Source: a virus. Taken from it: a stretch of 64,000 bases of DNA. Of this stretch, positions 1-64,000 are shown piece by piece; position 1 is the first letter of the stretch, and every line of letters begins with the position of its first letter. The notes under the pieces are model-generated. The model was not told the DNA's origin, did no database searches, and saw only the letters and a list, made by a program, of their open reading frames with translations. Location of the stretch: IMG/VR virus record IMGVR_UViG_3300022848_000006; one strand, written 5' to 3'. A program made the position numbers and the translations under genes.

Positions 1-466
1 TTTTCTTTCGGATAGCAATGATCTGCTTACTAACTCCGACCTTCTCAGCTAGTTCTTTGATCGTTAGACCATTGAAGTATAGCTCTTCGATAACGTCACC
101 ATGTTTGATGCGTGAAATCTCATCTCTCATCTCGAAACTATCGATAGCGGCAGAATCAACACCAATGTTGTCGTGTATTGGCTCTTCTTGTTTCTTTCCT
201 ACCATCACAAACTTCACAGCCGTCTTGCACTCAAGCTGTACCCCTCGATAGAGAAAGCTTGTAAACTTGGGAGCCTCTTTCTTGTTGCGTCTGGGGGCCT
301 CCACGTCGTATCTGCTGAGTGCTTTCCACAACGCGGTAAGTTTGCACGATTCGATTTCGTCGTAGCTCAGTAGCCCAAAGAAACGCCTGGAGGCCTTGGC
401 CATGATCTTTTGATAGTCTTGATTTTCAATCGCCACAAGCATGTCGTCATTGCTAATATCATTCAT
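1..466 (-). CDS. Sigma-70/ECF-like RNA polymerase sigma factor (3' end runs off window; not in ORF track)
   Basis: Manual translation from ATG at 466: MNDISNDD...DEIESCKLTALWKALSRYD...KFTSFLYRGV...IEELYFNGLTIKEVAEKVGVSKQII; region-2-like and region-4 HTH-like segments. Confidence 0.6.
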   Translation of the reverse strand, partial: MNDISNDDMLVAIENQDYQKIMAKASRRFFGLLSYDEIESCKLTALWKALSRYDVEAPRRNKKEAPKFTSFLYRGVQLECKTAVKFVMVGKKQEEPIHDNIGVDSAAIDSFEMRDEISRIKHGDVIEELYFNGLTIKELAEKVGVSKQIIAIRKK

Positions 467-944
467 TGTTGGTAACTCCTAGATCCTGTTGTAGATTTGC
501 TCTAACGTCCTTTAGTGTGAATGCCTTGCCCAACCCGATGAGGAATCTATACTTGCTCAAAATTTCCAAGTACTCAATCCCTTCTGTCTTATTCAGCTTC
601 ATAACCAATTCATTAGTGATTGGAAAATTACAGTGTGCCAACCAGCACTCAAAGTTGGTTGTGAGTTTAATTCCCTCAAGTAAGTCCTCAGTAACTGGGA
701 ATTGCATTACTGCGTACTGCTCGTCGTTCTCTTGTTCTTCCTCGAACTCTTCTACAAAATCGTCCTTCTCTACCGCTTCTTTTGGTTTAATGAAGCTGCC
801 AGTCATCAATAACTTGGAGATACTAATATGCTTATTGACATAATGCTCAAACTTCTCCCACATGATAAACTTATCTTTACTCATTTCTGTCCCTCTTAGA
901 TAATTCCAATGGCGTGATGTAAGGATCGCCCATGTTAGATTCAA
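459..944 (-). CDS. Hypothetical protein (likely start MSKDK at 883)
   Basis: Coupled to neighbours on the coding strand. Confidence 0.55.
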   Translation of the reverse strand: MNLTWAILTSRHWNYLRGTEMSKDKFIMWEKFEHYVNKHISISKLLMTGSFIKPKEAVEKDDFVEEFEEEQENDEQYAVMQFPVTEDLLEGIKLTTNFECWLAHCNFPITNELVMKLNKTEGIEYLEILSKYRFLIGLGKAFTLKDVRANLQQDLGVTNNE

Positions 945-1338
945 ATTCTGCCTTCTGCTCTTCTATCTTCTGCATAAAGTATGCGAAATCCATTTCTCTG
1001 TCTGCTATCGCAAAGTCCTGTTGTACCTTGTTTAGCACTAGGTAAAAGAACTGTGGGTGAGACATTGGGGCGATTAGCTTAGCTAGAGACTCTAAGTTGT
1101 CTGTAGAAAAGTCGTCCACCTCTGTTGTCAGGTGCGGAGAGTCATTGTCTCCATTAAGAATTGAGTAGACAAAGGAAGCGTTAACAACCGGCTCATCTGC
1201 TGGTTCTTGCTCTTCTGAACAAATAGCTTCTACTCCCGGCTCTGTCTCTTCATCCGCAGCCTTTGCTGCCACAAGTTGTGCCTCTAGTTGTGCCTGTTCT
1301 ACTGCTGTCCTAAAAATCTCTAAAGCTGTCGATTGCAT
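877..1338 (-). CDS. Acidic hypothetical protein
   Basis: Operonic position. Confidence 0.5.
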   Translation of the reverse strand: MQSTALEIFRTAVEQAQLEAQLVAAKAADEETEPGVEAICSEEQEPADEPVVNASFVYSILNGDNDSPHLTTEVDDFSTDNLESLAKLIAPMSHPQFFYLVLNKVQQDFAIADREMDFAYFMQKIEEQKAEFESNMGDPYITPLELSKRDRNE

Positions 1339-2398
1339 CGATTATCTCCGTTGTTGTGTTTTTCCAAGTAAATTTCTTACCAGTGTTAATTCCTTCTATA
1401 TTTGTAGGCTTCTTTACGTGTACGTCTCGCATGTGTCTAGCAGTTTGCGTCACTTGCTCTGCTCCTAGCTTAGCCCATCGTCCCTGTCCGTGAAACCAAA
1501 TGTTGTCTACTGCTGTTTCAAGTTCATCAATCTCTACCAACAGGCTGTTGTCACTATTACAAAACTCTGTATGTCCTGAATAGTTAGTTGCTATCACGGG
1601 TTTTCCAAGTGACATCATTTCCAGAAGCTCAAGATTCCAACCTTCCGCCCTTGAAATAAATACACCACAATCCATCGAATTCATGGTTTTTAAAACTTCT
1701 TGATGCGAATCTACCCTAGGTAAGAATCGAACTTTGTGCCCCAGTTCTGACCCTAAGTACTTATTCTCCCAGGCTTTGTGTTGTTTGGCATTTAAGAAAG
1801 GATTAGTACACATCATGTGTAACTCTACGTCATCGTGATCCTTAAAAGCTAAGTTGAACGCTTCGATGACGGCGTCATGTCCCTTCCGAATCTCCCACTT
1901 GCCACAAGTAAAGAACTTAGTGGGGCCGCTGGTTGGTTTGCTCTCTATGTCGTAAGTTTGAACACCCAGGGGTATGACGCTAACTTTGTTGTCGCCGACC
2001 ATGTAAGAAGAGTTGTCAAGCTCTTTTAATATGATACTCTTGGCCCATCCTGAGCACACAAAGATGTGATCTAAATTACAAAGGTGATGCTTCTCTTGTT
2101 TCGTAAAAGTATCAAGTTCAAAGATAGGAAACCCAATCTTCTTGCCATTGCCAACAAACTGAGACATATCATGTTGATGCCAGAGTCTAATACAGGGGGC
2201 ATTGAAGTTGGGGGTTTTGGCTAGGTTGATTGAGTTTTGAATTGTCTCAAACCTACTCTTCACATCTTCCATCCTAATCTGACCAACAGGAAAGAGGGCG
2301 ACATCGTACTGCGTGAACCTGGACAACGCATGTAGAATGTTTTGCCCTACTTGCCCATACCCAAGCTGATTCATTGGGGCGATTAGATTAAGATCCAT
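1310..2398 (-). CDS. GT-B glycosyltransferase family 4
   Basis: GKWEIRKGHD, SRAEGWNLELLEMMSLGKPVIATNYSG (EX7E motif). Confidence 0.85.
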   Translation of the reverse strand: MDLNLIAPMNQLGYGQVGQNILHALSRFTQYDVALFPVGQIRMEDVKSRFETIQNSINLAKTPNFNAPCIRLWHQHDMSQFVGNGKKIGFPIFELDTFTKQEKHHLCNLDHIFVCSGWAKSIILKELDNSSYMVGDNKVSVIPLGVQTYDIESKPTSGPTKFFTCGKWEIRKGHDAVIEAFNLAFKDHDDVELHMMCTNPFLNAKQHKAWENKYLGSELGHKVRFLPRVDSHQEVLKTMNSMDCGVFISRAEGWNLELLEMMSLGKPVIATNYSGHTEFCNSDNSLLVEIDELETAVDNIWFHGQGRWAKLGAEQVTQTARHMRDVHVKKPTNIEGINTGKKFTWKNTTTEIIDAIDSFRDF

Positions 2399-2621
2399 TG
2401 ATTTCCTCGATTGTTAAGATGATGCCACCTCTCGTATCTGATAGAGACTCTTTTTGTATTTGAAGTTCCTCTATGCTTTCTTTTAGTAGCGAGATTTGTT
2501 CTTCTATGACCTGCTCAGCAAGACTGATGTCTTTCTTTGCATTTTCTAGGAACATTAGAGCCCTTTTCTTATTCATTGTTCGTCTTCTCCAAAGGGATTT
2601 GTGAATACTGGTGATCCGCAT
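2388..2621 (-). CDS. Small coiled-coil protein
   Basis: Heptad-rich, operonic. Confidence 0.45.
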   Translation of the reverse strand: MRITSIHKSLWRRRTMNKKRALMFLENAKKDISLAEQVIEEQISLLKESIEELQIQKESLSDTRGGIILTIEEINGS

Positions 2622-3543
2622 AGGAGACCACCATACTTGGATTGAAGAGAATGTCCCATCCTTTTTCTTTCATTTGCCTATGCAAAACTACGTGGTCTGC
2701 GTCTACTGATCTTGCGTCCCAGAGTTTAACGCCATAGTTAACATCTTTGAACGCTTCTTTCTTATAGAGCCCAAGGCCATTAAAGTTAGAATTCACAAAG
2801 GCAACATTGTCCCCAGGCTTCTGGTTGATAAAGTTGTATCTTCCAGTCTCATGCTTTGGCTGAGCCTTGTCCTCTCCGTGTGGTCTGAACACAAAGCAGT
2901 CATACATCAAGTACTTAGAAGGGTGAACCGCTTCTAATGGGTTTTTATTGATACAGTCGGCCAAAACTCCGTATGCCGTGACGGCACCGTTGGTCGGCCT
3001 ATTCTCAAGGACCGCCAGGGCGTGCAGGAAGCCATTGTAAGACCATCCGCCCCATAGGTCGAGATCTAACACACACACGAAGTCAGCGTCGTGATACTCG
3101 ATCTCAGATAGGTACATGTTGCGACAGTCTGCTAGGACTTTACACCTGTTGTAATGTACAGGGTCTTCGCCAGCTTGCAACATTGTGTCGTAGTTTTTGT
3201 CACTACGTGTGTCGGAAATATAGTCTAGTTTTTCCGACCTGTACCTTTTGAGAATATCCACGGTATCGTCGGTGGAATCGTTCTCATAGATAAAGATATG
3301 GTGATCTTTGAAGTATTGGGCTGTGTACTGCATCCTTAGGATGTTACGTTCTAGCCTATCGCCAACGTTGCGACAGATGCCGCAGAAAAGAATCTTCTTA
3401 CCTTTTGCTATTTGGTATCCAGCACTAACGGTCTTCTTGTAAAGTTCCTCGTCGTTGATTTCAAATAGCTGATCTGGAAACATTAGTCCTTTGTTCATAC
3501 TCACTCCAGTCGTCAAACGACAGAAGGCTACGGTGTTACCCAT
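2569..3543 (-). CDS. GT-A glycosyltransferase, CAP59/GT2-like (likely start MNKGL at 3498)
   Basis: IFIYENDSTDDT, LADCRN, VLDLD (DxD), VNSNFNGLGLY, DADH. Confidence 0.7.
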   Translation of the reverse strand: MGNTVAFCRLTTGVSMNKGLMFPDQLFEINDEELYKKTVSAGYQIAKGKKILFCGICRNVGDRLERNILRMQYTAQYFKDHHIFIYENDSTDDTVDILKRYRSEKLDYISDTRSDKNYDTMLQAGEDPVHYNRCKVLADCRNMYLSEIEYHDADFVCVLDLDLWGGWSYNGFLHALAVLENRPTNGAVTAYGVLADCINKNPLEAVHPSKYLMYDCFVFRPHGEDKAQPKHETGRYNFINQKPGDNVAFVNSNFNGLGLYKKEAFKDVNYGVKLWDARSVDADHVVLHRQMKEKGWDILFNPSMVVSYADHQYSQIPLEKTNNE

Positions 3544-3574
3544 AACCTATCGACGTTTAGTTTGTTTTTTAAGT

Positions 3575-3958
3575 CTAGCTCTTTGAGTACACCACGGTGA
3601 TGAACTGCTCAACGCTGTCTATCTTTTGAGATCCTAAGATTGAAGCGGCTGTTTTCTTAGAAGAGGCTGACTTCTCGCCAAGAACAACAAGGGCTTGGAC
3701 ACAGTCCTCATAAAGAGGGTGGTCTTTGCCACTAGGTGCTGGCTTAGCTTTGACTTTTAGCCTTGGCTTTTCTGTCTTAACCTGTAGGGCTAATCGAGGA
3801 TTAGCCTTTGGCCTGACTACACGCCGAGGGGTTGGACTTATTGTCGCAATCTCGATCATGTAGTCTTTACTTGGTCGCTGTACCTCCTGATCCCCAAAAA
3901 TCCACTTGGAGACCAAGAGAATAACGAAAAGGCAAGAAAATAGGAAAATACCAATCAT
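3575..3958 (-). CDS. Membrane-anchored protein with RuvA C-terminal-like helical domain
   Basis: N-terminal TM; DCVQALVVLGEKSASSKK. Confidence 0.45.
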   Translation of the reverse strand: MIGIFLFSCLFVILLVSKWIFGDQEVQRPSKDYMIEIATISPTPRRVVRPKANPRLALQVKTEKPRLKVKAKPAPSGKDHPLYEDCVQALVVLGEKSASSKKTAASILGSQKIDSVEQFITVVYSKS

Positions 3959-4221
3959 GGTCTGTCTTTCGGGTTTGAGTTGCCCCCATTATACAGCACG
4001 ATCCATTCTTGTCAACCCCTAAAATTACCCTCTTACCGTTTTTATTGCACAACGGATCGAGCAGAAGAGCATTCTTCCGTTCTTGCTCTCGTGACACTCG
4101 AAGCACTTATCAAAGATAAGACTGTAGTTCAGGTTGGCTAAGGCCTTTAACTGGCCCCAGACTTCTTTCATCTTTTCCATAGGATATCTCCATGTTAGAG
4201 TAGTTACTACTCTATTATACC

Positions 4222-4602
4222 CTATTTCTCGCTCTGCTTCTTAGCCTCTAGCCACCCAGCCTTCCACTCTCTCGCCCTAAAGCGAAGTAGTGGAGACTTT
4301 TTAATCGAATCTCCAGCTTCAAAAGCTTTGTATCCCTTCGCGAAGTCACTAGAGTAATTCTTTAGAATACCCATCTCAACTTCGTGAAGCTTACCAAAGC
4401 CGTCACAGCGAGGGCAGTGGACTGATTCCTTCTCTATGTCTATCAGACCATCGCCGCAGCACTCTGGACACTCTACCATCCCTAATTGAATAGGAACTGG
4501 AACTGGGACCACCTCTGTATCCGACTGGTTCGCAGGGTTGCAACCAGTCAACATAAGAGCCATGAGTAACATCAATAGGATTTTCTTCATTGTCTTCTCC
4601 AT
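4222..4602 (-). CDS. Putative lipoprotein with CxxCxGxG zinc finger
   Basis: Lipobox-like LMLTGC; CPECCGDG/CPRCDGFG; C-terminal WKAGW. Confidence 0.5.
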   Translation of the reverse strand: MEKTMKKILLMLLMALMLTGCNPANQSDTEVVPVPVPIQLGMVECPECCGDGLIDIEKESVHCPRCDGFGKLHEVEMGILKNYSSDFAKGYKAFEAGDSIKKSPLLRFRAREWKAGWLEAKKQSEK

Positions 4603-4695
4603 ATATGGAAGTTATTGCTAAATCAACACATCTTTCCTTATAGTAGCGAGAAGACTCTAAAGCGGTCCACTTGCCATCCTCATAAACCTGGACCA

Positions 4696-5019
4696 TTACT
4701 CTGCCGGGGCTGCGTTCTTAGGTCCAAGCTGGATATCATTGGCGATGACAGAAACAGAGTCACGCTTGACTCCATCCTTCTCATAAGTGTCAATGTCCAA
4801 CCGTCCAGTGACGCCGATCAACTTACCCTTCGTAAGATGCTCAGCCAGGACTTCCGCCTGTCTACCGAAAACCACGACGTTCAAGAACATAGTCTTATCC
4901 TCTTTTCGTCTGTCATTGACGGCCAATCTAAAGTTACAAATTTGAGTCCCCGTTTGGGTCTCCTTTAGCTCTGAGTCAGCGGTCAATCTTCCGGTCAGTG
5001 TTACAACATTCAAATTCAT
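4696..5019 (-). CDS. ssb: Single-stranded DNA-binding protein (no acidic tail)
   Basis: MNLNVVTLTGRLTADSELK...NFRLAVN...VVVFGRQAE...KGKLIGVTGRL. Confidence 0.9.
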   Translation of the reverse strand: MNLNVVTLTGRLTADSELKETQTGTQICNFRLAVNDRRKEDKTMFLNVVVFGRQAEVLAEHLTKGKLIGVTGRLDIDTYEKDGVKRDSVSVIANDIQLGPKNAAPAE

Positions 5020-5537
5020 TTCAATTTCCTCATTTCGGATACTGGTACTACAAAGTTGTTAGGCAGACGTTGCCCATACTTTTTCTCTTTCTTCTTCTTG
5101 TCAAACATATAACGTGTTATAGTTCCAAGAATTTCTACTTCCTTATTCTTCATGTCGAACCTAGCAAGAACGTACTTGTTAGGAACTTTCCTTTCCTCGT
5201 ACTCTTTTTGGGTGATTTTTAATTCAGGTTCACCATAACCCATATAGGTGATTGTTTTGACCTCAATGCCTTTGAAGTCTTCACCACCGTCTCTCACATC
5301 GTAGATTTCTTCATCTGCTGACTCACCACTATACTGAGACCAAGCGTATTCGCCTACTAGTCCAAGGAAGTGAGGCATGTATTGTTTGTCGATCTTGAAC
5401 AAATCCTCGAAAGACTCGTCCTTGTCTTTTGGCATGATACGACCCTTGTTTCTAAACGAAGAGTGCTTAGCGTCATGACGCTTCTTAGCTAGATCAAAAA
5501 GATACTTCAATTCAGCTTTCTTTAGTTTGATCTTCAT
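5016..5537 (-). CDS. PD-(D/E)xK nuclease-like protein
   Basis: GLVGEYA...DGGEDFKGIEVKT. Confidence 0.5.
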   Translation of the reverse strand: MKIKLKKAELKYLFDLAKKRHDAKHSSFRNKGRIMPKDKDESFEDLFKIDKQYMPHFLGLVGEYAWSQYSGESADEEIYDVRDGGEDFKGIEVKTITYMGYGEPELKITQKEYEERKVPNKYVLARFDMKNKEVEILGTITRYMFDKKKKEKKYGQRLPNNFVVPVSEMRKLK

Positions 5538-5900
5538 TAGCTATCACTACCTCCCTACAAATGTTGATAAATTCTTCGTCAGTCTTATTATTTTTCATCT
5601 TGTTAATATCCTTATCTACCCATTGAACATTATCCTTAGTATACCCTTTATTAGAGTCTATTCTATCTAAGGAAGCATTTCCTCTTTTAGTTCTATCTTT
5701 CTGATACCCCTTTGAGTGAAATCTTAGTGCTTTCTTGCTTAATTTGCAAAATCCGTCAAAAATAGACTCTAAATAGTCTATTGATACATCAAACAGAATG
5801 TTTCTTTTGATGGCGTTTTGCTTTATACTGTTTATGAATGACTGGGGTATTAAGTTTCCTTTGACTATGTACTTGGAAATAAATCCATTTTTATGTTTGC
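5512..5900 (-). pseudogene. HNH-like homing endonuclease without a start codon, overlapping dCMP deaminase 3' end
   Basis: Manual translation: AIKRNILFDVSIDYLE...ASLDRIDSNKGYTKDNVQWVDKDINKMK; upstream in-frame TAA, no ATG. Confidence 0.7.
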
Positions 5901-6398
5901 CTGCTCGAAAATCTCTGATGCCTGCTTAAAAGAATCTTGCCATCTTTCAACATCACTTTCATAGGAAACCACGCGAACAACAGAAAATCCCCTGATAACC
6001 TTAGCACAAGCCCCGCAGGGCTGGAACGGCCAAGTGTAAATGGTTAGGTCGGACAAGTTGGCGTTACCAAGATGATAGAGGGCATTTTCTTCTGCGTGTG
6101 TGATGTGTTGTATTTTGAAATCTCTGTTTTCTATCTTTGAATCGTCAAAACCCCTAGGAAAACCATTATATCCAGTGGATAAAACCCTGTTCTCAGAAGT
6201 AACCACTGCCCCAACTTTTGTGCTGGGGTCTTTTGACCAAGTACTAACCTCTTTAGCAAGCTTTAAAAATCTAAGATCCCACTTCTTTTGTCTTGTGGCT
6301 ACTTCTTTTTTCATTGCCAAGACCTTATCAGCTAACGCCCCCTTCATGCTTCTCCTCCACAGTCTTCTCGTTGGATGTCGTCTGACAATTCTGTCCAA
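5865..6398 (-). CDS. dCMP deaminase (likely start near 6347)
   Basis: SKDPSTKVGAV, STGYNGFP, HAEENAL, PCGAC. Confidence 0.88.
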   Translation of the reverse strand: MDRIVRRHPTRRLWRRSMKGALADKVLAMKKEVATRQKKWDLRFLKLAKEVSTWSKDPSTKVGAVVTSENRVLSTGYNGFPRGFDDSKIENRDFKIQHITHAEENALYHLGNANLSDLTIYTWPFQPCGACAKVIRGFSVVRVVSYESDVERWQDSFKQASEIFEQANIKMDLFPST

Positions 6399-6691
6399 TA
6401 TATTTCATAAACAACAGACTTGTCATCACACCCTATAAATCTGTGATACTCACCAGGAGGAACAGAACAAGAGTCTCCAGCAATCATCGACGTGTCATCT
6501 ACCAAGTCGTATTCATTCTTCCACCTTCTAAGCAAAATTTGTCCAGACTCAACAAAAAACATATTGTGCGTATGTAGGTGACTATGCTTAGAACACTGAT
6601 AGCCTCCATCTATAACGACTCTGCTGATCTTTACGTTGTTCTTGTTGAACAGGTCACAGGTTTTACCCCAGATCTTTCCTTCTATTAGCAT
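6344..6691 (-). CDS. Cupin-domain protein
   Basis: KIWGK, CSKHSHLHTHNMFFVESG, VPPGEYHRF. Confidence 0.7.
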   Translation of the reverse strand: MLIEGKIWGKTCDLFNKNNVKISRVVIDGGYQCSKHSHLHTHNMFFVESGQILLRRWKNEYDLVDDTSMIAGDSCSVPPGEYHRFIGCDDKSVVYEIYWTELSDDIQREDCGGEA

Positions 6692-7206
6692 TTTGTCTCC
6701 GTCAGGTATAGCACTTGATTTTCGTGAATAGGAATAGACCTAGCGACAACCAGACCTCTTTTTTCTATAAAGCTAAACCAGTCTTCAAAGTTTTTTTTGT
6801 TTATGTGTAGATCAACCCCTTCGTACTCACTTACGCTGTTGTTAATAGAAATTGCTTGTCTACCTACTCTGCGAAAATTTTCAAAGAGACCCTCTAAATC
6901 TTCGTCTAAGAGGTGCTCTATGACATCAATACAAACAACAGACCGAAAATCCGTCAACTCTATTGGTTTTGTAATATCAGCAATCACCATTTTACTACCA
7001 AGGTCTATCTGGTCATACCCTTTACAGTCTAGTTCTTTTTCTCTAAGAGCTAGGACTGTATGCCCTCTACCGCAACCAAGGTCTGCCACTGGAGCAATTA
7101 GGTAATCAATATAGTAGGGGATGAGCCTTACGCCTGGACAGCGGCCAACATTCGCATTGCCGTACCAAGAGGACTCTTCATAGATCTTTTGATAGTCATA
7201 AATCAT
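6685..7206 (-). CDS. Class I SAM-dependent methyltransferase
   Basis: ADLGCGRG, VCIDVIEHL. Confidence 0.8.
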   Translation of the reverse strand: MIYDYQKIYEESSWYGNANVGRCPGVRLIPYYIDYLIAPVADLGCGRGHTVLALREKELDCKGYDQIDLGSKMVIADITKPIELTDFRSVVCIDVIEHLLDEDLEGLFENFRRVGRQAISINNSVSEYEGVDLHINKKNFEDWFSFIEKRGLVVARSIPIHENQVLYLTETKC

Positions 7207-7865
7207 AAGGCAAATAGCTCGAAGCGTCTCATTTTAACTGGGTTAACATTGATAACTTGGATGTGTGGATAGTGTTGTGTCAGCCACTTCTCCATCAAGG
7301 TCCAAGACTCTAAAATTTTGTTTGAATGATTTATAACCCAAGGGGGCACAGTCTCAGTATGGAAGCTACCACGAGTATAATCACAGTCTTGACCGACTAG
7401 GTAGATTCTTTGAACCCCAGAGTATGCAGCAAACTGTATCATTTCAAAGGTAATGCTGTAACAATCATACAGAGGGGGTATCTCTTCAACAGCGAGGGGC
7501 AACAAGCAAGAAGGATTAAAAAGACAAGGATAATAGACGCCGTCTAGTCCCTTGGGTATCTTACGAAACGTAGCCTTATAAAGAGGGTCTCTGTAGAAGT
7601 TCTGTCTCGTGGCTTTGTATGCTTTGTACTTATTAGGATCAGAATTGTAACCTCTTCTCTTGTTTCCGGCATCTCCGATGAAATAATAATCCATTCTCCT
7701 AGGGAAGTGGATAATCTCATTACATCCGATAGTAATTTTGTCGTGAAGTAATAAGCCAAGAACCTTCTCAGACAATCCATTTATTGAAGGGCCGGAGCCC
7801 ATAACTACAGCCTCCTGCCCGTAGTGTTCATATTTGTAGTCTTCAAGCTTCATAGTTGTGAGCAA
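7203..7865 (-). CDS. DUF115/Maf-like glycan-related protein
   Basis: AVVMGSGPSI, TIGCNE, IYLVGQDC. Confidence 0.6.
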   Translation of the reverse strand: MLTTMKLEDYKYEHYGQEAVVMGSGPSINGLSEKVLGLLLHDKITIGCNEIIHFPRRMDYYFIGDAGNKRRGYNSDPNKYKAYKATRQNFYRDPLYKATFRKIPKGLDGVYYPCLFNPSCLLPLAVEEIPPLYDCYSITFEMIQFAAYSGVQRIYLVGQDCDYTRGSFHTETVPPWVINHSNKILESWTLMEKWLTQHYPHIQVINVNPVKMRRFELFAL

Positions 7866-8562
7866 CCTTATTGTAAGCTTCCCGCATTAGTCTTTGTCTT
7901 TTTGGCTTATCTAGTTGGTAGTTATTGCCAGTAAAGTGCCAAACAAAAGAGCTATTAAGATAAGAAGTATCTCCTTCTTCATAGTTGAACCCCAGCATGT
8001 CGTTCCAGATTTTTGGCAAGTAGTTGATACCTGTTCCAATTTCTTTCCAAGCGAGAATGTTGAGAGGCGTCTGCTCCCAAGAGCTAGTATTATGCTTCTG
8101 CGAATACTCGAAGAAGCTTCTTAACTGAGATCTTAGTCTCCAATATTGGTGATTATCTATCACCATGACGCCAGCGTTGAAATAGTTCTCTGGAGGCATA
8201 TCTACATGGAAGTGCTTCCTCCACTGATTGAGATGCGGGATAGCACCGTAGTTCAAGGGAGAAGAGTCTTTGACAACATTGATGCTTGAAGTAGCGACCT
8301 CGAAAATGTTAGGGGCGTTCCACCTAACCATCGTATCTGCATCTACGATCAAAAGCTTGCTGTCTCGATCCATAGCTCCTAACCATTGGCAGTGCCAGGG
8401 ATACCAAGAGCCATTCACATCTTTGCCAACTCTTTCGTCTCTTTCTGTTTGGACCTGTAGATGAACACCGATCCTATCAGCATATCTCTTCCACGTTTCG
8501 ATCCCTAGAGGAAAATCTTCTGCAAACCCGTCTAGGGCCGAAATGTAGATAATGTTAGCCAT
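7843..8562 (-). CDS. GT8-like glycosyltransferase
   Basis: IVDAD, YFNAGVMV, EQTPLN, WN, HFTG. Confidence 0.7.
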   Translation of the reverse strand: MANIIYISALDGFAEDFPLGIETWKRYADRIGVHLQVQTERDERVGKDVNGSWYPWHCQWLGAMDRDSKLLIVDADTMVRWNAPNIFEVATSSINVVKDSSPLNYGAIPHLNQWRKHFHVDMPPENYFNAGVMVIDNHQYWRLRSQLRSFFEYSQKHNTSSWEQTPLNILAWKEIGTGINYLPKIWNDMLGFNYEEGDTSYLNSSFVWHFTGNNYQLDKPKRQRLMREAYNKVAHNYEA

Positions 8563-8779
8563 TGATTCCTAAGTCCTTGTAAGCTTCTTCTTTATTAGCG
8601 TATTTCTTAATCGTCTTCCAGTAACTAGAGTCAGACTTAAACCATCCGCTCTTTTGGTACTCAAAGACCCAAAGTGTGGCACCACTTCTCGAAGCCGTGA
8701 TGAGGGCAGCTTTGCCATCCGCATCCCCAGACCAAGTAATAGTGCCCCACATGCCATTGTCGTGTTCGGTAATTCTCAT
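8555..8779 (-). CDS. Hypothetical protein
   Basis: RBS, operonic. Confidence 0.45.
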   Translation of the reverse strand: MRITEHDNGMWGTITWSGDADGKAALITASRSGATLWVFEYQKSGWFKSDSSYWKTIKKYANKEEAYKDLGING

Positions 8780-8839
8780 GATAAATCTCCATTAGTGTAG
8801 TAAGTTACCTAAGTAATTATACACTTTTATCGAAGACAA

Positions 8840-9133
8840 TTAACAACTTGATGGCCACGCATACCCATCGCTGCCATTGTCGAGTGCAGCCTCTAATGCG
8901 GCATCCAAAATCAAATGAATAGGAGTGGTCCCATCCTCTTGCTCTTCCGTTAATTCCTTAACAACGTCTTTTGCCAACGACACCTCATCTGCAACTCGTA
9001 CATAAGGCAGATCTCTGTCATCCTTCATACTTGGAATGTGTTGCACCATCCATGCAAGATGTGTCTTGCCAACCCTTATAACTATTTCACCACTGTCTTC
9101 TTCATAGAAGCATTCAACCATTTTACTTGACAT
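8840..9133 (-). CDS. Hypothetical protein
   Basis: Coding-strand ORF. Confidence 0.5.
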   Translation of the reverse strand: MSSKMVECFYEEDSGEIVIRVGKTHLAWMVQHIPSMKDDRDLPYVRVADEVSLAKDVVKELTEEQEDGTTPIHLILDAALEAALDNGSDGYAWPSSC

Positions 9134-9189
9134 AAGAATATTTTTTACCCCTTACTTTCCATTATCTGATGACTATCACTAGATTATTC

Positions 9190-10125
9190 TTAGAAAAATC
9201 CATTATCCACTTGCCACACCTCTAAACCCAATGCTCGGTAATGCCAGCAGATCTGTGCCCTATCGTCAATCGCGTACTTTACATTGAACCTTGGGAGAAT
9301 CTCATTTCTGAGCAATTCTTCCTTGATATCGCAGTCAGGACGCGTATCGTCTGGAGTGCGGATGAAGATTTCACACAGACCTTCTCTAAAAACTTCACAA
9401 CTAGGAAAGACTTCTTTAACGATCCAGCTTTTGGTTTCTTTAAGGGCTATTCCATCTCTACCTGTTAAGAAGATAACTTTGGGGCAACCTCTTTTCCCAG
9501 TAAGCTTATCGTGAACCAGAGATTGCACAAAAGACACGACATTAGGCTTTGGTCTATCATTCCCAACTTTGTCCCAGTCATAAGGCATACGGCCCCACTT
9601 CTCACCCTTCCCCATATCGGCGATGGTTCCATCAACGTCTACAATCACACACTCAGGCAGGCCCTCAGTAGGAGTTATGACGCGACCCTGGATCTCAAGC
9701 TGCTTGCGAAACATATCGTGAATAACGACCTCTGGAACAGAGTATGCCCTATTCAGGTTACGCTCAATCAACCTGTGAAGAGGAACGCCGAAGAATTGCT
9801 TGAAGACAACTCTAAAGCCCAGTTTCTCAGCCTTGGCCTTGGTTTGAGCTAGGTACTTACTATTGAGGTTTGTGTTATCGTCAACAACCGAAACTCCATT
9901 GAAGGCCGCGTCTCGAAGGTCTTCATCCAGTGCTAGAGTAACCCTAGTTTCCTTTGCCTTTGTGAACTTGTACTCTGACCATTGGCCAAAGTCAAACAAT
10001 GTACGACGCATATCGTCCCTGTTGAGACGAACCCCCTTTTGCTTACTTGCCCAGGTGGACTTTCCGCTGGCTGGACACCCCATTAGTATTGTGTAAGTTG
10101 GTCGTGAGTCTTCTTTAAGTGCCAT
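9190..10125 (-). CDS. pseT: Polynucleotide 5'-kinase/3'-phosphatase (T4 PseT-like)
   Basis: P-loop GCPASGKST, NRDDMR, HAD DVDGT, LTGR, DDR. Confidence 0.85.
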   Translation of the reverse strand: MALKEDSRPTYTILMGCPASGKSTWASKQKGVRLNRDDMRRTLFDFGQWSEYKFTKAKETRVTLALDEDLRDAAFNGVSVVDDNTNLNSKYLAQTKAKAEKLGFRVVFKQFFGVPLHRLIERNLNRAYSVPEVVIHDMFRKQLEIQGRVITPTEGLPECVIVDVDGTIADMGKGEKWGRMPYDWDKVGNDRPKPNVVSFVQSLVHDKLTGKRGCPKVIFLTGRDGIALKETKSWIVKEVFPSCEVFREGLCEIFIRTPDDTRPDCDIKEELLRNEILPRFNVKYAIDDRAQICWHYRALGLEVWQVDNGFF

Positions 10126-10338
10126 GTTAGATCCTGTAAACTAAGCCTTCTTGTGAGTGAACTATGTCGTTGGGTAGTCTGTCCCTTACCATCGAAATGG
10201 CTTGGTAGTCGCCAAGTTCCTTGTTTCTTAGAAAGTACAATAATATAGCACTATACCTACCATCAGAAGTAGGGCGATTGAAATTGTTTACTATCTCCAT
10301 ACGATCTTTCTGATGTGAAGATCCCGATTGTAGCCACA

Positions 10339-10539
10339 TCATAGATCCATAAAGAATTTGACCAATAACAACACAACCCCAACGACCCCAGAGCAAACGC
10401 CTATAAAATACAAATATCTAATAGGTAAAAGATACTGAAGTCCTCCTTGCCTACTAGTGGCCCAGAGTCTAATGAGACAAAACAAAGAAAGAATACATAA
10501 GACAGAAGCTCCTAAACAGATAAGTATAGCTGTGTTCAT
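10339..10539 (-). CDS. Small membrane protein
   Basis: Two hydrophobic segments. Confidence 0.4.
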   Translation of the reverse strand: MNTAILICLGASVLCILSLFCLIRLWATSRQGGLQYLLPIRYLYFIGVCSGVVGVVLLLVKFFMDL

Positions 10540-11069
10540 AATTGGTTCTCTGTGACAATCTTGCAGAATTGAATTAGTTCTTCGTCTGTAAATGTGTTCC
10601 TGGCATAGTTAGCCATCACAGATATAAATCTAATGTTTCCAATTTCGTACCCTTTGGAATTGTCTATCCTGTCTAGGGAAGCGTCGTATGGAGTAGCCCC
10701 TAGGCCGCTAGTAGAATTGGTTTTTAGTACCATCCTATAGCCAGTAAAAGGACAAATACCCAACTGCTTTTCCCACTGTTCTTTAAGATTTTGAAGCGTG
10801 ACTTCGCAACGCTTTCTACCCTTGTTATTGATTTTCTTAAAGGTGTGTCTGAATGGAGTGTATTCGTCAATCCTGTTCTTAGGGTCTAAATGATTCCACT
10901 TATGATTTTCCAAGCACTTTGGCGACTGTAGATTTTTCTTTGTTATTTTGGCAGCACACTTGCTGTCGCAGTAATTGTTTCTTCCCACTCGTTTATTTCT
11001 GTTTATTTCCCTATTGTCTTTGAGAAACTCTTTCTCACAAGCGTTGCATTTAATCTTTGATTTTGCCAC
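10536..11069 (-). CDS. HNH-like homing endonuclease (GTG start at 11069)
   Basis: CNAC/YCDSKC zinc motif, CPFTG, ASLDRIDNSKGYEIGNIRFISVMAN; AGGAG RBS before GTG. Confidence 0.75.
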   Translation of the reverse strand: MAKSKIKCNACEKEFLKDNREINRNKRVGRNNYCDSKCAAKITKKNLQSPKCLENHKWNHLDPKNRIDEYTPFRHTFKKINNKGRKRCEVTLQNLKEQWEKQLGICPFTGYRMVLKTNSTSGLGATPYDASLDRIDNSKGYEIGNIRFISVMANYARNTFTDEELIQFCKIVTENQL

Positions 11070-11134
11070 CTGGGTCTCCTTAGTTGAGGTACAATGTATT
11101 ATACACCAAAAAAGTGGACCCAGTGACAAAAAAG

Positions 11135-11472
11135 TGGAGGTGTTGGGAATTGCACCCAAGTATCCTGCGCAATCCAATTAACCGTCTACACCGATAGCTC
11201 ATTGTATTCGCACAATAAGCAAAGCTAACAACCTTTGGTCGCCGTCAAGCAAGTATGTATGCCATAACTCTAGTTTTAGCATGAGTATGCGATCCCCTAT
11301 TCTGGGGGAGCTAGGCACTTTTGGGCAACAGGGAAAGGCCATCCCCGGCAGCTACGCTGCTAGTGCGAAATTTTCGACAACTAAAAACTTTGGATCGCTT
11401 TTATACTGGCCTCAATCCAACCAGTCGGTGCAAGCTAATCTTCAAAACGCGGAGCGATTCTAATTCACCCCC
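11135..11472 (-). ncRNA. ssrA: tmRNA; predicted tag (A)DPKFLVVENFALAA*
   Basis: Acceptor GGGGGTG/CACCTCC with G3-U70, T-arm TTGGG-TGCAATT-CCCAA, internal frame ending TTC GCA CTA GCA GCG TAG. Confidence 0.88.
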
Positions 11473-11493
11473 GAATCATGTCTCTGTAAGAGA

Positions 11494-11697
11494 CTATACA
11501 CTAGAAACTTCCTTCCACTTGTACTTCTTGTAATTGACTGGAGTGCTGGGCTCTTTCTCGTCGTCTTCATAGTCCCAGAACATCTTCAAACAATCAGCAC
11601 ACACAACTCGTGCATCACCGTCCTCTTCGACCCTCTCAATCGTAACGCGTTGAAAGGTGCCGCAAAATTCGCAATCGTCGATCATGTGATTCATCAA
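11494..11697 (-). CDS. Small CxxC zinc-ribbon protein
   Basis: CEFC...CADC, promoter upstream. Confidence 0.45.
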   Translation of the reverse strand: MMNHMIDDCEFCGTFQRVTIERVEEDGDARVVCADCLKMFWDYEDDEKEPSTPVNYKKYKWKEVSSV

Positions 11698-11750
11698 AAA
11701 ACCTAAGTGAAAGTATCGTTACTAGTATTATAGTCAAAAGTCAGGTTTTG

Positions 11751-12095
11751 TCAAGCAGTATTTGCTCGTTTTCTCGATCTTTTTTTGGATCGAATGTCTG
11801 AAAGCTTGAAGGGCGACTTCGTCTCGACCTTGGGCTTCTTACGCTTGAATGAATAGGTCGGAATGACGCACTCACGGGGTGTAGGCTTGATCTTGTAATC
11901 CTCTCCCCTTTTCGACGCTTCGTCCTTGAGGGCCAACTGAGCTAGGTAGAATTGCCCACCCACTTCTGTGACCGCTGGCCAATACTCCACTTGGTCATTT
12001 CGTCTCTTATGCGGCCCAAGGTACTTATTTGCCTCTTCTACTCCCAAAGGGTCTATACGTTCTTGGTTGCTCATTTTTGATACGTCTTCACTCAT
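11751..12095 (-). CDS. Hypothetical protein with basic C-terminus
   Basis: RBS, coding strand. Confidence 0.5.
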   Translation of the reverse strand: MSEDVSKMSNQERIDPLGVEEANKYLGPHKRRNDQVEYWPAVTEVGGQFYLAQLALKDEASKRGEDYKIKPTPRECVIPTYSFKRKKPKVETKSPFKLSDIRSKKRSRKRANTA

Positions 12096-12143
12096 TTTAT
12101 TTCCTCATTATGAAATTTTAGTTGATCACCAATCCTGTAAAAC

Positions 12144-12908
12144 CTAGCCACCTTTAGCTTGACTTTCTTTCCCATGTGTTCTATCTCTACGAACTTGTAG
12201 CCATAACGACGAGGCAAAATTAATAATACTTGGATTCTTATTTACTACTTGCCCATCGGGATTTTCCACCATTGCTTCTCGACTCTCATCAGAATAGCTA
12301 CACTGAGACACAGCCTCAGGTTCAGCACCGCAACTGCTCGCTAAACGCATGTTCTTGATAACCTCTGAGCTACCCTGAAAAGCCATCAAAGACTTACTTG
12401 TGGAGTAGTTTGAGATATGACCAGCGTCAATGTTCAGGTTTCGACCAACCGCAAACGAGTCTTGATTAGCACCAAGGAACATAAACTGCCAACCGTACTT
12501 GTCTTTTTGATGCTTAATCATTTCAGCGATACGCATCTGAGAATACTCACGACTTGCGTTTTCCCCTCCGTCTGTCATGATCGCAACAATAACGAGGCCT
12601 GGGCGATCTTCCTCTTTCATATTTGCCAAGCGAATACCGGTGGCATCAATGGCGGTTCCAATTCCGTCGCGAAGAGCCGTTCCCCCTTGTGGTTCTAGTT
12701 TTATAGCACCGATTTCCCGAATGTCAACCCCTTCGTAGACTTTTTCTACAGAATTGTTGAAGCGAAAATAGCTAACGGCGACTTCGCCGGGTTCCTCGGT
12801 TTGGTCCTTGATTAGACTTCTGGCACCACCCTCTGTGTCTTCGACACAGCTAAACATCGAGCCGCTTCTATCCAATACCAATACCAACTCTGTTTTGTCT
12901 TTATTCAT
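12144..12908 (-). CDS. von Willebrand factor A domain protein
   Basis: MIDAS VLDRSGSM, GGTALRDGIG, IMTDGGENAS. Confidence 0.85.
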   Translation of the reverse strand: MNKDKTELVLVLDRSGSMFSCVEDTEGGARSLIKDQTEEPGEVAVSYFRFNNSVEKVYEGVDIREIGAIKLEPQGGTALRDGIGTAIDATGIRLANMKEEDRPGLVIVAIMTDGGENASREYSQMRIAEMIKHQKDKYGWQFMFLGANQDSFAVGRNLNIDAGHISNYSTSKSLMAFQGSSEVIKNMRLASSCGAEPEAVSQCSYSDESREAMVENPDGQVVNKNPSIINFASSLWLQVRRDRTHGKESQAKGG

Positions 12909-12996
12909 CTCTGTTCAACCTCTCTAAAAGTTTCCTTGTTAAAATCCTATAGAGTCTCTACGACTATGCGAAACTCAGCTATTTTTTCTTCTGGGC

Positions 12997-13803
12997 TCAT
13001 AGGTGCTTCTCCACATGCTGAATGATCTTTTTGTAGTCTGCGTCGTACCATCCGGCAGCAAACAGACTGTTTAGCTCTAGCACTTTGATGGTTCCGTCTT
13101 GAAGAAGTGCTAGGTCAATTGTATAGTAATCATCTGGAAAATACTCAGCACCCCAAGCTGCAGGTTCGCAGTATGAGGTAATCTTTTCTTCTGACAGTTG
13201 ATTCATTTCGTTACCGCTATAAAAACTATAGCTGATAACTTTATCTAGGTGCATCATCACCCGATACTCAGATACGATACCCTTGTGACACGACACTAAA
13301 ACTAGGTCGTCGCCAGTAGGATTGTTCCCAGGTAGACTCTCGATAGAAGCGAGGTCTCTCTCCCACCACTTTTTAGTTATGTAGTTGCCCGTAAAGATCT
13401 TTTTACCAGAGTTTGGCCTGATGAAAAGCTTGTCACAATCTAACCACGCAAAGTATTGATCTGCATACATACTTAAAACAGACCAAGGCACAAAGAAGTG
13501 GTCTTGGTTAAGCATCGAATCTAGCCAATGCGAATAGTACCTAGTACAATCATATCTTTCCTCAGTTACGCCAATGGGGGCGATCTTCTTAAAAACATTG
13601 ATATACTTGTGACGCATAAGTTGCACAAATTCAACAGATCCCCTAAATACAGCAGGCCCCTCGTCATTTGACCAAGCACCTGTTGGGGGATTTACCACCT
13701 GTTCTCCAACGCAGTCACAACGAAAGACACCTAGCTCGTCTAGGGCGTCCTTCATTTTTTGCTCTTCATAAGCTCCAAAGATGTCTTTCTGAATGTGCCA
13801 CAT
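12997..13803 (-). CDS. ATP-grasp domain protein (DUF4343/R2K-like)
   Basis: FIRPNSGKKIFTG, EYRV, YTIDLA, VLELNS. Confidence 0.75.
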   Translation of the reverse strand: MWHIQKDIFGAYEEQKMKDALDELGVFRCDCVGEQVVNPPTGAWSNDEGPAVFRGSVEFVQLMRHKYINVFKKIAPIGVTEERYDCTRYYSHWLDSMLNQDHFFVPWSVLSMYADQYFAWLDCDKLFIRPNSGKKIFTGNYITKKWWERDLASIESLPGNNPTGDDLVLVSCHKGIVSEYRVMMHLDKVISYSFYSGNEMNQLSEEKITSYCEPAAWGAEYFPDDYYTIDLALLQDGTIKVLELNSLFAAGWYDADYKKIIQHVEKHL

Positions 13804-13807
13804 TGTC

Positions 13808-14200
13808 TTAGCCTAGGTTTCCGAGGTTGTCGTCTTCGTCGTGAACGCAATCTTCTTTGCCACAACAGTCTGGCTCTGTGTAGGCTTCGTCTTGAAACTT
13901 AAACATGTTCGTCAGAATCTCAAGGCCCTCTCTGCACTCAGCGTCGGCCTTCTTCTCTTCTTCTGTCATGCTCCTGATCTCCATACTGGCAGACACCAAC
14001 TCGTAGATCACAAGGCCTCTATAAAGGTCTTCCTTGAAAGCATTGATTTCCAATACTGGCTCACAAGTAAAGTCTTCTGCACTCTTACCCTGACTTTCCA
14101 AGTGCTTAATAGCCAATCGCTTGTAAGACAATTCTCTTTCTAGCTCAAGTTGGTCAAGTTCGTCTTGCGTGAATACGATTGTGGTAATTTCTACGCTCAT
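13808..14200 (-). CDS. Hypothetical protein
   Basis: Coupled ORF. Confidence 0.5.
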   Translation of the reverse strand: MSVEITTIVFTQDELDQLELERELSYKRLAIKHLESQGKSAEDFTCEPVLEINAFKEDLYRGLVIYELVSASMEIRSMTEEEKKADAECREGLEILTNMFKFQDEAYTEPDCCGKEDCVHDEDDNLGNLG

Positions 14201-14624
14201 AAAAAACTCCTAAAGGTCAAACTAATTCGAGTACCGCAAGGTCTGTCCCACTTGGGAATCTTGTGTAGATACTCATCCTGAAATCCTGGCGGCATGGTAA
14301 ACACACTACCATGCTCTAATAGCCGTCTTTGATCTGCGGGCACTTCGCCCTTCTCTCCTTTTGGCTTCCACCAAATCTCTCTTTCGGCACCTAAAGAAAC
14401 AACAACAATAGGCTTTGTCTCATCCATGCCTGGGAAGTTGTCTGCGTGCCAACCAAGGTGTTGCTTCTCGTCTTGTTGCCGTATGAGTATGTTCTAGGAA
14501 TAAAAGACATGAAGTACTCACGCCTAGCTGAGCGTTGTTCTACCCACCTTAGTCTCAATACTTCTTTTTGAAGTTCTGAATCAAAGTCTTCCCCCATGTC
14601 TAGTTTGTAATAACTTGGTTTCAT
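14197..14624 (-). pseudogene. AlkB-like 2OG-Fe(II) oxygenase, internally deleted and frameshifted
   Basis: Frame 1 ends RTYSYG; second frame gives QHLGWHAD...IVVVSLGAER...HGS...HKIPK...RISLTFR. Confidence 0.75.
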
Positions 14625-15331
14625 GATTGTGTGACCCTATCTAGTTTGTTTTCGTTGTGGAACTTGCCGTCGTACTCAATCGCCCTCAACTCTCCTAGGC
14701 ACATAAACCTAGTGCCATTGTGCTGAAAGTCAATCGTTCTGTGGAAGTGTCCAAAGATCCAAACATCAGGTCTATGGGCTTCGTGACAATCTTGAAGAAG
14801 TTGTTGAGTGTCTGTATTGAAGCTGTCGGCATCATAGCCCCAAGAGGTTAAAATCCCTGGACTGCCGATGATCTTAGCAATACTAGTTGGGCAAGTGTGC
14901 GTAATCATTACGCTTGGTCTTTGCTTCTTGTAGTCAGACAGAGCGGCCTCTTGCTGTTCTTTGTTTAATTGCTCTTCATTCCACCAGGACTTCTTACCAG
15001 TATCCCTCTCTCTAATAAATCGATCTTTCCAATCAATAGAGAAGGCACCTCTAATAAAGTAGAAATCTAGTTCTCCAACAGAACGGCTACCAAAGTCACC
15101 GAGGCCATGAGGGCAAACATGATATACGTCGTAATTGTCGTGGTTCCCTCCAAGGAATTTGTGCTTGTCTGAGTCCAATTCCTCAAGGTCTTCATAATGA
15201 AAGCCCATATCCCCAATTTGAATGCTGTGTTCGCAGCCAGAATCCTGTACGTCTTCAACGTAGTGTTCTGTTAGACCGTGGCAATCTCCTGTAATTCTTA
15301 CTGTCATTTTACTTGTCCGCAGTGTGGGCAT
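14621..15331 (-). CDS. Calcineurin-like metallophosphoesterase
   Basis: GDCHG, QIGDMG, GGNHD, ITHTCP, FGHFH. Confidence 0.85.
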   Translation of the reverse strand: MPTLRTSKMTVRITGDCHGLTEHYVEDVQDSGCEHSIQIGDMGFHYEDLEELDSDKHKFLGGNHDNYDVYHVCPHGLGDFGSRSVGELDFYFIRGAFSIDWKDRFIRERDTGKKSWWNEEQLNKEQQEAALSDYKKQRPSVMITHTCPTSIAKIIGSPGILTSWGYDADSFNTDTQQLLQDCHEAHRPDVWIFGHFHRTIDFQHNGTRFMCLGELRAIEYDGKFHNENKLDRVTQS

Positions 15332-15399
15332 CTATAGGTCTTAAAGACCTTATGTGGAATAAGCTTGTAGTCGTGTAGTCCTACAAAACAAAGAAACTC

Positions 15400-15528
15400 T
15401 CTTACTATGTCTGGCATCACTTGTCTCCATACTTAGATTTTAACTCATACATGAACAATATAAGGTAGGCCAGTAAACTTCCTGACAGAGCCTTTGTGTT
15501 TCTCTCGTGCAAATTCTAGTGGTGTCAT
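15400..15528 (-). pseudogene. RelA/SpoT-type HD hydrolase relic
   Basis: MTPLEFAREKHKGSVRKFTGLPYIVHV* followed in another frame by ELKSKYGDKV. Confidence 0.6.
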
Positions 15529-15730
15529 TGTTGACTCGTTAGGAAGTAATAATAGGCCCCGGCAATTGCTAGAGCAATAACAAAGAAATAACTAAAGAAA
15601 GCCTTCACTCTGCTTTTGAATATTTTTGTCATGTTATTTTCTATGTAAGAGTATTGAGAATCCAACAGCGGCAGCAAACACCAATATGTCTACTGCCACT
15701 ATGAGCAATGTAACCAAAAAGCTAAACATT

Positions 15731-17362
15731 TTACACCGGGTAGTCTACGCCGCAGGCGAGTCTTTCCCGAATGCCTTCAAGGGTTTCGTCTACAAGTAGC
15801 TTACCATCCTCGAACACTGGAATTAATTCGCCGCCAGCTTCCTCTTCTTTAGTACATTGATCCTTCAAGACGAGTGTCGATCCATGACTTCCTTCAACCC
15901 GATCAACTCGCAATAGTCCACAAGCAGACTTCTTCTTGCCGTCGTCGGTAACTGGGTCTTTGAAAATATTGTGCCCAACGCCGTCAATTTGAGCCCAAGT
16001 AGCCTTACAAGCAATGTAGAACGTGTCACGAGTGTTGTACTGGTAGGTGAAACTACCGACACCAAAGACAACGTTATTGGAAGCATAACCCTTAGCTTCT
16101 AGCTGACTACAAATCGCTTCACAACGCTCAAGTGTGATGCTGTCACCATAAATCAACCCAACCTTGGGGTTCAGTTCTTGGTATTCAGCTTCATTCGTCG
16201 TGGTTCCAAACTTGTCAGCAAGAATCTCGATGGCACCCTTCACTTCGTGAATACTCAACTCGTTGAAGCTAAGGTCAAAGCACTTCCCATCGGTTGTACG
16301 CAAAGCGTCGGTCTCATCATCCAAGCAGGGCAAGAAAGACTGCAACCAGGGCGACGACTTGGACTTGGCCAATAGCTCTTCACTATGGCCATGGAAGTCC
16401 TCTACAAAGTAGCCGCAGATAATCTTGATGGGATTACCAGTGTCGGGTCGGAATACAACCTTGCCGTCTCGTGCTTCAATCTCTTCCTCTAGCGACGGTG
16501 CGATTTCGGTCAACACCTTCCACAAGTCCCACGTATCACTGACGATGGACACAATACCATTGGGATAGGTTTCAGTAATGAGACGCTTAAAGGTTTCTCT
16601 TTCATTAGCCTTTCCTCCTGCACATTGGACTGAGTGTTCCGTCGCCGGAACGCTACAGCTAACAAGTTCATTTTGAAGATCAGCGTTATAGTATTCCTCT
16701 AAAAAGAATTGCCCAGGAACAGTATCACTACCAACAAAAGACAACAAGTGAGCAGCATCGGTGGTTAACGAACTTTCAAAGCTACTCATTCCACGCATTG
16801 AGAAATTATGAGCCTGGAATGCGACATGGTCACGATTGTCACAGGTTGTATCGGCATAACTATTCAATAGCTTGCGATATTGATCCGCAATTGTTGCACA
16901 GGTTAGTGGGTTCCACATAACATTCTGCATGATTGTTTCAATAAAGTTAGTCAGCCAGTAAAAATCTGAGTGAGTATTGATAATTGTACAGTAGGGCACT
17001 CCAATTGGGCATCGAGTCCCCTCAGGTAGGGACTTAATACTCAAAGGCAGATAACCTAGATCATGCAAGTCTTCATATTTTGCCATATCTAGCTTTACAT
17101 CTGGCATATAACGAGCAAAGAAGTTTTCAAGCTCTTGAATAACTTCTCCTTTAGGTCTGTCAAAGAAGTCTTCGTTAAACCTGCGAATCAAATATTCTTT
17201 AATGAAGTACTGTAGGCCAAAAGTTATTACTTTGTCTATATCCTTCATTCTGGATGCTCTAGCAGTGATGTTGGAGTAGACATACTCTGTATTTTTAGGG
17301 TATTGCTCCTTATGAGTGAGCTTATAGCTGTCACTTAGCAAAAGTGGGTTAATTTTCAACAT
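15731..17362 (-). CDS. nadV: Nicotinamide phosphoribosyltransferase-like protein
   Basis: LLLSDSYKLTH, FSMRG, SVPATEHSV, SIVSDTWD, FRPDTG, YGDSIT, FGVGSF. Confidence 0.9.
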   Translation of the reverse strand: MLKINPLLLSDSYKLTHKEQYPKNTEYVYSNITARASRMKDIDKVITFGLQYFIKEYLIRRFNEDFFDRPKGEVIQELENFFARYMPDVKLDMAKYEDLHDLGYLPLSIKSLPEGTRCPIGVPYCTIINTHSDFYWLTNFIETIMQNVMWNPLTCATIADQYRKLLNSYADTTCDNRDHVAFQAHNFSMRGMSSFESSLTTDAAHLLSFVGSDTVPGQFFLEEYYNADLQNELVSCSVPATEHSVQCAGGKANERETFKRLITETYPNGIVSIVSDTWDLWKVLTEIAPSLEEEIEARDGKVVFRPDTGNPIKIICGYFVEDFHGHSEELLAKSKSSPWLQSFLPCLDDETDALRTTDGKCFDLSFNELSIHEVKGAIEILADKFGTTTNEAEYQELNPKVGLIYGDSITLERCEAICSQLEAKGYASNNVVFGVGSFTYQYNTRDTFYIACKATWAQIDGVGHNIFKDPVTDDGKKKSACGLLRVDRVEGSHGSTLVLKDQCTKEEEAGGELIPVFEDGKLLVDETLEGIRERLACGVDYPV

Positions 17363-17435
17363 TTTACGGCCTTAAACGAGTTTTTTGGTGTATAATACTT
17401 AGAAGGTCACTAACATTATACACGACGGAGAGTAT

Positions 17436-18356
17436 TTGTCAATGGGAAAAGTTACAGAATCAGTAAAAAAAGAGATTCAGGCCCGCTATCCAAGCGAAGA
17501 TTCGCACAAATTAGCGGAGGATCTGGGTTTTAGCTATCACACGATCATGAAATGGGCACAAAAGCTAGGTTTGAAAAAATCGTCAGACTATAGAACTCAC
17601 AACTCTTTAAGTAAAGAAGAAGAAGAAATTCTCAAATCATACTACTCAAACGAACCTATGAAGTCACTATGTAAAATGTTAAACAAGAAACCAGGGGCAA
17701 TACATGAGCTTGCTAGAAGGAGGGGAATCAAAAGGGTCATCAACGAAACTAGAAAGGGCACACTGGAGCCTTTATTTAACAAATCTATTGAGTCATACTA
17801 TTGGCTAGGCTTCATTGCGGCAGACGGCTACGTAGCTAAAAATGGTCACTTCATGATATCACAATCTGAAAAGGACAAGGAAACCATTGAGAAAATGGCA
17901 GAATACTTACGATCAAACATTTACATCAGAACGGGAAAAAGCGGATTTAACGACAATTACACTTCTTACAGGATTAATATCTGCGACAAAGTTCTCGGAG
18001 TCGCCCTCAATCAACTCTTTGGATTAAAACCTGGAGAGAAAAAGACCTACACGCCACTCTCCTTAGATTTCATCAAAACTCAAGATCAAGCTGTTGCCTT
18101 CCTCTGTGGAGTAATAGACGGAGACGGATCTAAACAAGGCAAAAGCTACCGAATTCAATGTCACAAATCTCAACTCCAAACATTTACAAATCTATCTAAG
18201 TTGTTACCAAAGGAAATAAGCCTTCAAGTCTCTTTGAGATACAGAAGGGATAAAGACGACTCTTTTTGTCACGCGGACACCCTTAAAGAATCCTCAAAAT
18301 ACCTAAGAGAATTTTGTCAAAAACACTCAATAGGCTCGACCAGAAAATTTAGCTAA
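17436..18356 (+). CDS. Free-standing double-motif LAGLIDADG homing endonuclease
   Basis: YWLGFIAADG and FLCGVIDGDG; GTGTATAAT upstream at about 17388; only convincing plus-strand gene. Confidence 0.8.
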   Translation: MSMGKVTESVKKEIQARYPSEDSHKLAEDLGFSYHTIMKWAQKLGLKKSSDYRTHNSLSKEEEEILKSYYSNEPMKSLCKMLNKKPGAIHELARRRGIKRVINETRKGTLEPLFNKSIESYYWLGFIAADGYVAKNGHFMISQSEKDKETIEKMAEYLRSNIYIRTGKSGFNDNYTSYRINICDKVLGVALNQLFGLKPGEKKTYTPLSLDFIKTQDQAVAFLCGVIDGDGSKQGKSYRIQCHKSQLQTFTNLSKLLPKEISLQVSLRYRRDKDDSFCHADTLKESSKYLREFCQKHSIGSTRKFS

Positions 18357-18580
18357 TCCCTTGACTTTGTCCAGTCCTTCCTGTAGAGGGGATCGTTTTG
18401 CCAGTGGTCCCGATAGGGGTCTTTTGGTCTTACTTCATCATTATAGTCCCTTGGGGCCGATTCGTCAACCCCAAAATACCACAAAGGATCAGAATACTTG
18501 AAAATACTTTTCAGCTTTTCGTCTTCCATTGCACCGGGGATTTTATCGATGCAATTCCACATCAACCCGCCATCCTTCAA
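18353..18580 (-). CDS. Hypothetical protein
   Basis: Coding-strand ORF. Confidence 0.4.
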   Translation of the reverse strand: MKDGGLMWNCIDKIPGAMEDEKLKSIFKYSDPLWYFGVDESAPRDYNDEVRPKDPYRDHWQNDPLYRKDWTKSRD

Positions 18581-19496
18581 ATTGAAAGCTAGTAGTAAGG
18601 AACATACTTGGGTGGACTCCGTTTATACCCACCGAATGGCAATCGGTGATAACCTTGTGGTCATCGTCTACAAAGGTAACGTCCTTGTAGTTTAACTTTA
18701 AGTTCGCACAGACGTTTCTTAGCATAATAAACTTGTAACGCTTATTGCCGATAAAGTGTCTGTCTTCTGCCTCCACGAATGGGGCGTTCTTGTTCAACCA
18801 AGACTCTTTGTCTTTCGTACACAGGCTGTCTGGAGACGCCGATAGAACATAAACCCTTGCCCCTTGACTTTCAAGAGATTGAATCTTCTCTAGCACAGGG
18901 ACTACAGGTTTTGCATTTCGGAAGTAACGACCTTCAATGAAGTTGATACATCCGTATTCATCAAATGGAATGTGCTGATAAGCAGCCATCGTTCCATCCA
19001 TGTCCATGAAAATGTGCTTATTCGTATAGTGGGGCACACGAATCATTTCGTCAACCAAGTCTTCGTATCTAATCAGACACTCATTGATCTTGACCGACTT
19101 TCTAATGATCTCAATTTCTGGAACAGGAATGTAGCGGTTACGCTCAGCATTTCTCTCTAAGCAAACGCTAACAGGAGTGTCAATAAAGACAATCTTGACG
19201 TAGTAGCCTAAAGCCTTTAGTTGGCGGATAATACTTTCAGTGTAAGAGCTATTAACTCCACCACCATCCACACAAATCTTTGGAGTATTATTCCTAGCTA
19301 GATCGAGAACATAACGCTCTGCTTCTCTAACACTGTACTCATGGGCTTCGTCCATAGGCACAGTTCCGCAGGGCATCTTGTCCTTGGTTACGTCAGCACT
19401 AACAACAACACAGTTTTGCAAACTGTTTTTGATAAAGTGAGACTTCCCACAACCAGGGATGCCAACCATGATATAGGCTTCTTTAGGCTGATTCAT
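18543..19496 (-). CDS. AAA_33 P-loop kinase fused to HAD 5'(3')-nucleotidase-like domain
   Basis: GIPGCGKS, CLERNAER; DMDGT, LSASP, FVDDD. Confidence 0.75.
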   Translation of the reverse strand: MNQPKEAYIMVGIPGCGKSHFIKNSLQNCVVVSADVTKDKMPCGTVPMDEAHEYSVREAERYVLDLARNNTPKICVDGGGVNSSYTESIIRQLKALGYYVKIVFIDTPVSVCLERNAERNRYIPVPEIEIIRKSVKINECLIRYEDLVDEMIRVPHYTNKHIFMDMDGTMAAYQHIPFDEYGCINFIEGRYFRNAKPVVPVLEKIQSLESQGARVYVLSASPDSLCTKDKESWLNKNAPFVEAEDRHFIGNKRYKFIMLRNVCANLKLNYKDVTFVDDDHKVITDCHSVGINGVHPSMFLTTSFQFEGWRVDVELHR

Positions 19497-19654
19497 TTAC
19501 AATCTTTGCACTTGAAGGGTTTTTAATCAACAAAAGACCGTTGTGGTCTTCAACGATACAGCGAACAGATGTGCCGTTCAACTTCGTAAAGAGACAGACA
19601 ACAACTCCTTTATAGTAGGAGTCTTTACCCTTAAACTCTACGGTGTCTCCGACA

Positions 19655-19984
19655 CTACACATTGGCAGGGTCTCGATCCAACCAAGCCTTAGCTTCGTCG
19701 ATAGCGTTTTGTACTGTGTCGTTAGGAACCTTGGCAGTTGTGCCGTAGTTCATTCGACCAATCGCGATAGAACGTCCAATGGTTCGATCAAATCGGTCTG
19801 CACGTCGGACTTGCTCGCCCTTCGAGTTAGTACCACGAGAGGCGAAAGACCAACCAAGACCCTTAGTTTCGGTGTTGACGCACACGACGCCAATTGGGTG
19901 ACCGCCATCATCGCGGATATAACGGAACTTCACGTTTTTGTCGTTCATCTGTTTTCTCCAATAGAATGGGATTGTTTCCCCCAT
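19655..19984 (-). CDS. Conserved phage hypothetical (likely start MNDK)
   Basis: DRFDRTIGRSIAIGR; promoter at 19983-20010. Confidence 0.5.
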   Translation of the reverse strand: MGETIPFYWRKQMNDKNVKFRYIRDDGGHPIGVVCVNTETKGLGWSFASRGTNSKGEQVRRADRFDRTIGRSIAIGRMNYGTTAKVPNDTVQNAIDEAKAWLDRDPANV

Positions 19985-20129
19985 TATACTGAGGGATTGG
20001 GATTTGTCAAGAGGTAATCTAGGAAATTACCAAAACTCTTTGCTTCGGAATAACATTTCGGTTCACAGAAAGGCTTTGGACATAGATGTTCCAAGTCTTG
20101 CTATAAACTGGCGTAACCTTCACTTCACG

Positions 20130-20441
20130 TTACACCTTTTTCTCGACTGTTATGACAACTTTTGTTACCTTATAGGAACTGTAACCACCATAGTCACCAG
20201 TGCTCCCACTAACTTTGTACTCAATCTTTGGGTTTTCGCCCTCAAGATATCTATTGATCCGAGACGCATCAGTAAGAATGATCTTATTGAAGTCATCTAT
20301 GGACATTTCGGTTCTTTTGGTTACGGTGGTTTTCACTTTATTTTCCTGGTATGGGCAGTTTTGACAACCATAATTACAACACCAACCTCGTTTTAATAGA
20401 AATTCTCTACTTAGCGGCCTTGGTGTGTTCTCTAACGTCAC
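20130..20441 (-). CDS. DUF5522-like Cys-rich protein
   Basis: LSREFLLKRGWCCNYGCQNCPY. Confidence 0.5.
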   Translation of the reverse strand: MTLENTPRPLSREFLLKRGWCCNYGCQNCPYQENKVKTTVTKRTEMSIDDFNKIILTDASRINRYLEGENPKIEYKVSGSTGDYGGYSSYKVTKVVITVEKKV

Positions 20442-21216
20442 TGACTAAGCCCTCTTCGGTGTAAACTTGGTTGATTCCGTCTTCGTGTAAGATCATAACA
20501 CCAAGGTAATGAGAGAAGATCCCGTGAGAGACATAGAGGTTAACCTCTTCTGCGTCTTGGTAATAGAGAATCTTAGAAGCTTCTCTGAAAGTACGACCAC
20601 CGTCGCACAAATCGTCAACGATCAAGACACACTTGTCTGTAACGTCAGCCTCTCCGTGCATTTTCATGCCGGTAATCTCACCAGTAGACTGATTTCGCAC
20701 CTTCTCCATGTAGACAAAGGGCTTGCCAGCAAGTGAAGGGTATCGAGTAGACGCACTAACGTCTGGGAAGCAAATGACTTCTGCATTGCAACCATCGATA
20801 GCCACTTGAATCTCAGCACAAGGCTCGACACAGGTCAGACCATCGCCGAAGTATTGCTCCAACAACTCTTCGCTGTGAGGGTCGAAAACGACTAGCGAAT
20901 CGAATACTGGGGCAATTAAGCCTAAGAAAGTATGTAGGGCGAATGTGGCGTCATTGCTGACTTCTTTGTCCTGGCGAGCATAGGGCAAGTAGGGCAGAGT
21001 CAAGCATACGTCGACTTCAACGTTCAGGCTGCGAATGAGAGTCATCAGTTGCAGCAAGTGAATCAATTCACCTTCATGGTCAAAGTGCCATACAATGTCC
21101 AACCCACTAGTGGAGCTTTCGATCTGCTTGATGAGCGTTAGGGGCAGCTTCCACACTTGACTGGTGTCGTCAGGGAAGATCGTAGGTGTAATTTCTTGGT
21201 CGTTCAGTTTAATCAT
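20407..21216 (-). CDS. prs: Ribose-phosphate pyrophosphokinase-like protein
   Basis: TIFPD, LPYLPYARQDK, DPHS, FPD, LIVDDLCDGGRTF, YVSHGIFS. Confidence 0.88.
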   Translation of the reverse strand: MIKLNDQEITPTIFPDDTSQVWKLPLTLIKQIESSTSGLDIVWHFDHEGELIHLLQLMTLIRSLNVEVDVCLTLPYLPYARQDKEVSNDATFALHTFLGLIAPVFDSLVVFDPHSEELLEQYFGDGLTCVEPCAEIQVAIDGCNAEVICFPDVSASTRYPSLAGKPFVYMEKVRNQSTGEITGMKMHGEADVTDKCVLIVDDLCDGGRTFREASKILYYQDAEEVNLYVSHGIFSHYLGVMILHEDGINQVYTEEGLVSDVREHTKAAK

Positions 21217-21383
21217 TGCATTTTCCAGTACAGCAGGGGCATTTACGTGTTGGTAGTGTGAAAAAACTAGAAATCCTAGTCCAAATCCGCGACAAGACTT
21301 CTTCTAGCAAATCCTACGGGTCGGCTTTGTCTACTGGCATTATACTCTTTTCTTCTGACTTGTCAACCCATATTTTGCAAACA

Positions 21384-21959
21384 CTAACCAACTCCAATAC
21401 AGTCTGGGTTATACCAACTAACAAATTCGTCATCAGGAAAGCCTTGGCATTGTAAAAGAAAAGGAAGGGGGTCAAGCAGATTGGGGTCACGAGGGATAGC
21501 TTCGCCTTCGTGGTGCCAGTGACTCCAGTTTAAGGTTTCTTGGGCACCTTTTTTATACCTCTCAAAGTGAAGCATGAAGATAGAGTGACCAGGAATGTCT
21601 GGGCGAGCCCTCTCTGGAAAGATCACATTAGTAATTAGACCTATGTGGTCACGCTCATTTACGTGCTGTCCAACTTTTAAGTGTAAGGGCTCTTCAATCC
21701 CTCCATAGTTGCAGATAGCACGCTCACCCTTAACGCTTACCGCCCAAGTGTCTTTCCACCAGGGCGACTCTTTACCTCCAGTAAACTGGCCAATCTTGAT
21801 AACCTCACCAGACTCACAAGCTGTCACAGAGCAGGGACCATCAACATAGATATCAATTCCAACGTGAAAGTTCTTTCTACGCTTGAAACCAAAGGCTCCA
21901 GGGTGGTGGTTAATAGGAATACCAGTCACCATTCTGGGACTTACTGGAAAATATTGCAT
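21384..21959 (-). CDS. M23 family peptidase
   Basis: HVGIDIY (HxxxD), MLHFE, DPLPFL. Confidence 0.75.
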   Translation of the reverse strand: MQYFPVSPRMVTGIPINHHPGAFGFKRRKNFHVGIDIYVDGPCSVTACESGEVIKIGQFTGGKESPWWKDTWAVSVKGERAICNYGGIEEPLHLKVGQHVNERDHIGLITNVIFPERARPDIPGHSIFMLHFERYKKGAQETLNWSHWHHEGEAIPRDPNLLDPLPFLLQCQGFPDDEFVSWYNPDCIGVG

Positions 21960-22043
21960 CTTTCTACCTCTCTTATGATTTCTGAAATTGGGGCAAGGGC
22001 ACCTACCCCAGTATCTCCGCAGGCTAGGGTTTTGTGTGCTGGG

Positions 22044-22343
22044 TTAACTATCATGGCTCCCATTTCGTATTTCATAATGGGCAGTAATGGGATTCTCCCA
22101 CATGAGCGTGTTCACAGCTGGGGCCAGGATCATTGGCTTCCTGTAGTCCCAGCATCTTGCTACATTGGTTAAGACATTGTCGCACAGCCCGTTACTGATT
22201 TTTCCAAGAGTATTAGCAGACAGTGGGGCGATGACAAACACATCAAACTCTTTTCGTAGCTCAATGTGTAATACTTTGCCTTCTTCTTTGTAGTACTGAA
22301 ACTCATCTAAATCTTTTCCTACTAAGCCGTCAGCATACAACAT
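22044..22343 (-). pseudogene. Truncated HFCD flavoprotein (CoaC/PPC decarboxylase-like)
   Basis: FVIAPLSANTLGKISNGLCDNVLT...LAPAVNTLMWENPIT; both ends missing. Confidence 0.7.
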
Positions 22344-22416
22344 CGAAGCGTGGGAGTTGCACCCACATTTCTCCCCCCAATGGAGAGCGTTCTATCTATT
22401 AAAACTACCAAGCCGA
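22343..22416 (-). tRNA. Degenerate tRNA-Gln(TTG)-like
   Basis: D arm, CTCTC-CATTGGG-GGGAG, T-arm GTGGG-TGCAACT-CCCAC; weak acceptor stem. Confidence 0.45.
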
Positions 22417-22421
22417 AACGA

Positions 22422-22555
22422 GTGGAAGCTGGTCTGAGAAACCTCGGCTTAGAGTGTACTCACGCACAGTTCTAGCAAAAGTCATTGACAGAATGAAGAT
22501 CTAATGCTAACTTAGATTGGTCATAGACCCTAAGCAGATTACTCAGACCAGCCTC
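22422..22555 (-). ncRNA. Unclassified multi-branched structured RNA (about 134 nt)
   Basis: 14-bp terminal helix GAGGCTGGTCTGAG/CTCAGACCAGCTTC, inner helix GCTTAGGGT/ACTCTAAGC, four hairpins including a GNRA loop. Confidence 0.65.
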
Positions 22556-22635
22556 TTATGCTCTATTCAAAGCATTTTAAGGTTGGGTTTGCAGATTTCA
22601 TTCTCGTGTATTATAGGCTACGCACCTACAACAAT

Positions 22636-22724
22636 TAGTGAGGTAGAGATTTGCACTCTACAATACGTGATAGTTTAACGACTTCGCAAGCGGTCACATC
22701 CGTCTACCTATTCCGGCACTCACC
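22636..22724 (-). ncRNA. tRNA-like RNA with 23-nt anticodon loop
   Basis: Acceptor GGTGAG/CTCACT, D-loop GGTAGA, stem TGTGA/TCACG, T-arm TAGAG-TGCAAAT-CTCTA. Confidence 0.6.
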
Positions 22725-22781
22725 AACGCTACCAATCACAGGCTGGTAGCCCACCCGCCCCTTAGAGGGCGATCCGATTAT

Positions 22782-24470
22782 CTAAACCGACACTAGGTTT
22801 AGTAGCTCTTGGTCCATCGTTTCGTTGAACAGGTCCATCGCGGTCTCAATCTTGTTGTTCAGAATGAACTGAACGTTGGAAGCTGAGTAACCAGACAAGT
22901 AGAACACGTTCTTCACGTCTCCAAAGGTCTCAAACTTTTGCTTGCTACCAGAACCATAGTATCTGTTGTACAGGTTCCACAAACAAATCTTGAAGTTGTC
23001 ACAGTACTCTGGTGAGAATCCTGCTTGACGCAACTTGTTACGAGCCATTTCAACGTTGGTCTTACCCAGTTGAGCAGGATCAAACTCGCCGTCACTGATA
23101 CAAACAATTCCACCAGGGAAGTCTGACTCAGGAACACCTTGCCCCTTTAGGTTAACGAACAGGTCGATAACCGATTGGAAGTTGGTATTCCCAACACAAC
23201 CAGAGCGATCATTATGCCACTTCTCGGAAGCGGTTTGCCCTTTCCATTCGTGCATCTGTGCTGAGCGGTTAAACTCAATCCAGTTGTCTGCGAATTGTCC
23301 AGACAAAAACTCTGAGAAATACAATGCCATTGCCTTCGCAACGTTAAAGCATGTGAACTTAGATCCGTCAGCCGTATCTCCCATAGATCCCGAAGTATCA
23401 CGAACAACAATCATTCCAGTGGAATTCTCATTCTCGCCCTTCGCCTTGTTAACAGCCTCAACGAACTGCTTGTCAACGGTACTAACGAAGTTAGCATCCC
23501 TGTTGGTGTCTAGCTCACAGAGCAGTTCGTAAATGAACCCTGTGTACTTGACCGAAACAGTTTCCTTGTCATTGATCCACTCGTAGTAAGCGTCAGACAG
23601 GTTTTGGTTCTTCAAGAACTTACTACGAACCAGTAGGTTCAGGGCACGTCCATGAATTGTCTTGAAGTCCAACTCTGCAAACTTTTGTTGAGAGATCAGC
23701 TTTTGCCACTCGTGAGAGGTTCCGCTGTTCTTCAACTTGCGATACTCTCTGTAGGTCTTAGAGCCGCTCTTTGATCCGAAGACCAAGTTACAGATCCACT
23801 TAGCGATGATGTTGCCAGCTTGCTTCTCGACAGTCGTACAAGACGAGTTAGACCTGATTTGGGGCAGGTACTTCTTCATCAAGTTGACAGTGGTCTCATT
23901 CCCTAGCAACTCCACGATCAGAGCACCGAACTTATCCCAGTCCAGCTTACGTCCCTCCCAACCGTGGTACACAAGGTCTTGACGGAGCATCGTGATGATG
24001 TCCTTACAAGAACCAGCAGAAATGAATAGGCCAATGTTTGACCAAAATGCCTCTGGGTCTTTTTGAGACAGCCAGACCATACGCATGATTCCTTCATGAC
24101 GTAGCTCTGCTCCAGATTGTGCCTCTTGAGTTTTGATACCCAAGCCGAACAAATCAGTCTTACGACTAATCATTCTCATGTAGATAGTGAACTTAACGAA
24201 CAGTTCTTTGTCCTTCGCATACAGCTTAGAGCAGTCGCTAGAGATATCATCGAATGAACGTGGAGCCTTATAGGTTCCGAGGTTGCCGAATTGGTCTACG
24301 AAATCAGATCCAGTCGTTTGGAACTTCAAAGCTGCGTTGCCACTGAGAGTCTTTGCAGACTCTTTTTCCAGGCCAAACAAGAACTGATTTTTCTTATTAG
24401 AGCCTTTTTTGACCTTTTTAACACGAACTTCAATTAGTTGGTTTTTCTTTTCCTTAAACATTTCAGTCAT
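22782..24470 (-). CDS. Ro60/TROVE-like helical plus vWA protein (DUF2828 type)
   Basis: TLSGNAALKFQTTGSDFVDQF, KYLP, WQKLISQQ...F..I...AL; vWA VRDTSGSMG, NTNFQSVIDLF, CISDGEFD, LWNL, LSGYS. Confidence 0.75.
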   Translation of the reverse strand: MTEMFKEKKNQLIEVRVKKVKKGSNKKNQFLFGLEKESAKTLSGNAALKFQTTGSDFVDQFGNLGTYKAPRSFDDISSDCSKLYAKDKELFVKFTIYMRMISRKTDLFGLGIKTQEAQSGAELRHEGIMRMVWLSQKDPEAFWSNIGLFISAGSCKDIITMLRQDLVYHGWEGRKLDWDKFGALIVELLGNETTVNLMKKYLPQIRSNSSCTTVEKQAGNIIAKWICNLVFGSKSGSKTYREYRKLKNSGTSHEWQKLISQQKFAELDFKTIHGRALNLLVRSKFLKNQNLSDAYYEWINDKETVSVKYTGFIYELLCELDTNRDANFVSTVDKQFVEAVNKAKGENENSTGMIVVRDTSGSMGDTADGSKFTCFNVAKAMALYFSEFLSGQFADNWIEFNRSAQMHEWKGQTASEKWHNDRSGCVGNTNFQSVIDLFVNLKGQGVPESDFPGGIVCISDGEFDPAQLGKTNVEMARNKLRQAGFSPEYCDNFKICLWNLYNRYYGSGSKQKFETFGDVKNVFYLSGYSASNVQFILNNKIETAMDLFNETMDQELLNLVSV

Positions 24471-24530
24471 TATGAATTTCCCTGTGACAATTTGAACAAA
24501 GTGGAACGCACTTTTTTAATTCTTCTTTAA
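24463..24530 (-). pseudogene. HNH endonuclease C-terminal relic
   Basis: EELKKCVPLCSNCHREIHND*. Confidence 0.65.
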
Positions 24531-24586
24531 GCTTATTAGTACAACTAACTAGCCTAGACGTTAATTTATACTTATTGTCGTGATCC

Positions 24587-24821
24587 AGACTACATTTCAA
24601 CGTTTCAAATTATTAGTTTGATGTTTGAAGTGATTTGCGGTTTATAGTCTTGTTCGAGTTTCGTTTTCGTGCTCTACCATTAAGCTACAAGTGCAAGCAC
24701 TTGATCAGATTCGAACTGATACCACGTCATTAACAATTGAAAATAGATTGCTGAATGAAACTCTATACAGGCCACGTTTAATTCAACCAAAATGAAATTG
24801 TTTGATTTGCAGTATGCGGCC
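24587..24821 (-). ncRNA. Tandem array of three stem-closed RNA units with CNGCAA(A)TC motif (Y-RNA-like candidates)
   Basis: Units 24770-24821, 24656-24763, 24587-24650, each closed by a terminal helix and separated by 5-6 nt; middle unit holds a permuted tRNA module. Confidence 0.72.
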
Positions 24822-24842
24822 TTGTCTCGTTCTCATACTAGT

Positions 24843-24870
24843 ATTATAGCAGAGAACGAGTTTTTGTCAA
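24843..24870 (-). promoter_or_regulatory. Sigma70-type promoter driving the RNA array and TROVE-like gene
   Basis: TTGACA-N16-TATAAT. Confidence 0.8.
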
Positions 24871-24886
24871 CCCGTTTCTTGGAATT

Positions 24887-25288
24887 TTATTTGATTTTTT
24901 CCCACTCGTAGAAACCGACGCTGATTAAAACTATTTCTAGCATAACCAACCAAATCTCTGCTTGTCGAATAGTCAACTCAATCCCAGCATTTGCCATAAC
25001 AAGTCTAAATCGTTTGATTTTTATCTCGTCATAGTGAACCATTTCTTCTAACCCCCAAGCCGCAGCAAGGTCAAGCTTGAGAGTCTTTGACACCGTTTTG
25101 AAATGCTTCCAGAAGTATCGCCTTTCATAGTTTGAAAGTTCATACCCTAGAATTTCAGTTACAAAGTCTTCCAAAAGGTGTGTAAATTCTTTCTTTTTCA
25201 TGTTATCTACCGAAGTGTGCAGCCTCATCAAAAGCTTCGTTGATAGCGTCCTCTTCATCTTGCTGTTCAAGCAAAGACAATTCGACAT
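24887..25288 (-). CDS. Hypothetical protein (start probably internal)
   Basis: Coding-strand ORF. Confidence 0.4.
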   Translation of the reverse strand: MSNCLCLNSKMKRTLSTKLLMRLHTSVDNMKKKEFTHLLEDFVTEILGYELSNYERRYFWKHFKTVSKTLKLDLAAAWGLEEMVHYDEIKIKRFRLVMANAGIELTIRQAEIWLVMLEIVLISVGFYEWEKIK

Positions 25289-25406
25289 TCAAACGCTTGA
25301 CATACTTAGCGGCGTCAATCACAACGACTCCACCAATTGTTGTCTGGCTTTTTTTAGCAGTTTTAATCATCAAACGAACTACGTCAATTGTATCAGAAAC
25401 TCTCAT
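25203..25406 (-). CDS. Hypothetical protein
   Basis: Coupled ORF. Confidence 0.45.
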   Translation of the reverse strand: MRVSDTIDVVRLMIKTAKKSQTTIGGVVVIDAAKYVKRLNVELSLLEQQDEEDAINEAFDEAAHFGR

Positions 25407-25409
25407 GTC

Positions 25410-25796
25410 TCACTCCGAAGGTACTTGTTGAGGCTTAAAGGGCACATTTGCATCAGACAAAGAAGCAGGTTCTTCTTCAAGAATTTCTGTACGCTGTGGA
25501 TGGAAAGGGCAATCAATGGTGACGTTACCGACAATCACTTTACCAATTCCTTCACAACTACAGTCCTGTACGTTTCTATCTAGGTCGACAATGACCATAG
25601 CAGGATAGTGCAAGTGGTCTCTGCCTTCTAGGCTAAAAGGCTTTGCTGTACTTGGTTCGGATGAAGAGCACCCAAGAGCCAAGGATAATACCAGCAGCAA
25701 AGCAGCAGGTCGCCGAAGAATCGAACTCCGATTTTCGGTTTTGGAAACCGACGTAATGCCATTATACCAGCGACCTGTATTCATTCCTTTTCCCAT
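25410..25796 (-). CDS. Putative lipoprotein
   Basis: LLLVLSLALGC lipobox-like segment. Confidence 0.45.
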   Translation of the reverse strand: MGKGMNTGRWYNGITSVSKTENRSSILRRPAALLLVLSLALGCSSSEPSTAKPFSLEGRDHLHYPAMVIVDLDRNVQDCSCEGIGKVIVGNVTIDCPFHPQRTEILEEEPASLSDANVPFKPQQVPSE

Positions 25797-25841
25797 TTTA
25801 TATTCCTTTGCTATTACTTTTAAAAACCAGACAACAAAAAG

Positions 25842-25927
25842 TGGACAGAGAGGGAATCGAACCCCCAGGGACCGTTAGGCCGACAGATTTACAGTCTGCA
25901 ACGCTACCAATTACGTGCTACCTATCC
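25842..25927 (-). tRNA. tRNA-Tyr(GTA)
   Basis: Full cloverleaf, GCAGA-CTGTAAA-TCTGT, long variable arm. Confidence 0.9.
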
Positions 25928-25986
25928 TTTGTTCCCCCATTATACCACGGGGCGTGGTTTTGTCAAGACTTTTCGGGCAAATTTTC

Positions 25987-26194
25987 TTAGATTTTCTCAG
26001 AAGCGGAAGGATTCTTATTAGAAGGTGCGGTGCAGATTCTAACATCGAAACAAATAGACAACAACTTCATAGAACTAATAGCTCTGTGCATTGGCTTGAG
26101 GTCTCTGTTTACGACCCCCGTAGAACGCACCTTCCCAGTCACACAGAACCCCGTCCATGTCCACTTGTACTACTTTCTTTTTGAATTGCGTCAT
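25987..26194 (-). pseudogene. HAD 5'(3')-nucleotidase relic, frameshifted and truncated
   Basis: KVVQVDMDGVLCDW, then other frame PMHRAISSMKLLSICFDVRICTAPS. Confidence 0.7.
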
Positions 26195-26712
26195 CGCTGC
26201 CTCACTATTCGAGAACGGAATGTATATCCTGATCTTACTGCTCTCAGTAAATTCTGAGGCTCATAGCCATCATGTTGGCTAAGTTGATACCGACCAGAAG
26301 CACTAATAACACTGGCAGAGTATGGACTACACCAAGTGCCGTCTGTCTTTTTTGATCTTGGTCTTAGGTAGTTCCTTAACTTATAAGGCTTACCTAGGTT
26401 GATTTGTGCGTTTGCTCGCATTGCTGCGACTTCAACAACGGAGAAAGGTACTTTTGGTATGTAATAGTCATTTGTAGTACGAGGTTTACCATAATTAGCA
26501 ACAGGAACAGCGTGTGCTCTAGGCCAGTCTGATTCATAAACGTAACCATCAATAACCACCCCTACATGCGTGTACTGATCTCCACCTGTCATATTTTTCG
26601 CTACTCTTCCTATCAATCCCTTCTTAGACGAGAAGATAAGTGTACCATCTGGGTACTGTGCGTAAGATGTGTTAGTTAAGCAGAATAAGATTAAAAATAA
26701 TATAGTTTTCAT
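26191..26712 (-). CDS. Permuted papain-like amidase (YiiX/C92-like) with signal peptide
   Basis: YTHVGVV, GKPY, WCSPYS. Confidence 0.7.
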   Translation of the reverse strand: MKTILFLILFCLTNTSYAQYPDGTLIFSSKKGLIGRVAKNMTGGDQYTHVGVVIDGYVYESDWPRAHAVPVANYGKPRTTNDYYIPKVPFSVVEVAAMRANAQINLGKPYKLRNYLRPRSKKTDGTWCSPYSASVISASGRYQLSQHDGYEPQNLLRAVRSGYTFRSRIVRQR

Positions 26713-26759
26713 AAAGTCTCCCTTGTATATTCAATTATACACAAAAGAAACCTGCCCAT

Positions 26760-27452
26760 TCACCTTCTCAAAAACGCCCTGATTCTCCTTAGGGGCACAT
26801 TAAAAGACTTGTAGCCATGTAGTTTAGGATAAGCCGACTTGGCACTTACTATTCCCACTAGCTTATTATCTTTAATGACTGGTCCACCAGACATACCCTC
26901 TAAAACATTTGCCTCCATGCAGTCATAATAATCTTCCGACACAAGTATCGAGGGGCAGCTATGTACAGTCCATGAACCGTGTGGGTGACCATACGTCTTA
27001 GTCAAATCTCCTATTTCTAGGTTTTCCCCTATCCCAATATACTCTACATTTTTCACTTCTTCAACTTTTAATAGGGCGAGATCATCTTCCTTACTAAAGC
27101 TCAGTATCTCTACTGGATATATATTATTTCTATACTCTATCCTTAAGTTTACTCCATTAGTAACAGATTCGCTTAAAACGTGATAACAGGTTAAAACCCT
27201 ATTCTCAGAAATAAACACCCCGCTACCTATTGACCCTCCCTCCTGCCTTACTAAAACAACTGAATTGCTTTGGGCAAACAGGGCAGTTGGAAAGAAACAT
27301 AAAATCAAGAATATAAATCTTTTCATAGTTCGCACTCTTCCCACGTTTCGCACTTTTCTCCCACATCTAGATGAGTTATTTCTACATAACTGATCCAAAC
27401 GGAATAAATTGTGCCACCTCTTGTGACTTGTTTGGAGCATTTGCCCCCACAC
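26760..27452 (-). CDS. Trypsin-like serine protease (likely start MKRFI near 27326)
   Basis: LTCYHV, DDLALL, GMSGGPV. Confidence 0.85.
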   Translation of the reverse strand: MWGQMLQTSHKRWHNLFRLDQLCRNNSSRCGRKVRNVGRVRTMKRFIFLILCFFPTALFAQSNSVVLVRQEGGSIGSGVFISENRVLTCYHVLSESVTNGVNLRIEYRNNIYPVEILSFSKEDDLALLKVEEVKNVEYIGIGENLEIGDLTKTYGHPHGSWTVHSCPSILVSEDYYDCMEANVLEGMSGGPVIKDNKLVGIVSAKSAYPKLHGYKSFNVPLRRIRAFLRR

Positions 27453-27652
27453 CCTTTAGTTACAAAGTCTTTAAAAGCCACACGCTGCATAGTAATTACA
27501 CTAATACTGCAATCGTATGGTTTATAACCATTTTCCCTTAACCAATCGTGAACTTTAATAGTGCGTACCATACGCTTATACGCAGTAGACCGTCTCTTTT
27601 CTTCATTGCTTCTAAAAGAAGGGGAAGTACTTATGTCCAAATCAATCTCCAA
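27323..27652 (-). CDS. Hypothetical protein
   Basis: Coupled ORF. Confidence 0.45.
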   Translation of the reverse strand: MEIDLDISTSPSFRSNEEKRRSTAYKRMVRTIKVHDWLRENGYKPYDCSISVITMQRVAFKDFVTKGCGGKCSKQVTRGGTIYSVWISYVEITHLDVGEKCETWEECEL

Positions 27653-27941
27653 CGTAAGTTCTAGTAGTTACTGTCTTAGGAACACCAAATGCGTTTTTGG
27701 CGGTATACGTCATTTCAACGTAATTGCCCTCAACCCTCGTACTCATGTTATCAAAAGAGACGGTATCTGGGTAATTTGCACTACCCCTCGCCCTCTGTTT
27801 CGCACTTAATATTTTATCTACATCGCTATAAGTTTGCTGTGTAGGTCTGTTTGGTTCTGGTGGATTAGTTGTTCAATACTAAACTAACCAACAACCCCAC
27901 ATTAAAGCTATAACAGTATATAGTATGCTTCTCATCTTAAA

Positions 27942-28012
27942 TAGCCCTGGCTAGAATTAAACTAACGCCTAAATATTCAAAGTATCTTGTGCTATCACTA
28001 CACCACAGGACT
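27942..28012 (-). tRNA. tRNA-Gln(TTG)
   Basis: AGTCCTG/CAGGGCT, AGATA-CTTTGAA-TATTT, T-loop TTTAATT (atypical). Confidence 0.75.
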
Positions 28013-28128
28013 GAATTTGCCCTGGTTGCTGATCGTTGTTATTCATATTCCTTATTCCTCAAAACTTTAATGGTTACTTTTTTCTACTATCTCGTATCTA
28101 ATTTTTAGTCTTTCTATTGTTTCTTTAG

Positions 28129-28201
28129 AGCCGCGAGTCGGCAATGATCCGACAACCTATACTTTACAAGAGTATTGCTCTGCCAATTGAGCTATCGCGG
28201 C
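28129..28201 (-). tRNA. tRNA-Thr(TGT)
   Basis: GCCGCGA/TCGCGGC, ATACT-CTTGTAA-AGTAT. Confidence 0.85.
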
Positions 28202-28243
28202 ATAATTTCACTGGTGAGCAGTGAGTCTCACTTGTACTAATAA

Positions 28244-28338
28244 GCTATACAGGCTGGAATCGAACCAGCTAAGGGAGGAATGTAACCTCCATATCGTTTC
28301 CAATGAGAGTCCGCATTGGATACGGTTAACTATGTATC
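28244..28338 (-). ncRNA. tRNA-like RNA with a long hairpin replacing the D-arm
   Basis: 10/11-bp hairpin, GGAGG-7nt-CCTCC arm, T-arm GCTGG-TTCGATT-CCAGC, 5-bp acceptor. Confidence 0.55.
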
Positions 28339-28819
28339 TTAGTTTATTGTCCGGTCAGTTTCACCCAGCTTCTTCCAACGATCAAACAGACTATCCTGTT
28401 CCCACCCAGGCATTCACGGGAAGTCCAACCGCCGGAATCGAACCAGCCCCTACTATATCATATCTTCCGCTTCATTGCAACACCAAGTGAAAAACTTCTC
28501 TGCCCTTGTGAACATAACAAGAGGTCATGTTTTCACTACTAACATCATCCACGGTGTAAATCTCATTGAGATAGATAGCATAGCCTCTCATCTCTTTGAC
28601 GCAAATTAGTTTGTCGTTAGCTTTGAAGTCTTTCATGCCTTTATTATAGCACGCCGCGTGCTTTTGTCAAGGATCAATTTCAAAATTCCACAAAAAAAAC
28701 CCACTTCGTCTCGGAAGCGGGCTAAAATATCATTCGACAATGCAAACAGAACCCTAACCCATACCTGTATCCCAGGTTTGATTACTATACGTTTGGCTTG
28801 TTTGATTGTTCATATCTTA

Positions 28820-29035
28820 TTATACACCATCTATCGATGGATAGAGACTGTTTTCTAAAATTTTCTTAATTTCTTGAAGCTGCCCTATCATTTTTCTTGT
28901 TTCCTTAATAGCCTCTACTCTCGCCTCTTCAAAATTAGAAGACTTGCTTTTCCACACTGTCTTATTCACATCCTCGTTAGAAGTAATAGAGAGTCCAGTA
29001 AAGCCAGTGTCATCAACGTCTTTAAGTAATAGCAT
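28820..29035 (-). CDS. Hypothetical protein
   Basis: Operonic. Confidence 0.45.
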   Translation of the reverse strand: MLLLKDVDDTGFTGLSITSNEDVNKTVWKSKSSNFEEARVEAIKETRKMIGQLQEIKKILENSLYPSIDGV

Positions 29036-29038
29036 AGC

Positions 29039-29392
29039 TTATTTCCACGTAAAGGTCCACAAAAAAGTACACAAAAAGAGTGCCCATGCCCTAAAGCAAT
29101 CTACGCCTCTCGCGATACAAGCCCTTCTAAACTCTGACGAAGCAAAAGCTGCATCATGACCGTCTGTTAGCAATTTATCATGAACAGCAGCGGCTAAGAG
29201 GATATCTCTGTTGTGAGGATCAATAATCCACTCACACCCCCTGGGTACTGATATATCAAATTTAAAAGATCTAGGAAGAATTAACTGCCAACCAGATTTA
29301 TAAACACCAATATCCCATACGACTTCGCTCATTAATACATACTTAGTACCTTCTAGTAGTTCAAAATCTTCAAATTTAGTAAAATTAGACAT
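29039..29392 (-). CDS. DUF1353-like protein
   Basis: FKFDISVPR...AAAVHDKL...F. Confidence 0.65.
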   Translation of the reverse strand: MSNFTKFEDFELLEGTKYVLMSEVVWDIGVYKSGWQLILPRSFKFDISVPRGCEWIIDPHNRDILLAAAVHDKLLTDGHDAAFASSEFRRACIARGVDCFRAWALFLCTFLWTFTWK

Positions 29393-29393
29393 A

Positions 29394-29917
29394 TTAGTTT
29401 ACCGCAAGAGGGGGAGGCATGGGTTCAATCTCCTGACGAGAGGCCAAGACCGCGACAACTTCCCAGTCTGCATCCGTAGGCGCTTTTCCACCGTTCTCTA
29501 GCAACGCTTCGTGACTGTAAAGGACGATGTTGACATACTCAGCAGGATATGCCTCTATACCGAGCCTGTCGGCGTCCTCTGTCGCGATATAGGTCTCGAC
29601 GTATGGATCTTCACCTTCCTGTCTAGTCGTCACAGCAGCCCTCAGAGGCATTCCTGCTTGAAGTGGGGCTAGAGAAGTGAAAAGAAGGAAGAATCAATGG
29701 GCACGACCACTTTTCTACTTAGGTCGCTCTCCCCTTGTCCTGGGTATCTCTTGTCCCAATTATCAAAGACTCTTTCTAGGACGACCCTGTGACTACACTG
29801 GAAATAGGAGTTGCCTGTTCCCTTTAAGTGTCTCTCTAGGGCAAAGTCAGACCACCCTGCTGATAGACCCTTGTACCTGCCCATCGGATGACTATGAATT
29901 GAAAGTTGTGACAACAT
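29394..29917 (-). pseudogene. Split conserved phage protein (DUF3228-like)
   Basis: WSDFALERH...VVVP then TTRQEGEDPY...IVLYSHEALLE...DADWEVV...PMPP; C-terminus lost. Confidence 0.55.
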
Positions 29918-30147
29918 GTTATTCCTTGTACTCTTTCATCGCAGCAAGGGCCATTCGGCGACCCCTGTCGTGGTACAGCCATGATACTCAACCTCTACCA
30001 AATAGAGACCACAAGACTCTAAGCTATCTATAACCTTAAAGTGGTATGGGTTTGGATTTGGGGCGACATCATTAGAGGGGACAGTTACTCTTTCACACTG
30101 GCTATTACTAAAAAGTTTTATTCCCATTTTCTTATCCTTTGTTTCGA

Positions 30148-30256
30148 CTAGTACCTTACGCTATGCCCACATAGATATGATCCGGCTTCTCGGCTGGCCT
30201 AACACGTCTGTTGACGCTGGGCGATCAGATGCGGCCTCACGGTCCCGCATTACTAG
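30148..30256 (-). ncRNA. Unclassified structured RNA directly 3' of tRNA-Val-like gene
   Basis: Closing CTAGTA/TACTAG, hairpins ATGCGG/CCGCAT, TGATC/GATCA enclosing CGTC-AACA-GACG, CTATG/CATAG. Confidence 0.5.
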
Positions 30257-30260
30257 TAAG

Positions 30261-30334
30261 TACTCAGTGAAAGAATCGAACTTATGATCTTTCCGGTGTA
30301 AACGGAATGTTTTAGCCAACTAAACTAATCGGGC
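30261..30334 (-). tRNA. tRNA-Val(TAC)-like with mismatched T and acceptor stems
   Basis: Good D arm and TTCCG-TTTACAC-CGGAA; 3' strand does not match 5' strand. Confidence 0.55.
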
Positions 30335-30990
30335 TTGTATGATTTAATCCACTTCCTAATAGCGTTATCGCTAACACCGTATTTTCTTCCAGTCCCACAA
30401 TAGCCTAAGTCCTTTATCTCTTTCTCTAAAACTTCAATAGTAGGTCTTTCTACTTTTCTCTTATGTGGTCTCGGGCTGTTCAAATTACAAGTAGAACAAA
30501 CATTTGCAGACTTGGACCTTAGACTGCCACACTTACAGTAATGTTTTTGCCTTTTTCTTTTAGAGGTTGTTTGTTGGCTATGACAATTGGGACATAGAAA
30601 TCTAAGATTTTCTTTTCTGTCATCTTTCCAGTTACCATCAATATGATCTACTTGTAGCGTTATAGGCTTGTTGTTCCAACTTTTAGAGACTCCACATTCT
30701 TCACAACTATGTTCTACGCCAGCCTCTATTAAAGCCCTTACTATTAGATTAGTTTTTCTTCTGATCGTTCTGTTTCCATCAAAAGTCAAAATATCAGAAT
30801 AATGAAGCTTTCCTGTAATTCTTGACTTGAGACGACGCTTGAAGTGAGAAGTGTCTATTTCGTATTTTTCTACATTGTTTTTTAGACAAGTATAAGATGT
30901 CCCCGTCCTCTGTCTACCTAGTTTTGTCAACGTCTCGCCACAGCTTAAACTGTCTTTCACCGCTGCTCTAAGTTCTTTTTCTGTGTACAT
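30325..30990 (-). CDS. HNH homing endonuclease
   Basis: CEECG...WNNKPITLQVDHIDGNWKDDRKENLRFLCPNCHS; C-terminal HTH; stop codon lies within the tRNA 5' end. Confidence 0.9.
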   Translation of the reverse strand: MYTEKELRAAVKDSLSCGETLTKLGRQRTGTSYTCLKNNVEKYEIDTSHFKRRLKSRITGKLHYSDILTFDGNRTIRRKTNLIVRALIEAGVEHSCEECGVSKSWNNKPITLQVDHIDGNWKDDRKENLRFLCPNCHSQQTTSKRKRQKHYCKCGSLRSKSANVCSTCNLNSPRPHKRKVERPTIEVLEKEIKDLGYCGTGRKYGVSDNAIRKWIKSYKPD

Positions 30991-31053
30991 AAGATTCCTC
31001 CACCTTATTATACACTAAACCCGAACCTAGAGCGTCAATAAAATTTCAATTTT

Positions 31054-31512
31054 CTAGGTTAGAACTTCATAGCCTTCAAAGTTTGCACTCTGAGTAGACC
31101 GTAGAATGTAATCAATACCAATGTCTTTGTCAGACCACCAAATAAGATGATATCCAACAACTCTATAAGATTTTACCCAACACTCTCTCCATGAAGAGTA
31201 GTAAGCATGAGGCTCTGTCAAGCACTCAATACGGTAAGGGATGTCATGAAGCTTAAAGTATTGCTCTATATCCCACTGAAAAAACAGTGATGGCAATTTG
31301 ATACAATGCTTCTGCCCACGATTTTCGCGGTACTGAGTCTTTCTTCTGTCTTTCCAAGTTTTACGACCACGAACCCAATAATCATCCCAAGGATCTGGGA
31401 GATTTGCTGGACTACGTTTAGCCCTTGCGTATTCACAATCTTGGTTCGCCTTCTTTTCTTGAAAAACCTTGAAATGACGCATACAAGCGTAGTCAATCTT
31501 AGAGTGTCTCAT
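31054..31512 (-). CDS. Hypothetical protein
   Basis: ANLPDPWDD...WK motif, RBS. Confidence 0.5.
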   Translation of the reverse strand: MRHSKIDYACMRHFKVFQEKKANQDCEYARAKRSPANLPDPWDDYWVRGRKTWKDRRKTQYRENRGQKHCIKLPSLFFQWDIEQYFKLHDIPYRIECLTEPHAYYSSWRECWVKSYRVVGYHLIWWSDKDIGIDYILRSTQSANFEGYEVLT

Positions 31513-31572
31513 TCTGTTCTCCTAAAGTGTTATTAAATACCTTAAAAGACAGTACCTCTTGTAATTCTCATG

Positions 31573-32310
31573 TTATTCCTTAATCCAAATGTAAAAGTCA
31601 CCAACCTTCTCTACTCCAGGTAGAGGGATTGTATGTTGGTATGAAATCACCTTCGCCCCACTCTTTAGTTGTAGAAACTTAGGTGCAAGCTTCTCAATAA
31701 GAGAGGGGAAGAGGAATAGGGCCACATTGTCCGCATTAACAAAGCTTTGTGTTGTTGAGTCTACGTTAAAAAGATTTATTCTTTTAGACATGCCCTCTTC
31801 TTCTACTTCTTTAATAGCCTTCTCATAGGTGGATTTGTTGATCTCTAGTCCAATTCCACGAGTGTTAAAGTGATTAGCACCATAAATTAAAATTCTAGCA
31901 TCACCACATCCTGGATCTAAAAGAACGCTGTTGTGTTCTGGGTTAAGGATCGCTAACATTTTTTCAATAGCTTCTTGTGGGGTTGCTATATCTTCTGTGT
32001 ATACATCCTTTGTGACATATTCAATTCTTGTATCTTGAGGCTGATAGGTACTGTGCTGAATCTGCTGTGTGACCTGTGCCATAGGCTGTGCTGCAAGGGC
32101 GGCTCTAAGCTTTTGACACATAGGGCAAGGGCAGGTAGCACTTACTGGTCCATCCACCCCAAGGACATAATTCTTCCCTCTATAATTGTATCCATAGTCA
32201 GTCTCTCCATAAGAAGAACCTCCACTACTACGTCTGAATAATTGAGCCTCAGATATGGAGGCTGGTAAAATAAAAAGTAGGAGTAGAAGCGAGAGCGTTT
32301 TATTAATCAT
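31573..32310 (-). CDS. SAM-dependent methyltransferase with N-terminal signal peptide
   Basis: Hydrophobic signal, CPCPMC, LLDPGCGDAR, GLEIN, LFLFP. Confidence 0.7.
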   Translation of the reverse strand: MINKTLSLLLLLFILPASISEAQLFRRSSGGSSYGETDYGYNYRGKNYVLGVDGPVSATCPCPMCQKLRAALAAQPMAQVTQQIQHSTYQPQDTRIEYVTKDVYTEDIATPQEAIEKMLAILNPEHNSVLLDPGCGDARILIYGANHFNTRGIGLEINKSTYEKAIKEVEEEGMSKRINLFNVDSTTQSFVNADNVALFLFPSLIEKLAPKFLQLKSGAKVISYQHTIPLPGVEKVGDFYIWIKE

Positions 32311-32344
32311 GATGTTTTTCCTGTTTTTAGTTTTATACTTTCAA

Positions 32345-32412
32345 TGGAGCCATAGGGAGTCGAGCCCTATAATCTTCCGTGCAAGGGAAAATGCCTACCC
32401 CTAGGTGGCCCC
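32345..32412 (-). tRNA. tRNA-Ala(TGC) with shortened D arm
   Basis: GGGGCCA/TGGCTCC (G3-U70), TTTCC-CTTGCAC-GGAAG; 68 nt. Confidence 0.6.
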
Positions 32413-32568
32413 GTTAACAAACCGGCTTATCCATTATGTGAACATAATTAACCAAACAGCCCAAGTATGCACACAACAACTAAAAAGAATAGGATCAGCA
32501 AAACGCCGAGTCCACCAGTTCCACTATCCATAAGAACTCCTTAAGTGAACATATCTTTTCTTCGTAAG

Positions 32569-32654
32569 CGATAGGACAGGGAATCGAACCCTGGAACCGT
32601 TTTACGGGTCAGCCGCTTTCAAGGCGGTGTCCTCGTCCATGCCGGACTCCTACC
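32569..32654 (-). tRNA. tRNA-Ser(TGA)
   Basis: Full cloverleaf with long variable arm, CCGC-CTTGAAA-GCGG. Confidence 0.9.
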
Positions 32655-32873
32655 GTATTGTCAAATCTTCAAAGTCTCTCGTGTTCTTGTACCTACCGGC
32701 TATCTTGTCGCACTTACACATACTACTTGCCTTTCCTGTGAGATCTAAGAGTTTTACCTTTGCCATGATGTTCGTTCTTTGGAGCCATACTAGAATTTCC
32801 TTCATGTTTTAGCTGGCCCCGATACAGTCGTCCTGGTCTTCCAACCGTATCTGGCTTATAATACTTAGAGAAG

Positions 32874-33461
32874 TTAGCCAACGGTTGATTCTCGAAGTTC
32901 TCTATATCGGTTGATAGCCTCAAGTTCTTTCTCCATATCAAAAAGAATCCACCTATCGGTATCATCTGACCCCTTTTCATTCACCCAGTCTAAGTGACTA
33001 AGTAAACCATTCCAGCTACTAAAGATATGACGGTGAGGTAATGTCCAAAATAACCAATCGGGGCACTTCTCTTTACCCTGTTTGCAATACACCAACACTG
33101 GCTTCTTGCATCGATTAGCCCAAAACAACTCTTCATAAGTACCACAAGCATGAACATCTGTATCGATGTATACGATAATGAAGTCTGCCTTGTCTACCAT
33201 GGAAAGATCAGTACTTCTTATTTGACGGACAGTATCCATCTTATCATAGTCTCTAGCTTCTTTCCATTCTGTTCTGATCTGTCTGTTATTGTCGTTCTCA
33301 ATCGCTGCAATCTCTGGTAAGGGTTTTTTAAGAGGATTAAATACCATTACTCCAAGCTTGTGGAGTTCTGGGGTCATCATATCTCTCCAGCCAGCCCCAT
33401 GATCCTCTACTCTGTCCATCGCACCGATTAGGTACGTCTTAGATCCAAATAGTTTACCCAT
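32874..33461 (-). CDS. Nucleoside 2-deoxyribosyltransferase-like protein
   Basis: YLIGAMD, VFNP, DLSMVDKADFII, GTYEE. Confidence 0.7.
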   Translation of the reverse strand: MGKLFGSKTYLIGAMDRVEDHGAGWRDMMTPELHKLGVMVFNPLKKPLPEIAAIENDNNRQIRTEWKEARDYDKMDTVRQIRSTDLSMVDKADFIIVYIDTDVHACGTYEELFWANRCKKPVLVYCKQGKEKCPDWLFWTLPHRHIFSSWNGLLSHLDWVNEKGSDDTDRWILFDMEKELEAINRYRELRESTVG

Positions 33462-33842
33462 TCTTTATCCTTTACAATTATTCTATTTTTATGTCACTAA
33501 TACGAAACTTCCAGTAGTCCTCATCCTTAGACATTATCTCCCGAAGACCCTTCAACCTATCAACCAACTTATTTTTTAGTATGAAGTTTATTTCTCTTCG
33601 CCCCTTGTCCTTTTTACTGGGGTTGTAGAAAGCGTAGTCATCTAGAAAAGTGAATATAAAAGGTATTAGTGCTACCATATAGGTAGTGCAATTTTCCCAA
33701 GTGCCAACTTAGCCTATTATCAACTTCAATATGATTATCAGGATAATGAACACGCCCAGGTCCAACGACTTTTCTTCTAGTCTCGTGTCCAGAAGTGTAG
33801 TTACTGATATGTTCACAAGCCTTAGAGAAGGTTTTTGGCAAT

Positions 33843-34283
33843 TTACTGAATCCTCTTCATGTACGTGTATTGGTAAGGCTCATAAGAGCAACCAGCACGT
33901 CCTTTGCAAACCTTCTTGTATCGAGTTTCTGTCACTTGTTGATACTTAGGCTGTGCAACTGGGGCCGCATAGACATTACCATACGTAGTCGTACTGGGCG
34001 AATAACGCGGTGTCGATACATTTGATCTGACTCTGCCAAAAAAGTTTCGTACTGGAGTATTTGCTCTAGACGAATATCTATAAGTTGGCGTACTGTAGAC
34101 CGTTGGGGCACTATACGTGGTACCATAGGTTTGTGTTGAATACCCGTAACTAGGCACGGTGCTGTAATACTGTTGTCCAAAGGACGATCCGGCAAACATA
34201 AGTGAGCAGGTAAGGGCGATAGCGATTGCAAAATTCTTCATACTGTCTTCTCCGTGGGGTGAATTTATGGCTAAAATAACCAT
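33843..34283 (-). CDS. Secreted Ser/Thr/Tyr-rich protein
   Basis: MKNFAIAIALTCSLMFAGSSFG signal, PVRNFFGR. Confidence 0.55.
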   Translation of the reverse strand: MVILAINSPHGEDSMKNFAIAIALTCSLMFAGSSFGQQYYSTVPSYGYSTQTYGTTYSAPTVYSTPTYRYSSRANTPVRNFFGRVRSNVSTPRYSPSTTTYGNVYAAPVAQPKYQQVTETRYKKVCKGRAGCSYEPYQYTYMKRIQ

Positions 34284-34321
34284 TTTTTTTGTTTTGTCTG
34301 ATTCTTAGTGTGTAATATAAA

Positions 34322-34503
34322 ATTAAACTAGAACTTGATAAGTGTCAAATACTTTGTTCAAACTGTCACAGAGAGCTACACGCTATAAAAGAATGGTCAT
34401 TTTCTGCAAATATATTGAACCCAAAAGAAATACGTTGTTGCATAGAATGTCAGGAACAATGTAGTCACAACTCCCATAAATGGAAGCAGTCTTATCAACT
34501 GTG
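34322..34503 (+). pseudogene. HNH endonuclease relic
   Basis: ELDKCQILCSNCHRELH, no start codon. Confidence 0.55.
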
Positions 34504-34614
34504 AACTACCCCGACCCTAAAGAGGTTTGGTCACAGTCTCGTTCACTTCGCTCACTCGCTTTGCGACCAAACTTTCTACGAAAGTAGGGGCTTTCTCTCC
34601 GTGAAGCGGTAAAG

Positions 34615-34686
34615 AGCAAAATCGTGGACTCGCACCCCGCTAAACGGATTGGAAATCCGTCACATCGCTATCTATGTTTATAATGC
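34615..34686 (-). tRNA. Degenerate tRNA-Gly(TCC)
   Basis: ACGGA-TTTCCAA-TCCGT; poor D, T and acceptor stems. Confidence 0.5.
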
Positions 34687-34693
34687 TTATTCC

Positions 34694-35170
34694 TTAGAAA
34701 AAGTCCAATAGTTGAAGTTTGCCGTCGTTCCATCCCCAGTTATATCCGTGGATATCAGTAGGGTGCCATCCTGTCTTTTCTTTTATTTGCTCTTGAATTT
34801 CCCACAACTCTTTTTCATGCTCTTGCTGAAAAGTGTCGCACTCGCATTCAAGTACAAAGCCGTCTTTCTTGTAATTCAAGGGAACACAAGGCTTGATAAG
34901 CTCTGTAATATAGCAATACAGCCTGTCAATCTGTAGGTCTTCTTCGTCGTCGTAATAGTCTACTTCAACCTCGAATCTCTCTCCGACATCAGGGCCCAAG
35001 CCCTCTTCGTAGCATAGGCTCTGTCTATCGTGTGCTATGTCGCAGGATTCGCCCTCATAGTAGCACTTAGCACCCCAGGAACTATTTAGCTTAATAAAGT
35101 AACAATGTACTCCAACAGGGCAGTCTTCAAGACCTTTTCGGATCTTATCATCTCGTTGCTCGTTGTTCAT
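34694..35170 (-). CDS. Minimal protein-kinase-like fold protein
   Basis: AKCY, TDIHGYNWG, LLDF. Confidence 0.45.
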   Translation of the reverse strand: MNNEQRDDKIRKGLEDCPVGVHCYFIKLNSSWGAKCYYEGESCDIAHDRQSLCYEEGLGPDVGERFEVEVDYYDDEEDLQIDRLYCYITELIKPCVPLNYKKDGFVLECECDTFQQEHEKELWEIQEQIKEKTGWHPTDIHGYNWGWNDGKLQLLDFF

Positions 35171-35419
35171 GTCTGTATTTTACAGTGTAAATGAGACTTG
35201 TCAAGAGGTAAAATTATATAATCCTAACATTTTTCTCCTATGTTTTGTATCAAAGTTTTTTCTAACAGTGGAATCTTTACTCCAGGAGGACCATAAGGAT
35301 GAGAGAAGAAGAAGTCTTCCCCCTCAACAGCATTTTTCATACTTGACAGCCAGTTCTCTGGAATACGATAAAAGTCAGGATACAAATCTCCCAAAACCTT
35401 ACAGATATAGATTTGATCA

Positions 35420-35457
35420 TTGAGAAGCAGCTATCCTGGCCGTTAGACGAAGGAAAC
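35420..35457 (-). pseudogene. 5' half of a tRNA (Arg TCT/Glu-like)
   Basis: GTTTCCTTCGTCTAACGGCCAGGATAGCTGCTTCTCA with no 3' half. Confidence 0.4.
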
Positions 35458-35506
35458 GTGTTGCTTTCTTACTCTATGTCCTAACTGTCATACCTTAAGT
35501 CATAAG

Positions 35507-35581
35507 TAGCGAGAGAGGGGGTCGAACCCACACTGTCTGGTGCCTAAAACCAGTGCCTCTATCCATTTGGGCTACCTCGCC
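35507..35581 (-). tRNA. tRNA-Leu(TAG), short variable loop
   Basis: GGCGAGG/TCTCGCT, CTGGT-TTTAGGC-ACCAG. Confidence 0.8.
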
Positions 35582-36052
35582 ATGTTTGCCCATTTTACTC
35601 ATAAGGTAGGCTACCTAGACTACAGCATACGCTGCATATAGTGGAAGGAGTAGGAGTTACACCTACACAGTCTTAGGGATAAATCTTTATTGACTAGGTG
35701 TGTACAGCACCGTTGCTCATTATAAGATCTTCGCCATTCCAGGTAGAATCTTGACCACACATCTTACAAGTATAACAGACGCCAGACTCTAACAACGCTC
35801 TTTATAATAGGCCTTGACTTTCCCTATGATCGATACTATCGAACTTATCCCGAAAGAGCAGACGGTAGGCTGGTTAAGCCAACTTCTTACAGATAACACA
35901 GTGATCGAATCTGCCACGACATATAGGCCGCTGTTCCATGTTGCAACGTACAGATATCTGTAAAGTTGTGAGTGCAGGAGTCGAACCTACAAGGGGTATC
36001 GCGATGTTACGTCCCTTGCCAACCCTCACGAGAGGTTCGCGAAAATCTACAG

Positions 36053-36125
36053 TCTCCTAGGCAGGACTTGAACCTGCGGCCTTCTGGTCCCAAACCAGAC
36101 GGATTACCAACTTTCCCACTAGAAG
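36053..36125 (-). tRNA. tRNA-Pro(TGG)
   Basis: CTTCTAG/CTAGGAG, TCTGG-TTTGGGA-CCAGA. Confidence 0.88.
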
Positions 36126-36131
36126 ATTACT

Positions 36132-36329
36132 TTATCGTGACAATCTTAGGTCACGATCCTTCTCTACTGTCAAGATTTGTTTGTAAGCACTCAAGTGAGT
36201 GTAACGCGACTTGCGGGCAATATTTATTAACTGCTTTTCAGTCAGTTCTTTGCCCATCATGACGAAAGACTTAGACTGGGTGCTTTCGTTAATCTTTTGT
36301 ACAATCTGCTCATCAGTCAAAACTTGCAT
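36132..36329 (-). CDS. Hypothetical protein
   Basis: Between tRNA elements, coding strand. Confidence 0.45.
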   Translation of the reverse strand: MQVLTDEQIVQKINESTQSKSFVMMGKELTEKQLINIARKSRYTHLSAYKQILTVEKDRDLRLSR

Positions 36330-36605
36330 CGTTTTTTCCTTACTAGTACTAAATGTGAGTTGAGGAGGTGGGAATTGAACCCACGTACTCGAAAGTTACC
36401 GGCTGTCAACACCAACGTGACTCTCCGCAATGTTGTGTCTTCTATTATACACCGTTTTGGTTCGATGTCAACCCTCATGTTTGGTTTTTTTTGGATTTGT
36501 TAAAATCCCTTCTTTGTATTGTTTGACTCTGTGAGGGGTGACTCGTGTGTATGGCTGTATTATAGCACGGCCTGCGACTTTGTCAACCCCTCGGTTTGGT
36601 TTTTC

Positions 36606-37025
36606 TTAGATTTCAATTCCAAGAGTATGTTTCACGTATTTCAAACCGTCTTCAGTGACGCCGTCTTCTGACCAAAATTCGTCTTCGTCGTGCATCTTTT
36701 GAAGCTTAGACCAGAAGGACACAGGATATCCCTGATACTCTTCTTTTAATAGCTCATTGAGACCATATCTAAGCGAAAGGGTTTCAATATTCTTAGAAGA
36801 CTTCCCATGAAGTTCTAACGCTTCGTCTGTCATGAACCTACCAACGGCACACCTCTTTTCCGTATCAGACTGATACTGACATGTTCCGTTAGCTTGACCT
36901 TTATACAATGATCGTGCTGCGGGGTCTGAGTACGTCTCCAGAACCTCAAGCACAATTTCTCTTTGTGATACTTGTGTTTCCACCATAATTTCCTCCAGTA
37001 AGGGGTTACACACTATAATAGCCAA
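36606..37025 (-). CDS. Conserved phage hypothetical (likely start MVETQ)
   Basis: CQY...RCAVGR...LQKMHD. Confidence 0.55.
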   Translation of the reverse strand: MAIIVCNPLLEEIMVETQVSQREIVLEVLETYSDPAARSLYKGQANGTCQYQSDTEKRCAVGRFMTDEALELHGKSSKNIETLSLRYGLNELLKEEYQGYPVSFWSKLQKMHDEDEFWSEDGVTEDGLKYVKHTLGIEI

Positions 37026-37105
37026 GAACGGCTAAAAGGGCAACCTAAAAAGGAAATAAAGGGCAAAATAGTCAACGATCTTGATACATAAGGTGAAACA
37101 CCTCG

Positions 37106-37486
37106 TCAATAGTAGTCTGTTTGACACCAAGTTCCAACGCTCTCTATGATTTTACAATCTTGCAAAATCTTGTTAAGAGAAACTTTGGCTACCTCTATCG
37201 CTTCACGAATTTTCATTGGGTCAAACTCTACGGTGTCATCCCAGTCGTTTCTAAACACCTCTACACCGAGACCAACGGTTTCTTCGCAGCAGCTAAACTC
37301 TTGAATTAAAACGCCATACTTCTCTACTACTCCTCTGGCCCGATTTCCATAAGGAGTATATCCGTCTTCGTCAAACATATCTTTTGGCAGAAGGTCTTTC
37401 AAAAGTTCGAGGTCACAATCTTCTGATCTAAAACCAACCCAGATGTGTACTTCTGCGTCCATACCCATATTATCCACCATTTCCAA
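37106..37486 (-). CDS. Hypothetical protein
   Basis: Coupled ORF. Confidence 0.5.
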   Translation of the reverse strand: MEMVDNMGMDAEVHIWVGFRSEDCDLELLKDLLPKDMFDEDGYTPYGNRARGVVEKYGVLIQEFSCCEETVGLGVEVFRNDWDDTVEFDPMKIREAIEVAKVSLNKILQDCKIIESVGTWCQTDYY

Positions 37487-37823
37487 TTAAATCGTCGTCT
37501 TGAAACATTCCCCATTCTTCCATCTCTTCCACTGTTGGGTTGTAAGTTGGGCCGTACCTAGAGCTAGACTTTGTTTTTTCTACTTTGTGAGGTTCGATTG
37601 CTTTTACAAGGTCTTTTCTAAGCAATATTACTTCTTTTCTCAGGGCGTCTATCTCATAAGCTACACACTTAATAGCTTCAATTTGTTGACGAGCCTCTGA
37701 ATACTTATGTGCGTAAGGCAGTGCCCTATTGGGGCTTTGGCCTAAACCTCGTTGTGGCTCGGTATTAAAAACAAGAACAACAAGAATAATTACAGCAGCG
37801 ACCCAAAGTATTACTTTTTTCAT
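37470..37823 (-). CDS. Membrane-anchored hypothetical protein
   Basis: N-terminal TM segment. Confidence 0.5.
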   Translation of the reverse strand: MKKVILWVAAVIILVVLVFNTEPQRGLGQSPNRALPYAHKYSEARQQIEAIKCVAYEIDALRKEVILLRKDLVKAIEPHKVEKTKSSSRYGPTYNPTVEEMEEWGMFQDDDLIGNGG

Positions 37824-37974
37824 ATTAACTCCTTACCAGTACAAGCGATTCTCTAAAATTAGCTTTTCTTTCAATAAGCCCGACCCCTAGGTATTGATGC
37901 TTGATTTCTACTCTATACATATTTAATTATTGGCCTAGCACTCCATAGGCAATACCTCCATAAAAGTTAAGAAA

Positions 37975-38421
37975 CTAACCTCTTAGGCGATCAACGACAG
38001 CCTTTACATCTGTTCCCAAAACATTTTCTCCTGCAACTTTAAAGATCTTCATAGCCATCCCCATGGCCTGTCCATCGGACTTGGCCTTGAGTATTGGCTG
38101 AATTTCTTCGGCGTCACATCTAAGCAAAAATGATTCAATGTGTTCTTGGGTCATCGTCTCGGGCAGTAGACTTTGAAGCATACCAGACTGTCTTTTAAGC
38201 CTAGTGTGCCCCTCGTCGCCCTCTTCATAGAAAGCAAGAGCCTCTTCATTCTGCTTTAGATGCTTCCGAATGACCGTCTCTGCCCACTTGTCGTCGTCTT
38301 GACGTTTGTGGTCGGCCTCAACGTCGGCGATCACTAGACGAAGTATGTCCCTGCGAACAACGTCCTTCTCTTTAATTGCCGATATCAACAGTCGCTTCAT
38401 TACTTCTCTTAAAATGTCCAT
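37975..38421 (-). CDS. GatB/YqeY domain protein
   Basis: AIKEKDVVRRDILRL, LLPETMTQE, MGMAMK, GTDVKAVV. Confidence 0.8.
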   Translation of the reverse strand: MDILREVMKRLLISAIKEKDVVRRDILRLVIADVEADHKRQDDDKWAETVIRKHLKQNEEALAFYEEGDEGHTRLKRQSGMLQSLLPETMTQEHIESFLLRCDAEEIQPILKAKSDGQAMGMAMKIFKVAGENVLGTDVKAVVDRLRG

Positions 38422-38438
38422 CGTTTTTCCTTGGTAAG

Positions 38439-38512
38439 TAGGAGCAGCAGGACTCGAACCTGCGACCCTCTGGGTAAGAACCAGAAACTCTAGCCAACTG
38501 AGTTATGCTCCC
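38439..38512 (-). tRNA. tRNA-Lys(CTT)
   Basis: Full cloverleaf, TCTGG-TTCTTAC-CCAGA. Confidence 0.88.
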
Positions 38513-38724
38513 ATGTGGTCTTATTAGTTATTTAGAGACGCATGGTACAACCGACCAAGTCTTGCATACGTCTATGGGACAATTGGGATTTGAACCCAAC
38601 TCGGGAGCTTATGGCTCCCTAGTCTACTATATTTCCCGCGTTTCAGTCTATAGCCATCTACGCTTGTTTTGATAGACCCCTGTACAATTAAGTACTCAGA
38701 GCATTATCCTCTATGCTATTGTCC

Positions 38725-39051
38725 CTAAGTCTTGTAAATTTGACCAGTTTTAGTGTGCATTAGTTTCTGCTTTGTTCCCTTGCGTTGTTGCAAGAACACA
38801 AACTCTGGACATTCTTTGATTGTCTTACTGCTAGTAGTGTGAAAACCAAGTCGTCGCCCAAGTAGTGCAAAGTCGTCTTTGCCGATCTCACCAGAAGCCT
38901 CAATACCCACAGAACTGTGGACAAAGAAGTAATCGTCTGTATATCGTCGGTTCTCTTCGTTTAGCATTACCTGTTCTCTGCATTTGAAAACCAACTCGTT
39001 GACTTCTTCTAGGTCACCTTCGGTAGTCTTACAAAACATTGCAATACTCAT
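38725..39051 (-). CDS. Hypothetical protein
   Basis: RBS, coding strand. Confidence 0.5.
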   Translation of the reverse strand: MSIAMFCKTTEGDLEEVNELVFKCREQVMLNEENRRYTDDYFFVHSSVGIEASGEIGKDDFALLGRRLGFHTTSSKTIKECPEFVFLQQRKGTKQKLMHTKTGQIYKT

Positions 39052-39187
39052 CTTAATTCCTTTTGCTAGTGATTAAAAAGTGATTTACGACAGGCTGGTT
39101 GATCTTGATAATTTTTTGAGCAACCAATTTAACTAAAGCATAACACTCAGCCCAGCAATCGCCAAGGCTACTTTTGCACCCGTCAAG

Positions 39188-39262
39188 TACCCCTGGCAGA
39201 ACTCGAATCTGCAACCTGAAAATTAGAAGTTTTCTGCTCTAATCCAATTGAGCTACAAGGGC
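39188..39262 (-). tRNA. tRNA-Arg(TCT)
   Basis: Full cloverleaf, GAAAA-CTTCTAA-TTTTC. Confidence 0.9.
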
Positions 39263-39455
39263 GAAGTTTTAGTGTATAATAAGTATGACTCTTTTAAAAA
39301 ACTGAAACTATTCTATTCTTCTTAGTACTCCACGGGGGAATCGAACCCTAACCTCCATCTTGCTCAGTTGTGGTATGACCTTAGAAGGATCATGCAAGCT
39401 GCCGGAGAGCGTGTTGGTGAGGTTATTATACACCAACTTTATTCTTTGTCAAGGG

Positions 39456-39650
39456 CTATTTCAAGAAATAAAGTAAAAATAATCCCCAAAGGGCGATTGC
39501 CGAACTTACGACAAACTTAATAGCACAGAAAGCCCTACCCTCGTCTGTAAACTCTCCACCAATCGGATGCTCGTCATTAGCAAGGGCGACGAATCGAAAG
39601 ATAGACTTAATTAAACACATCGCTACCACCAGGATAATGAATGAGTTCAC
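39456..39650 (-). CDS. Small membrane protein
   Basis: Two TM segments. Confidence 0.45.
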   Translation of the reverse strand: MNSFIILVVAMCLIKSIFRFVALANDEHPIGGEFTDEGRAFCAIKFVVSSAIALWGLFLLYFLK

Positions 39651-40029
39651 GTTGTCACCTCTACCTGAACTTGCTTGAGTGCCGTGTTAAACAGGCTCTC
39701 GTGCGTCTTGTACTTATGACACCAAGCTTCATAGGCCAGGAACATGGCACGACTGACAACAGCAAGGGTCTCTACGTTTTCTGGAATCTTCATCGTGTTT
39801 CTCTGTGGGTGTTAGTGGGTGGGTCATTGTCTTACTCCCATATTATAGCACGCTTCGGCCTTCTGTCAACCACTATTCCTGAATTTTTCTTTTTAATTGC
39901 CCCGAGTCCTGATTTCCAACTATTTTCACTTTTTTGACGGATTTTGGTTGTCTACCCCTGTTTCAAACGCTATTATACTATGTAGTTTTTAAGTTCTATC
40001 CTTACTTACTAAGAATCAAAAGATTCAAC

Positions 40030-40240
40030 TCAGGGTCGACGGCGATACTAACTGACGTAGTATCGTTAGACCCAATAAGAATCAAATAGATTCTAGGGAG
40101 GATGGAGCTATCTTTTGGCTTTCGTCCAGCCATCTTCTGTCTCTGCTGAGACGCCCCAGGTCGCTCTCTGTGGCCCCTCGCTGAATATCGTGACTCAGAG
40201 CAGGCGAATCTCTCTGAGGCCCTTAGGAGCCGAACAGGCA
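40030..40240 (-). ncRNA. Unclassified highly structured GC-rich RNA
   Basis: At least six hairpins in an intergenic stretch. Confidence 0.45.
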
Positions 40241-40242
40241 CG

Positions 40243-40272
40243 AAAAAAGGCGAGACCATTACTGATCCCGCC
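40243..40272 (-). terminator. Intrinsic terminator
   Basis: GGCGGGATCA-GTAA-TGGTCTCGCC followed by T6. Confidence 0.7.
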
Positions 40273-40318
40273 TTAGCGTTAATTGAAGACCATTTGGTCG
40301 ATGTAGTCGCACTGTTCA

Positions 40319-40891
40319 TCAATTATCCCCATGATGATCCTCGGTAAAAATAGGTCGTTTGTCCATGATATTCTTAATGTCGTGAACCTCTAGTGGTGCA
40401 AATCTATTGGAGTCTACTCCAATGTCCATGCTCTTTCCTGGGTGCCAAGGTAGATTCCCATGACAATGCCCATACAGCATCCAAGCTCCACGTCCCATTT
40501 GATTCCAACTACGCATAGGATAGTGACACATAACGATTCTCTGCTTATGCACGTCGCCGAAGTCTACTTTAATCTCGTGGTAGTGCCGAGCCCAGACAAA
40601 GCGTTTGCTCGTGATCACTTCATCCCTGTCGTGGTTCCCAATAATAAGGAACTTTTGACCATTGAGGGCCGCTAGTATAGAGTTTGCTTTGTCTTGGTCT
40701 CTCTTGCCCCAGGTTAGAAATACGTCTCCCAAGTGATAGACAATGTCGCCCTTACCCACTGCCGCATTCCAGTTCTCCACAATCGTAGATATCATAGCAT
40801 CCATATTTACAAAAGGACGCTTAGAAAGCCTAATGATATTGTCGTGAAAGAAATGGGTGTCGCTGGTAAAGAAAGTTTTTTGCGTGCTCAT
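40319..40891 (-). CDS. Calcineurin-like phosphoesterase (phage type)
   Basis: FTSDTHFFH, YHLGD, IGNHD, CHYP, YGHCH, DIGVD. Confidence 0.88.
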   Translation of the reverse strand: MSTQKTFFTSDTHFFHDNIIRLSKRPFVNMDAMISTIVENWNAAVGKGDIVYHLGDVFLTWGKRDQDKANSILAALNGQKFLIIGNHDRDEVITSKRFVWARHYHEIKVDFGDVHKQRIVMCHYPMRSWNQMGRGAWMLYGHCHGNLPWHPGKSMDIGVDSNRFAPLEVHDIKNIMDKRPIFTEDHHGDN

Positions 40892-41622
40892 ATCTTAGTC
40901 GCTTCTTTGATTAGTTTGTAGTCATCTTCGTAAACAACTTTGATCATTTCGACCATGTGCTCATCTACCCAATTGAACCAGTTCTTGCCTAAGTCTTTTA
41001 GTTCAATGTGAGCAAACGCCGTGTCTCCATAGAACTCTTCATTTCTTTCTTCTAGAGCTTCCGTTACATTCAATTTACCAAAAGAAGCCCTAGGTAGACC
41101 ATGTCTGTTTGATAGGAAACCAAAAATCCTATTAAGGTCTTGATCAATATCAAAAACGTGGTCCCAAGCCCACTCTACTGGTTTGTATTGCTTTTTAAAG
41201 TGATGCTTGATATTAGGAGAGAAGAAACATCTGTCAAAGAAGTCTGTGTTCTCTGCGAGCTTACAGTCATGAATCATCGAGAGCATATTTCTCGTCGTCA
41301 TGTACGGGTAGGGCAAATGCTGAATGGCGAGACAACGATTAGTAATCGTAGAAACAAACCTCTTGACAGGATCTCTAACTAATTGGACTCTAAGGTAGTT
41401 AGTTGGATCTATTTCCACGTCTGTGATGTCTGGAAAAGCCGACTTGAAGTCTTTGTGAATATTTTCGCAGTCTATACCTACGGACTCCATGATGCCAGTC
41501 TTGATAGACGTACAGGCAGACTTGGGCGACCATCCTAAGATCATTTTTAATGGCTCGATAACTGATAAAATCATTTTCTTAGTACCTTTAGTTGTTGTAT
41601 TTTTGTGTTTATGTCTTTGCAC
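40888..41622 (-). CDS. Sulfotransferase family 2-like (likely start MILSV)
   Basis: WSPKSACTSIK, VRDPVKRFVS, HHFKKQ, YEDDY. Confidence 0.7.
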   Translation of the reverse strand: MQRHKHKNTTTKGTKKMILSVIEPLKMILGWSPKSACTSIKTGIMESVGIDCENIHKDFKSAFPDITDVEIDPTNYLRVQLVRDPVKRFVSTITNRCLAIQHLPYPYMTTRNMLSMIHDCKLAENTDFFDRCFFSPNIKHHFKKQYKPVEWAWDHVFDIDQDLNRIFGFLSNRHGLPRASFGKLNVTEALEERNEEFYGDTAFAHIELKDLGKNWFNWVDEHMVEMIKVVYEDDYKLIKEATKI

Positions 41623-42224
41623 ATAAAATGTACAAAGTTAGGAACAACTCTCTTTTGTTTAGATGAGCTGTTCCATCTGCCTTCTAGTCTAGTAAAGTCT
41701 TGAAAGTGCTTCCTTAGGACTTCCGCTATGTAGACTTCATCAGATATTTTTGAGTCATCTGAGTTTAACTCTGGATTTTCCCACATCTTACAAACTTCTC
41801 TGCCCAAGAACTTTAAAGCTTCGGGTTCTCCAATTATTAGTCCGCCATTGACGAAGTAGTCAGGGTCGAACATTGGGAATTTATCCCTACACAAAGTGTT
41901 CTGCCTTATTCCCCAGTGGGTATATCCAGCGGGCCTTCCTGCGATATTGTTGATTGGCAAATCAAATATATTTTCACTCTTCACTATCAAAATGTCACAA
42001 TCAAGATACATGATCTTTTCATAGTTGTCTGATATTCTTCCCATTGTCTCAAATTTTCTAACCCAATGAGACCTTCTGTTGTTTTTGCTATTATTGTAGT
42101 CGTCGGCGTTGTAAACTCTAAAGTCAGCACCCACAGACAAAGCGTAACTCGATATGTTTTCAATAGTCTCAGCCAGAACCAAAGAGTAACTTGGAGAACA
42201 TATTGTGTATATGAGATTCTTCAC
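41571..42224 (-). CDS. GT8-like glycosyltransferase
   Basis: YLDCDI, VNGGLI, SDEVYI, RWN, VHF. Confidence 0.7.
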   Translation of the reverse strand: MKNLIYTICSPSYSLVLAETIENISSYALSVGADFRVYNADDYNNSKNNRRSHWVRKFETMGRISDNYEKIMYLDCDILIVKSENIFDLPINNIAGRPAGYTHWGIRQNTLCRDKFPMFDPDYFVNGGLIIGEPEALKFLGREVCKMWENPELNSDDSKISDEVYIAEVLRKHFQDFTRLEGRWNSSSKQKRVVPNFVHFMCKDINTKIQQLKVLRK

Positions 42225-42442
42225 TTCTTGTACCTCTTGATGAACTTATCTAGGTCTTCTTCAACGTAGAGCCCATTGAGGATCTTCTCGTTAATGTCGT
42301 CATACTTCCTGTTTCTGGCTGTCTTTGTATCTACGAGAGACCCCTCTTCTACCCATATGTCAACAACCTTGTCTATCTTTTGTTGAATATTTATTACAAC
42401 ACCTCGATTGTGTAAAGCGGAACGGGTGGGAATCGAACCCAC
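42221..42442 (-). CDS. Hypothetical protein (annotated start overlaps tRNA T-arm; true start downstream)
   Basis: ORF begins inside tRNA-Ser. Confidence 0.35.
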   Translation of the reverse strand: MGSIPTRSALHNRGVVINIQQKIDKVVDIWVEEGSLVDTKTARNRKYDDINEKILNGLYVEEDLDKFIKRYKK

Positions 42443-42505
42443 AGACCTAATTAAAGGCCCTAGTTTTCCAGACTAGTGTGACCAACCAGTATTCACCTCC
42501 ATTCC
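42418..42505 (-). tRNA. tRNA-Ser(GGA)
   Basis: Full cloverleaf, CTAGT-CTGGAAA-ACTAG, long variable arm. Confidence 0.9.
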
Positions 42506-42509
42506 GAGG

Positions 42510-42890
42510 TTAACCGGATGGTGGGACTAGGTCTTCGCCAAGCTCTAAGATACCAGACTCTTCCACAAGTGGAGAGTTTGACCCCTTGGCGGTTTTCAAG
42601 ATCTTGTCCACTCCAAGAGCAATGGCTTCCTTGGTGCTAAGCGTTCTTAGCTTAGCTAGTCCTGACTCACGAAGTCTTTGTAGAGAGTCTGCTTCCGCCT
42701 CTGCTGCGGTCTCATAGATATCAAACGACACAACCTCAACAGATCCTTCTCCATGAGTCTTCTTAAAGAACTCAGAGTTAAGGAAGTTGTTTGCTTCAAC
42801 GTTTGACTTGAAATGTGACACCGGCTTCATAGTGCCGGGCTGTCTGTTTGAGGGTCTTTGTACAACCCAGTATCTTACTAAACTACTCAT
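42510..42890 (-). CDS. Hypothetical protein
   Basis: Coupled ORF. Confidence 0.5.
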   Translation of the reverse strand: MSSLVRYWVVQRPSNRQPGTMKPVSHFKSNVEANNFLNSEFFKKTHGEGSVEVVSFDIYETAAEAEADSLQRLRESGLAKLRTLSTKEAIALGVDKILKTAKGSNSPLVEESGILELGEDLVPPSG

Positions 42891-43078
42891 TTTCTATTCT
42901 CCAATTGTCTTTCTGTTTTGACCCATTCTAAAAATTGCTTTTGACCAAGCAAATCCCACCAATCGTGAAAAGCATAAGAATGCTCGTCATCGGTAAAAGT
43001 TAGCAAGGCTTGATGATCTGGTAGTTCAAAACGTACCTCGCGATCAATATCAGGACTGTATTTTTTATGATTTTTCAT
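42887..43078 (-). CDS. Hypothetical protein
   Basis: RBS, coupled ORF. Confidence 0.45.
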   Translation of the reverse strand: MKNHKKYSPDIDREVRFELPDHQALLTFTDDEHSYAFHDWWDLLGQKQFLEWVKTERQLENRK

Positions 43079-43445
43079 TTACTTCTCCAAATTGTGAGTA
43101 CCGGAATCGAACCGGTCCTGACCCTCAGGATGGGCCATTATATTATCCTCTAAACCCTACTCGCTGTCCATATCATCTGGCTCTTGTTGAGCCTCAAGAT
43201 TATTATAGCCAATAATCATAAAAAGATCAACTTAAATTTTCCACTTTGGCTTCCAATTCTCACAATAATTGTTTATGCAGGATTGCCATTTTCTATCAAA
43301 TCCGCAATCTAGTTTGTAATAATACAAGAACAGCAAACGAAAAGACTTGTCTTCATATCTAGACTGATACACTAAACTTTCTTTTGCCAGACATATGTGT
43401 AGCTCCTGTGATACGGATAACTACATATATTACACACCAAAAGTT

Positions 43446-44699
43446 TTAAGATTCTTGAGATTCCATATCTATTTCTCCAGAATCTAATTGCTTAGTTTCG
43501 TGAAGATAGAAATTGGGGGACTTTGCTTTTGCGAAATACTCGTTAACTCCATATTTCATCAAAACAACACCCTCATCACAAGGAGCCCCTTCGTCGAGAG
43601 GTAAGCAGTCTTTGAACCCACTCTTAAAGAAGCTTTTGTCCATATAATAATCGACATCTATATCTTCAAACAAACCTCGTTCCATTTCTGGGACATGATT
43701 AATACCGTTCTGTAGACAAAACTCTTTAACCTGATCCCAATGGAGATCTAGCCTCATCCCATCTTGATTGACGGTAGAAATCCTGTAAACATAAAGACGA
43801 TGTTCTCCCTTGGGGATGCAGTAAGAGTAGTTCTTTTGAATGGGTGAGTCTCCCGCCCATCCAACCAACTCCCCATATAGAATCCAATTCTTAGGGATCA
43901 CATGTTTAACTTTTTCCAGAGCTTCATTGTAGATATCCGCCTTGTAGTAAGACTGTGAAGCGTCCCTATATTTAACAACTTTACGAGAGCCAGCTACGCA
44001 CTTATACTCAGACTCTATAATTTGCACTCCACACCATTTTGCGAACCGGGCAAACCAAGGCAAAGACTTTGGTACTAGCACGTTAGCCAACCTAACGCTT
44101 GATCCGTGTAGCTTAGCTGAGACAAAACAGTAGTCGTCAGGCTTCCAAGCTTGTAGGTTCCTTAGAAGCTGTGGTGTCTCATGGTGTTCAGGCAAAAGTT
44201 TTGGATCTACTTTCTGAACTTTAGCTTGACCCTTAGTCTTGTTTGAATCACCCTTGGGACTAAGAACCTGTTTGATATACTTAGAAACAACCAAGTTTCC
44301 ATTAATATGGGTGAAAGAGTCTCCGACCTTGAGGTCATTAACGTTCACATCCAAGTATGAAAGGCATGATAAAGGAAGGAAAAGGGCGTTAGACACATGG
44401 CCGCGAAGCTTAATAGCTCGAACTCTAGCGTTGTCTCCAAGATAACCCTTAGCCTCTTTGTTGCGGTTCAACTCAGAGTGTGCATGAAGGTCGTTGTATG
44501 CAGCAAGGTCGAGGGCAAGCTGGCACTCAGTAGGAAACAAAATCCCTACATCGCCAACTTCATAAGTACCTCGCGACACCACTGCCTGCATACCAAAGTG
44601 AGAGATACCCACCAATCGATCTGCATTCTCAAGGTCGAGAAGGTTTCCAATTTTAACTACTACTGCTGAGTAGTTCTCGTTATCGTTTGTAAGTTTCAT
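43446..44699 (-). CDS. ATP-dependent RNA ligase (DRB0094/Rnl5-like, N-terminal OB domain)
   Basis: LENADRL, RVRAIKLRG, motif I SAKLHGSS, YGEL, EGVV, AKAKSPNF. Confidence 0.8.
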   Translation of the reverse strand: MKLTNDNENYSAVVVKIGNLLDLENADRLVGISHFGMQAVVSRGTYEVGDVGILFPTECQLALDLAAYNDLHAHSELNRNKEAKGYLGDNARVRAIKLRGHVSNALFLPLSCLSYLDVNVNDLKVGDSFTHINGNLVVSKYIKQVLSPKGDSNKTKGQAKVQKVDPKLLPEHHETPQLLRNLQAWKPDDYCFVSAKLHGSSVRLANVLVPKSLPWFARFAKWCGVQIIESEYKCVAGSRKVVKYRDASQSYYKADIYNEALEKVKHVIPKNWILYGELVGWAGDSPIQKNYSYCIPKGEHRLYVYRISTVNQDGMRLDLHWDQVKEFCLQNGINHVPEMERGLFEDIDVDYYMDKSFFKSGFKDCLPLDEGAPCDEGVVLMKYGVNEYFAKAKSPNFYLHETKQLDSGEIDMESQES

Positions 44700-44867
44700 G
44701 ATTAGGCCTCCAAAACCCAGTTACCAATTCCAAAAGCGATTGTTCCAAGTCCAAGCACAAGCACTCCAAAACCTGGAGACGCAAAGCCACAGTCTACTGC
44801 AACAATAAAAATTCCTACCACAATAATGGCCTTCTTTCATGTTTGTATTATACAGGAGGTCTGCATC

Positions 44868-45266
44868 TTATTCTACTGGCTCCGTATATGTTCCGAAAAA
44901 CTCTAGGTCAATACCAGCAGCGTTGAACTTGCGAATCAACTTACGCTCACGTTGTTTTCGTGTAATCTTTGTGTCATCGTTGACTGTGACGCAGTCTTCG
45001 GTAAACTTAGTGTTGCAAATAAAACCAGCTCCATTCTTCTCTGTTAGTGGAGAGATAACAGTACCAATGCCATCTGGTTCTCCACATCGCATAACTTTTT
45101 CATTACTGATCTTGCCGATCTGCTTAGCGGCAAAGCCAAGGCAACACATAAAGCCCTCTTCATTCAATAGTAAGGTGCTGCCCTCTCCTGTATGCAATCC
45201 TGGGGCTTCTTCTCCGGTTCGCCACTTGGAGCGATTGATTCTTACCTTCTTTGTAAATGTCTTCAT
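44868..45266 (-). CDS. Conserved phage hypothetical
   Basis: RSKWRTG...MCCLGF...ND. Confidence 0.55.
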   Translation of the reverse strand: MKTFTKKVRINRSKWRTGEEAPGLHTGEGSTLLLNEEGFMCCLGFAAKQIGKISNEKVMRCGEPDGIGTVISPLTEKNGAGFICNTKFTEDCVTVNDDTKITRKQRERKLIRKFNAAGIDLEFFGTYTEPVE

Positions 45267-45541
45267 TGCTTTTTACTCCATCGTTTTTTGTCTGCGGTTG
45301 ACGGTCCCTCTTCATAGCCAGTTTCATAACCCTTGACATAGATAGGGTCGATCTCTTGAAAGCTAATCTCTTGGATCTCGTCGTTGCGAGGTCTCTCTTT
45401 CGGGTCTGTCAACCAATCGATATCAGAGTCAAGATCTGCCCAGTTGTCAAACCGACCAGACTCTCTACCATGCTTAAAGCGACGGTTGTTTTCCATTTCT
45501 CCCATGTCTTCTGCTACTTCTGCACCCATGTTATTCTCCAA
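45263..45541 (-). CDS. Hypothetical protein
   Basis: Coupled ORF. Confidence 0.45.
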   Translation of the reverse strand: MENNMGAEVAEDMGEMENNRRFKHGRESGRFDNWADLDSDIDWLTDPKERPRNDEIQEISFQEIDPIYVKGYETGYEEGPSTADKKRWSKKQ

Positions 45542-46013
45542 TCATTTCAACTCTAAGGTCGGTTAACAAAAAGCCTAACCAATTCAGGCCCTTCCACTTG
45601 TTCATGTCCGTAATGTCTGGATCATCACCAGACATACCAACGCCCCAAATTTTATCATAGGGGCTAGCTTCTACTAACACTCTACCGGCGGTGCCTTCTA
45701 GCTCTAGTTTAAGCAGAACACTTTGGGCAAACTTTGCCTTTAGTCCAGCCTTAACAATTCCCCTCGCTACGCAGGCCCAGTCTGTCTCATCAAAGTTTTC
45801 AATAGACCTGCCCAACGCTTTCTGTTCTTTTGGATCTTTAACATCCATGACCTTTCTAGCTGTAGCTCTGTCCTTAAAAAACAAAGCCTTTTGAACCATC
45901 ATAAACTGCTCAACACAGTTAAACTCAATCAGTCTATCATCTAAAGTTGGAGCCGTAAATAAACAGCGATGCCAATTGCTAAACGGCCCGCCCCAAAATG
46001 GTAATACCTTCAT
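45531..46013 (-). CDS. NADAR (YbiA-like) protein
   Basis: FSNW, EQFMMVQKA, QKALGR, KFAQ, VEASPYDKIWGVG, GLNWLG. Confidence 0.9.
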   Translation of the reverse strand: MKVLPFWGGPFSNWHRCLFTAPTLDDRLIEFNCVEQFMMVQKALFFKDRATARKVMDVKDPKEQKALGRSIENFDETDWACVARGIVKAGLKAKFAQSVLLKLELEGTAGRVLVEASPYDKIWGVGMSGDDPDITDMNKWKGLNWLGFLLTDLRVEMIGE

Positions 46014-46492
46014 GATTCCTCGCTTATTTGCTTTTTGTTTCTATCATAAATTTCAAACTCTCCACCCCAAAGATCGAGAGAAAAAAACTCGTCGTCATCT
46101 TCAAGGTATTGTTTTCCAAAAACTGATATGACTTTCTTTCGTAGATCATGCTCGAACTGTTCTGCATTGAAGCCGTTATATTCGTTATCGCCTCCCTCCA
46201 TTTCTGGGTAGAAGGACATAATGGCATACTCATTCTCGTGGTCCTGTGCCCACTCTTCTGATCTTCCGTCATCAATGGCGTCTTTGTAGTTTTGCCCCTT
46301 AGCGTTGAGATAAATACTATCAAATGCAACGCCATTAAAGCCCTTGCTTTTTAATTCTTTATACAAGGCCTCTGCTTTTGATCTTACGCTCATCTTTTTA
46401 TCATCCTTATTGCTTGTTCTTTGGTGGGCGTATCCTTCATGAATGTCCAACGCCGTGACTATATGTCTAAACTCTAACATTATCTCCCCCAA
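46010..46492 (-). CDS. Hypothetical protein
   Basis: Coupled ORF. Confidence 0.5.
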   Translation of the reverse strand: MGEIMLEFRHIVTALDIHEGYAHQRTSNKDDKKMSVRSKAEALYKELKSKGFNGVAFDSIYLNAKGQNYKDAIDDGRSEEWAQDHENEYAIMSFYPEMEGGDNEYNGFNAEQFEHDLRKKVISVFGKQYLEDDDEFFSLDLWGGEFEIYDRNKKQISEES

Positions 46493-46519
46493 AAGCAGAG
46501 GCCGAAACCTCTGCTGTGT

Positions 46520-47860
46520 TTATACAAGTGCCAAACCGTCTTCAAGTGTATGAAACTCACCATCAAGCTGTGCTTGATAGCATCGATCAAGAATATCCTT
46601 GAACTTAGGTCCAGGCTCCATTTCCATAGCAACCAAGTGTCTACCCTTAACGATAGGATCAGGCTTACCAGTCATTAGGTCTAAACCCTCTGACAGTTCT
46701 TGGATCTTAGCAGCCGTAGCAGGAACGCCCTTAGGCAAAGGATGTCGACCACTGTGATCGGCCTCTATCAACCTAACAAGCATAGCGATGTTCGATGGTG
46801 CAACACGCACAGCCAATCGTCGCACAAGCCTGTTGTTAGGCTCAACTCCGATATGAGACATGTGCTCCACAACCAAAGGAACAACCTTCTTGACTACAGA
46901 CTCGCCGAAGCCCATTCTTGCAAGCAAGCTTCTCGTAAGGTCAGCACCCTCTTCTGCATGGCCAGGAGATCTCCATCTCTCATCACGCATGACCGTAGTA
47001 TTAGCTTTACCTAAGTCGTGGCACAATGCCGCTAGCATCAATACCAAACGATCATCGTCGTTAAGCTTATCACGTACTGCAATATCTCTAGCTGCATCGC
47101 AGACTAGGGAGGTATGGGTGAGACAGTCGCCCTCGGGATGCCATTCAGCGTCTTGTGGTAAGCCAACGAGTGCATGAAGCTCTGGAAACAGTTCTATCCA
47201 CTTAGTATCACGCAAGAAGTACAGTCCAGCACTAGGCTTGACAGACTTCAACGCCCACTTCAACACTTCTCCGTAGATACGCTCAGTAGAGATAGTATGA
47301 GCTTCTGACAACAAACTCTTACACATCAGAGAGGTACTAGGATCGACAGTAAGGTTAAACCTAGAAGCAAATTGAAACCCTCTAAGAGTTCTAAGAGGAT
47401 CTTGGGCAAATTTGTCACTAGTCGCCCTCAGAACTCTATTTTTAAGATCCTCAACTCCACCAAACGGATCAAACAAGTTTCCATCACAATCTTTAGAGAT
47501 ACTATTGATAGTAAAATCTCTACGACTCGCAGCTTCTGTTATGGTCATATTGTGATCCACCTCTACTGTAAAGCCTTGGTGACCATCGGCCACCTTACTG
47601 TCACGTCTCGGTAAAGTAAAGTCGAAGTCGTCATCTGGAGTAGTCAATTTGATTACACCAAACGACACTCCAACGCAATCGACCTTACCAAAAGGTTTAA
47701 GGACAGTGATAAGCTCGTCAGCGGACAGGCCGTACACTTCAACGTCAATGTCTTTGCTGTTTTTAATACCCAGGATTTCATCCCTCACACAGCCACCAAC
47801 GAACAAAGGGCGACCACCAACCCTAGTAACCGCGTCTAATATCTCTTGCATGTGCGTCAT
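46520..47860 (-). CDS. cca: CCA-adding tRNA nucleotidyltransferase with HD domain
   Basis: VGGCVRD, DIDVEV, RRDFTIN, DPLRTLR, ERIYGE, HPEGD, ALCHDLGK. Confidence 0.92.
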   Translation of the reverse strand: MTHMQEILDAVTRVGGRPLFVGGCVRDEILGIKNSKDIDVEVYGLSADELITVLKPFGKVDCVGVSFGVIKLTTPDDDFDFTLPRRDSKVADGHQGFTVEVDHNMTITEAASRRDFTINSISKDCDGNLFDPFGGVEDLKNRVLRATSDKFAQDPLRTLRGFQFASRFNLTVDPSTSLMCKSLLSEAHTISTERIYGEVLKWALKSVKPSAGLYFLRDTKWIELFPELHALVGLPQDAEWHPEGDCLTHTSLVCDAARDIAVRDKLNDDDRLVLMLAALCHDLGKANTTVMRDERWRSPGHAEEGADLTRSLLARMGFGESVVKKVVPLVVEHMSHIGVEPNNRLVRRLAVRVAPSNIAMLVRLIEADHSGRHPLPKGVPATAAKIQELSEGLDLMTGKPDPIVKGRHLVAMEMEPGPKFKDILDRCYQAQLDGEFHTLEDGLALV

Positions 47861-47947
47861 TGTATCTACCTTTCTTGATTTTGATTAGAACGAGCCACAT
47901 AAAGAAGTGGACCAATACACATAACACCGCAGGCCATAAGATTGGCA

Positions 47948-48367
47948 TCAATACCCCTCCGCTAACTCACAACACACCCAAAAAGACGTGTGGTTACGAA
48001 TGGAAGAAGACTCAGGCATACCAAACCAAACCTCACCAGCAATACGCATGATCTTGTCTGCTTCGTATTGCCTATATCCAACAACTGGATCTTCTGTAAC
48101 TTCTTTCTTAATTTGCTTACGCACTATAACACAAGCCTCTTCCTCCGCTTTGGCGGTGATGTTTCCATTGTGCCGATGGTTACTGTAATAAGGATGAAAT
48201 TCCCTAATGGCTGCAATCATAACGTCTTCGTTACTGCGTGCAACTTCTAGGTACTTGTCAACACAATCTTGTTCGTTCATTTTACTTCTCGTAGTTTTGA
48301 TTTCTGAGGACGAACCTAGTGAAAACGCACAGGCCCTTAACAAACAAGCCAGCTTTTCCGCTCTCAA
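47948..48367 (-). CDS. Hypothetical protein (likely start MNEQD)
   Basis: Promoter at 48444-48471. Confidence 0.45.
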   Translation of the reverse strand: MRAEKLACLLRACAFSLGSSSEIKTTRSKMNEQDCVDKYLEVARSNEDVMIAAIREFHPYYSNHRHNGNITAKAEEEACVIVRKQIKKEVTEDPVVGYRQYEADKIMRIAGEVWFGMPESSSIRNHTSFWVCCELAEGY

Positions 48368-48753
48368 TGATTGTGGTCAAGCACCTTATCCCGATTCGTC
48401 TGTGTCCGTCTGCGATCCGGTCTTTTTCCTTTGTCATGCCTAGATTATACTCGCGATGCTCGACATGTCAAGGCTAAAGTTTTAGATTTTGTCTTAAAAC
48501 CAGCTTTTATTTTGCTCTTCAAGAATGATCTCTTTTGAAAGGTATAGCCCCCTAGAGACACCATCAAGGAAGGCGGCTTCGATAGCCTCTTCTTTTGTCT
48601 TGTCTTTGTCTAGTAGGATCTTCAACTCTTTGACTCTAACCTTTAGCTCTTCTGTTGCTCTATTACTACTCATGCTTGTCTAATCCTTTCTTTTAATTGC
48701 GTGGTGGATGTGATCTCAGCTACGTCTGGCACCAACACCAAACTGATTCTCAT

Positions 48754-49227
48754 TTAATCTTCCAACTCTTTTTCGATAGCTTCTAGCTCCATCTTTGCCC
48801 GAAGTTCAGGACTGATGATCTTATCTAGTCTTTCTTCAAGCTTGGCAAGGTTTCTCTTGTCCTTGTCGATGTTGATCTTGTTGACACGAGTCTTGATATC
48901 GCTCATCCAATCGTTAGGAGAGTAGTCACACACTACGCAGTCTTCTTTGACTCCTAGCTCTTCAATTACCTCTTTCCAGCTGGTCTCTCTAGCACGTACT
49001 GCACTAGCGATAGAGACAAGCTCAGAGACGGTCTGTAGCGTCCTGATGTTGATCTTGTCTCCGCCCAGGGTAAAGACACAATTGGTCTTCCAAGATGGAT
49101 TCTCGACCTTTTGAATCTGAGACTTCTTCTCTTTGACTTTTTCAATAAGAAGCAGAACGGTTTGGTCTTGTGCTGGTTTGGTCATGATTTCCCTAAGGCT
49201 GATAGTAGTGCTTCTTCCCAACAACAC
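48754..49227 (-). CDS. Conserved phage coiled-coil hypothetical
   Basis: WKTNC...WMSDIKTRV...LDKIISPELR. Confidence 0.6.
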   Translation of the reverse strand: MLLGRSTTISLREIMTKPAQDQTVLLLIEKVKEKKSQIQKVENPSWKTNCVFTLGGDKINIRTLQTVSELVSIASAVRARETSWKEVIEELGVKEDCVVCDYSPNDWMSDIKTRVNKINIDKDKRNLAKLEERLDKIISPELRAKMELEAIEKELED

Positions 49228-49514
49228 CCGCCGTTGTAGTATTGTAGAGTATATGTATAAGATCCGTCTTCTTGCATTTCTGCGTCAAAAATACCAGAGT
49301 CAAGATCTTCTATTGCTTTGTTGTCTGCAACCCAAACTGTGTCATCAATCACAAGAGCCTTTTTATAATACTCTTCGTTGAACCATTCTTCTACCGATCT
49401 CCAAGACAGGTCGTCTGAGTCTGGTTGCTTGTCCTGAGGCAAAGTAAGAATAAAGGCAGAAACAGTGAGGCCAGTGTCTCTTAGTGTGCCATGGTGGTGT
49501 TCTGTTCTACTCAC
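49182..49514 (-). CDS. Hypothetical protein
   Basis: QYYNGGCCWEE. Confidence 0.5.
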   Translation of the reverse strand: MSRTEHHHGTLRDTGLTVSAFILTLPQDKQPDSDDLSWRSVEEWFNEEYYKKALVIDDTVWVADNKAIEDLDSGIFDAEMQEDGSYTYTLQYYNGGCCWEEALLSALGKS

Positions 49515-50001
49515 CTTTCACCTCGTCTTGGTGTGCAAGTTCCATTCGATGGCGAATAACGTCAGAGTATTTAGAAGCAGCATCGTCAAAGTCCTCAAGG
49601 GCCTCCTTTAGCTCTTTCGAAGTCTTTCCGTCCCTACATGCGTCCATAGCACACTCAATAGCAAAGTTCGCAACCGTCATTGTGTCAAATTGTTCCATCT
49701 TTTTCTCCTTCTCGAAGTGCTCATTTAACTGGTCATCCCAGTCTTTATTTCTTTTATCTAGCTCATCCGCAATTACCCTTAGATTCCAAGAGGACAAAGC
49801 ACCACCTCCGCTTGACCCATAGTAATAAAATCCATCTTCAAGTGGAAAAATATCACCAGCCTCGTCAACTCTTTGTATTATCTTCTGTGCTTCCTGATTC
49901 ATTTTTACAACTTTATAACGAGGAAACTTCGTAGCTAAATGATAGCAACCATAGAATGGTAACCAAACCAAACCAAGAGAAACCCCAAGGACTAACAGCA
50001 A
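49507..50001 (-). CDS. Hypothetical protein(s)
   Basis: Coding-strand ORF. Confidence 0.45.
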   Translation of the reverse strand: MLLVLGVSLGLVWLPFYGCYHLATKFPRYKVVKMNQEAQKIIQRVDEAGDIFPLEDGFYYYGSSGGGALSSWNLRVIADELDKRNKDWDDQLNEHFEKEKKMEQFDTMTVANFAIECAMDACRDGKTSKELKEALEDFDDAASKYSDVIRHRMELAHQDEVKGE

Positions 50002-50141
50002 AGGCTACCCCAAAGAAACAGCGAGAGAGTTACAAATAATATCTGTTTGCTTATCTTTAATGATGATATTTTCTGGCTCATAAATATACATCAGGACTGT
50101 AAAACAAACCAAAACGCTAACAATCCAGATAACAAAGTAAG

Positions 50142-50450
50142 TCATACTAATCCCTTTTTCATTTGAACGAACATAGAGCCATAACGCTCTTTGAAGTCTT
50201 TCTTCCGTTGTGTGATACCAGTGTCAATCTCATGCAGGTCCAAGTGAATACTATCCTCGATAGTGTCAAACTCTCCGTGCATAGACTTAGAAAAGCTAAT
50301 TAGCTCTTGAAATGAGTATTCAATTTGAGTCTCAACTTCTGCCACCTCATATCCCAGCGAGTTAGGGCCGATCCACTCAATCATCATGCCAAGTCTCTTT
50401 ACTAGGGCATTGACATAACGCTTGTTGCCTTTGGCTATTGTAAACTTCAT
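50142..50450 (-). CDS. Hypothetical protein
   Basis: Coupled ORF. Confidence 0.45.
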   Translation of the reverse strand: MKFTIAKGNKRYVNALVKRLGMMIEWIGPNSLGYEVAEVETQIEYSFQELISFSKSMHGEFDTIEDSIHLDLHEIDTGITQRKKDFKERYGSMFVQMKKGLV

Positions 50451-50935
50451 ACTTTCTTATTCTCCAATCTAGCCTTACACTTTAGACAACGGTAACTGCT
50501 AGAACGCTTACGATAGCTGCCTCCACCAACCCACAAACAGCGAGGGCACTCTAGCATCCATTTGTAAGGGGCTCGCAGGTCCAGTGGCACGTTTGTGCAA
50601 GTTTCTGGTCTAGCACCCATCTGTTTCGCTGCACGCTTCCAGACCTGACCGTGGCCATTTCCAGGACCGACAAGAGCGTGGGCTACCTCGTGGCGGATTG
50701 TGTTCTCAGCATAGTGAGGGCATCGGTCAAGTACCCAGCTTGAAAGCTGAATTGTCTTCTTACGATAGCTACACATGCCTAAACGACGATTAGATCTGTT
50801 GTTAACCTCAAAACGCCATACGTTTAGGTTCTGCTCTTTTAAGAGACGGTCCGCCAACTGATACGCATCAACGTATGTAATAATCTGACTCACACTATTC
50901 CTTTGTTCTTTTGTTTTCATGTTGTCACTATACAC
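50447..50935 (-). CDS. SprT-like zinc metalloprotease
   Basis: RLGMC, IQLS, HEVAH, HGQVWK, CxxC. Confidence 0.85.
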   Translation of the reverse strand: MYSDNMKTKEQRNSVSQIITYVDAYQLADRLLKEQNLNVWRFEVNNRSNRRLGMCSYRKKTIQLSSWVLDRCPHYAENTIRHEVAHALVGPGNGHGQVWKRAAKQMGARPETCTNVPLDLRAPYKWMLECPRCLWVGGGSYRKRSSSYRCLKCKARLENKKV

Positions 50936-51036
50936 AGAGACTTAGAAATGTCAAGAGGCAAAATAAAAGAAAATTAAGATAAAACCTGATTTTGAGTGAT
51001 TATTATACACTAAAATGATCGTAGCAGTCTCCAAAT

Positions 51037-52035
51037 TTATTTAGGAGCATGAATGACGGGCAAACCATTGCCACAAGAAGGTCTGGCTTTATTTGGATTC
51101 TCTGTAAACCACTCTTGGACGTAATGAAGCTGGCCACATCCACCCCCGATATCATCTTGTCCAGCGGGGTCAAATACTCGCACATTATAACCCTTGGCTA
51201 ACATTTTGCCACTAAAGTCTACAGCTAAATCTCTTTGTCCATCACTTCTAGACGGAAGGCCCTCGTTACGCTCACAGATCACGCTAATCGTGCATTCCCA
51301 CACGTCGGGAGTGAACAGGACAGCAAGACGATCAGCATCTTCGTGAGTGCTATTATCCTCACCAGCACAGTAGTTAAAGAACGGCTTACGACCAGTGGCA
51401 TTGTACCACTTAGTTCCAAGCTCTGCAATCTCTTCAAGAGTCAACTTGGACTTGAATGGAATCAGTTTGTCACGATCTTCGTCTGTACTCTTGTGGACAG
51501 AGAACTGTAGTCCCACGTTCTCAAGGTCTATCGAAGCCTTGAAAAATTGATCCCAGTTAACGTCTGGTCCAATCGTACTCAATAGCAACTTGGCCGTTGG
51601 GTACATATTGTTCAGAATATAGAGGGCACTCACCATGTTCTTTTGGTTAAGCATAGGCTCGCCCATACTCATGAACATAATCTGCAATCGGTCCATTTCT
51701 TTAGATTCGACGCCGGTCTCATCCATACAGTGGACAACCTGTGCTACAATCTCATCCGCACTCAAACTACGGACAAAGTAATCCCCAGCACCACAGAAAC
51801 GACAACCAACAGGACAACCTGACTGACTAGAGCAGCAGATGACTGTGCGATCCTCGTAAGTAGGGTACTTATAGAGAACAGCCTCAGCTACGGCGTTGTC
51901 TTTCTTAAAGACATACTTAGCGACATTGCCCTCTGCACTGTCAATACGTTTAGTTTCATTCCACATCTTGTTTCTCTCTAATTGTAATGTCATAAATATA
52001 TCTACCGACATGAAACGGCAACAAAACCGGCTCAT
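51037..52035 (-). CDS. rlmN: RlmN/Cfr-family radical SAM RNA methyltransferase
   Basis: CCSSQSGCPVGCRFC, FMSMGEP, LSTIG, FSVH, DIGGGCGQL. Confidence 0.82.
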   Translation of the reverse strand: MSRFCCRFMSVDIFMTLQLERNKMWNETKRIDSAEGNVAKYVFKKDNAVAEAVLYKYPTYEDRTVICCSSQSGCPVGCRFCGAGDYFVRSLSADEIVAQVVHCMDETGVESKEMDRLQIMFMSMGEPMLNQKNMVSALYILNNMYPTAKLLLSTIGPDVNWDQFFKASIDLENVGLQFSVHKSTDEDRDKLIPFKSKLTLEEIAELGTKWYNATGRKPFFNYCAGEDNSTHEDADRLAVLFTPDVWECTISVICERNEGLPSRSDGQRDLAVDFSGKMLAKGYNVRVFDPAGQDDIGGGCGQLHYVQEWFTENPNKARPSCGNGLPVIHAPK

Positions 52036-52153
52036 TGATGAGTCATGCTTTCATTATACAGAATACAGACAGATAGTCAACCCTAAATCCTAAAAATACC
52101 CAGAAACGCCCAGGAAGCCCCTGCGGCGGCGTGTTGATTGTTTGGGTAGTACC

Positions 52154-52564
52154 CTAAAGCAACGCATCTGAAATGTTAGAAGACTGAGTCTTGAACAGAT
52201 CGTATAGCATACACTCAGCGATTGTCTCAGATACAGCCTTAACCGCCTTCTGTGCGATCTCAGATACCTTGTCGGAAGTCCCGTGTGACAACTGGTCTCG
52301 GTAGACATCAACCCTACCATTCGCCTTCCTACCCTTGATCTCCATTGAGTAGTAGAATGTCACACACATTTTGTATGAATCTTCAACGACTGCCCACTTG
52401 AAATCAATGTCAAGACGATCAAAGCCTGACATAAGGATAGAATTAAGAGCCTTGTCTTTCATCTCTCCGTACAGTCTGATAGAATCATCAGTTGGTGCCC
52501 GATGTTCTGTGATGGTGACCTCTTGCTTGCCACCGCCGACGTATGTGTTTGTTGTGTTAAACAT
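52154..52564 (-). CDS. Hypothetical protein
   Basis: ITEHRAPTDDSIRL. Confidence 0.5.
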   Translation of the reverse strand: MFNTTNTYVGGGKQEVTITEHRAPTDDSIRLYGEMKDKALNSILMSGFDRLDIDFKWAVVEDSYKMCVTFYYSMEIKGRKANGRVDVYRDQLSHGTSDKVSEIAQKAVKAVSETIAECMLYDLFKTQSSNISDALL

Positions 52565-52932
52565 TAGTAGCAGACAAAGTTAAAGAAAGCAGAAATACCC
52601 CACATCAAAACAGTAAGAAAGGTAACGACAAAAGAGTTAACAGTAGCTACTGTCTTTTTGTCGTTTTCTTTTGAGTTAGCAGATACAGCGACAATGGCTG
52701 GCGTCACAGCCACACTAAGGGCAAACAAACTACCCCAATACATCTTGAATGTCAAGAAGTCCTCTTTGAGATAGAAGATATCCCAAGTAGAGCCCATGTC
52801 AGTAACAACATGATAAGCTAAAAATAGATTACCAATAGACCAAAAGAAGGCCACGATAAAATCAATCACTCTTTCCATCTTCTTTTTCCCTTTTCCAGTA
52901 GAACATACCATTGAGCCACTTCTTACGCTCAT
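52564..52932 (-). CDS. Membrane protein
   Basis: Three TM segments. Confidence 0.5.
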   Translation of the reverse strand: MSVRSGSMVCSTGKGKKKMERVIDFIVAFFWSIGNLFLAYHVVTDMGSTWDIFYLKEDFLTFKMYWGSLFALSVAVTPAIVAVSANSKENDKKTVATVNSFVVTFLTVLMWGISAFFNFVCY

Positions 52933-53125
52933 TACAGTCGCACTCGGACAGTCCGAACCAACTCTTAAACCTATCTTGAGTGATGCCCATAGAACTAAGG
53001 ACGCTCTCTACAACATCACCCACACCAACCTTGTCGTAGTCATCGTTGTGCTTCAAGCCTTCGCCCTCTAGCTTTTCAATGACCTTATCAAGATCTTTTC
53101 TTATTTGCTTTTGCTCTTTGCCCAT
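52862..53125 (-). CDS. Conserved phage hypothetical
   Basis: GVGDVVE...MGIT...CDCNERKKWLN. Confidence 0.55.
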   Translation of the reverse strand: MGKEQKQIRKDLDKVIEKLEGEGLKHNDDYDKVGVGDVVESVLSSMGITQDRFKSWFGLSECDCNERKKWLNGMFYWKREKEDGKSD

Positions 53126-53128
53126 GAT

Positions 53129-53410
53129 CTAATACAACTCTCTAGGGAGAATGTGATAGTAAGGATCTGGCAAGGTCTCTTCTTCTATTCGGATCTTCAT
53201 GTCCATGAACTTTTGTAGTGCCACTACATTCTCACCCCTAACACCAATCAACAGTCCAGGCCTGTATAGTCTAACGGTATAGCTCTTACCGCTTACACTA
53301 GTGGAGGTTATACGAAGAGAATTAAGGGCAGCAAGAGCACCACCACGATTGCCCTCGCTCCTCTTTAAGTAGAACTGTCCAAGGCACTGATCTGCTTGCT
53401 CTTTGTTCAT
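53129..53410 (-). CDS. Type II KH-domain protein resembling ribosomal protein S3 KH
   Basis: LYRPGLLIGVRGENVVALQK. Confidence 0.65.
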   Translation of the reverse strand: MNKEQADQCLGQFYLKRSEGNRGGALAALNSLRITSTSVSGKSYTVRLYRPGLLIGVRGENVVALQKFMDMKIRIEEETLPDPYYHILPRELY

Positions 53411-53752
53411 TCTTTTCTCTTGTTTATTAAGCGTGAAACATTATACTCAACCATCCTGGCTGTGAAAATGATACCTAGCGATGCGACCAGTGATGCCGTA
53501 CCTCCCGTCATATACATAGACGACAAAAGAATCGTAAGTAGGATCGCCCACACAAACAACATTCTTTTTTCTTTTATCCAATTCATACTTTCGTCTCACT
53601 AGGTCTATAAGGAATCAAGATTGAGCCAATCAAGAGACCCGCAAAGTAGCCAAATATGTCCCCAAGGTCAGATTCACTAAAGCCTCTAAATAATGAGCAA
53701 CTAAAAACCGCAATCAATACAAAGAAACAACACAAAAAAATGTGATTAAACA

Positions 53753-53992
53753 TTACGCTACCAACTGAGGTTCAAGGAATCGGTTAAGGCTAAGGAATCG
53801 AAGCACTTCGCTTGGTGCAACACCATCTTCATGTTCAACTTGGTATAGAATACCCGAACCAAAGACGCCATCAGATTGAGAAGCCAACTCGACTTGACTA
53901 CCACCATCGACAAACAGGTGAACGACACGCTCATTGTTCAGGTATAGAACTACAGTATGAGTAAACTGATTGGTCTCTGAAATTTTCTTCAT
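53753..53992 (-). CDS. Hypothetical protein
   Basis: Coding-strand ORF. Confidence 0.4.
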   Translation of the reverse strand: MKKISETNQFTHTVVLYLNNERVVHLFVDGGSQVELASQSDGVFGSGILYQVEHEDGVAPSEVLRFLSLNRFLEPQLVA

Positions 53993-54006
53993 TGTTTTTC
54001 TTGTTG

Positions 54007-54420
54007 TTAGAAGTCGCAGTCGGAAGTGTCTGGTCCAATCTCTTCATTAAGCAGATCTCTGTATCCTTCAATCAAGTTGATAGGAATGATAGTGCCACAC
54101 GAATCGCATAGTCTCACTGCTTGTGCATCCTGTTCAGGCGAGAAGCCAGCATCTCTCCTACTGACCAAGGCTTGAGCTAGATCTTCTGTGTCTACTAGTA
54201 TCTTGCTTCCATCCATCAATTGTAGGTTAGCAGTAACATTAACAAGGGTTCTTGCTAATAGCCCGGTCTCTTTGTTGCTACGCCAACTCTTGAAGCCTCC
54301 GACAAAGGCCATCTTCGCCGTTGTCCTGATGACCTTGTATTGAGTAGTGTCAGCACAGTTGCCGCCACAATGGATGACGGTGTCACCCACACTGATTGGT
54401 TGTCCAATTGAATCGATCAT
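54007..54420 (-). CDS. Hypothetical protein with KOW-like N-terminus
   Basis: DSIGQPISVGDTV. Confidence 0.5.
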   Translation of the reverse strand: MIDSIGQPISVGDTVIHCGGNCADTTQYKVIRTTAKMAFVGGFKSWRSNKETGLLARTLVNVTANLQLMDGSKILVDTEDLAQALVSRRDAGFSPEQDAQAVRLCDSCGTIIPINLIEGYRDLLNEEIGPDTSDCDF

Positions 54421-54746
54421 AGTTCCACAATGTCAAAGTCGGAAGATTTGTGAGAACGACCATTCGCATACCAACTACGATCATAGTTATTACCGTAGAA
54501 TCCGTGTGAGGTACCCCAATCTTCGTTGGCTTCACGATACATAGCCTTGACGTAGTCGCCGTTACGCATCTTTACCAACACTTCGCCCCTGCCTTCTTGT
54601 CCGTTGCCCGCATGTAGACAACGACGCTTTAACTCCTTGGTGAAGTCATTAAGGTCATTCTGCGATGGCGGGAACATGGCTTGGTTTGTCATACTACTCT
54701 TCATGATTAAAAGTCCAGATTGATGTTGTGTGTTGTATGTCCCCAT
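54417..54746 (-). CDS. Hypothetical protein (start probably internal)
   Basis: Promoter at 54745-54772. Confidence 0.4.
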   Translation of the reverse strand: MGTYNTQHQSGLLIMKSSMTNQAMFPPSQNDLNDFTKELKRRCLHAGNGQEGRGEVLVKMRNGDYVKAMYREANEDWGTSHGFYGNNYDRSWYANGRSHKSSDFDIVEL

Positions 54747-55022
54747 TATATCACGAACTTGCTTCGTGTCAACCCTCTCCGATCATATTTCCGAGAATTT
54801 CTCTGAGATAAAGTCGGCCACGGTGCGTCACTTTGAAGTTGCCCCTCTTGCTCACCTTGACTAAAGCATGATGAAGAAGAATTCCCTGAACAGTAGAGCC
54901 ATTGTGTCAACCGCAAACAACCTTTAATAAACCATGCCTAACAACCTCTACTGGTGTTATTGATCCGAAGTCAGCACCAAGCTCAGCTTGATAATTGATA
55001 ATATCTGTCTCTCTTATGTGTA

Positions 55023-55337
55023 TCATACGCACACCACCACCTTGTCGGAGACATAGTCTGGGTGACTCTTGTCAAAGAGCTTTGGAAACTGTTCCTTATG
55101 CTTGGCGTCATACCAACCAGCCATCCAGGTCATACGTTTTTCGCCCTCTTCTGCTGGTGCGTTGTGCATACCGCAAGACTTGTATGGTGAATCATCAACA
55201 CAAACCCCATCAGAGAAAGCCTCTGTGCCCTCTAGGTATTGTGCTTTATTTCTAATCTTCTGTGTAACTTTGGGTAGTGACATATTGTCTCCTAAAAAGG
55301 TATATGTGAATAGTCTGTTCTTTTGTTTATTGGCCAT
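55023..55337 (-). CDS. Hypothetical protein with RMF-like WxxGW motif (likely start MSLP)
   Basis: EGTEAF...SPY...WMAGWYDA. Confidence 0.5.
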   Translation of the reverse strand: MANKQKNRLFTYTFLGDNMSLPKVTQKIRNKAQYLEGTEAFSDGVCVDDSPYKSCGMHNAPAEEGEKRMTWMAGWYDAKHKEQFPKLFDKSHPDYVSDKVVVCV

Positions 55338-55516
55338 TCAAAGCTTCTATGAATGCGTAGTTGTGGAGGTATTTCATCTTCGTCTGGAGGATCGCCATAG
55401 ATATGACTAGCATCAAGGCCAGCACGAGGGCCGTCAAGCAGGTCTGCTAGCTCTCGCAGCTTGTCGGCAGTCAGAGCAGAGTTGTCGCTTAAATGAAGGT
55501 TGACATACTCCCCGGC

Positions 55517-56749
55517 CTAAAGGCACGAGGATTCTCCGACTAGGCGACTCTCATCGCTGTACGGATGGCTTGACGTTTCATCGCAGGTCGCACCCAAGGG
55601 TGTCTTACATCCACTCCACGTCCATTTTGAGTCGTGGGCGTATCCCGCCCCGACTTGGTCGATATTCTCAGCAGCGTTCTCATCTCGATCATGGACGTGC
55701 CCGCAACTGATGCACTTCACTGTCCTGATGCTTAGGTCGAGTTTACCCCATCTGTATCCGCACTTTGAGCAGACTTGTGATGTCGGCTCGAAGCGATTGA
55801 TGATGACGACTTCTCTATCCGCGTACATCTTTCCCTTTGATTCCAGCATCACGCGAAACTGATACCATCCCTGCTCGCCAATTGCTCGTGAAAGGCATCG
55901 GTTCTTCATCATTCCAGACACGTTCAGATTCTCCAAGCTACACGTTTGGTTATCGCGTATTAGCTCGGTGCTCAATTTGTGATGGAAGTCTTTTCGGATC
56001 GACGCGATGCGAGAGTGCAACTTGGCGATGCGTATCTTCGTGCGATTACGCCTACTTGACCCTTTCCTTTGCTTGGACAACCTACGTTGAAGTCGCTTGA
56101 CTTTACTGGTGAGTTTCTTGCATGAAGGCGCAGATCGCTCACCTCTGCCACCGCTCAGGAAGGCGAAAACCTTGATACCTAGATCGATTCCGACAGACTC
56201 TAGCTTCGGCGGGCAGACGATCTGCTCCACTTCGACGACAAAACTGACGAAGTATCGACCAGAGGAATCCTTCACTATCGTTGCTGATGATGGATCTGAT
56301 GGAAGTTCCCTCGACCACTTCACTTTGATGTCGCCAATCTTCGCCAGTGTCAGTTTCCTGGTTGTTTGTATAGTGAAGCTTGTCCCTGTAAACCGGCATG
56401 ATTGATCAGACCGCCTTGACTTGAACCGTGGGAATCCAACGCGGCGGCCCTTTCGACCACCTTTTATCCACTTAGTGAACTTCGATAGACCCGCATCCAG
56501 GTCACGGAGCGACTGCTGCAACGCAACGGCACTCACACCAGAAAGCCAGGACCGCTCATCTGTTTTCTTTGCTAGCGTTGTGACTGCCTTGTCCCGTTCC
56601 TTCCTACTAACCCACTTCTCCCCCTTGGGCGTGTCGCGAATCATCCGAAGTGCGTCGTTCCAAACAACACGACAGCACCCGAACAACTGAGACAACTTGC
56701 GTTGCTGTTGGTCTGTTGGGTATATTCGGTACGAATAACGAGCTTTCAT
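55517..56749 (-). CDS. tnpB: TnpB RNA-guided endonuclease
   Basis: YRIYPT...FGCCRVVWN, GIDLG, LENLNV, TSQVCSKCG...CISCG, DRDENAA. Confidence 0.95.
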   Translation of the reverse strand: MKARYSYRIYPTDQQQRKLSQLFGCCRVVWNDALRMIRDTPKGEKWVSRKERDKAVTTLAKKTDERSWLSGVSAVALQQSLRDLDAGLSKFTKWIKGGRKGRRVGFPRFKSRRSDQSCRFTGTSFTIQTTRKLTLAKIGDIKVKWSRELPSDPSSATIVKDSSGRYFVSFVVEVEQIVCPPKLESVGIDLGIKVFAFLSGGRGERSAPSCKKLTSKVKRLQRRLSKQRKGSSRRNRTKIRIAKLHSRIASIRKDFHHKLSTELIRDNQTCSLENLNVSGMMKNRCLSRAIGEQGWYQFRVMLESKGKMYADREVVIINRFEPTSQVCSKCGYRWGKLDLSIRTVKCISCGHVHDRDENAAENIDQVGAGYAHDSKWTWSGCKTPLGATCDETSSHPYSDESRLVGESSCL

Positions 56750-56801
56750 GTCACTATCTTATGTTGGTCTGCGAGATGAGTCAAGGTAACTATCGACGAG
56801 A

Positions 56802-56858
56802 GGTGCTCCAATCAAAGTATTACGGGCTTACATTGATGCACAGAAAAAGCCGTCCTGA
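56802..56858 (+). pseudogene. tnpA: TnpA (Y1 transposase) C-terminal remnant
   Basis: GAPIKVLRAYIDAQKKPS*, divergent from tnpB. Confidence 0.7.
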
Positions 56859-57003
56859 AGGACGAGGCTCTAACCCCATCAATTTCGGTAGAGACTGCGT
56901 CAGGGCCGCCCATGACAATCTCTTGAGAGACAACACCTCTCGCTTCGTTCATGGTCGTATTGATTTCGAGAGAATGTCCGAATTTGTAGCTCACTCTAAT
57001 CAT
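56812..57003 (-). pseudogene. 5' part of a phage gene split by the IS; 3' part at 55292-55498
   Basis: Removing the IS gives ...STEID-LHLSDNSALTADKLRELADLLD... in frame. Confidence 0.6.
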
Positions 57004-57200
57004 ATTTCCTCCGCCCTTTTCTTTACTCTTGAGTATTCAATAGTTGCACAGTCCAAGCTAATGGTAAAAGGTCTACAATTATCTAAATACTCGGTAACTT
57101 CAAATCCGGCAAACGAAGAACCGTCGCCCCAAACCTCTGCGTCAATGGTAACCTTGTGTTTTTGCAAAAGATCAGCAAATTCTGTTAAAAACTCTTTCAT
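57000..57200 (-). CDS. Hypothetical protein
   Basis: RBS, coupled ORF. Confidence 0.5.
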   Translation of the reverse strand: MKEFLTEFADLLQKHKVTIDAEVWGDGSSFAGFEVTEYLDNCRPFTISLDCATIEYSRVKKRAEEI

Positions 57201-57371
57201 GATTCTCTCTCGGTTGAATCTATTAGGATCTACAAGTAACTAACAACGTCTTCCATTTGACGTTGCTTGTTAAGCTTGATCCACTTGATTCTTATGTTGT
57301 TTTATCTTATTATAGCCCCAAAATAGTGGCTGACAACCAAAAAGTGGTGATTTTTCAAAAATACTCTCATC

Positions 57372-57431
57372 TGCTTAATAACTAGGCACACTGCTTAAAA
57401 AGTAGGCACCTAGTTGCACAATAAATAAGCA
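57372..57431. repeat. Three copies of 17-bp quasi-palindrome TGCYYAAWAAWTAGGCA
   Basis: 57372-57388, 57392-57408, 57415-57431; two more at 59812-59828 and 59834-59850. Confidence 0.75.
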
Positions 57432-57486
57432 GGGTAGGGCAATTAAGTAAAGAAGAATGTCCTATACTTAGGGCTAGGCACTCTCT

Positions 57487-57690
57487 TCAACGCTCCATTA
57501 TGTTCATGCAGTAAATAACAACGTCGTTATCGTCATAATGGGCCTTGCTGCGATCCTTGAGGGCCGCTTGGTTCGCCATCTGACGAATGAGTTTGATTTG
57601 ATCGTTAGCAGCCTGTAGACGAGCTTCAAGGCTGTGGTAAGCTACCAGGGCGTCTTGTGCTGCGTCTTGTGCTTTTTGTGCTGGGTTCAT
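57487..57690 (-). CDS. Small coiled-coil protein
   Basis: Coding-strand ORF. Confidence 0.45.
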   Translation of the reverse strand: MNPAQKAQDAAQDALVAYHSLEARLQAANDQIKLIRQMANQAALKDRSKAHYDDNDVVIYCMNIMER

Positions 57691-57692
57691 CT

Positions 57693-58046
57693 TTAGCTTT
57701 CCGTTATCAGGATTGGTAGTTCGTATCTGACGACTTCTTCTGCGTACTCGGCAGCATTTTTGAAGTGTGCGTCAAATTCTGAGTTCATAACACAACCATT
57801 ATCTAACAAGTCGATGATTGCACGTTCAACACAACGCTTGATTTCTGGTATTACAATGACATTCCTAACTTTGTCCCTAGAGTTTGCACTTAGGTATAAA
57901 GGCAGTTTTGTATAGTCATCAGACTTATACCACATATCCTGAGCGTTGATCATGATCTTATTAATAGTTGGCATCGAGTTCGACATTGTTTTCTCCAAGT
58001 GTTGTCTTGTATGCCCAGATTGTACCACGAATTGCGGTTCTGTCAA
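57693..58046 (-). CDS. Hypothetical protein (true start near 57985)
   Basis: Promoter at 58019-58046 overlaps the annotated start. Confidence 0.45.
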   Translation of the reverse strand: MTEPQFVVQSGHTRQHLEKTMSNSMPTINKIMINAQDMWYKSDDYTKLPLYLSANSRDKVRNVIVIPEIKRCVERAIIDLLDNGCVMNSEFDAHFKNAAEYAEEVVRYELPILITES

Positions 58047-58462
58047 CCCTCTCAGATCGGATTATTTAAAAATTTCTCCTTGAACCGGGCTTCTCAGATA
58101 AGATCCAAAATCGCCCATAAAAGAATACAGCCAAACCACCAAATAAACAACCCACAAGGGAGGCCAGATCAAAGAGAACCAAACCAATCTGTCATTTTTT
58201 GTGCAACTTTCTTTTTTATTCGCACATTTTCTGTGCATGGGGTAGGAAAACGCCTAAAAATTAAGCACTCTGAGTGTCTTGAGTTTCCTTCGTGAAGCCG
58301 GTCTTATTGCGTTCCAGGTACGAATCAATAGCACCATAATGAACTTGTAATACCTCTTCAAGTTTAACAACTTTCTGATCAAAGTCTTTCCTGTTTTCGG
58401 CTTTCTCAAGGGCCTCTAGGAAGACAGAAACCCTGAATGCACTAATGCGAATGTAGTCGTCA

Positions 58463-58756
58463 TCAATCATCGTTATTAAACTCCGCGTTGTCAGGCCACA
58501 TGCCAACGGCTTCGGCAATAAACGTGATATTCTCCGTGTCATAAGCACCAGAGCCACCATACTGAGTAAACTGAATTTTTGCCTTGTGACTAGATTCGCC
58601 ATCTTCTAGCGTCATTCCAATGTCTTCGGCAATCATGCGAACACGACGCTTAGACAATAGCTCTTTCAGTTCAGTATAAAAGGGCTCAAAGTTCTCAAGA
58701 CCAATAACCTAAACCATAGTATAACCATTATCATTACTGTCTACAACACTGAACAT
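58463..58756 (-). CDS. Hypothetical protein with in-frame TAG at codon 16
   Basis: ATG 58756...ATG GTT TAG GTT ATT GGT CTT GAG; frame continues into ORF 58463-58657. Confidence 0.35.
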
Positions 58757-59095
58757 TTGCGTCTCTCCGAAAGAATACGAATTGTGATTTCACCTCTGTT
58801 TCCGACATTTACAATAAAAACCCCCGTGTTTTACGTAGTGATACGCCATCTCGCTCACTTCAAATCACGTTGATTCACTATCATTTTTGCCGCCTGTCGC
58901 TTCGTTTCATGCCCCAATTGTACCATAAAGTTTCGCCCTTTCAAGAGCTAAAAAGCTCATAATTGAAGAATTAGGGCGATTTTGGTTGCTGTTTGGCCCC
59001 TTTTGGACTAGTCTGGGCAAATCGGCCCTTTTCACTGACCCTGCAATTTACGGGGTTTTTGCTATAAAAGTCACCTTTCTGACATAGGCTGAGCA

Positions 59096-59257
59096 TCAAC
59101 ACGACTCATCGCACCCATCGTGGGCACCACACGTATCACAGGTGGGCGAATACAGACAGCCACCAATTCCATCGCCGTCCTCATCCACTGGAGCCCCACA
59201 ATCCTCACACTCGCCCACGACGGCCCCTTCGTCTATCCAAGCTGTATCACAACACAT
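59096..59257 (-). CDS. 53-aa Cys-rich zinc-binding peptide (not in ORF track)
   Basis: MCCDTAWIDEGAVVGECEDCGAPVDEDGDGIGGCLYSPTCDTCGAHDGCDESC*. Confidence 0.65.
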   Translation of the reverse strand: MCCDTAWIDEGAVVGECEDCGAPVDEDGDGIGGCLYSPTCDTCGAHDGCDESC

Positions 59258-59347
59258 ATTCTTTTCTTTTTACAAAGCCCTTACAATAATGACAAGACCT
59301 CCACAGTCTTATCTTAAACACTAAGATTATACACCAACTCCTGCCCA

Positions 59348-59693
59348 GTCTCATTTTGAACAACATTTGTCTCATAATGAGACACTCTACCCATGCCTGT
59401 CTCATTTTGAGACAAGTCCCATCTTCTTCATCCATTTCGCCCCAACCTCCACTCTAACGGTAGAGTTGACGTATCTCATGTTAGACCAGCCCTTCTTGCT
59501 GTAAGCAGAGGGGTGCCAAATGCGAGTACCTCCCAAGGTCTGATAATGAAAACTATCCCCAACCAGTTTAGGACAGGAGTTACCCTCTACAACCTCTACA
59601 GGGGTGGAAACGTGAGAATTTGCGATTGTGCGAACTAGTCGTCTTGTTTGAATCTTCATGGTATTCCTAGGTGTTGTGTCTCATTTTGAGACG
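59348..59693. repeat. Operator-like inverted repeat TGTCTCA-N3-TGAGACA
   Basis: 59368-59384, 59398-59414, 59677-59693, imperfect copy at 59348; another at 63410-63426. Confidence 0.8.
59402..59659 (-). CDS. Hypothetical protein
   Basis: AGGA RBS, promoter at 59762-59789. Confidence 0.55.
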   Translation of the reverse strand: MKIQTRRLVRTIANSHVSTPVEVVEGNSCPKLVGDSFHYQTLGGTRIWHPSAYSKKGWSNMRYVNSTVRVEVGAKWMKKMGLVSK

Positions 59694-59713
59694 ATTAGAC
59701 AATATGCCAATTC

Positions 59714-60001
59714 TCGCTGACTACCACGGTATCGGCATCTGGAGTGATCGGGTGAGACATCATTATACCAGCATCGCCTGATTTGTCAAGAGGCAAAACG
59801 AAAATAAAAGATGCTTAATAAATAGGCAGTCAGTGCCCAATAAATAGGCAACCCCCCAGCAGTTAATCATGGCCATAACAATAAACGACACGCTGTAAAA
59901 ATATCGCAAATCTCGCTAGCTACCAGGGTATCCGCATCTGGAACTATTAGCTGCAACAAATAACTCAAAAACCGCTAGCTACCAGGGTATCCGAATCTGG
60001 A
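59714..60001. repeat. 29-bp direct repeat CGCTAGCTACCAGGGTATCCG(C/A)ATCTGGA
   Basis: 59914-59942, 59973-60001, degenerate copy 59714-59743. Confidence 0.8.
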
Positions 60002-60152
60002 TGGATGGGGCGCGCCACCGGGGGGAGGCGGCACCCCATCAGAGGGGAGGGTGGGTATCAAACCCCCCATCAGAAAGCTCAGGCCAAAAAAAACCGCATC
60101 GCTTTCGCGACACGGGAAATTTTGAGGAAATTCGGGGTTTCCCCCTTGACAC

Positions 60153-61043
60153 CTAGGCCGACAGAGTCAGGGCCAAACGCTCAGCCGCCTTAACTTCTGG
60201 CGATTCAACCGCTTTCAATTCGCGGTCAAACGTCGTCGTTGCCGCCCCCCGCACCGACCTTTTGTGCTGCGTGAACCCCTGGACGGCGTTGTACGCTTCC
60301 CAAACCGAAACGTCTTCGCTTCCCATATTGAACGCGGGGCGTCCTGATCGGGCTTGCTCGTCAAGAACACGCCTCATGATCGTCTCAGTACGGTTCGTGT
60401 GACGTGTCAATGCCGAACCAGTCAACTCAGTCGGTTCCCCGTAGATGGACGTTAGGAACGAAGCTAGGGACGTTCTCGACGATTCCATCCGTTGGACGGT
60501 TTCGCCTAAGGTTTCCCACCCTTCCCGCAATCCGGTCAACTGCGATTTCAGTTGTTCCAAGTTGTCCCGCAAATTTCCGTTGTGGCGGAAACTGACCGAC
60601 GTTCCCCGTACACTTCGCAGCATCGACATATTGCGGCAAAGGTCGCGAAACCATCCGAGGGAGAAGTGGAACGAAGTTCCGTTGTATCCCGCCGAAATTT
60701 GTAAACGGGGGAAGATATTGTCTTTGGTCCCGTAGATCGCGATTCGCTCATCTTTGGTCGGTGCAAGGTCAACATAGTGACCCTTGCGAAAGTGACAACG
60801 GGGCGAACATTCCCCGAACACGTCTTGGGCCGATTCGACCAGGGCCAAAACGTCATCCGTTGTATGCGGTTGATAGTCCGCACTGACAGACTTGTCGTGA
60901 ACGGGTTCCTGCGTGTCGTCGCGAAGCAGGGCGTAGAACCCCTTCACTTGCTTGCCGTCAAAAGACAGTGGGAAGCGATTCACCTCAAAATTGAATTCAG
61001 CGGCGACGGTTTCGAGAATGCTAGTGTTGGTTTGGGTCGACAT
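60153..61043 (-). CDS. DUF932/DUF945 phage-plasmid protein
   Basis: ALLRDDT, VSADYQPH, GWFRDLCRN, SFRHNG, WEAYNAVQGF. Confidence 0.8.
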   Translation of the reverse strand: MSTQTNTSILETVAAEFNFEVNRFPLSFDGKQVKGFYALLRDDTQEPVHDKSVSADYQPHTTDDVLALVESAQDVFGECSPRCHFRKGHYVDLAPTKDERIAIYGTKDNIFPRLQISAGYNGTSFHFSLGWFRDLCRNMSMLRSVRGTSVSFRHNGNLRDNLEQLKSQLTGLREGWETLGETVQRMESSRTSLASFLTSIYGEPTELTGSALTRHTNRTETIMRRVLDEQARSGRPAFNMGSEDVSVWEAYNAVQGFTQHKRSVRGAATTTFDRELKAVESPEVKAAERLALTLSA

Positions 61044-61273
61044 AGTGTTGATTCCTAAGGTGGTGGCGATTAGTATGTCATCAGTATAGCGGATGACGGA
61101 CAGTTGTCAAGGGCAGTTTGCTAAAAGAGTTAGAAAGTTTTTCTTAAACCCTCTTGCGTCCTTCCCTCTTCATGCCCCAATTATAGCACGGGATTGCTTA
61201 TTGTCAAGAGCTATCGCCTAAAAGATCCAGAAACATTTCCTTAAACTATTTATCAGAATTCCCGTTTTCCCCC

Positions 61274-61302
61274 TTGACGCCGCCCCACAACTATGGTATA
61301 AT
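61274..61302 (+). promoter_or_regulatory. Plus-strand promoter with extended -10, no downstream ORF
   Basis: TTGACG-N17-TATAAT with TGG before -10. Confidence 0.7.
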
Positions 61303-61754
61303 TTTACGGGGTAGCTTTGGCTGAAACGTCCTCCCTCAGCATATTACCATTGTACCAAAAAAGGGCTCACCGCAAGCGGCAAACCCATAAAATTGTCAGA
61401 AGCCGTTATCTAAACCATCGACGGCAAAATAGATAACAACCACGATCACGATTAACGCCATTAACTTTTACTCATTGGTTTTTCCTTAGGGGTAAGAGTA
61501 TAGGGGTAGTGCCAGATCGTCATTGTAAGCCCGTTTCGCCTACGCGTCAAGGAGGTTCTATAAAGAAGCCTCAACTTTTTCAAAACTAAAAACCTTTGAG
61601 GCTTTCTTTTTATCCACTGCGATAACGTAGTCGCTATGGATGGAAACGACAGCAACTAGGTTGCCGTCGATCTTAATGGAGCTGCCCATTTTTAAAAGTG
61701 GGGTTTGTGTCATCTTTTCCTCATTGTAGAGAAAACATCGGCGATGGTCAAGAC

Positions 61755-61994
61755 CTAATAATCTTCGTCGTCAATATCTTCGGGGTTGTCAAATCCCCCA
61801 TAGTGGGGGTGCAAGCCGGATGCTTGGTTTTTGTTGTATCGGTCACGATCAGGGTCATAACCATCGGGACAAGCTTCGTCAAGCCCGATCCTCAGTCCTT
61901 CTTTGTCCATCACGTCTACGCCGTTAAACGTCGTGTTGATTGACTCATTGGTGGTGTCGCCTACGGATGCCAAGAATTCTTCTGTGGTTTGCAT
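61755..61994 (-). CDS. Acidic hypothetical protein
   Basis: Promoter at 62034-62061, RBS. Confidence 0.55.
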   Translation of the reverse strand: MQTTEEFLASVGDTTNESINTTFNGVDVMDKEGLRIGLDEACPDGYDPDRDRYNKNQASGLHPHYGGFDNPEDIDDEDY

Positions 61995-62166
61995 AGTCTC
62001 GCGTTCCTTAGTGGTCTTCGTTAGTATGCCCCAATTATACTCGATTCGCTCATTATGTCAAGGGGGTCAAGGTTAGTTTCACGAATTATTTTAGCAAACG
62101 AAAAAAGAGCCGAACCACCCGAAAGCGGAACGACCCCCCAAGGCACTACCCTTATAGAGGTAGGGC

Positions 62167-62871
62167 CTAGGCCAGTACGGGGAGAACGAAACCCGTTTCA
62201 TCTTTTTTGCCGAAACCCTTCGCAGAAAGGGCACCGACATGACCACCTGGGGGGTCTAAGAATCTCAGATCGTCGTCATCTGCGGAGTAGGTTGGAAACC
62301 CCTCCCAAGAGGTAGGGAATTCCTTGCCGTCGAAAACTGCCGCGACATTATGCCGCCCACCTTCGAGAACACGCAAGCAATCCGCTTGATTGGTTTCACT
62401 TCGCGAGAATGTCAAGTGATAATTTTCGGGAAGCGACCACGACGACAAACAACGTTTGACGTGTTTGGTATAGTCGTAAAACTTGAAACTGTCAAATTTT
62501 GTGAACAATTCGGGCCATCGTTTTTCCCATATCAGATCCGAAGTGCCGTTCATGCGGACAGCGCTCATTTTGCCAAGCTTATCACACCGTTTGGCAAACG
62601 CGGTCAACTCAGTCTCAATTTGAGACTTGAAAGCCTTACGGTCCGCAAACCACATTTTGGTGCGACGAATTCGGGCAGCTTGCGTGCTATTCATGCGACC
62701 ACGGCCCGCAGTGTTAAGGCAAGCTGCGATACAACCGGCAGACGCCGACGCACAAACATTGTGACCCGAAACGCTAGCAGGGGCTAAGTGAAGGATAAGG
62801 GTCTCAACACCCCCCTTGCGATTTGACTTTGCGATTTTGGCATTGGATTCGCCTTTGGTTAACAACTTCAT
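62167..62871 (-). CDS. Phage Gp88-like protein
   Basis: LHLAPA, CASASAGCIAACLNTAGRG, RMNGTSD, FYDYTK, YHLTFS, DDLRFLDP. Confidence 0.8.
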   Translation of the reverse strand: MKLLTKGESNAKIAKSNRKGGVETLILHLAPASVSGHNVCASASAGCIAACLNTAGRGRMNSTQAARIRRTKMWFADRKAFKSQIETELTAFAKRCDKLGKMSAVRMNGTSDLIWEKRWPELFTKFDSFKFYDYTKHVKRCLSSWSLPENYHLTFSRSETNQADCLRVLEGGRHNVAAVFDGKEFPTSWEGFPTYSADDDDLRFLDPPGGHVGALSAKGFGKKDETGFVLPVLA

Positions 62872-62949
62872 CTTTTCGTTTCCTTCGTTGGTGGTGCCAA
62901 GTGTTATGCCCCTATTATAGCGGGGCCAGCTAGTTTGTCAGGGCCGTTT

Positions 62950-63150
62950 TCACGTTTTTCTGAAGATAAAATCAATGTCGCCCTTGATTTTACACACTTC
63001 GTGGCAATGGTTAACGACGTTGGATAGCAGGGTATCATAATCGCCACCCACTAGGGATAGAGAATCTGAGCCGCTATGGGTCTTGACTCCATTGGTCCAA
63101 ACGGACCAAGAAATTGATTTTGTGTGCATTGTGATAGTAATAGTGGACAT
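62950..63150 (-). CDS. Hypothetical protein
   Basis: Promoter at 63189-63216, RBS. Confidence 0.5.
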   Translation of the reverse strand: MSTITITMHTKSISWSVWTNGVKTHSGSDSLSLVGGDYDTLLSNVVNHCHEVCKIKGDIDFIFRKT

Positions 63151-63263
63151 TGTTTTTTCCCTTAGTGGTTGACTGCCTTATGTCCCCAATTATAACAGAT
63201 CATCCCATATTGTCAAGAGCATATGGCTATTAAATAAAAAAGAAATAAAGGGCCGATTCCCCC

Positions 63264-63293
63264 TTGACACACCCACCCACAATATGGTATAAT
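63264..63293 (+). promoter_or_regulatory. Plus-strand promoter with extended -10, no credible downstream ORF
   Basis: TTGACA-N18-TATAAT with TGG. Confidence 0.65.
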
Positions 63294-63424
63294 TAACGTA
63301 TAGAGGCAAATTTTCGATTTTGAAAGTTAGGGTAAAACAAAAAAAAAGAAACGGGGGCAAAGTTGGGCGATTCTATCGCCACGGGGCATGGAGCCCCTTA
63401 AATTGCCTCCGTCTCATTTTGAGA

Positions 63425-63757
63425 TTATTCGTATTTTGCCGCTTGGTCATCCCAAGCCCCCTGATTGTAATTCTCGCAAGCAAGTTCCGCCAATTCGTCT
63501 TCCCACCTATTTTCAATCAGTTCTTCAGCCGCCGCGTCAAGGGCCACGAACACAATTTCGTTGGATTTGTTGCGAATAATTGTTTTCGTTCCGCCCAAAA
63601 ATTGCGTCACGCGAACCGAATCAAGTTCGGCCAATTCGTCACAACCTGGATCATCATACGTTTGACGTTCACCGGGGGTGAAAGTGTAGTCAATGTCAAC
63701 TTCTAGCGTCAAAACGCAATCTTCTTCCAATTCAATGCTGTATCCGAAACTCGACAT
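63425..63757 (-). CDS. Acidic hypothetical protein
   Basis: Promoter at 63797-63824, GGAG RBS. Confidence 0.55.
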   Translation of the reverse strand: MSSFGYSIELEEDCVLTLEVDIDYTFTPGERQTYDDPGCDELAELDSVRVTQFLGGTKTIIRNKSNEIVFVALDAAAEELIENRWEDELAELACENYNQGAWDDQAAKYE

Positions 63758-63871
63758 CTTGATTCTCCGTTGGTGGTGACTAACTTCTATGCTAGGATTA
63801 TAGCAAACCTATCCACTACGTCAACCCCCAGGCTACTAAAAAGAAATATTTAATTATTGTCGAATTTGTAC

Positions 63872-63900
63872 TTGACAGCGTGCCCCGAATATGGTATAAT
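63872..63900 (+). promoter_or_regulatory. Plus-strand promoter facing a minus-strand promoter 33 nt away
   Basis: TTGACA-N17-TATAAT; opposing TTGACG-N17-TACAAT at 63934-63962. Confidence 0.7.
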
Positions 63901-64000
63901 TTTACGGGATTGGATTGGGTAATACTCGCCTCCATTGTACCACAAAAGACCAGGGGCGTCAACCCCTGATCTTATCTTTTTCCATTATTTGCCTAGCTTG

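What the first reader, a model, noticed from the sequence alone, without database searches (positions are those of the whole stretch)
22422..24870. Ro60/TROVE-like vWA protein co-transcribed with a tandem array of CNGCAA-motif RNAs: candidate phage Ro-Y-like RNP system
Seen: a consensus promoter (24843-24870) is followed by three abutting units, each closed by a terminal helix: GGCCGC/GTGGCC (24770-24821), GAGTTTC/GAAACTC (24656-24763), AGACTATA/TGTAGTCT (24587-24650). Each carries the same unpaired motif just 3' of the 5' strand (CTGCAAATC, CAGCAATC, CCGCAAATC) followed by an A/U-rich stretch. The 562-aa helical plus vWA (DTSGSM) gene follows, and a fourth motif copy (CTGCAAACC, about 22586-22594) follows a second -10 box downstream. 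Known: bacterial and phage Ro60 (Rsr/TROVE) genes are flanked by Y RNAs, which have a terminal Ro-binding helix and a variable effector loop. Inference: this DUF2828-type protein binds its own class of Y-like RNAs whose recognition motif differs from the GNCGAAN0-1G of known bacterial Y RNAs, with interchangeable loops as cargo or decoys, possibly linked to tRNA repair or anti-defence.
Basis: partly seen in the sequence, partly recalled or inferred. Interest (0 to 1): 0.92.

Follow-up and report, generated by a model that had tools for sequence, protein, structure and literature searches.

The report
Phage Ro60-like ring with tRNA-mimic RNAs
A large phage appears to transcribe, from one consensus promoter, a row of small RNAs that share one conserved 'handle' and carry tRNA look-alike parts, followed by a ring-shaped relative of the RNA-binding protein Ro60; the pairing recurs in many unrelated viruses, I found it in no RNA catalogue or paper searched, and the handle resembles the unexplained Class I RNAs of social amoebae.

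Summary
Confirmed and extended. The 562-aa DUF2828/DUF7788 protein folds like Ro60 (Z 23.5 over 413 residues; intact MIDAS) but misses the TROVE HMM. Three upstream RNA units share a handle: a 7-bp closing stem starting 10 nt before an unpaired CNGCAA. Beside 106 non-redundant homologous genes, stem plus CAGCAA occurs 278 times sense, 7 antisense, 7 shuffled; GNCGAA is not enriched; the stems covary. Whole-genome, 7/8 phages with the gene carry the RNAs (one 200 kb away), 0/8 without it. Corrections: the second -10 box is not supported; copy 4 competes with a stronger fold; an HNH remnant separates array and gene. Best reading: a Ro60-like particle carrying tRNA mimics, probably against tRNA-attacking defences. 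Binding and expression are untested. This scan already noted the system in over 230 other genomes.

The parts
24843..24870 (-). sigma70-type promoter with extended -10
   Evidence: 12/12 consensus; conserved in L090 and L093
24769..24822 (-). RNA unit 1 (54 nt): 7-bp closing stem, CUGCAA motif; cargo can form a Gln(UUG)-like anticodon stem-loop at 24782-24796 (4 bp; an alternative hairpin competes)
   Evidence: model 37.1 bits; weak Rfam Dicty Class I hit, 20.9 bits, E 1.2
24656..24763 (-). RNA unit 2 (108 nt): 7-bp closing stem, CAGCAA motif, YrlA-type tRNA-like cargo
   Evidence: model 24.7 bits
24671..24720 (-). circularly permuted tRNA elbow inside unit 2: T arm 24720-24704, loop-closed 6-bp acceptor stem 24703-24688, D arm 24685-24671
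   Evidence: Rfam YrlA 34.6 bits, E 3.8e-5, below the gathering score of 69; only the tRNA-like part aligns well
24587..24650 (-). RNA unit 3 (64 nt): 8-bp closing stem, CCGCAA motif; 5-bp anticodon stem-loop mimic at 24605-24621 (loop CU-AAU-AA; related cargo elsewhere shows UUU or UGU)
   Evidence: model 29.0 bits
24466..24609 (-). C-terminal remnant of an HNH endonuclease gene between array and gene; absent in L090
   Evidence: tblastn 56% to annotated phage HNH genes, E 5e-6
22782..24470 (-). DUF2828/DUF7788 Ro60-like protein, 562 aa: helical ring plus vWA with MIDAS D358/S360/S362/T429/D460; likely start at 24461
22636..22724 (-). tRNA-like gene with abnormal anticodon arm directly after the protein gene
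   Evidence: acceptor, D and T arms visible; not called by ARAGORN or Rfam
22490..22604 (-). possible RNA unit 4 (115 nt): 8-bp stem and CUGCAA motif; atypical, overlaps the next element
   Evidence: in-register scan; kept in L090 with CAGCAA; missed by the model; competing fold
22422..22555 (-). multibranched RNA closed by a long helix (22552-22542 with 22438-22428), incompatible with or crossing the unit 4 stem
   Evidence: helix probability about 1 in window and L090 with compensatory changes; no Rfam match

Best explanation
A Ro60-like ribonucleoprotein system of a branch with its own RNA family. One promoter makes a precursor that is cut between stems into 54-108-nt RNAs (inferred from the conserved 4-5-nt linker). 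Each RNA has a constant handle (closing stem, fixed 10-nt register, unpaired C[A/U/C]GCAA) which the DUF2828 ring binds in place of the GNCGAA helix bound by true Ro60 (inferred), and a variable cargo that mimics part of a tRNA: an elbow (unit 2) or an anticodon loop (units 1, 3) (structure shown by comparison). The ring protects the RNA ends and presents the mimics to tRNA-recognising proteins. The most likely purpose in this phage is to keep translation going when the host attacks tRNAs: decoys for, or tethers to, anticodon nucleases and repair enzymes (inferred; about 50% given the RNP). In many relatives a handle over the gene's own start codon lets spare protein shut off its own synthesis (inferred); this genome lacks that operator. 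The confidence given is for the RNP with tRNA-mimic cargo.
For: Fold: AlphaFold pLDDT 88.8; the top 11 Foldseek hits are all Ro60; VIA-align Z 23.5, 413 aligned, rmsd 4.1 to 1yvp, next unrelated Z 9.5; profile match to phage TROVE proteins 96%, E 2.7e-9 over 353 columns. RNA: 278 sense vs 7 antisense vs 7 shuffled; register of 10 nt in 254/329; without selecting on pairing, 102/202 neighbouring units form all 7 pairs vs 3.0 shuffled, and pair with their own 3' strand, not a neighbour's (0.68 vs 0.34); 125 double-sided changes. Linkage: motif-first search, 20/26 stem-bearing hits have the gene in the locus vs 11/91 without stem; whole genomes 7/8 vs 0/8, including two phages with canonical Ro60; RNAs 200 kb from the gene in Serratia phage BF. 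Cargo: 77/93 long units have a T-loop; anticodon-loop mimics 100/304 vs 19, no stop anticodons, A34 depleted, UUU commonest. Start-codon handle: 36/39 genes with AAG before ATG fold a stem of 6 bp or more vs 2/44 others; 20 keep the whole motif. Context: RNA ligase, CCA-type enzyme, kinase-phosphatase, tRNAs, tmRNA in the genome.
Against: No expression or binding data. Homologues are related (33-87% identity), so counts are not independent events. In the unprocessed transcript the stems of units 2 and 3 have low predicted probability (about 0.1). This genome's motifs are mostly rare variants (family: 226 CAG, 23 CUG, 5 CCG), unit 3's loop no longer reads as a common bacterial anticodon, and an HNH scar intervenes, so parts may be decaying. 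One phage with the gene (Synechococcus B3) gave no model hit. Nothing here separates decoy from tether or repair roles.
Confidence: 0.82

Rival explanations
1. RYPER-like tether: same RNP, but the cargo recruits a host nuclease such as PNPase, to redirect or dampen RNA decay, as reported for phiRo60 with Yrl1/2.
For: Ro60 fold and YrlA-type elbow in unit 2; phage precedent in PMC12135203. Compatible with the best explanation as an alternative purpose.
Against: Does not explain why short units display varied, real anticodon loops.
Confidence: 0.25
2. The handles are cis-acting signals (processing sites or protein-bound operators) in phage transcripts, not free RNAs.
For: Handles cover the gene's start codon in 36/83 relatives and lie between tRNA genes in Felixounavirus; linkers are conserved.
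Against: Tandem arrays of up to 9 units with tRNA-mimic cargo inside the stem make little sense as mere signals; most lie downstream of the gene.
Confidence: 0.1
3. The RNAs work without this protein (for example free tRNA decoys bound by a host factor) and merely share tRNA islands with the gene.
For: Both sit in tRNA-rich regions.
Against: tRNA-bearing phages without the gene (T4, T5, Bxz1, CcrColossus) have no handles; the handle is written into the protein's own start codon region.
Confidence: 0.06
4. Chance or decayed tRNA and repeat debris.
For: Degenerate tRNAs and an HNH scar flank the locus.
Against: 40-fold strand enrichment, fixed register and covariation.
Confidence: 0.02

Closest known systems
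Bacterial and phage Ro60 (Rsr, TROVE + vWA) with YrlA/YrlB Y RNAs (Chen et al. 2014, PMC4201824; Rfam RF02553)
   Same: Ring fold with MIDAS vWA; several small RNA genes beside the protein gene; terminal helix plus variable effector part; T arm, loop-closed acceptor stem and D arm in permuted order (unit 2).
   Different: Protein is DUF2828/DUF7788, about 11-15% identical, no TROVE HMM hit; RNA motif is unpaired CAGCAA after a short fully paired stem, not GNCGAA in a long bulged helix; most units are short and carry anticodon-loop mimics; a handle over the start codon was seen in relatives.
phiRo60 with Yrl1/Yrl2 of Thermus phage phiLo (PMC12135203; PDB 9kop, 9l5y)
   Same: Phage Ro60-fold protein with RNAs upstream; best Foldseek hit.
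   Different: Its RNAs were defined by a CGAA motif; 15% identity; the paper does not mention DUF2828.
Dictyostelium Class I RNAs (Rfam RF01414; Kjellin et al. 2021, PMC7919456)
   Same: About 60 nt; short stem joining the ends with free sequence; AAG start and CUG end; unpaired motif ending in CAGCAA next to the 5' strand; variable interior; gene clusters. The Rfam model hits phage units at up to 39.3 bits (gathering 41.5).
   Different: Reported as unique to dictyostelids; individual genes with an upstream DUSE element; stem starts about 11 rather than 10 nt before the motif; known direct binder is the RRM protein Rnp1A; no DUF2828 partner reported.
ROT/TROVE proteins in jumbo-phage RNA repair (Iyer et al. 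2021, PMC7824862)
   Same: [quoted passage not shown]
   Different: The passages read give no phage RNA family or motif; whether DUF2828 proteins are included is not stated there.

Membership tests
Ro60/TROVE | Helical toroid closed by a vWA domain | tested here: met
   Z 23.5, 413 residues to 1yvp; top 11 Foldseek hits Ro60
Ro60/TROVE | MIDAS motif DxSxS...T...D | tested here: met
   D358, S360, S362, T429, D460 invariant
Ro60/TROVE | TROVE domain PF05731 above cut-off | tested here: not met
   No hit in the protein or the genome while controls rang; remote homology only by profile comparison
Ro60/TROVE | Y-RNA-binding helix ending in the conserved Ser-His (role from my own knowledge) | tested here: inconclusive
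   In the profile alignment the Lys-Tyr is kept but the Arg-Asp...Ser-His stretch is not; low-confidence columns
Ro60/TROVE | Binds the neighbouring small RNAs | not testable with these tools
   Only linkage and the start-codon handle speak to it
YrlA Y RNA (RF02553) | Permuted T arm, closed acceptor stem, D arm | tested here: met
   Unit 2, E 3.8e-5; 33/304 family units
YrlA Y RNA (RF02553) | GNCGAA Ro-binding motif | tested here: not met
   Absent from the handles; not enriched beside homologues: 17 sense, 18 antisense, 33 shuffled
YrlA Y RNA (RF02553) | Rfam gathering score 69 | tested here: not met
   34.6 bits
Dictyostelium Class I RNA (RF01414) | Short terminal stem with free sequence plus adjacent unpaired motif ending CAGCAA | tested here: met
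Dictyostelium Class I RNA (RF01414) | Rfam gathering score 41.5 | tested here: not met
   20.9 bits in the window, 39.3 at best in a cyanophage
Dictyostelium Class I RNA (RF01414) | Dictyostelids encode a DUF2828 protein that binds them | not tested
   No dictyostelid sequence could be reached; DDB_G0281243, pulled down with DdR-21, is unannotated in the text read
DUF2828/DUF7788 family | PF25043 above cut-off and full-length homology | tested here: met
   46.2 bits vs 27.1; phrog_850, E 6e-30; Atlas clusters at 0.99. PF11443 itself is not hit in this divergent subfamily member.

The most novel reading that the evidence does not exclude
DUF2828 proteins are a second, widespread Ro60 lineage whose RNAs form a modular tRNA-decoy toolkit (anticodon loops, elbows) that phages use against tRNA-cutting defences, self-balanced by a handle over the start codon; and the same handle family includes the Class I RNAs of social amoebae, which would then be the Y-RNA equivalents of a eukaryotic DUF2828 protein.
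Probability: 0.3. Interest if true: 0.93.

Novelty: new variant of a known kind. Interest (0 to 1): 0.82.

Why it matters
It gives a large family of unknown function (443 GenBank phage records including Felixounavirus, Listeria, Staphylococcus and Campylobacter phages; also giant viruses and bacterial genomes) a specific RNA partner and a testable job. It adds an uncatalogued RNA family with a second solution for Ro-ring recognition. It proposes tRNA-fragment mimics as phage counter-defence, testable in E. coli with Felixounaviruses. It also offers a concrete lead on the long-open question of what Dictyostelium Class I RNAs bind and where they came from.

Tried and rejected
Sequence search of solved structures found no Ro60 hit for the protein or the close alignment: the link needs fold or profile comparison. 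Second promoter at 22615: rejected. RtcB and T4 Rnl1 not found in the genome (the Rnl1 control did not ring). Sequencing runs: no RNA holder listed, no evidence either way. Motif search in bacterial genomes returned chance matches (119/120 without stem); a family search found 3/301 genomes, two (near-identical) with handles beside the gene. No further homologue of unit 4's cargo or the 134-nt element beyond L090. T5's stable RNAs of unknown function were inspected and have no handle. A dictyostelid DUF2828 protein could not be reached. Avesson 2011 and Burroughs and Aravind 2016 are not held; the latter may already link DUF2828 to TROVE. The comparison used a wrong-strand ORF and was redone. 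Nine literature searches found no paper tying DUF2828 to RNAs; most subscription papers are not covered.

Full report
Setting. The window lies in a 175,823-nt virus record rated complete, rich in tRNAs and with a tmRNA. The host is not known. All parts are on the minus strand.

Observation. The promoter is a perfect extended consensus. Units 1-3 and the 562-aa ORF are as described, with a seventh pair in unit 1. Predicted folding of single units is only modestly better than shuffles (z -2.4, -0.1, -1.9), so the case rests on comparison. A covariance model built from 59 units of other phages finds only these three units in the whole window. The second -10 box has no -35 and is not conserved. 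The fourth motif has an 8-bp in-register stem kept in relative L090, but it overlaps a 134-nt multibranched element whose long closing helix covaries between the two genomes and is predicted to win by 10.6 kcal/mol. It may be a switch, a pseudoknot or a relic; I put it at about 60% real. The 117 nt before the gene are the tail of a lost HNH gene.

Protein. It carries DUF7788 and matches phrog_850, not TROVE. The model is confident (pLDDT 88.8). Foldseek's first 11 hits are Ro60 structures and VIA-align gives Z 23.5 over 413 residues, far above plain vWA domains at 9.5. A broad profile matches two phage Ro60 proteins at 96% over 353 columns that include the helical part; MIDAS residues are invariant, while the Ro60 stretch that I recall binding Y RNA is only partly kept. 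Databases already label some members 'RNA-binding protein' or 'TROVE domain', so the protein link alone is not new.

RNA family. In 106 non-redundant loci, CAGCAA with a closing stem of 7 bp or more occurs 278 times on the gene's strand, 7 on the other and 7 in shuffles; GNCGAA shows no enrichment. The stem starts 10 nt before the motif, follows an A (97%) and is followed by G (97%); 80 loci have in-register copies, up to 9 each. To avoid selecting on pairing I defined units by neighbouring motifs only: 102 of 202 form all seven pairs at one fixed offset against 3.0 in shuffles, mutual information lies on the diagonal, and the linker is GATA in 75. The window uses rarer motif variants (CUG, CCG), which the family tolerates (28 of 254). 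Handles also flank the gene in Listeria, Campylobacter, Felixounavirus and cyanophage genomes, giant viruses and two bacterial genomes.

Linkage. Searching from the RNA side, 20 of 26 stem-bearing hits had the gene in the fetched locus against 11 of 91 without a full stem. Over whole genomes, 7 of 8 phages with DUF7788 carry handles, in Serratia phage BF 200 kb from the gene, and 0 of 8 without it, among them two with canonical Ro60. The sample is small and hand-picked.

Cargo. Unit 2 holds T arm, loop-closed acceptor stem and D arm in YrlA order; its acceptor stem is 6 bp, short of the 7 bp that Chen et al. tie to RNase P cleavage. Across the family 77 of 93 long units have a T-loop and 33 of 304 the full permuted elbow. 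Anticodon stem-loop mimics occur in 100 of 304 units against 19 in shuffles, mostly 15-24 nt into the cargo; with 5 bp or more none shows a stop anticodon, A34 is depleted (13% vs 36%) and UUU is commonest. Lys(UUU), Thr(UGU) and Asn(GUU), all displayed, are the reported targets of the PARIS nuclease AriB (PMC12409363); this fit is suggestive only. In L090 the promoter and three units are kept but the short and elbow units are in swapped order, as expected of modules.

Start-codon handle. In 39 of 83 relatives AAG precedes the ATG; 36 of them fold a stem of 6 bp or more whose 5' strand contains the start codon and whose 3' strand lies in the coding region, and 20 keep the whole motif, read as Met-Phe-Asn/Asp-Ser-Lys. 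Only 2 of the other 44 do. This is the best genetic hint that the protein itself binds the handle. The genes are related, so it may trace to few origins. The window's gene lacks it.

Class I RNA. Rfam's Dictyostelium model hits unit 1 weakly and handles of other phages up to 39.3 bits. The published description (short free stem, AAG start, CUG end, motif with invariant C, C, A, A, about 60 nt) fits, and the authors found none outside dictyostelids without reporting a search of phages. I could not test whether dictyostelids have the protein. Homology is plausible, not shown.

Mechanism. Shown: fold, RNA family, covariation, linkage, tRNA-like cargo. Inferred: processing at the linkers, binding through the handle, protection and display of cargo, feedback at the start codon. 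Purpose: most likely support of translation under tRNA attack, in a genome that also has an RNA ligase, a CCA-type enzyme and a kinase-phosphatase; a PNPase tether as in phiLo is the main rival.

Novelty. It works like Ro60 with Y RNA but fails membership on TROVE, GNCGAA and Rfam scores, so it is a new variant with an uncatalogued RNA family. I found no paper describing it. The scan's own notes report the same system in at least 232 other genomes; I had reached the Ro60, YrlA and Class I readings before opening them, and they are not counted as support.

Noticed in passing
L005:4003-4061, L030:4000-4062, L048:4000-4059 and others: Handle stem-loop covering the DUF2828 start codon in 36 of 83 related genes; probable translational feedback operator.
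   Followed up: yes
window 22422-22555 (-); L090 about 2280-2415: 134-nt multibranched RNA with a covarying long helix and four hairpins, loosely cloverleaf-like (one loop reads UAG); no Rfam match; competes with handle copy 4.
   Followed up: partly
window 22343-22414 (-): Degenerate tRNA (UUG-like loop); the matching place in L090 holds a more intact tRNA.
   Followed up: no
window 22044-22343 (-): Truncated flavoprotein (CoaBC-like) fragment, Pfam 62.5 bits over 68 residues.
   Followed up: no
window 15731-17362 and 20407-21216 (-): ORFs that look like a nicotinamide phosphoribosyltransferase and a PRPP-synthetase-like enzyme (by eye, not scanned), with a NADAR gene at 45531-46013: possible NAD+ rebuilding counter-defence.
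   Followed up: no
window 18543-19496, 43446-44699, 46520-47860, 51037-52035 (-): Kinase-phosphatase, RNA ligase with OB fold, CCA/poly(A) polymerase with HD domain and a radical SAM enzyme: a dispersed tRNA repair and maturation kit.
   Followed up: partly
window 11132-11472 (-): Phage tmRNA gene.
   Followed up: no
window 30260-30334 and 30325-30990 (-): HNH endonuclease gene abutting tRNA-Val; HNH insertions recur in this tRNA region.
   Followed up: no
L009:1463-2014: ROOL-like RNA (90 bits, below gathering 99.1) 1 kb upstream of the DUF2828 gene in Listeria phage LP-048, with RtcB downstream.
   Followed up: no
L010:5604-5720: Handle RNA in a Felixounavirus enclosing a whole permuted tRNA: anticodon arm, T arm, closed acceptor stem, D arm.
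   Followed up: partly
L415:285-645: Phage T5 carries three annotated stable RNAs of unknown function in its tRNA cluster; they have no handle.
   Followed up: partly

What the first reader, a model, noticed from the sequence alone, without database searches (positions are those of the whole stretch)
24656..24763. Circularly permuted tRNA-Asn-like module with a hairpin-closed acceptor stem
Seen on the minus strand in this order: residual anticodon loop TTGTTAA plus stem TGACG, variable TGGT, perfect T-arm ATCAG-TTCGAAT-CTGAT, acceptor 3' strand CAAGTGC, a 2-nt TT link, acceptor 5' strand GCACTTG, then D-arm GCTT-AATGGTA-GAGC. The tRNA 3' half precedes the 5' half and the acceptor end is sealed, so it has no CCA end to charge. 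CACG/CGTG joins it to the carrier stem. Known: YrlA Y RNAs mimic tRNA with T, acceptor and D stems and a usually loop-closed acceptor. Inference: a tRNA-elbow mimic that still keeps a GTT anticodon remnant, suggesting recent derivation from a real tRNA-Asn; it may act as a decoy for anticodon nucleases or an adaptor for tRNA-binding enzymes.
Basis: partly seen in the sequence, partly recalled or inferred. Interest (0 to 1): 0.85.

Follow-up and report, generated by a model that had tools for sequence, protein, structure and literature searches.

The report
Phage tRNA-mimic RNA beside Ro60-like gene
This 108-base stretch of a large phage encodes a small RNA that folds like a tRNA with its acceptor end sealed and its ends moved into the anticodon loop; it is one of four "handle"-tagged RNAs around a gene for a Ro60-like ring protein, so it is most likely a viral version of the Ro60/Y-RNA particle that displays tRNA parts.

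Summary
On the minus strand, 24656-24763 holds a 7-bp closing stem, a T-arm, a hairpin-closed 7-bp acceptor stem, U8-A9, a D-arm and a short anticodon-stem remnant. All universal tRNA elbow nucleotides are present.

A covariance model built only from relatives finds it at 52 bits (E about 2e-12). Rfam YrlA matches only the tRNA-like core, at 34.6 bits, below its cut-off of 69.

It is not a lone element. A consensus promoter drives three abutting units, with a fourth downstream. Each has a closing stem followed by a CNGCAA "handle". All are beside a 562-aa DUF2828/DUF7788 protein whose model superposes on Ro60 over its full length (Z 21).

In 81 related loci, 249 such units lie on the gene strand and 2 on the other. 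About 35-45 carry the same covarying tRNA-like module.

Recent descent from tRNA-Asn is not shown.

Best reading: a YrlA-type effector module of a Y-like RNA that partners a divergent phage Ro60. Binding and function are inferred.

I found no paper or Rfam family describing the handle RNAs. This scan's own notes report the same family in at least 128 other genomes.

The parts
24843..24870 (-). Consensus sigma-70-type promoter (TTGACA, 16 nt with TG, TATAAT) that would start transcription about 14 nt before unit A
   Evidence: 12 of 12 hexamer matches, with an extended -10 TG.
24769..24822 (-). Unit A: closing stem AGGCCGC/GUGGCCU, handle AU-ACUGCAAA, and an inner hairpin with the 7-nt loop UUUUGGU
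   Evidence: Rfam Dicty_Class_I_RNA scores 20.9 bits, below its cut-off of 41.5.
24656..24763 (-). Unit B (the finding): 108-nt handle-bearing RNA that carries a circularly permuted tRNA-like body
   Evidence: The MFE fold gives the closing stem, T-arm, acceptor hairpin and D-arm.
24757..24763 (-). Closing stem, 5' strand GAGUUUC (pairs with 24656-24662)
   Evidence: Orthologous stems: GGAUUUC/GAAAUCC in L017 and AGAUUUC/GAAAUCU in L011.
24747..24754 (-). Handle motif UCAGCAAU (family consensus ACAGCAA[A/U]), 2 nt after the closing stem
   Evidence: Of 354 sense-strand units in related loci, 123 read ACAGCAAA.
24730..24736 (-). Anticodon-loop-like 7-mer UUGUUAA (U33, GUU, A37, A38 in tRNA numbering)
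   Evidence: Family-level signature at this register. Identical to the anticodon loop of tRNA-Asn(GTT) in L004.
24721..24729 (-). Anticodon-stem 3' strand remnant UGACG plus variable region UGGU. Only C42, G43 and U44 pair, with G28, C27 and A26 at 24668-24670.
   Evidence: The equivalent helix covaries in relatives (CUGU/ACAG, AUUCU/AGAAU, CCUUU/AGAGG).
24704..24720 (-). T-arm AUCAG-UUCGAAU-CUGAU
   Evidence: helix 1 is 100% paired, and 4 of 5 pairs show changes on both sides. G53, T54, Psi55, C56, A58 and C61 are invariant.
24688..24703 (-). Acceptor stem closed on itself (CAAGUG-CUUG-CACUUG); no discriminator base and no CCA
   Evidence: all 7 pairs covary across relatives, whose loops range from 3 to 86 nt.
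24671..24687 (-). U8-A9 and D-arm GCUU-AAUGGUA-GAGC
   Evidence: U8, G10, A14, G18 and G19 are invariant; A21 is nearly invariant.
24656..24670 (-). A26, CGAAA (anticodon-stem 5' strand remnant), AC, and closing-stem 3' strand GAAACUC
24587..24650 (-). Unit C: closing stem AGACUAUA/UGUAGUCU, handle A-ACCGCAAA, and an inner hairpin with the 7-nt loop CUAAUAA
22782..24470 (-). 562-aa Ro60-like protein (helical-repeat ring plus vWA with an intact MIDAS DxSxS..T..D); Pfam DUF7788, family DUF2828, phrog_850
   Evidence: AlphaFold2 mean pLDDT 82.8. Foldseek top 10 hits are all Ro60/TROVE. VIA-align Z 21.1 to 1yvp_A over 419 residues.
22490..22604 (-). Unit D downstream of the gene: closing stem AGAAUGAA/UUCAUUCU, handle A-UCUGCAAA
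   Evidence: The same closing stem lies downstream of the gene in L011 and L012.

Best explanation
Unit B is one of four small RNAs transcribed with the gene of a divergent Ro60-like ring protein. They lie in the gene's leader and trailer.

Each RNA has a common 'handle': a 7-9 bp helix joining its two ends, followed by the single-stranded motif (A/U)C(A/U)GCAA. Each also has a variable display part.

In unit B the display part is an almost complete tRNA body with a changed topology:
- The acceptor stem is closed by a loop.
- The RNA's ends, with the handle, are inserted at the 5' side of the anticodon loop.
- The D/T elbow is intact.
- An anticodon-loop-like UUGUUAA lies single-stranded next to the handle.

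Shown:
- the structure and its conservation
- the linkage to the gene
- the Ro60 fold of the protein

Inferred:
- The protein binds the handle, as Ro60 binds the Y RNA stem.
- The tRNA-like part then works as the YrlA module is thought to work. It would recruit or occupy host or phage proteins that recognise tRNA shape: modification or repair enzymes, exonucleases, or tRNA-cleaving defence nucleases.
- It would do this within a phage that also carries 11 tRNAs, a tmRNA, PNKP, an RNA ligase and a CCA-adding-type enzyme.

It cannot be aminoacylated.
For: Structure:
- Rfam YrlA matches the core.
- In an 18-sequence alignment, 98.6% of cells are paired, 14 of 16 pairs change on both sides, and the covariation score is 1.06 against 0.25 in shuffles and at most 0.22 in slid controls.
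- The leave-one-out model scores 52.0 bits.
- The universal tertiary nucleotides are invariant.
- The MFE fold reproduces the arms.

Family and linkage:
- Model R1 gave 74 hits, all on the gene strand, in 85 sources.
- The strict handle search gave 249 sense and 2 antisense units in 81 loci; 57 loci have at least one.
- Handle units also lie by the DUF2828 gene in Felix O1 and in Listeria A511, Bacillus, Enterococcus, Staphylococcus and Campylobacter phages.

Protein:
- Foldseek and VIA-align place Ro60/TROVE first over the full length, at Z 13-21. vWA-only hits reach Z 9.8 at most.
- The MIDAS residues are invariant.

Topology:
- Citrobacter phage Ci1 has the unpermuted form: an open acceptor with CCA and the handle hairpin inside the anticodon loop.

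Context:
- PNKP, an RNA ligase and a CCA-adding-like gene lie in the window.
- RtcB or an RNA ligase lies next to the gene in A511, XbC2 and Serratia phage BF.

Literature:
- YrlA lies next to Ro60 in 22 phages (PMC4201824).
- Bas63 gp130, from a Felix O1-type phage, is Ro60-like and counters the Ppl defence system. The authors only guessed at Y RNAs (10.1101/2024.10.10.617714). Its kinship to this protein is inferred from the Felix O1 homologue, not compared directly.
Against:
- Pfam TROVE is not detected in the protein.
- YrlA's own Ro-binding helix is absent, and the Rfam score is half the cut-off.
- The sequences in the covariation alignment were picked by their ability to pair, which inflates the percentage paired.
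- Folding energy is no better than shuffles.
- 24 of 81 loci show no strict unit within the 2-kb flanks, and two jumbo-phage loci had none.
Confidence: 0.72

Rival explanations
1. Free-standing tRNA decoy or bait. The unit acts without the Ro60-like protein, as a competitive substrate or inhibitor for host tRNA-targeting defence nucleases or other tRNA-binding proteins. The handle serves only for stability or processing.
For: - Anticodon-loop-like signature in elbow modules and in the 7-nt loops of short units.
- The triplets seen include GUU, GUA, GUC, UUC, UUU, CUU, UCU, UUG and CUG. From general knowledge, these are typical targets of anticodon nucleases.
- The phage carries a tRNA repair kit.
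Against: - The handle travels with the DUF2828 gene, on the same strand, across very different phages. A decoy that did not need the protein would not require this.
- In unit B the anticodon stem is reduced to 3 pairs, so it is a poor copy of an anticodon stem-loop.
Confidence: 0.13
2. Cis-acting processing or regulatory element. The tRNA-like fold in the leader is a recognition signal for RNase P, RNase Z or another tRNA-processing enzyme. That enzyme cuts the polycistronic transcript and sets the level of the downstream mRNA, and no stable functional RNA results.
For: - The units abut one another with conserved 5-6 nt linkers (GAUAAG, GUAUAG) in one transcription unit with the gene.
- M. smegmatis YrlA is cut by RNase P (PMC4201824).
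Against: - Arrays lie downstream of the gene more often than upstream (187 against 51).
- Most units have no tRNA-like body.
- The sealed CUUG-capped acceptor offers no normal RNase P or RNase Z site.
Confidence: 0.1
3. Non-functional debris: a decayed tandem or rearranged tRNA gene pair, or a false positive of the kind dimeric tRNAs give to YrlA models.
For: Tandem tRNA junctions do hit the module model at low scores (22-31 bits in this window). Chen et al. warn of this artefact (PMC4201824).
Against: - The two acceptor strands are perfectly complementary to each other, which a junction of two tRNAs would not give.
- No flanking tRNA halves are found.
- The same architecture, with compensatory changes, sits inside handle units in dozens of loci.
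Confidence: 0.03

Closest known systems
YrlA Y RNAs of bacteria and phages (Rfam RF02553; Chen et al. 2014, PMC4201824), partners of Ro60/Rsr
   Same: - Same permuted tRNA-like core in the same 5'-to-3' order: anticodon-stem strand, variable region, T-arm, loop-closed acceptor stem, U8-A9, D-arm, anticodon-stem strand.
- It lies next to, and on the same strand as, a Ro60-fold gene.
- The neighbourhood holds RNA repair and tRNA genes.
   Different: - YrlA's outer Ro-binding helices are missing. In their place is a short closing stem plus a single-stranded CNGCAA handle.
- The score is 34.6 bits against a cut-off of 69.
- The partner protein is DUF2828/DUF7788, with no detectable TROVE Pfam domain.
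- The RNA is one unit of a tandem array, and it keeps an anticodon-loop-like 7-mer.
Dictyostelium Class I RNAs (Rfam RF01414; Kjellin et al. 2021, PMC7919456)
   Same: - Same design as the handle: a short stem joining the 5' and 3' ends, the motif ..UUACAGCAA directly after the 5' strand, a variable A/U-rich interior, and 'CUG' at or after the 3' strand.
- In five whole phage genomes the best RF01414 hits fall on the units beside the DUF2828 gene. Two units of Leptolyngbya phage Lbo-JY46 score 39.3 and 30.7 bits.
   Different: - All hits are below the cut-off of 41.5. Unit B itself is not hit, and unit A scores 20.9 bits.
- These are phage RNAs driven by a bacterial promoter, not Pol III/DUSE genes.
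- No tRNA-like body has been described in Class I RNAs.
- Homology, as opposed to convergence, is untested.
Thermus phage phiLo Ro60 with Yrl1/Yrl2 (PMC12135203), and Deinococcus Rsr-Yrn1-PNPase
   Same: A phage-encoded Ro60-fold protein with adjacent small RNAs. It is proposed to engage host RNA enzymes as a counter-defence.
   Different: - The phiLo protein is a canonical TROVE Ro60.
- Its RNAs were not compared here.
- No handle motif is known for them.
Circularly permuted tRNA genes (red alga Cyanidioschyzon and some archaea; from general knowledge)
   Same: The 3' half of the tRNA precedes the 5' half in the gene.
   Different: Those genes are processed through a circular intermediate to give a normal, chargeable tRNA with an intact anticodon arm. 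Here the link is a 2-nt (CUUG) cap with no discriminator base or CCA, and the anticodon stem is reduced to 3 pairs.

Membership tests
YrlA (RF02553) | tRNA-like domain: T-arm with a UUCGAAU-type loop, loop-closed acceptor stem, and D-arm with G18 G19, in that order | tested here: met
YrlA (RF02553) | Score at or above Rfam's gathering threshold (69 bits) | tested here: not met
   34.6 bits. Relatives score 37.2 bits, over model positions 24-84 only.
YrlA (RF02553) | Long terminal helices with the conserved Ro60-binding strand, formed by the RNA's 5' and 3' ends | tested here: not met
   The middle helix of the model is deleted in the alignment. The outer 'UUGUU/AACAA' pairing would cross the real closing stem GAGUUUC/GAAACUC.
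YrlA (RF02553) | Encoded within 4 kb of a Ro60 (TROVE) gene | tested here: inconclusive
   A Ro60-fold gene starts 186 nt downstream (Z 21.1). It has no Pfam TROVE hit, only DUF7788.
YrlA (RF02553) | Bound by Ro60; carries tRNA modifications (D, T, Psi) | not testable with these tools
   Needs immunoprecipitation and modification mapping.
Dictyostelium Class I RNA (RF01414) | Short stem joining the ends, with the 11-nt motif CCUUACAGCAA next to the 5' strand | tested here: inconclusive
   The stem is present. Unit B reads UCAUUCAGCAA, matching 8 of 11 positions. The motif positions that Kjellin et al. call almost identical between dictyostelids are kept at C6, C9, A10 and A11 but not at U3.
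Dictyostelium Class I RNA (RF01414) | Score at or above the gathering threshold (41.5 bits) | tested here: not met
   Unit B gives no hit and unit A scores 20.9 bits. The best relative scores 39.3 bits.
Dictyostelium Class I RNA (RF01414) | Conserved 5' G and 3' CUGU ends; DUSE promoter; dictyostelid genome | tested here: not met
   Unit B starts with G, but GAAC follows its stem. The promoter is sigma-70 type and the genome is a phage.
Ro60/TROVE protein family (for the partner gene) | Full-length ring of helical repeats followed by a vWA/MIDAS domain | tested here: met
   MIDAS residues D358, S360, S362, T429 and D460 are invariant.
Ro60/TROVE protein family (for the partner gene) | Sequence-level match to Pfam TROVE or to solved Ro60 chains | tested here: not met
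   There is no TROVE hit, and phmmer finds no PDB chain at E <= 1.
Permuted tRNA gene (functional tRNA after processing) | Intervening sequence between the 3' and 5' halves with a discriminator or CCA context, and an intact anticodon stem-loop | tested here: not met
   The link is 2 nt, only 3 anticodon-stem pairs remain, and ARAGORN makes no call.

The most novel reading that the evidence does not exclude
The handle RNAs are a modular display system. Each unit presents a piece of a particular tRNA, either an anticodon stem-loop or a whole permuted body that keeps its anticodon, on a Ro60-like ring. The particle would act as bait, decoy or sensor for host nucleases that cut specific tRNAs. On this view, unit B would be the tRNA-Asn(GUU) bait of a phage that carries no tRNA-Asn gene.

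A further step follows from the handle. It matches the Dictyostelium Class I RNAs, so those unexplained RNAs would be the Y-RNA equivalents of eukaryotic DUF2828 proteins.
Probability: 0.15. Interest if true: 0.9.

Novelty: new variant of a known kind. Interest (0 to 1): 0.68.

Why it matters
Ro60 and its Y RNAs are a conserved but poorly understood RNA-surveillance particle. DUF2828/DUF7788 is a large family of unknown function, found in hundreds of phages including Felix O1, A511/P100 and Staphylococcus, Enterococcus and Campylobacter phages.

This locus does three things:
- It gives the family a concrete RNA partner with a recognisable binding handle.
- It shows that the YrlA-type tRNA mimic is one interchangeable display module among several.
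- It shows that the modules keep anticodon-loop features.

That makes a long-standing question testable in tractable phages: what do the tRNA-like parts of Y RNAs do? One family member from a Felix O1-type phage, Bas63 gp130, is already reported to counter a defence system. Its kinship to this protein is inferred, not compared directly. The handle's likeness to the Dictyostelium Class I RNAs offers a lead on those RNAs as well.

Tried and rejected
- DNA similarity to deposited phages gave no match for 24300-25100.
- phmmer of the protein against PDB sequences gave nothing. The Ro60 relationship is visible only by fold.
- The protein Atlas search returned only the protein's own viral DUF2828/DUF7788 clusters and no eukaryotic lead.
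- Avesson et al. 2011, on the Class I RNA pull-down proteins, is not held. I therefore could not check whether DDB_G0281243 is a DUF2828 protein.
- The Rfam alignment's outer pairing UUGUU/AACAA is rejected as an artefact. AACAA lies outside the real closing stem.
- The MFE pairing of the handle (AGCAAU) with AUUGUU in unit B is not conserved in L017 or L011, so I do not rely on it.
- My loose handle finder is not specific on the whole 176-kb genome, giving 9 sense and 12 antisense hits at its threshold. Only the strict version, or the clustering next to the gene, is informative.
- Nearest-neighbour typing of the module body against 66-104 phage tRNAs did not single out Asn for this unit.
- No complex prediction was run, because the tool folds proteins only.

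Full report
**What is there**

The window is part of a 175,823-bp virus record with 43% G+C. It has 11 tRNA genes, none of them for Asn, and a tmRNA hit.

On the minus strand, a perfect TTGACA-16-TATAAT promoter lies at 24870-24843. Three abutting small-RNA units follow it, and then, 116 nt later, a 562-codon gene at 24470-22782.

The finding's coordinates, 24763-24656, delimit the middle unit exactly. Its parts, in order:
- closing stem GAGUUUC/GAAACUC
- the spacer 'AU' and the motif UCAGCAAU
- a 10-nt spacer
- UUGUUAA, UGACG and UGGU
- T-arm AUCAG-UUCGAAU-CUGAU
- CAAGUGC-UU-GCACUUG
- UA
- D-arm GCUU-AAUGGUA-GAGC
- A, CGAAA and AC

RNAfold on the 108 nt alone returns the closing stem, the T-arm, a 6-bp acceptor hairpin with a CUUG loop, and the D-arm. 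The energy is no better than that of shuffled sequence (z -0.21).

**Is it more than chance?**

- Rfam's YrlA model aligns the T-arm, closed acceptor and D-arm at 34.6 bits (E 1.1e-5 for the stretch searched). That is below its cut-off of 69, and its outer helices are unmatched.
- I collected 90 loci that encode relatives of the neighbouring protein and found the same arrangement in many of them.
- In an alignment of 18 such modules, 98.6% of cells pair. Of 16 pairs, 14 change on both sides. The covariation score is 1.06, against 0.25 in shuffles and at most 0.22 when partners are slid.
- These sequences were picked because they can pair, so the percentage paired is partly built in. The diversity of the pairs is not.
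- The invariant columns are U8, G10, A14, G18, G19, G53, T54, Psi55, C56, A58 and C61. These are the nucleotides that build the tRNA elbow.
- A model built without the window finds the window's module at 52.0 bits (E about 2e-12 in 120 kb). Junctions of neighbouring true tRNAs reach only 22-31 bits.
- The module is not such a junction, because its two acceptor strands are complementary to each other. ARAGORN finds no tRNA there.

**The neighbourhood**

Unit A lies at 24822-24769, unit C at 24650-24587, and a fourth unit downstream of the gene at 22604-22490. All share unit B's frame: a 7-8 bp helix joining the two ends, then 1-2 nt, then CNGCAA(A/U).

Across 81 non-redundant related loci, a strict search for this handle finds 249 units on the gene strand and 2 on the other. 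The search required at least 7 bp, at most one G-U pair, a purine-purine start, G after the stem, and the motif within 3 nt. 57 loci have at least one unit, and arrays of up to nine occur. The family consensus is AG(A/G)nnnn-nn-ACAGCAA(A/U)...nnnnUCU-GAUAAG.

Handle units also sit by the homologous gene in these phages:
- Salmonella phage Felix O1, with four units between its tRNA genes, one of them carrying a tRNA-like body
- Listeria phage A511
- Bacillus phage Skywalker
- Enterococcus phage EfsSzw-1
- Staphylococcus phage S-CoN_Ph5
- Campylobacter phage F374

Module model R1 hit 74 places in 85 sources, all on the gene strand.

**The protein**

- Pfam sees only DUF7788; relatives also carry DUF2828. 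PHROGs calls it 'RNA-binding protein'.
- An AlphaFold2 model built from 40 sequences has mean pLDDT 82.8.
- Foldseek's ten best PDB matches are all Ro60/TROVE structures over about 550-620 alignment columns.
- VIA-align gives Z 21.1 to Xenopus Ro60 (419 residues, rmsd 4.6) and Z 13-20 to human, Deinococcus and Thermus-phage Ro60. The next tier is vWA domains alone, at Z 9.8 or less.
- The MIDAS residues are invariant.
- It is therefore a full-length Ro60-fold protein that sequence methods do not place in TROVE.

**The anticodon question**

I first took UUGUUAA for chance, because the unit at the same position in close relatives reads differently: L017 has CUUCUAA and L011 has AUUUUAA.

A register-by-register count changed that view. 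It covered 31 non-redundant modules and placed position 43 by the variable-loop length and by pairing to the strand after the D-arm:
- U at '33' in 19 of 31 (background 27%, p about 7e-5)
- a purine at '37' in 30 of 31 (p about 9e-8)
- A at '38' in 23 of 31
- no preference at 34-36 or at neighbouring registers

These p-values ignore relatedness among the sequences.

The short units point the same way. Their predicted inner hairpins most often have 7-nt loops (53 of 132), with U33 in 83% and R37 in 81%. Examples are CUUUUAA, CUGUUAA and CUCUUAA.

A crude permutation test finds that a module's D- and T-arms resemble reference tRNAs of the isotype named by its triplet more than chance predicts (1.01 against 0.66 +/- 0.13, p = 0.0015).

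For this unit, UUGUUAA is identical to the anticodon loop of the real tRNA-Asn(GTT) of the related phage L004. With the loop masked, however, Asn is not among the best body matches.

So an anticodon-loop remnant or mimic is plausible. Descent from tRNA-Asn, recent or not, is not shown.

Citrobacter phage Ci1 carries the unpermuted counterpart next to its DUF2828 gene: a tRNA-like gene with an open acceptor, CCA, and the handle hairpin plus ACAGCAAA inserted before CUCUUAA in the anticodon loop. This supports the view that these RNAs are tRNA bodies with the handle inserted at the 5' side of the anticodon loop, in either topology.

**How it most likely works**

By analogy with Ro60 and Y RNA, the ring protein binds the handle and the tRNA-like body is the effector part. 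This step is inferred.

The context fits RNA maintenance or counter-defence:
- PNKP, an RNA ligase and a CCA-adding-type enzyme lie in the window.
- RtcB or RNA ligase genes lie beside the homologue in other phages.
- A preprint reports that Bas63 gp130, from a Felix O1-type phage, is Ro60-like and counters the Ppl defence system. It only guesses that Y RNAs hide among the tRNA genes (10.1101/2024.10.10.617714). Its kinship to this protein is inferred from the Felix O1 homologue, not compared directly.

Rivals are a protein-independent decoy, a processing signal, and debris. They are weighed in their own sections.

**Comparison with the known**

- The core is YrlA-like (PMC4201824), but membership of RF02553 fails on score and on the Ro-binding helices.
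- The handle resembles Dictyostelium Class I RNAs, which have been reported as unique to dictyostelids (PMC7919456).
- RF01414's best hits in five whole phage genomes fall on these units, but all are below its cut-off.
- I could not test whether dictyostelids have a DUF2828 protein.
- I found no paper or Rfam family that describes the handle RNAs.
- This scan's own unchecked notes report the same protein-RNA pairing in at least 128 other genomes.
- I reached the array, the Ro60 fold and the Class I likeness before reading those notes. Their wording 'anticodon-displaying' prompted the tests.

**Verdict**

The element is a new variant of the Ro60/Y-RNA kind, and its function is still inferred.

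Noticed in passing
window 22422-22724 (-): Just after the Ro60-like gene lies a tRNA-like gene with an enlarged anticodon loop and a T-loop UGCAAAU (about 22636-22724). A 12-bp helix, GGCUGGUCUGAG/CUCAGACCAGCU (about 22553-22425), interleaves with unit D's closing stem, so the two pairings exclude each other or form a knot.
   Followed up: partly
window 11132-11472 (-): Rfam tmRNA hit at 48.2 bits, just above the cut-off of 47. ARAGORN did not call it. Related loci L008 and L005 also carry tmRNA hits near the Ro60-like gene.
   Followed up: no
window 9190-10125, 43446-44699, 46520-47860 (-): Polynucleotide kinase-phosphatase, an RNA ligase, and a PolyA_pol-head + HD (CCA-adding-type) enzyme. 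Together they make a tRNA repair kit in the same phage.
   Followed up: partly
window 55517-56749 (-): IS605 OrfB / TnpB-like protein (OrfB_IS605 plus a Cas12f1-like TNB domain) inside the phage genome.
   Followed up: no
L002 3882-4116 (Citrobacter phage Ci1, OR515478.1): Two tRNA-like genes lie right after the DUF2828 gene. The first has a 50-nt anticodon-loop insertion that holds a hairpin plus ACAGCAAA, making it the unpermuted form of unit B. The second is annotated 'tRNA-Pseudo'.
   Followed up: partly
L006 4645-4756, L009 4996-5105, L014 2240-2347, L018 4132-4244, L030 5027-5133, L084 2717-2825: A second display type recurs in the handle units: a T-arm followed by a conserved GGU..UGG(U/C)..UGGAAUA segment in place of the acceptor hairpin and D-arm. 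Its structure is not worked out.
   Followed up: no
L003 501-1052 (Listeria phage A511, NC_009811.2): ROOL RNA hit at 87.5 bits (cut-off 99.1), between a tRNA-Pro and the three handle units upstream of the 'RNA-binding protein' gene. RtcB lies 1.3 kb downstream of that gene.
   Followed up: no
L005 2371-2458: RAGATH-1 hammerhead ribozyme hit at 49 bits (cut-off 56.3), directly upstream of the Ro60-like gene in a viral contig.
   Followed up: no
L095 4010-4357 (Staphylococcus phage S-CoN_Ph5, OR354828.1): Tiny annotated 'hypothetical protein' CDSs overlap the three handle units downstream of the gene, or lie just beside them. They are probably mis-annotated RNA genes.
   Followed up: partly
L004 4869-4940: A 72-nt tRNA called Tyr(GTA) with a short variable arm, which is unusual for a bacterial-type tRNA-Tyr. 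It is the best body match to the window's module.
   Followed up: no
many loci, linker between units: The inter-unit linker together with the end of the closing stem reads CUGAUAA(G). This is also the sequence of a tRNA-Ile(GAU) anticodon loop. It may be a coincidence or a processing signal.
   Followed up: no
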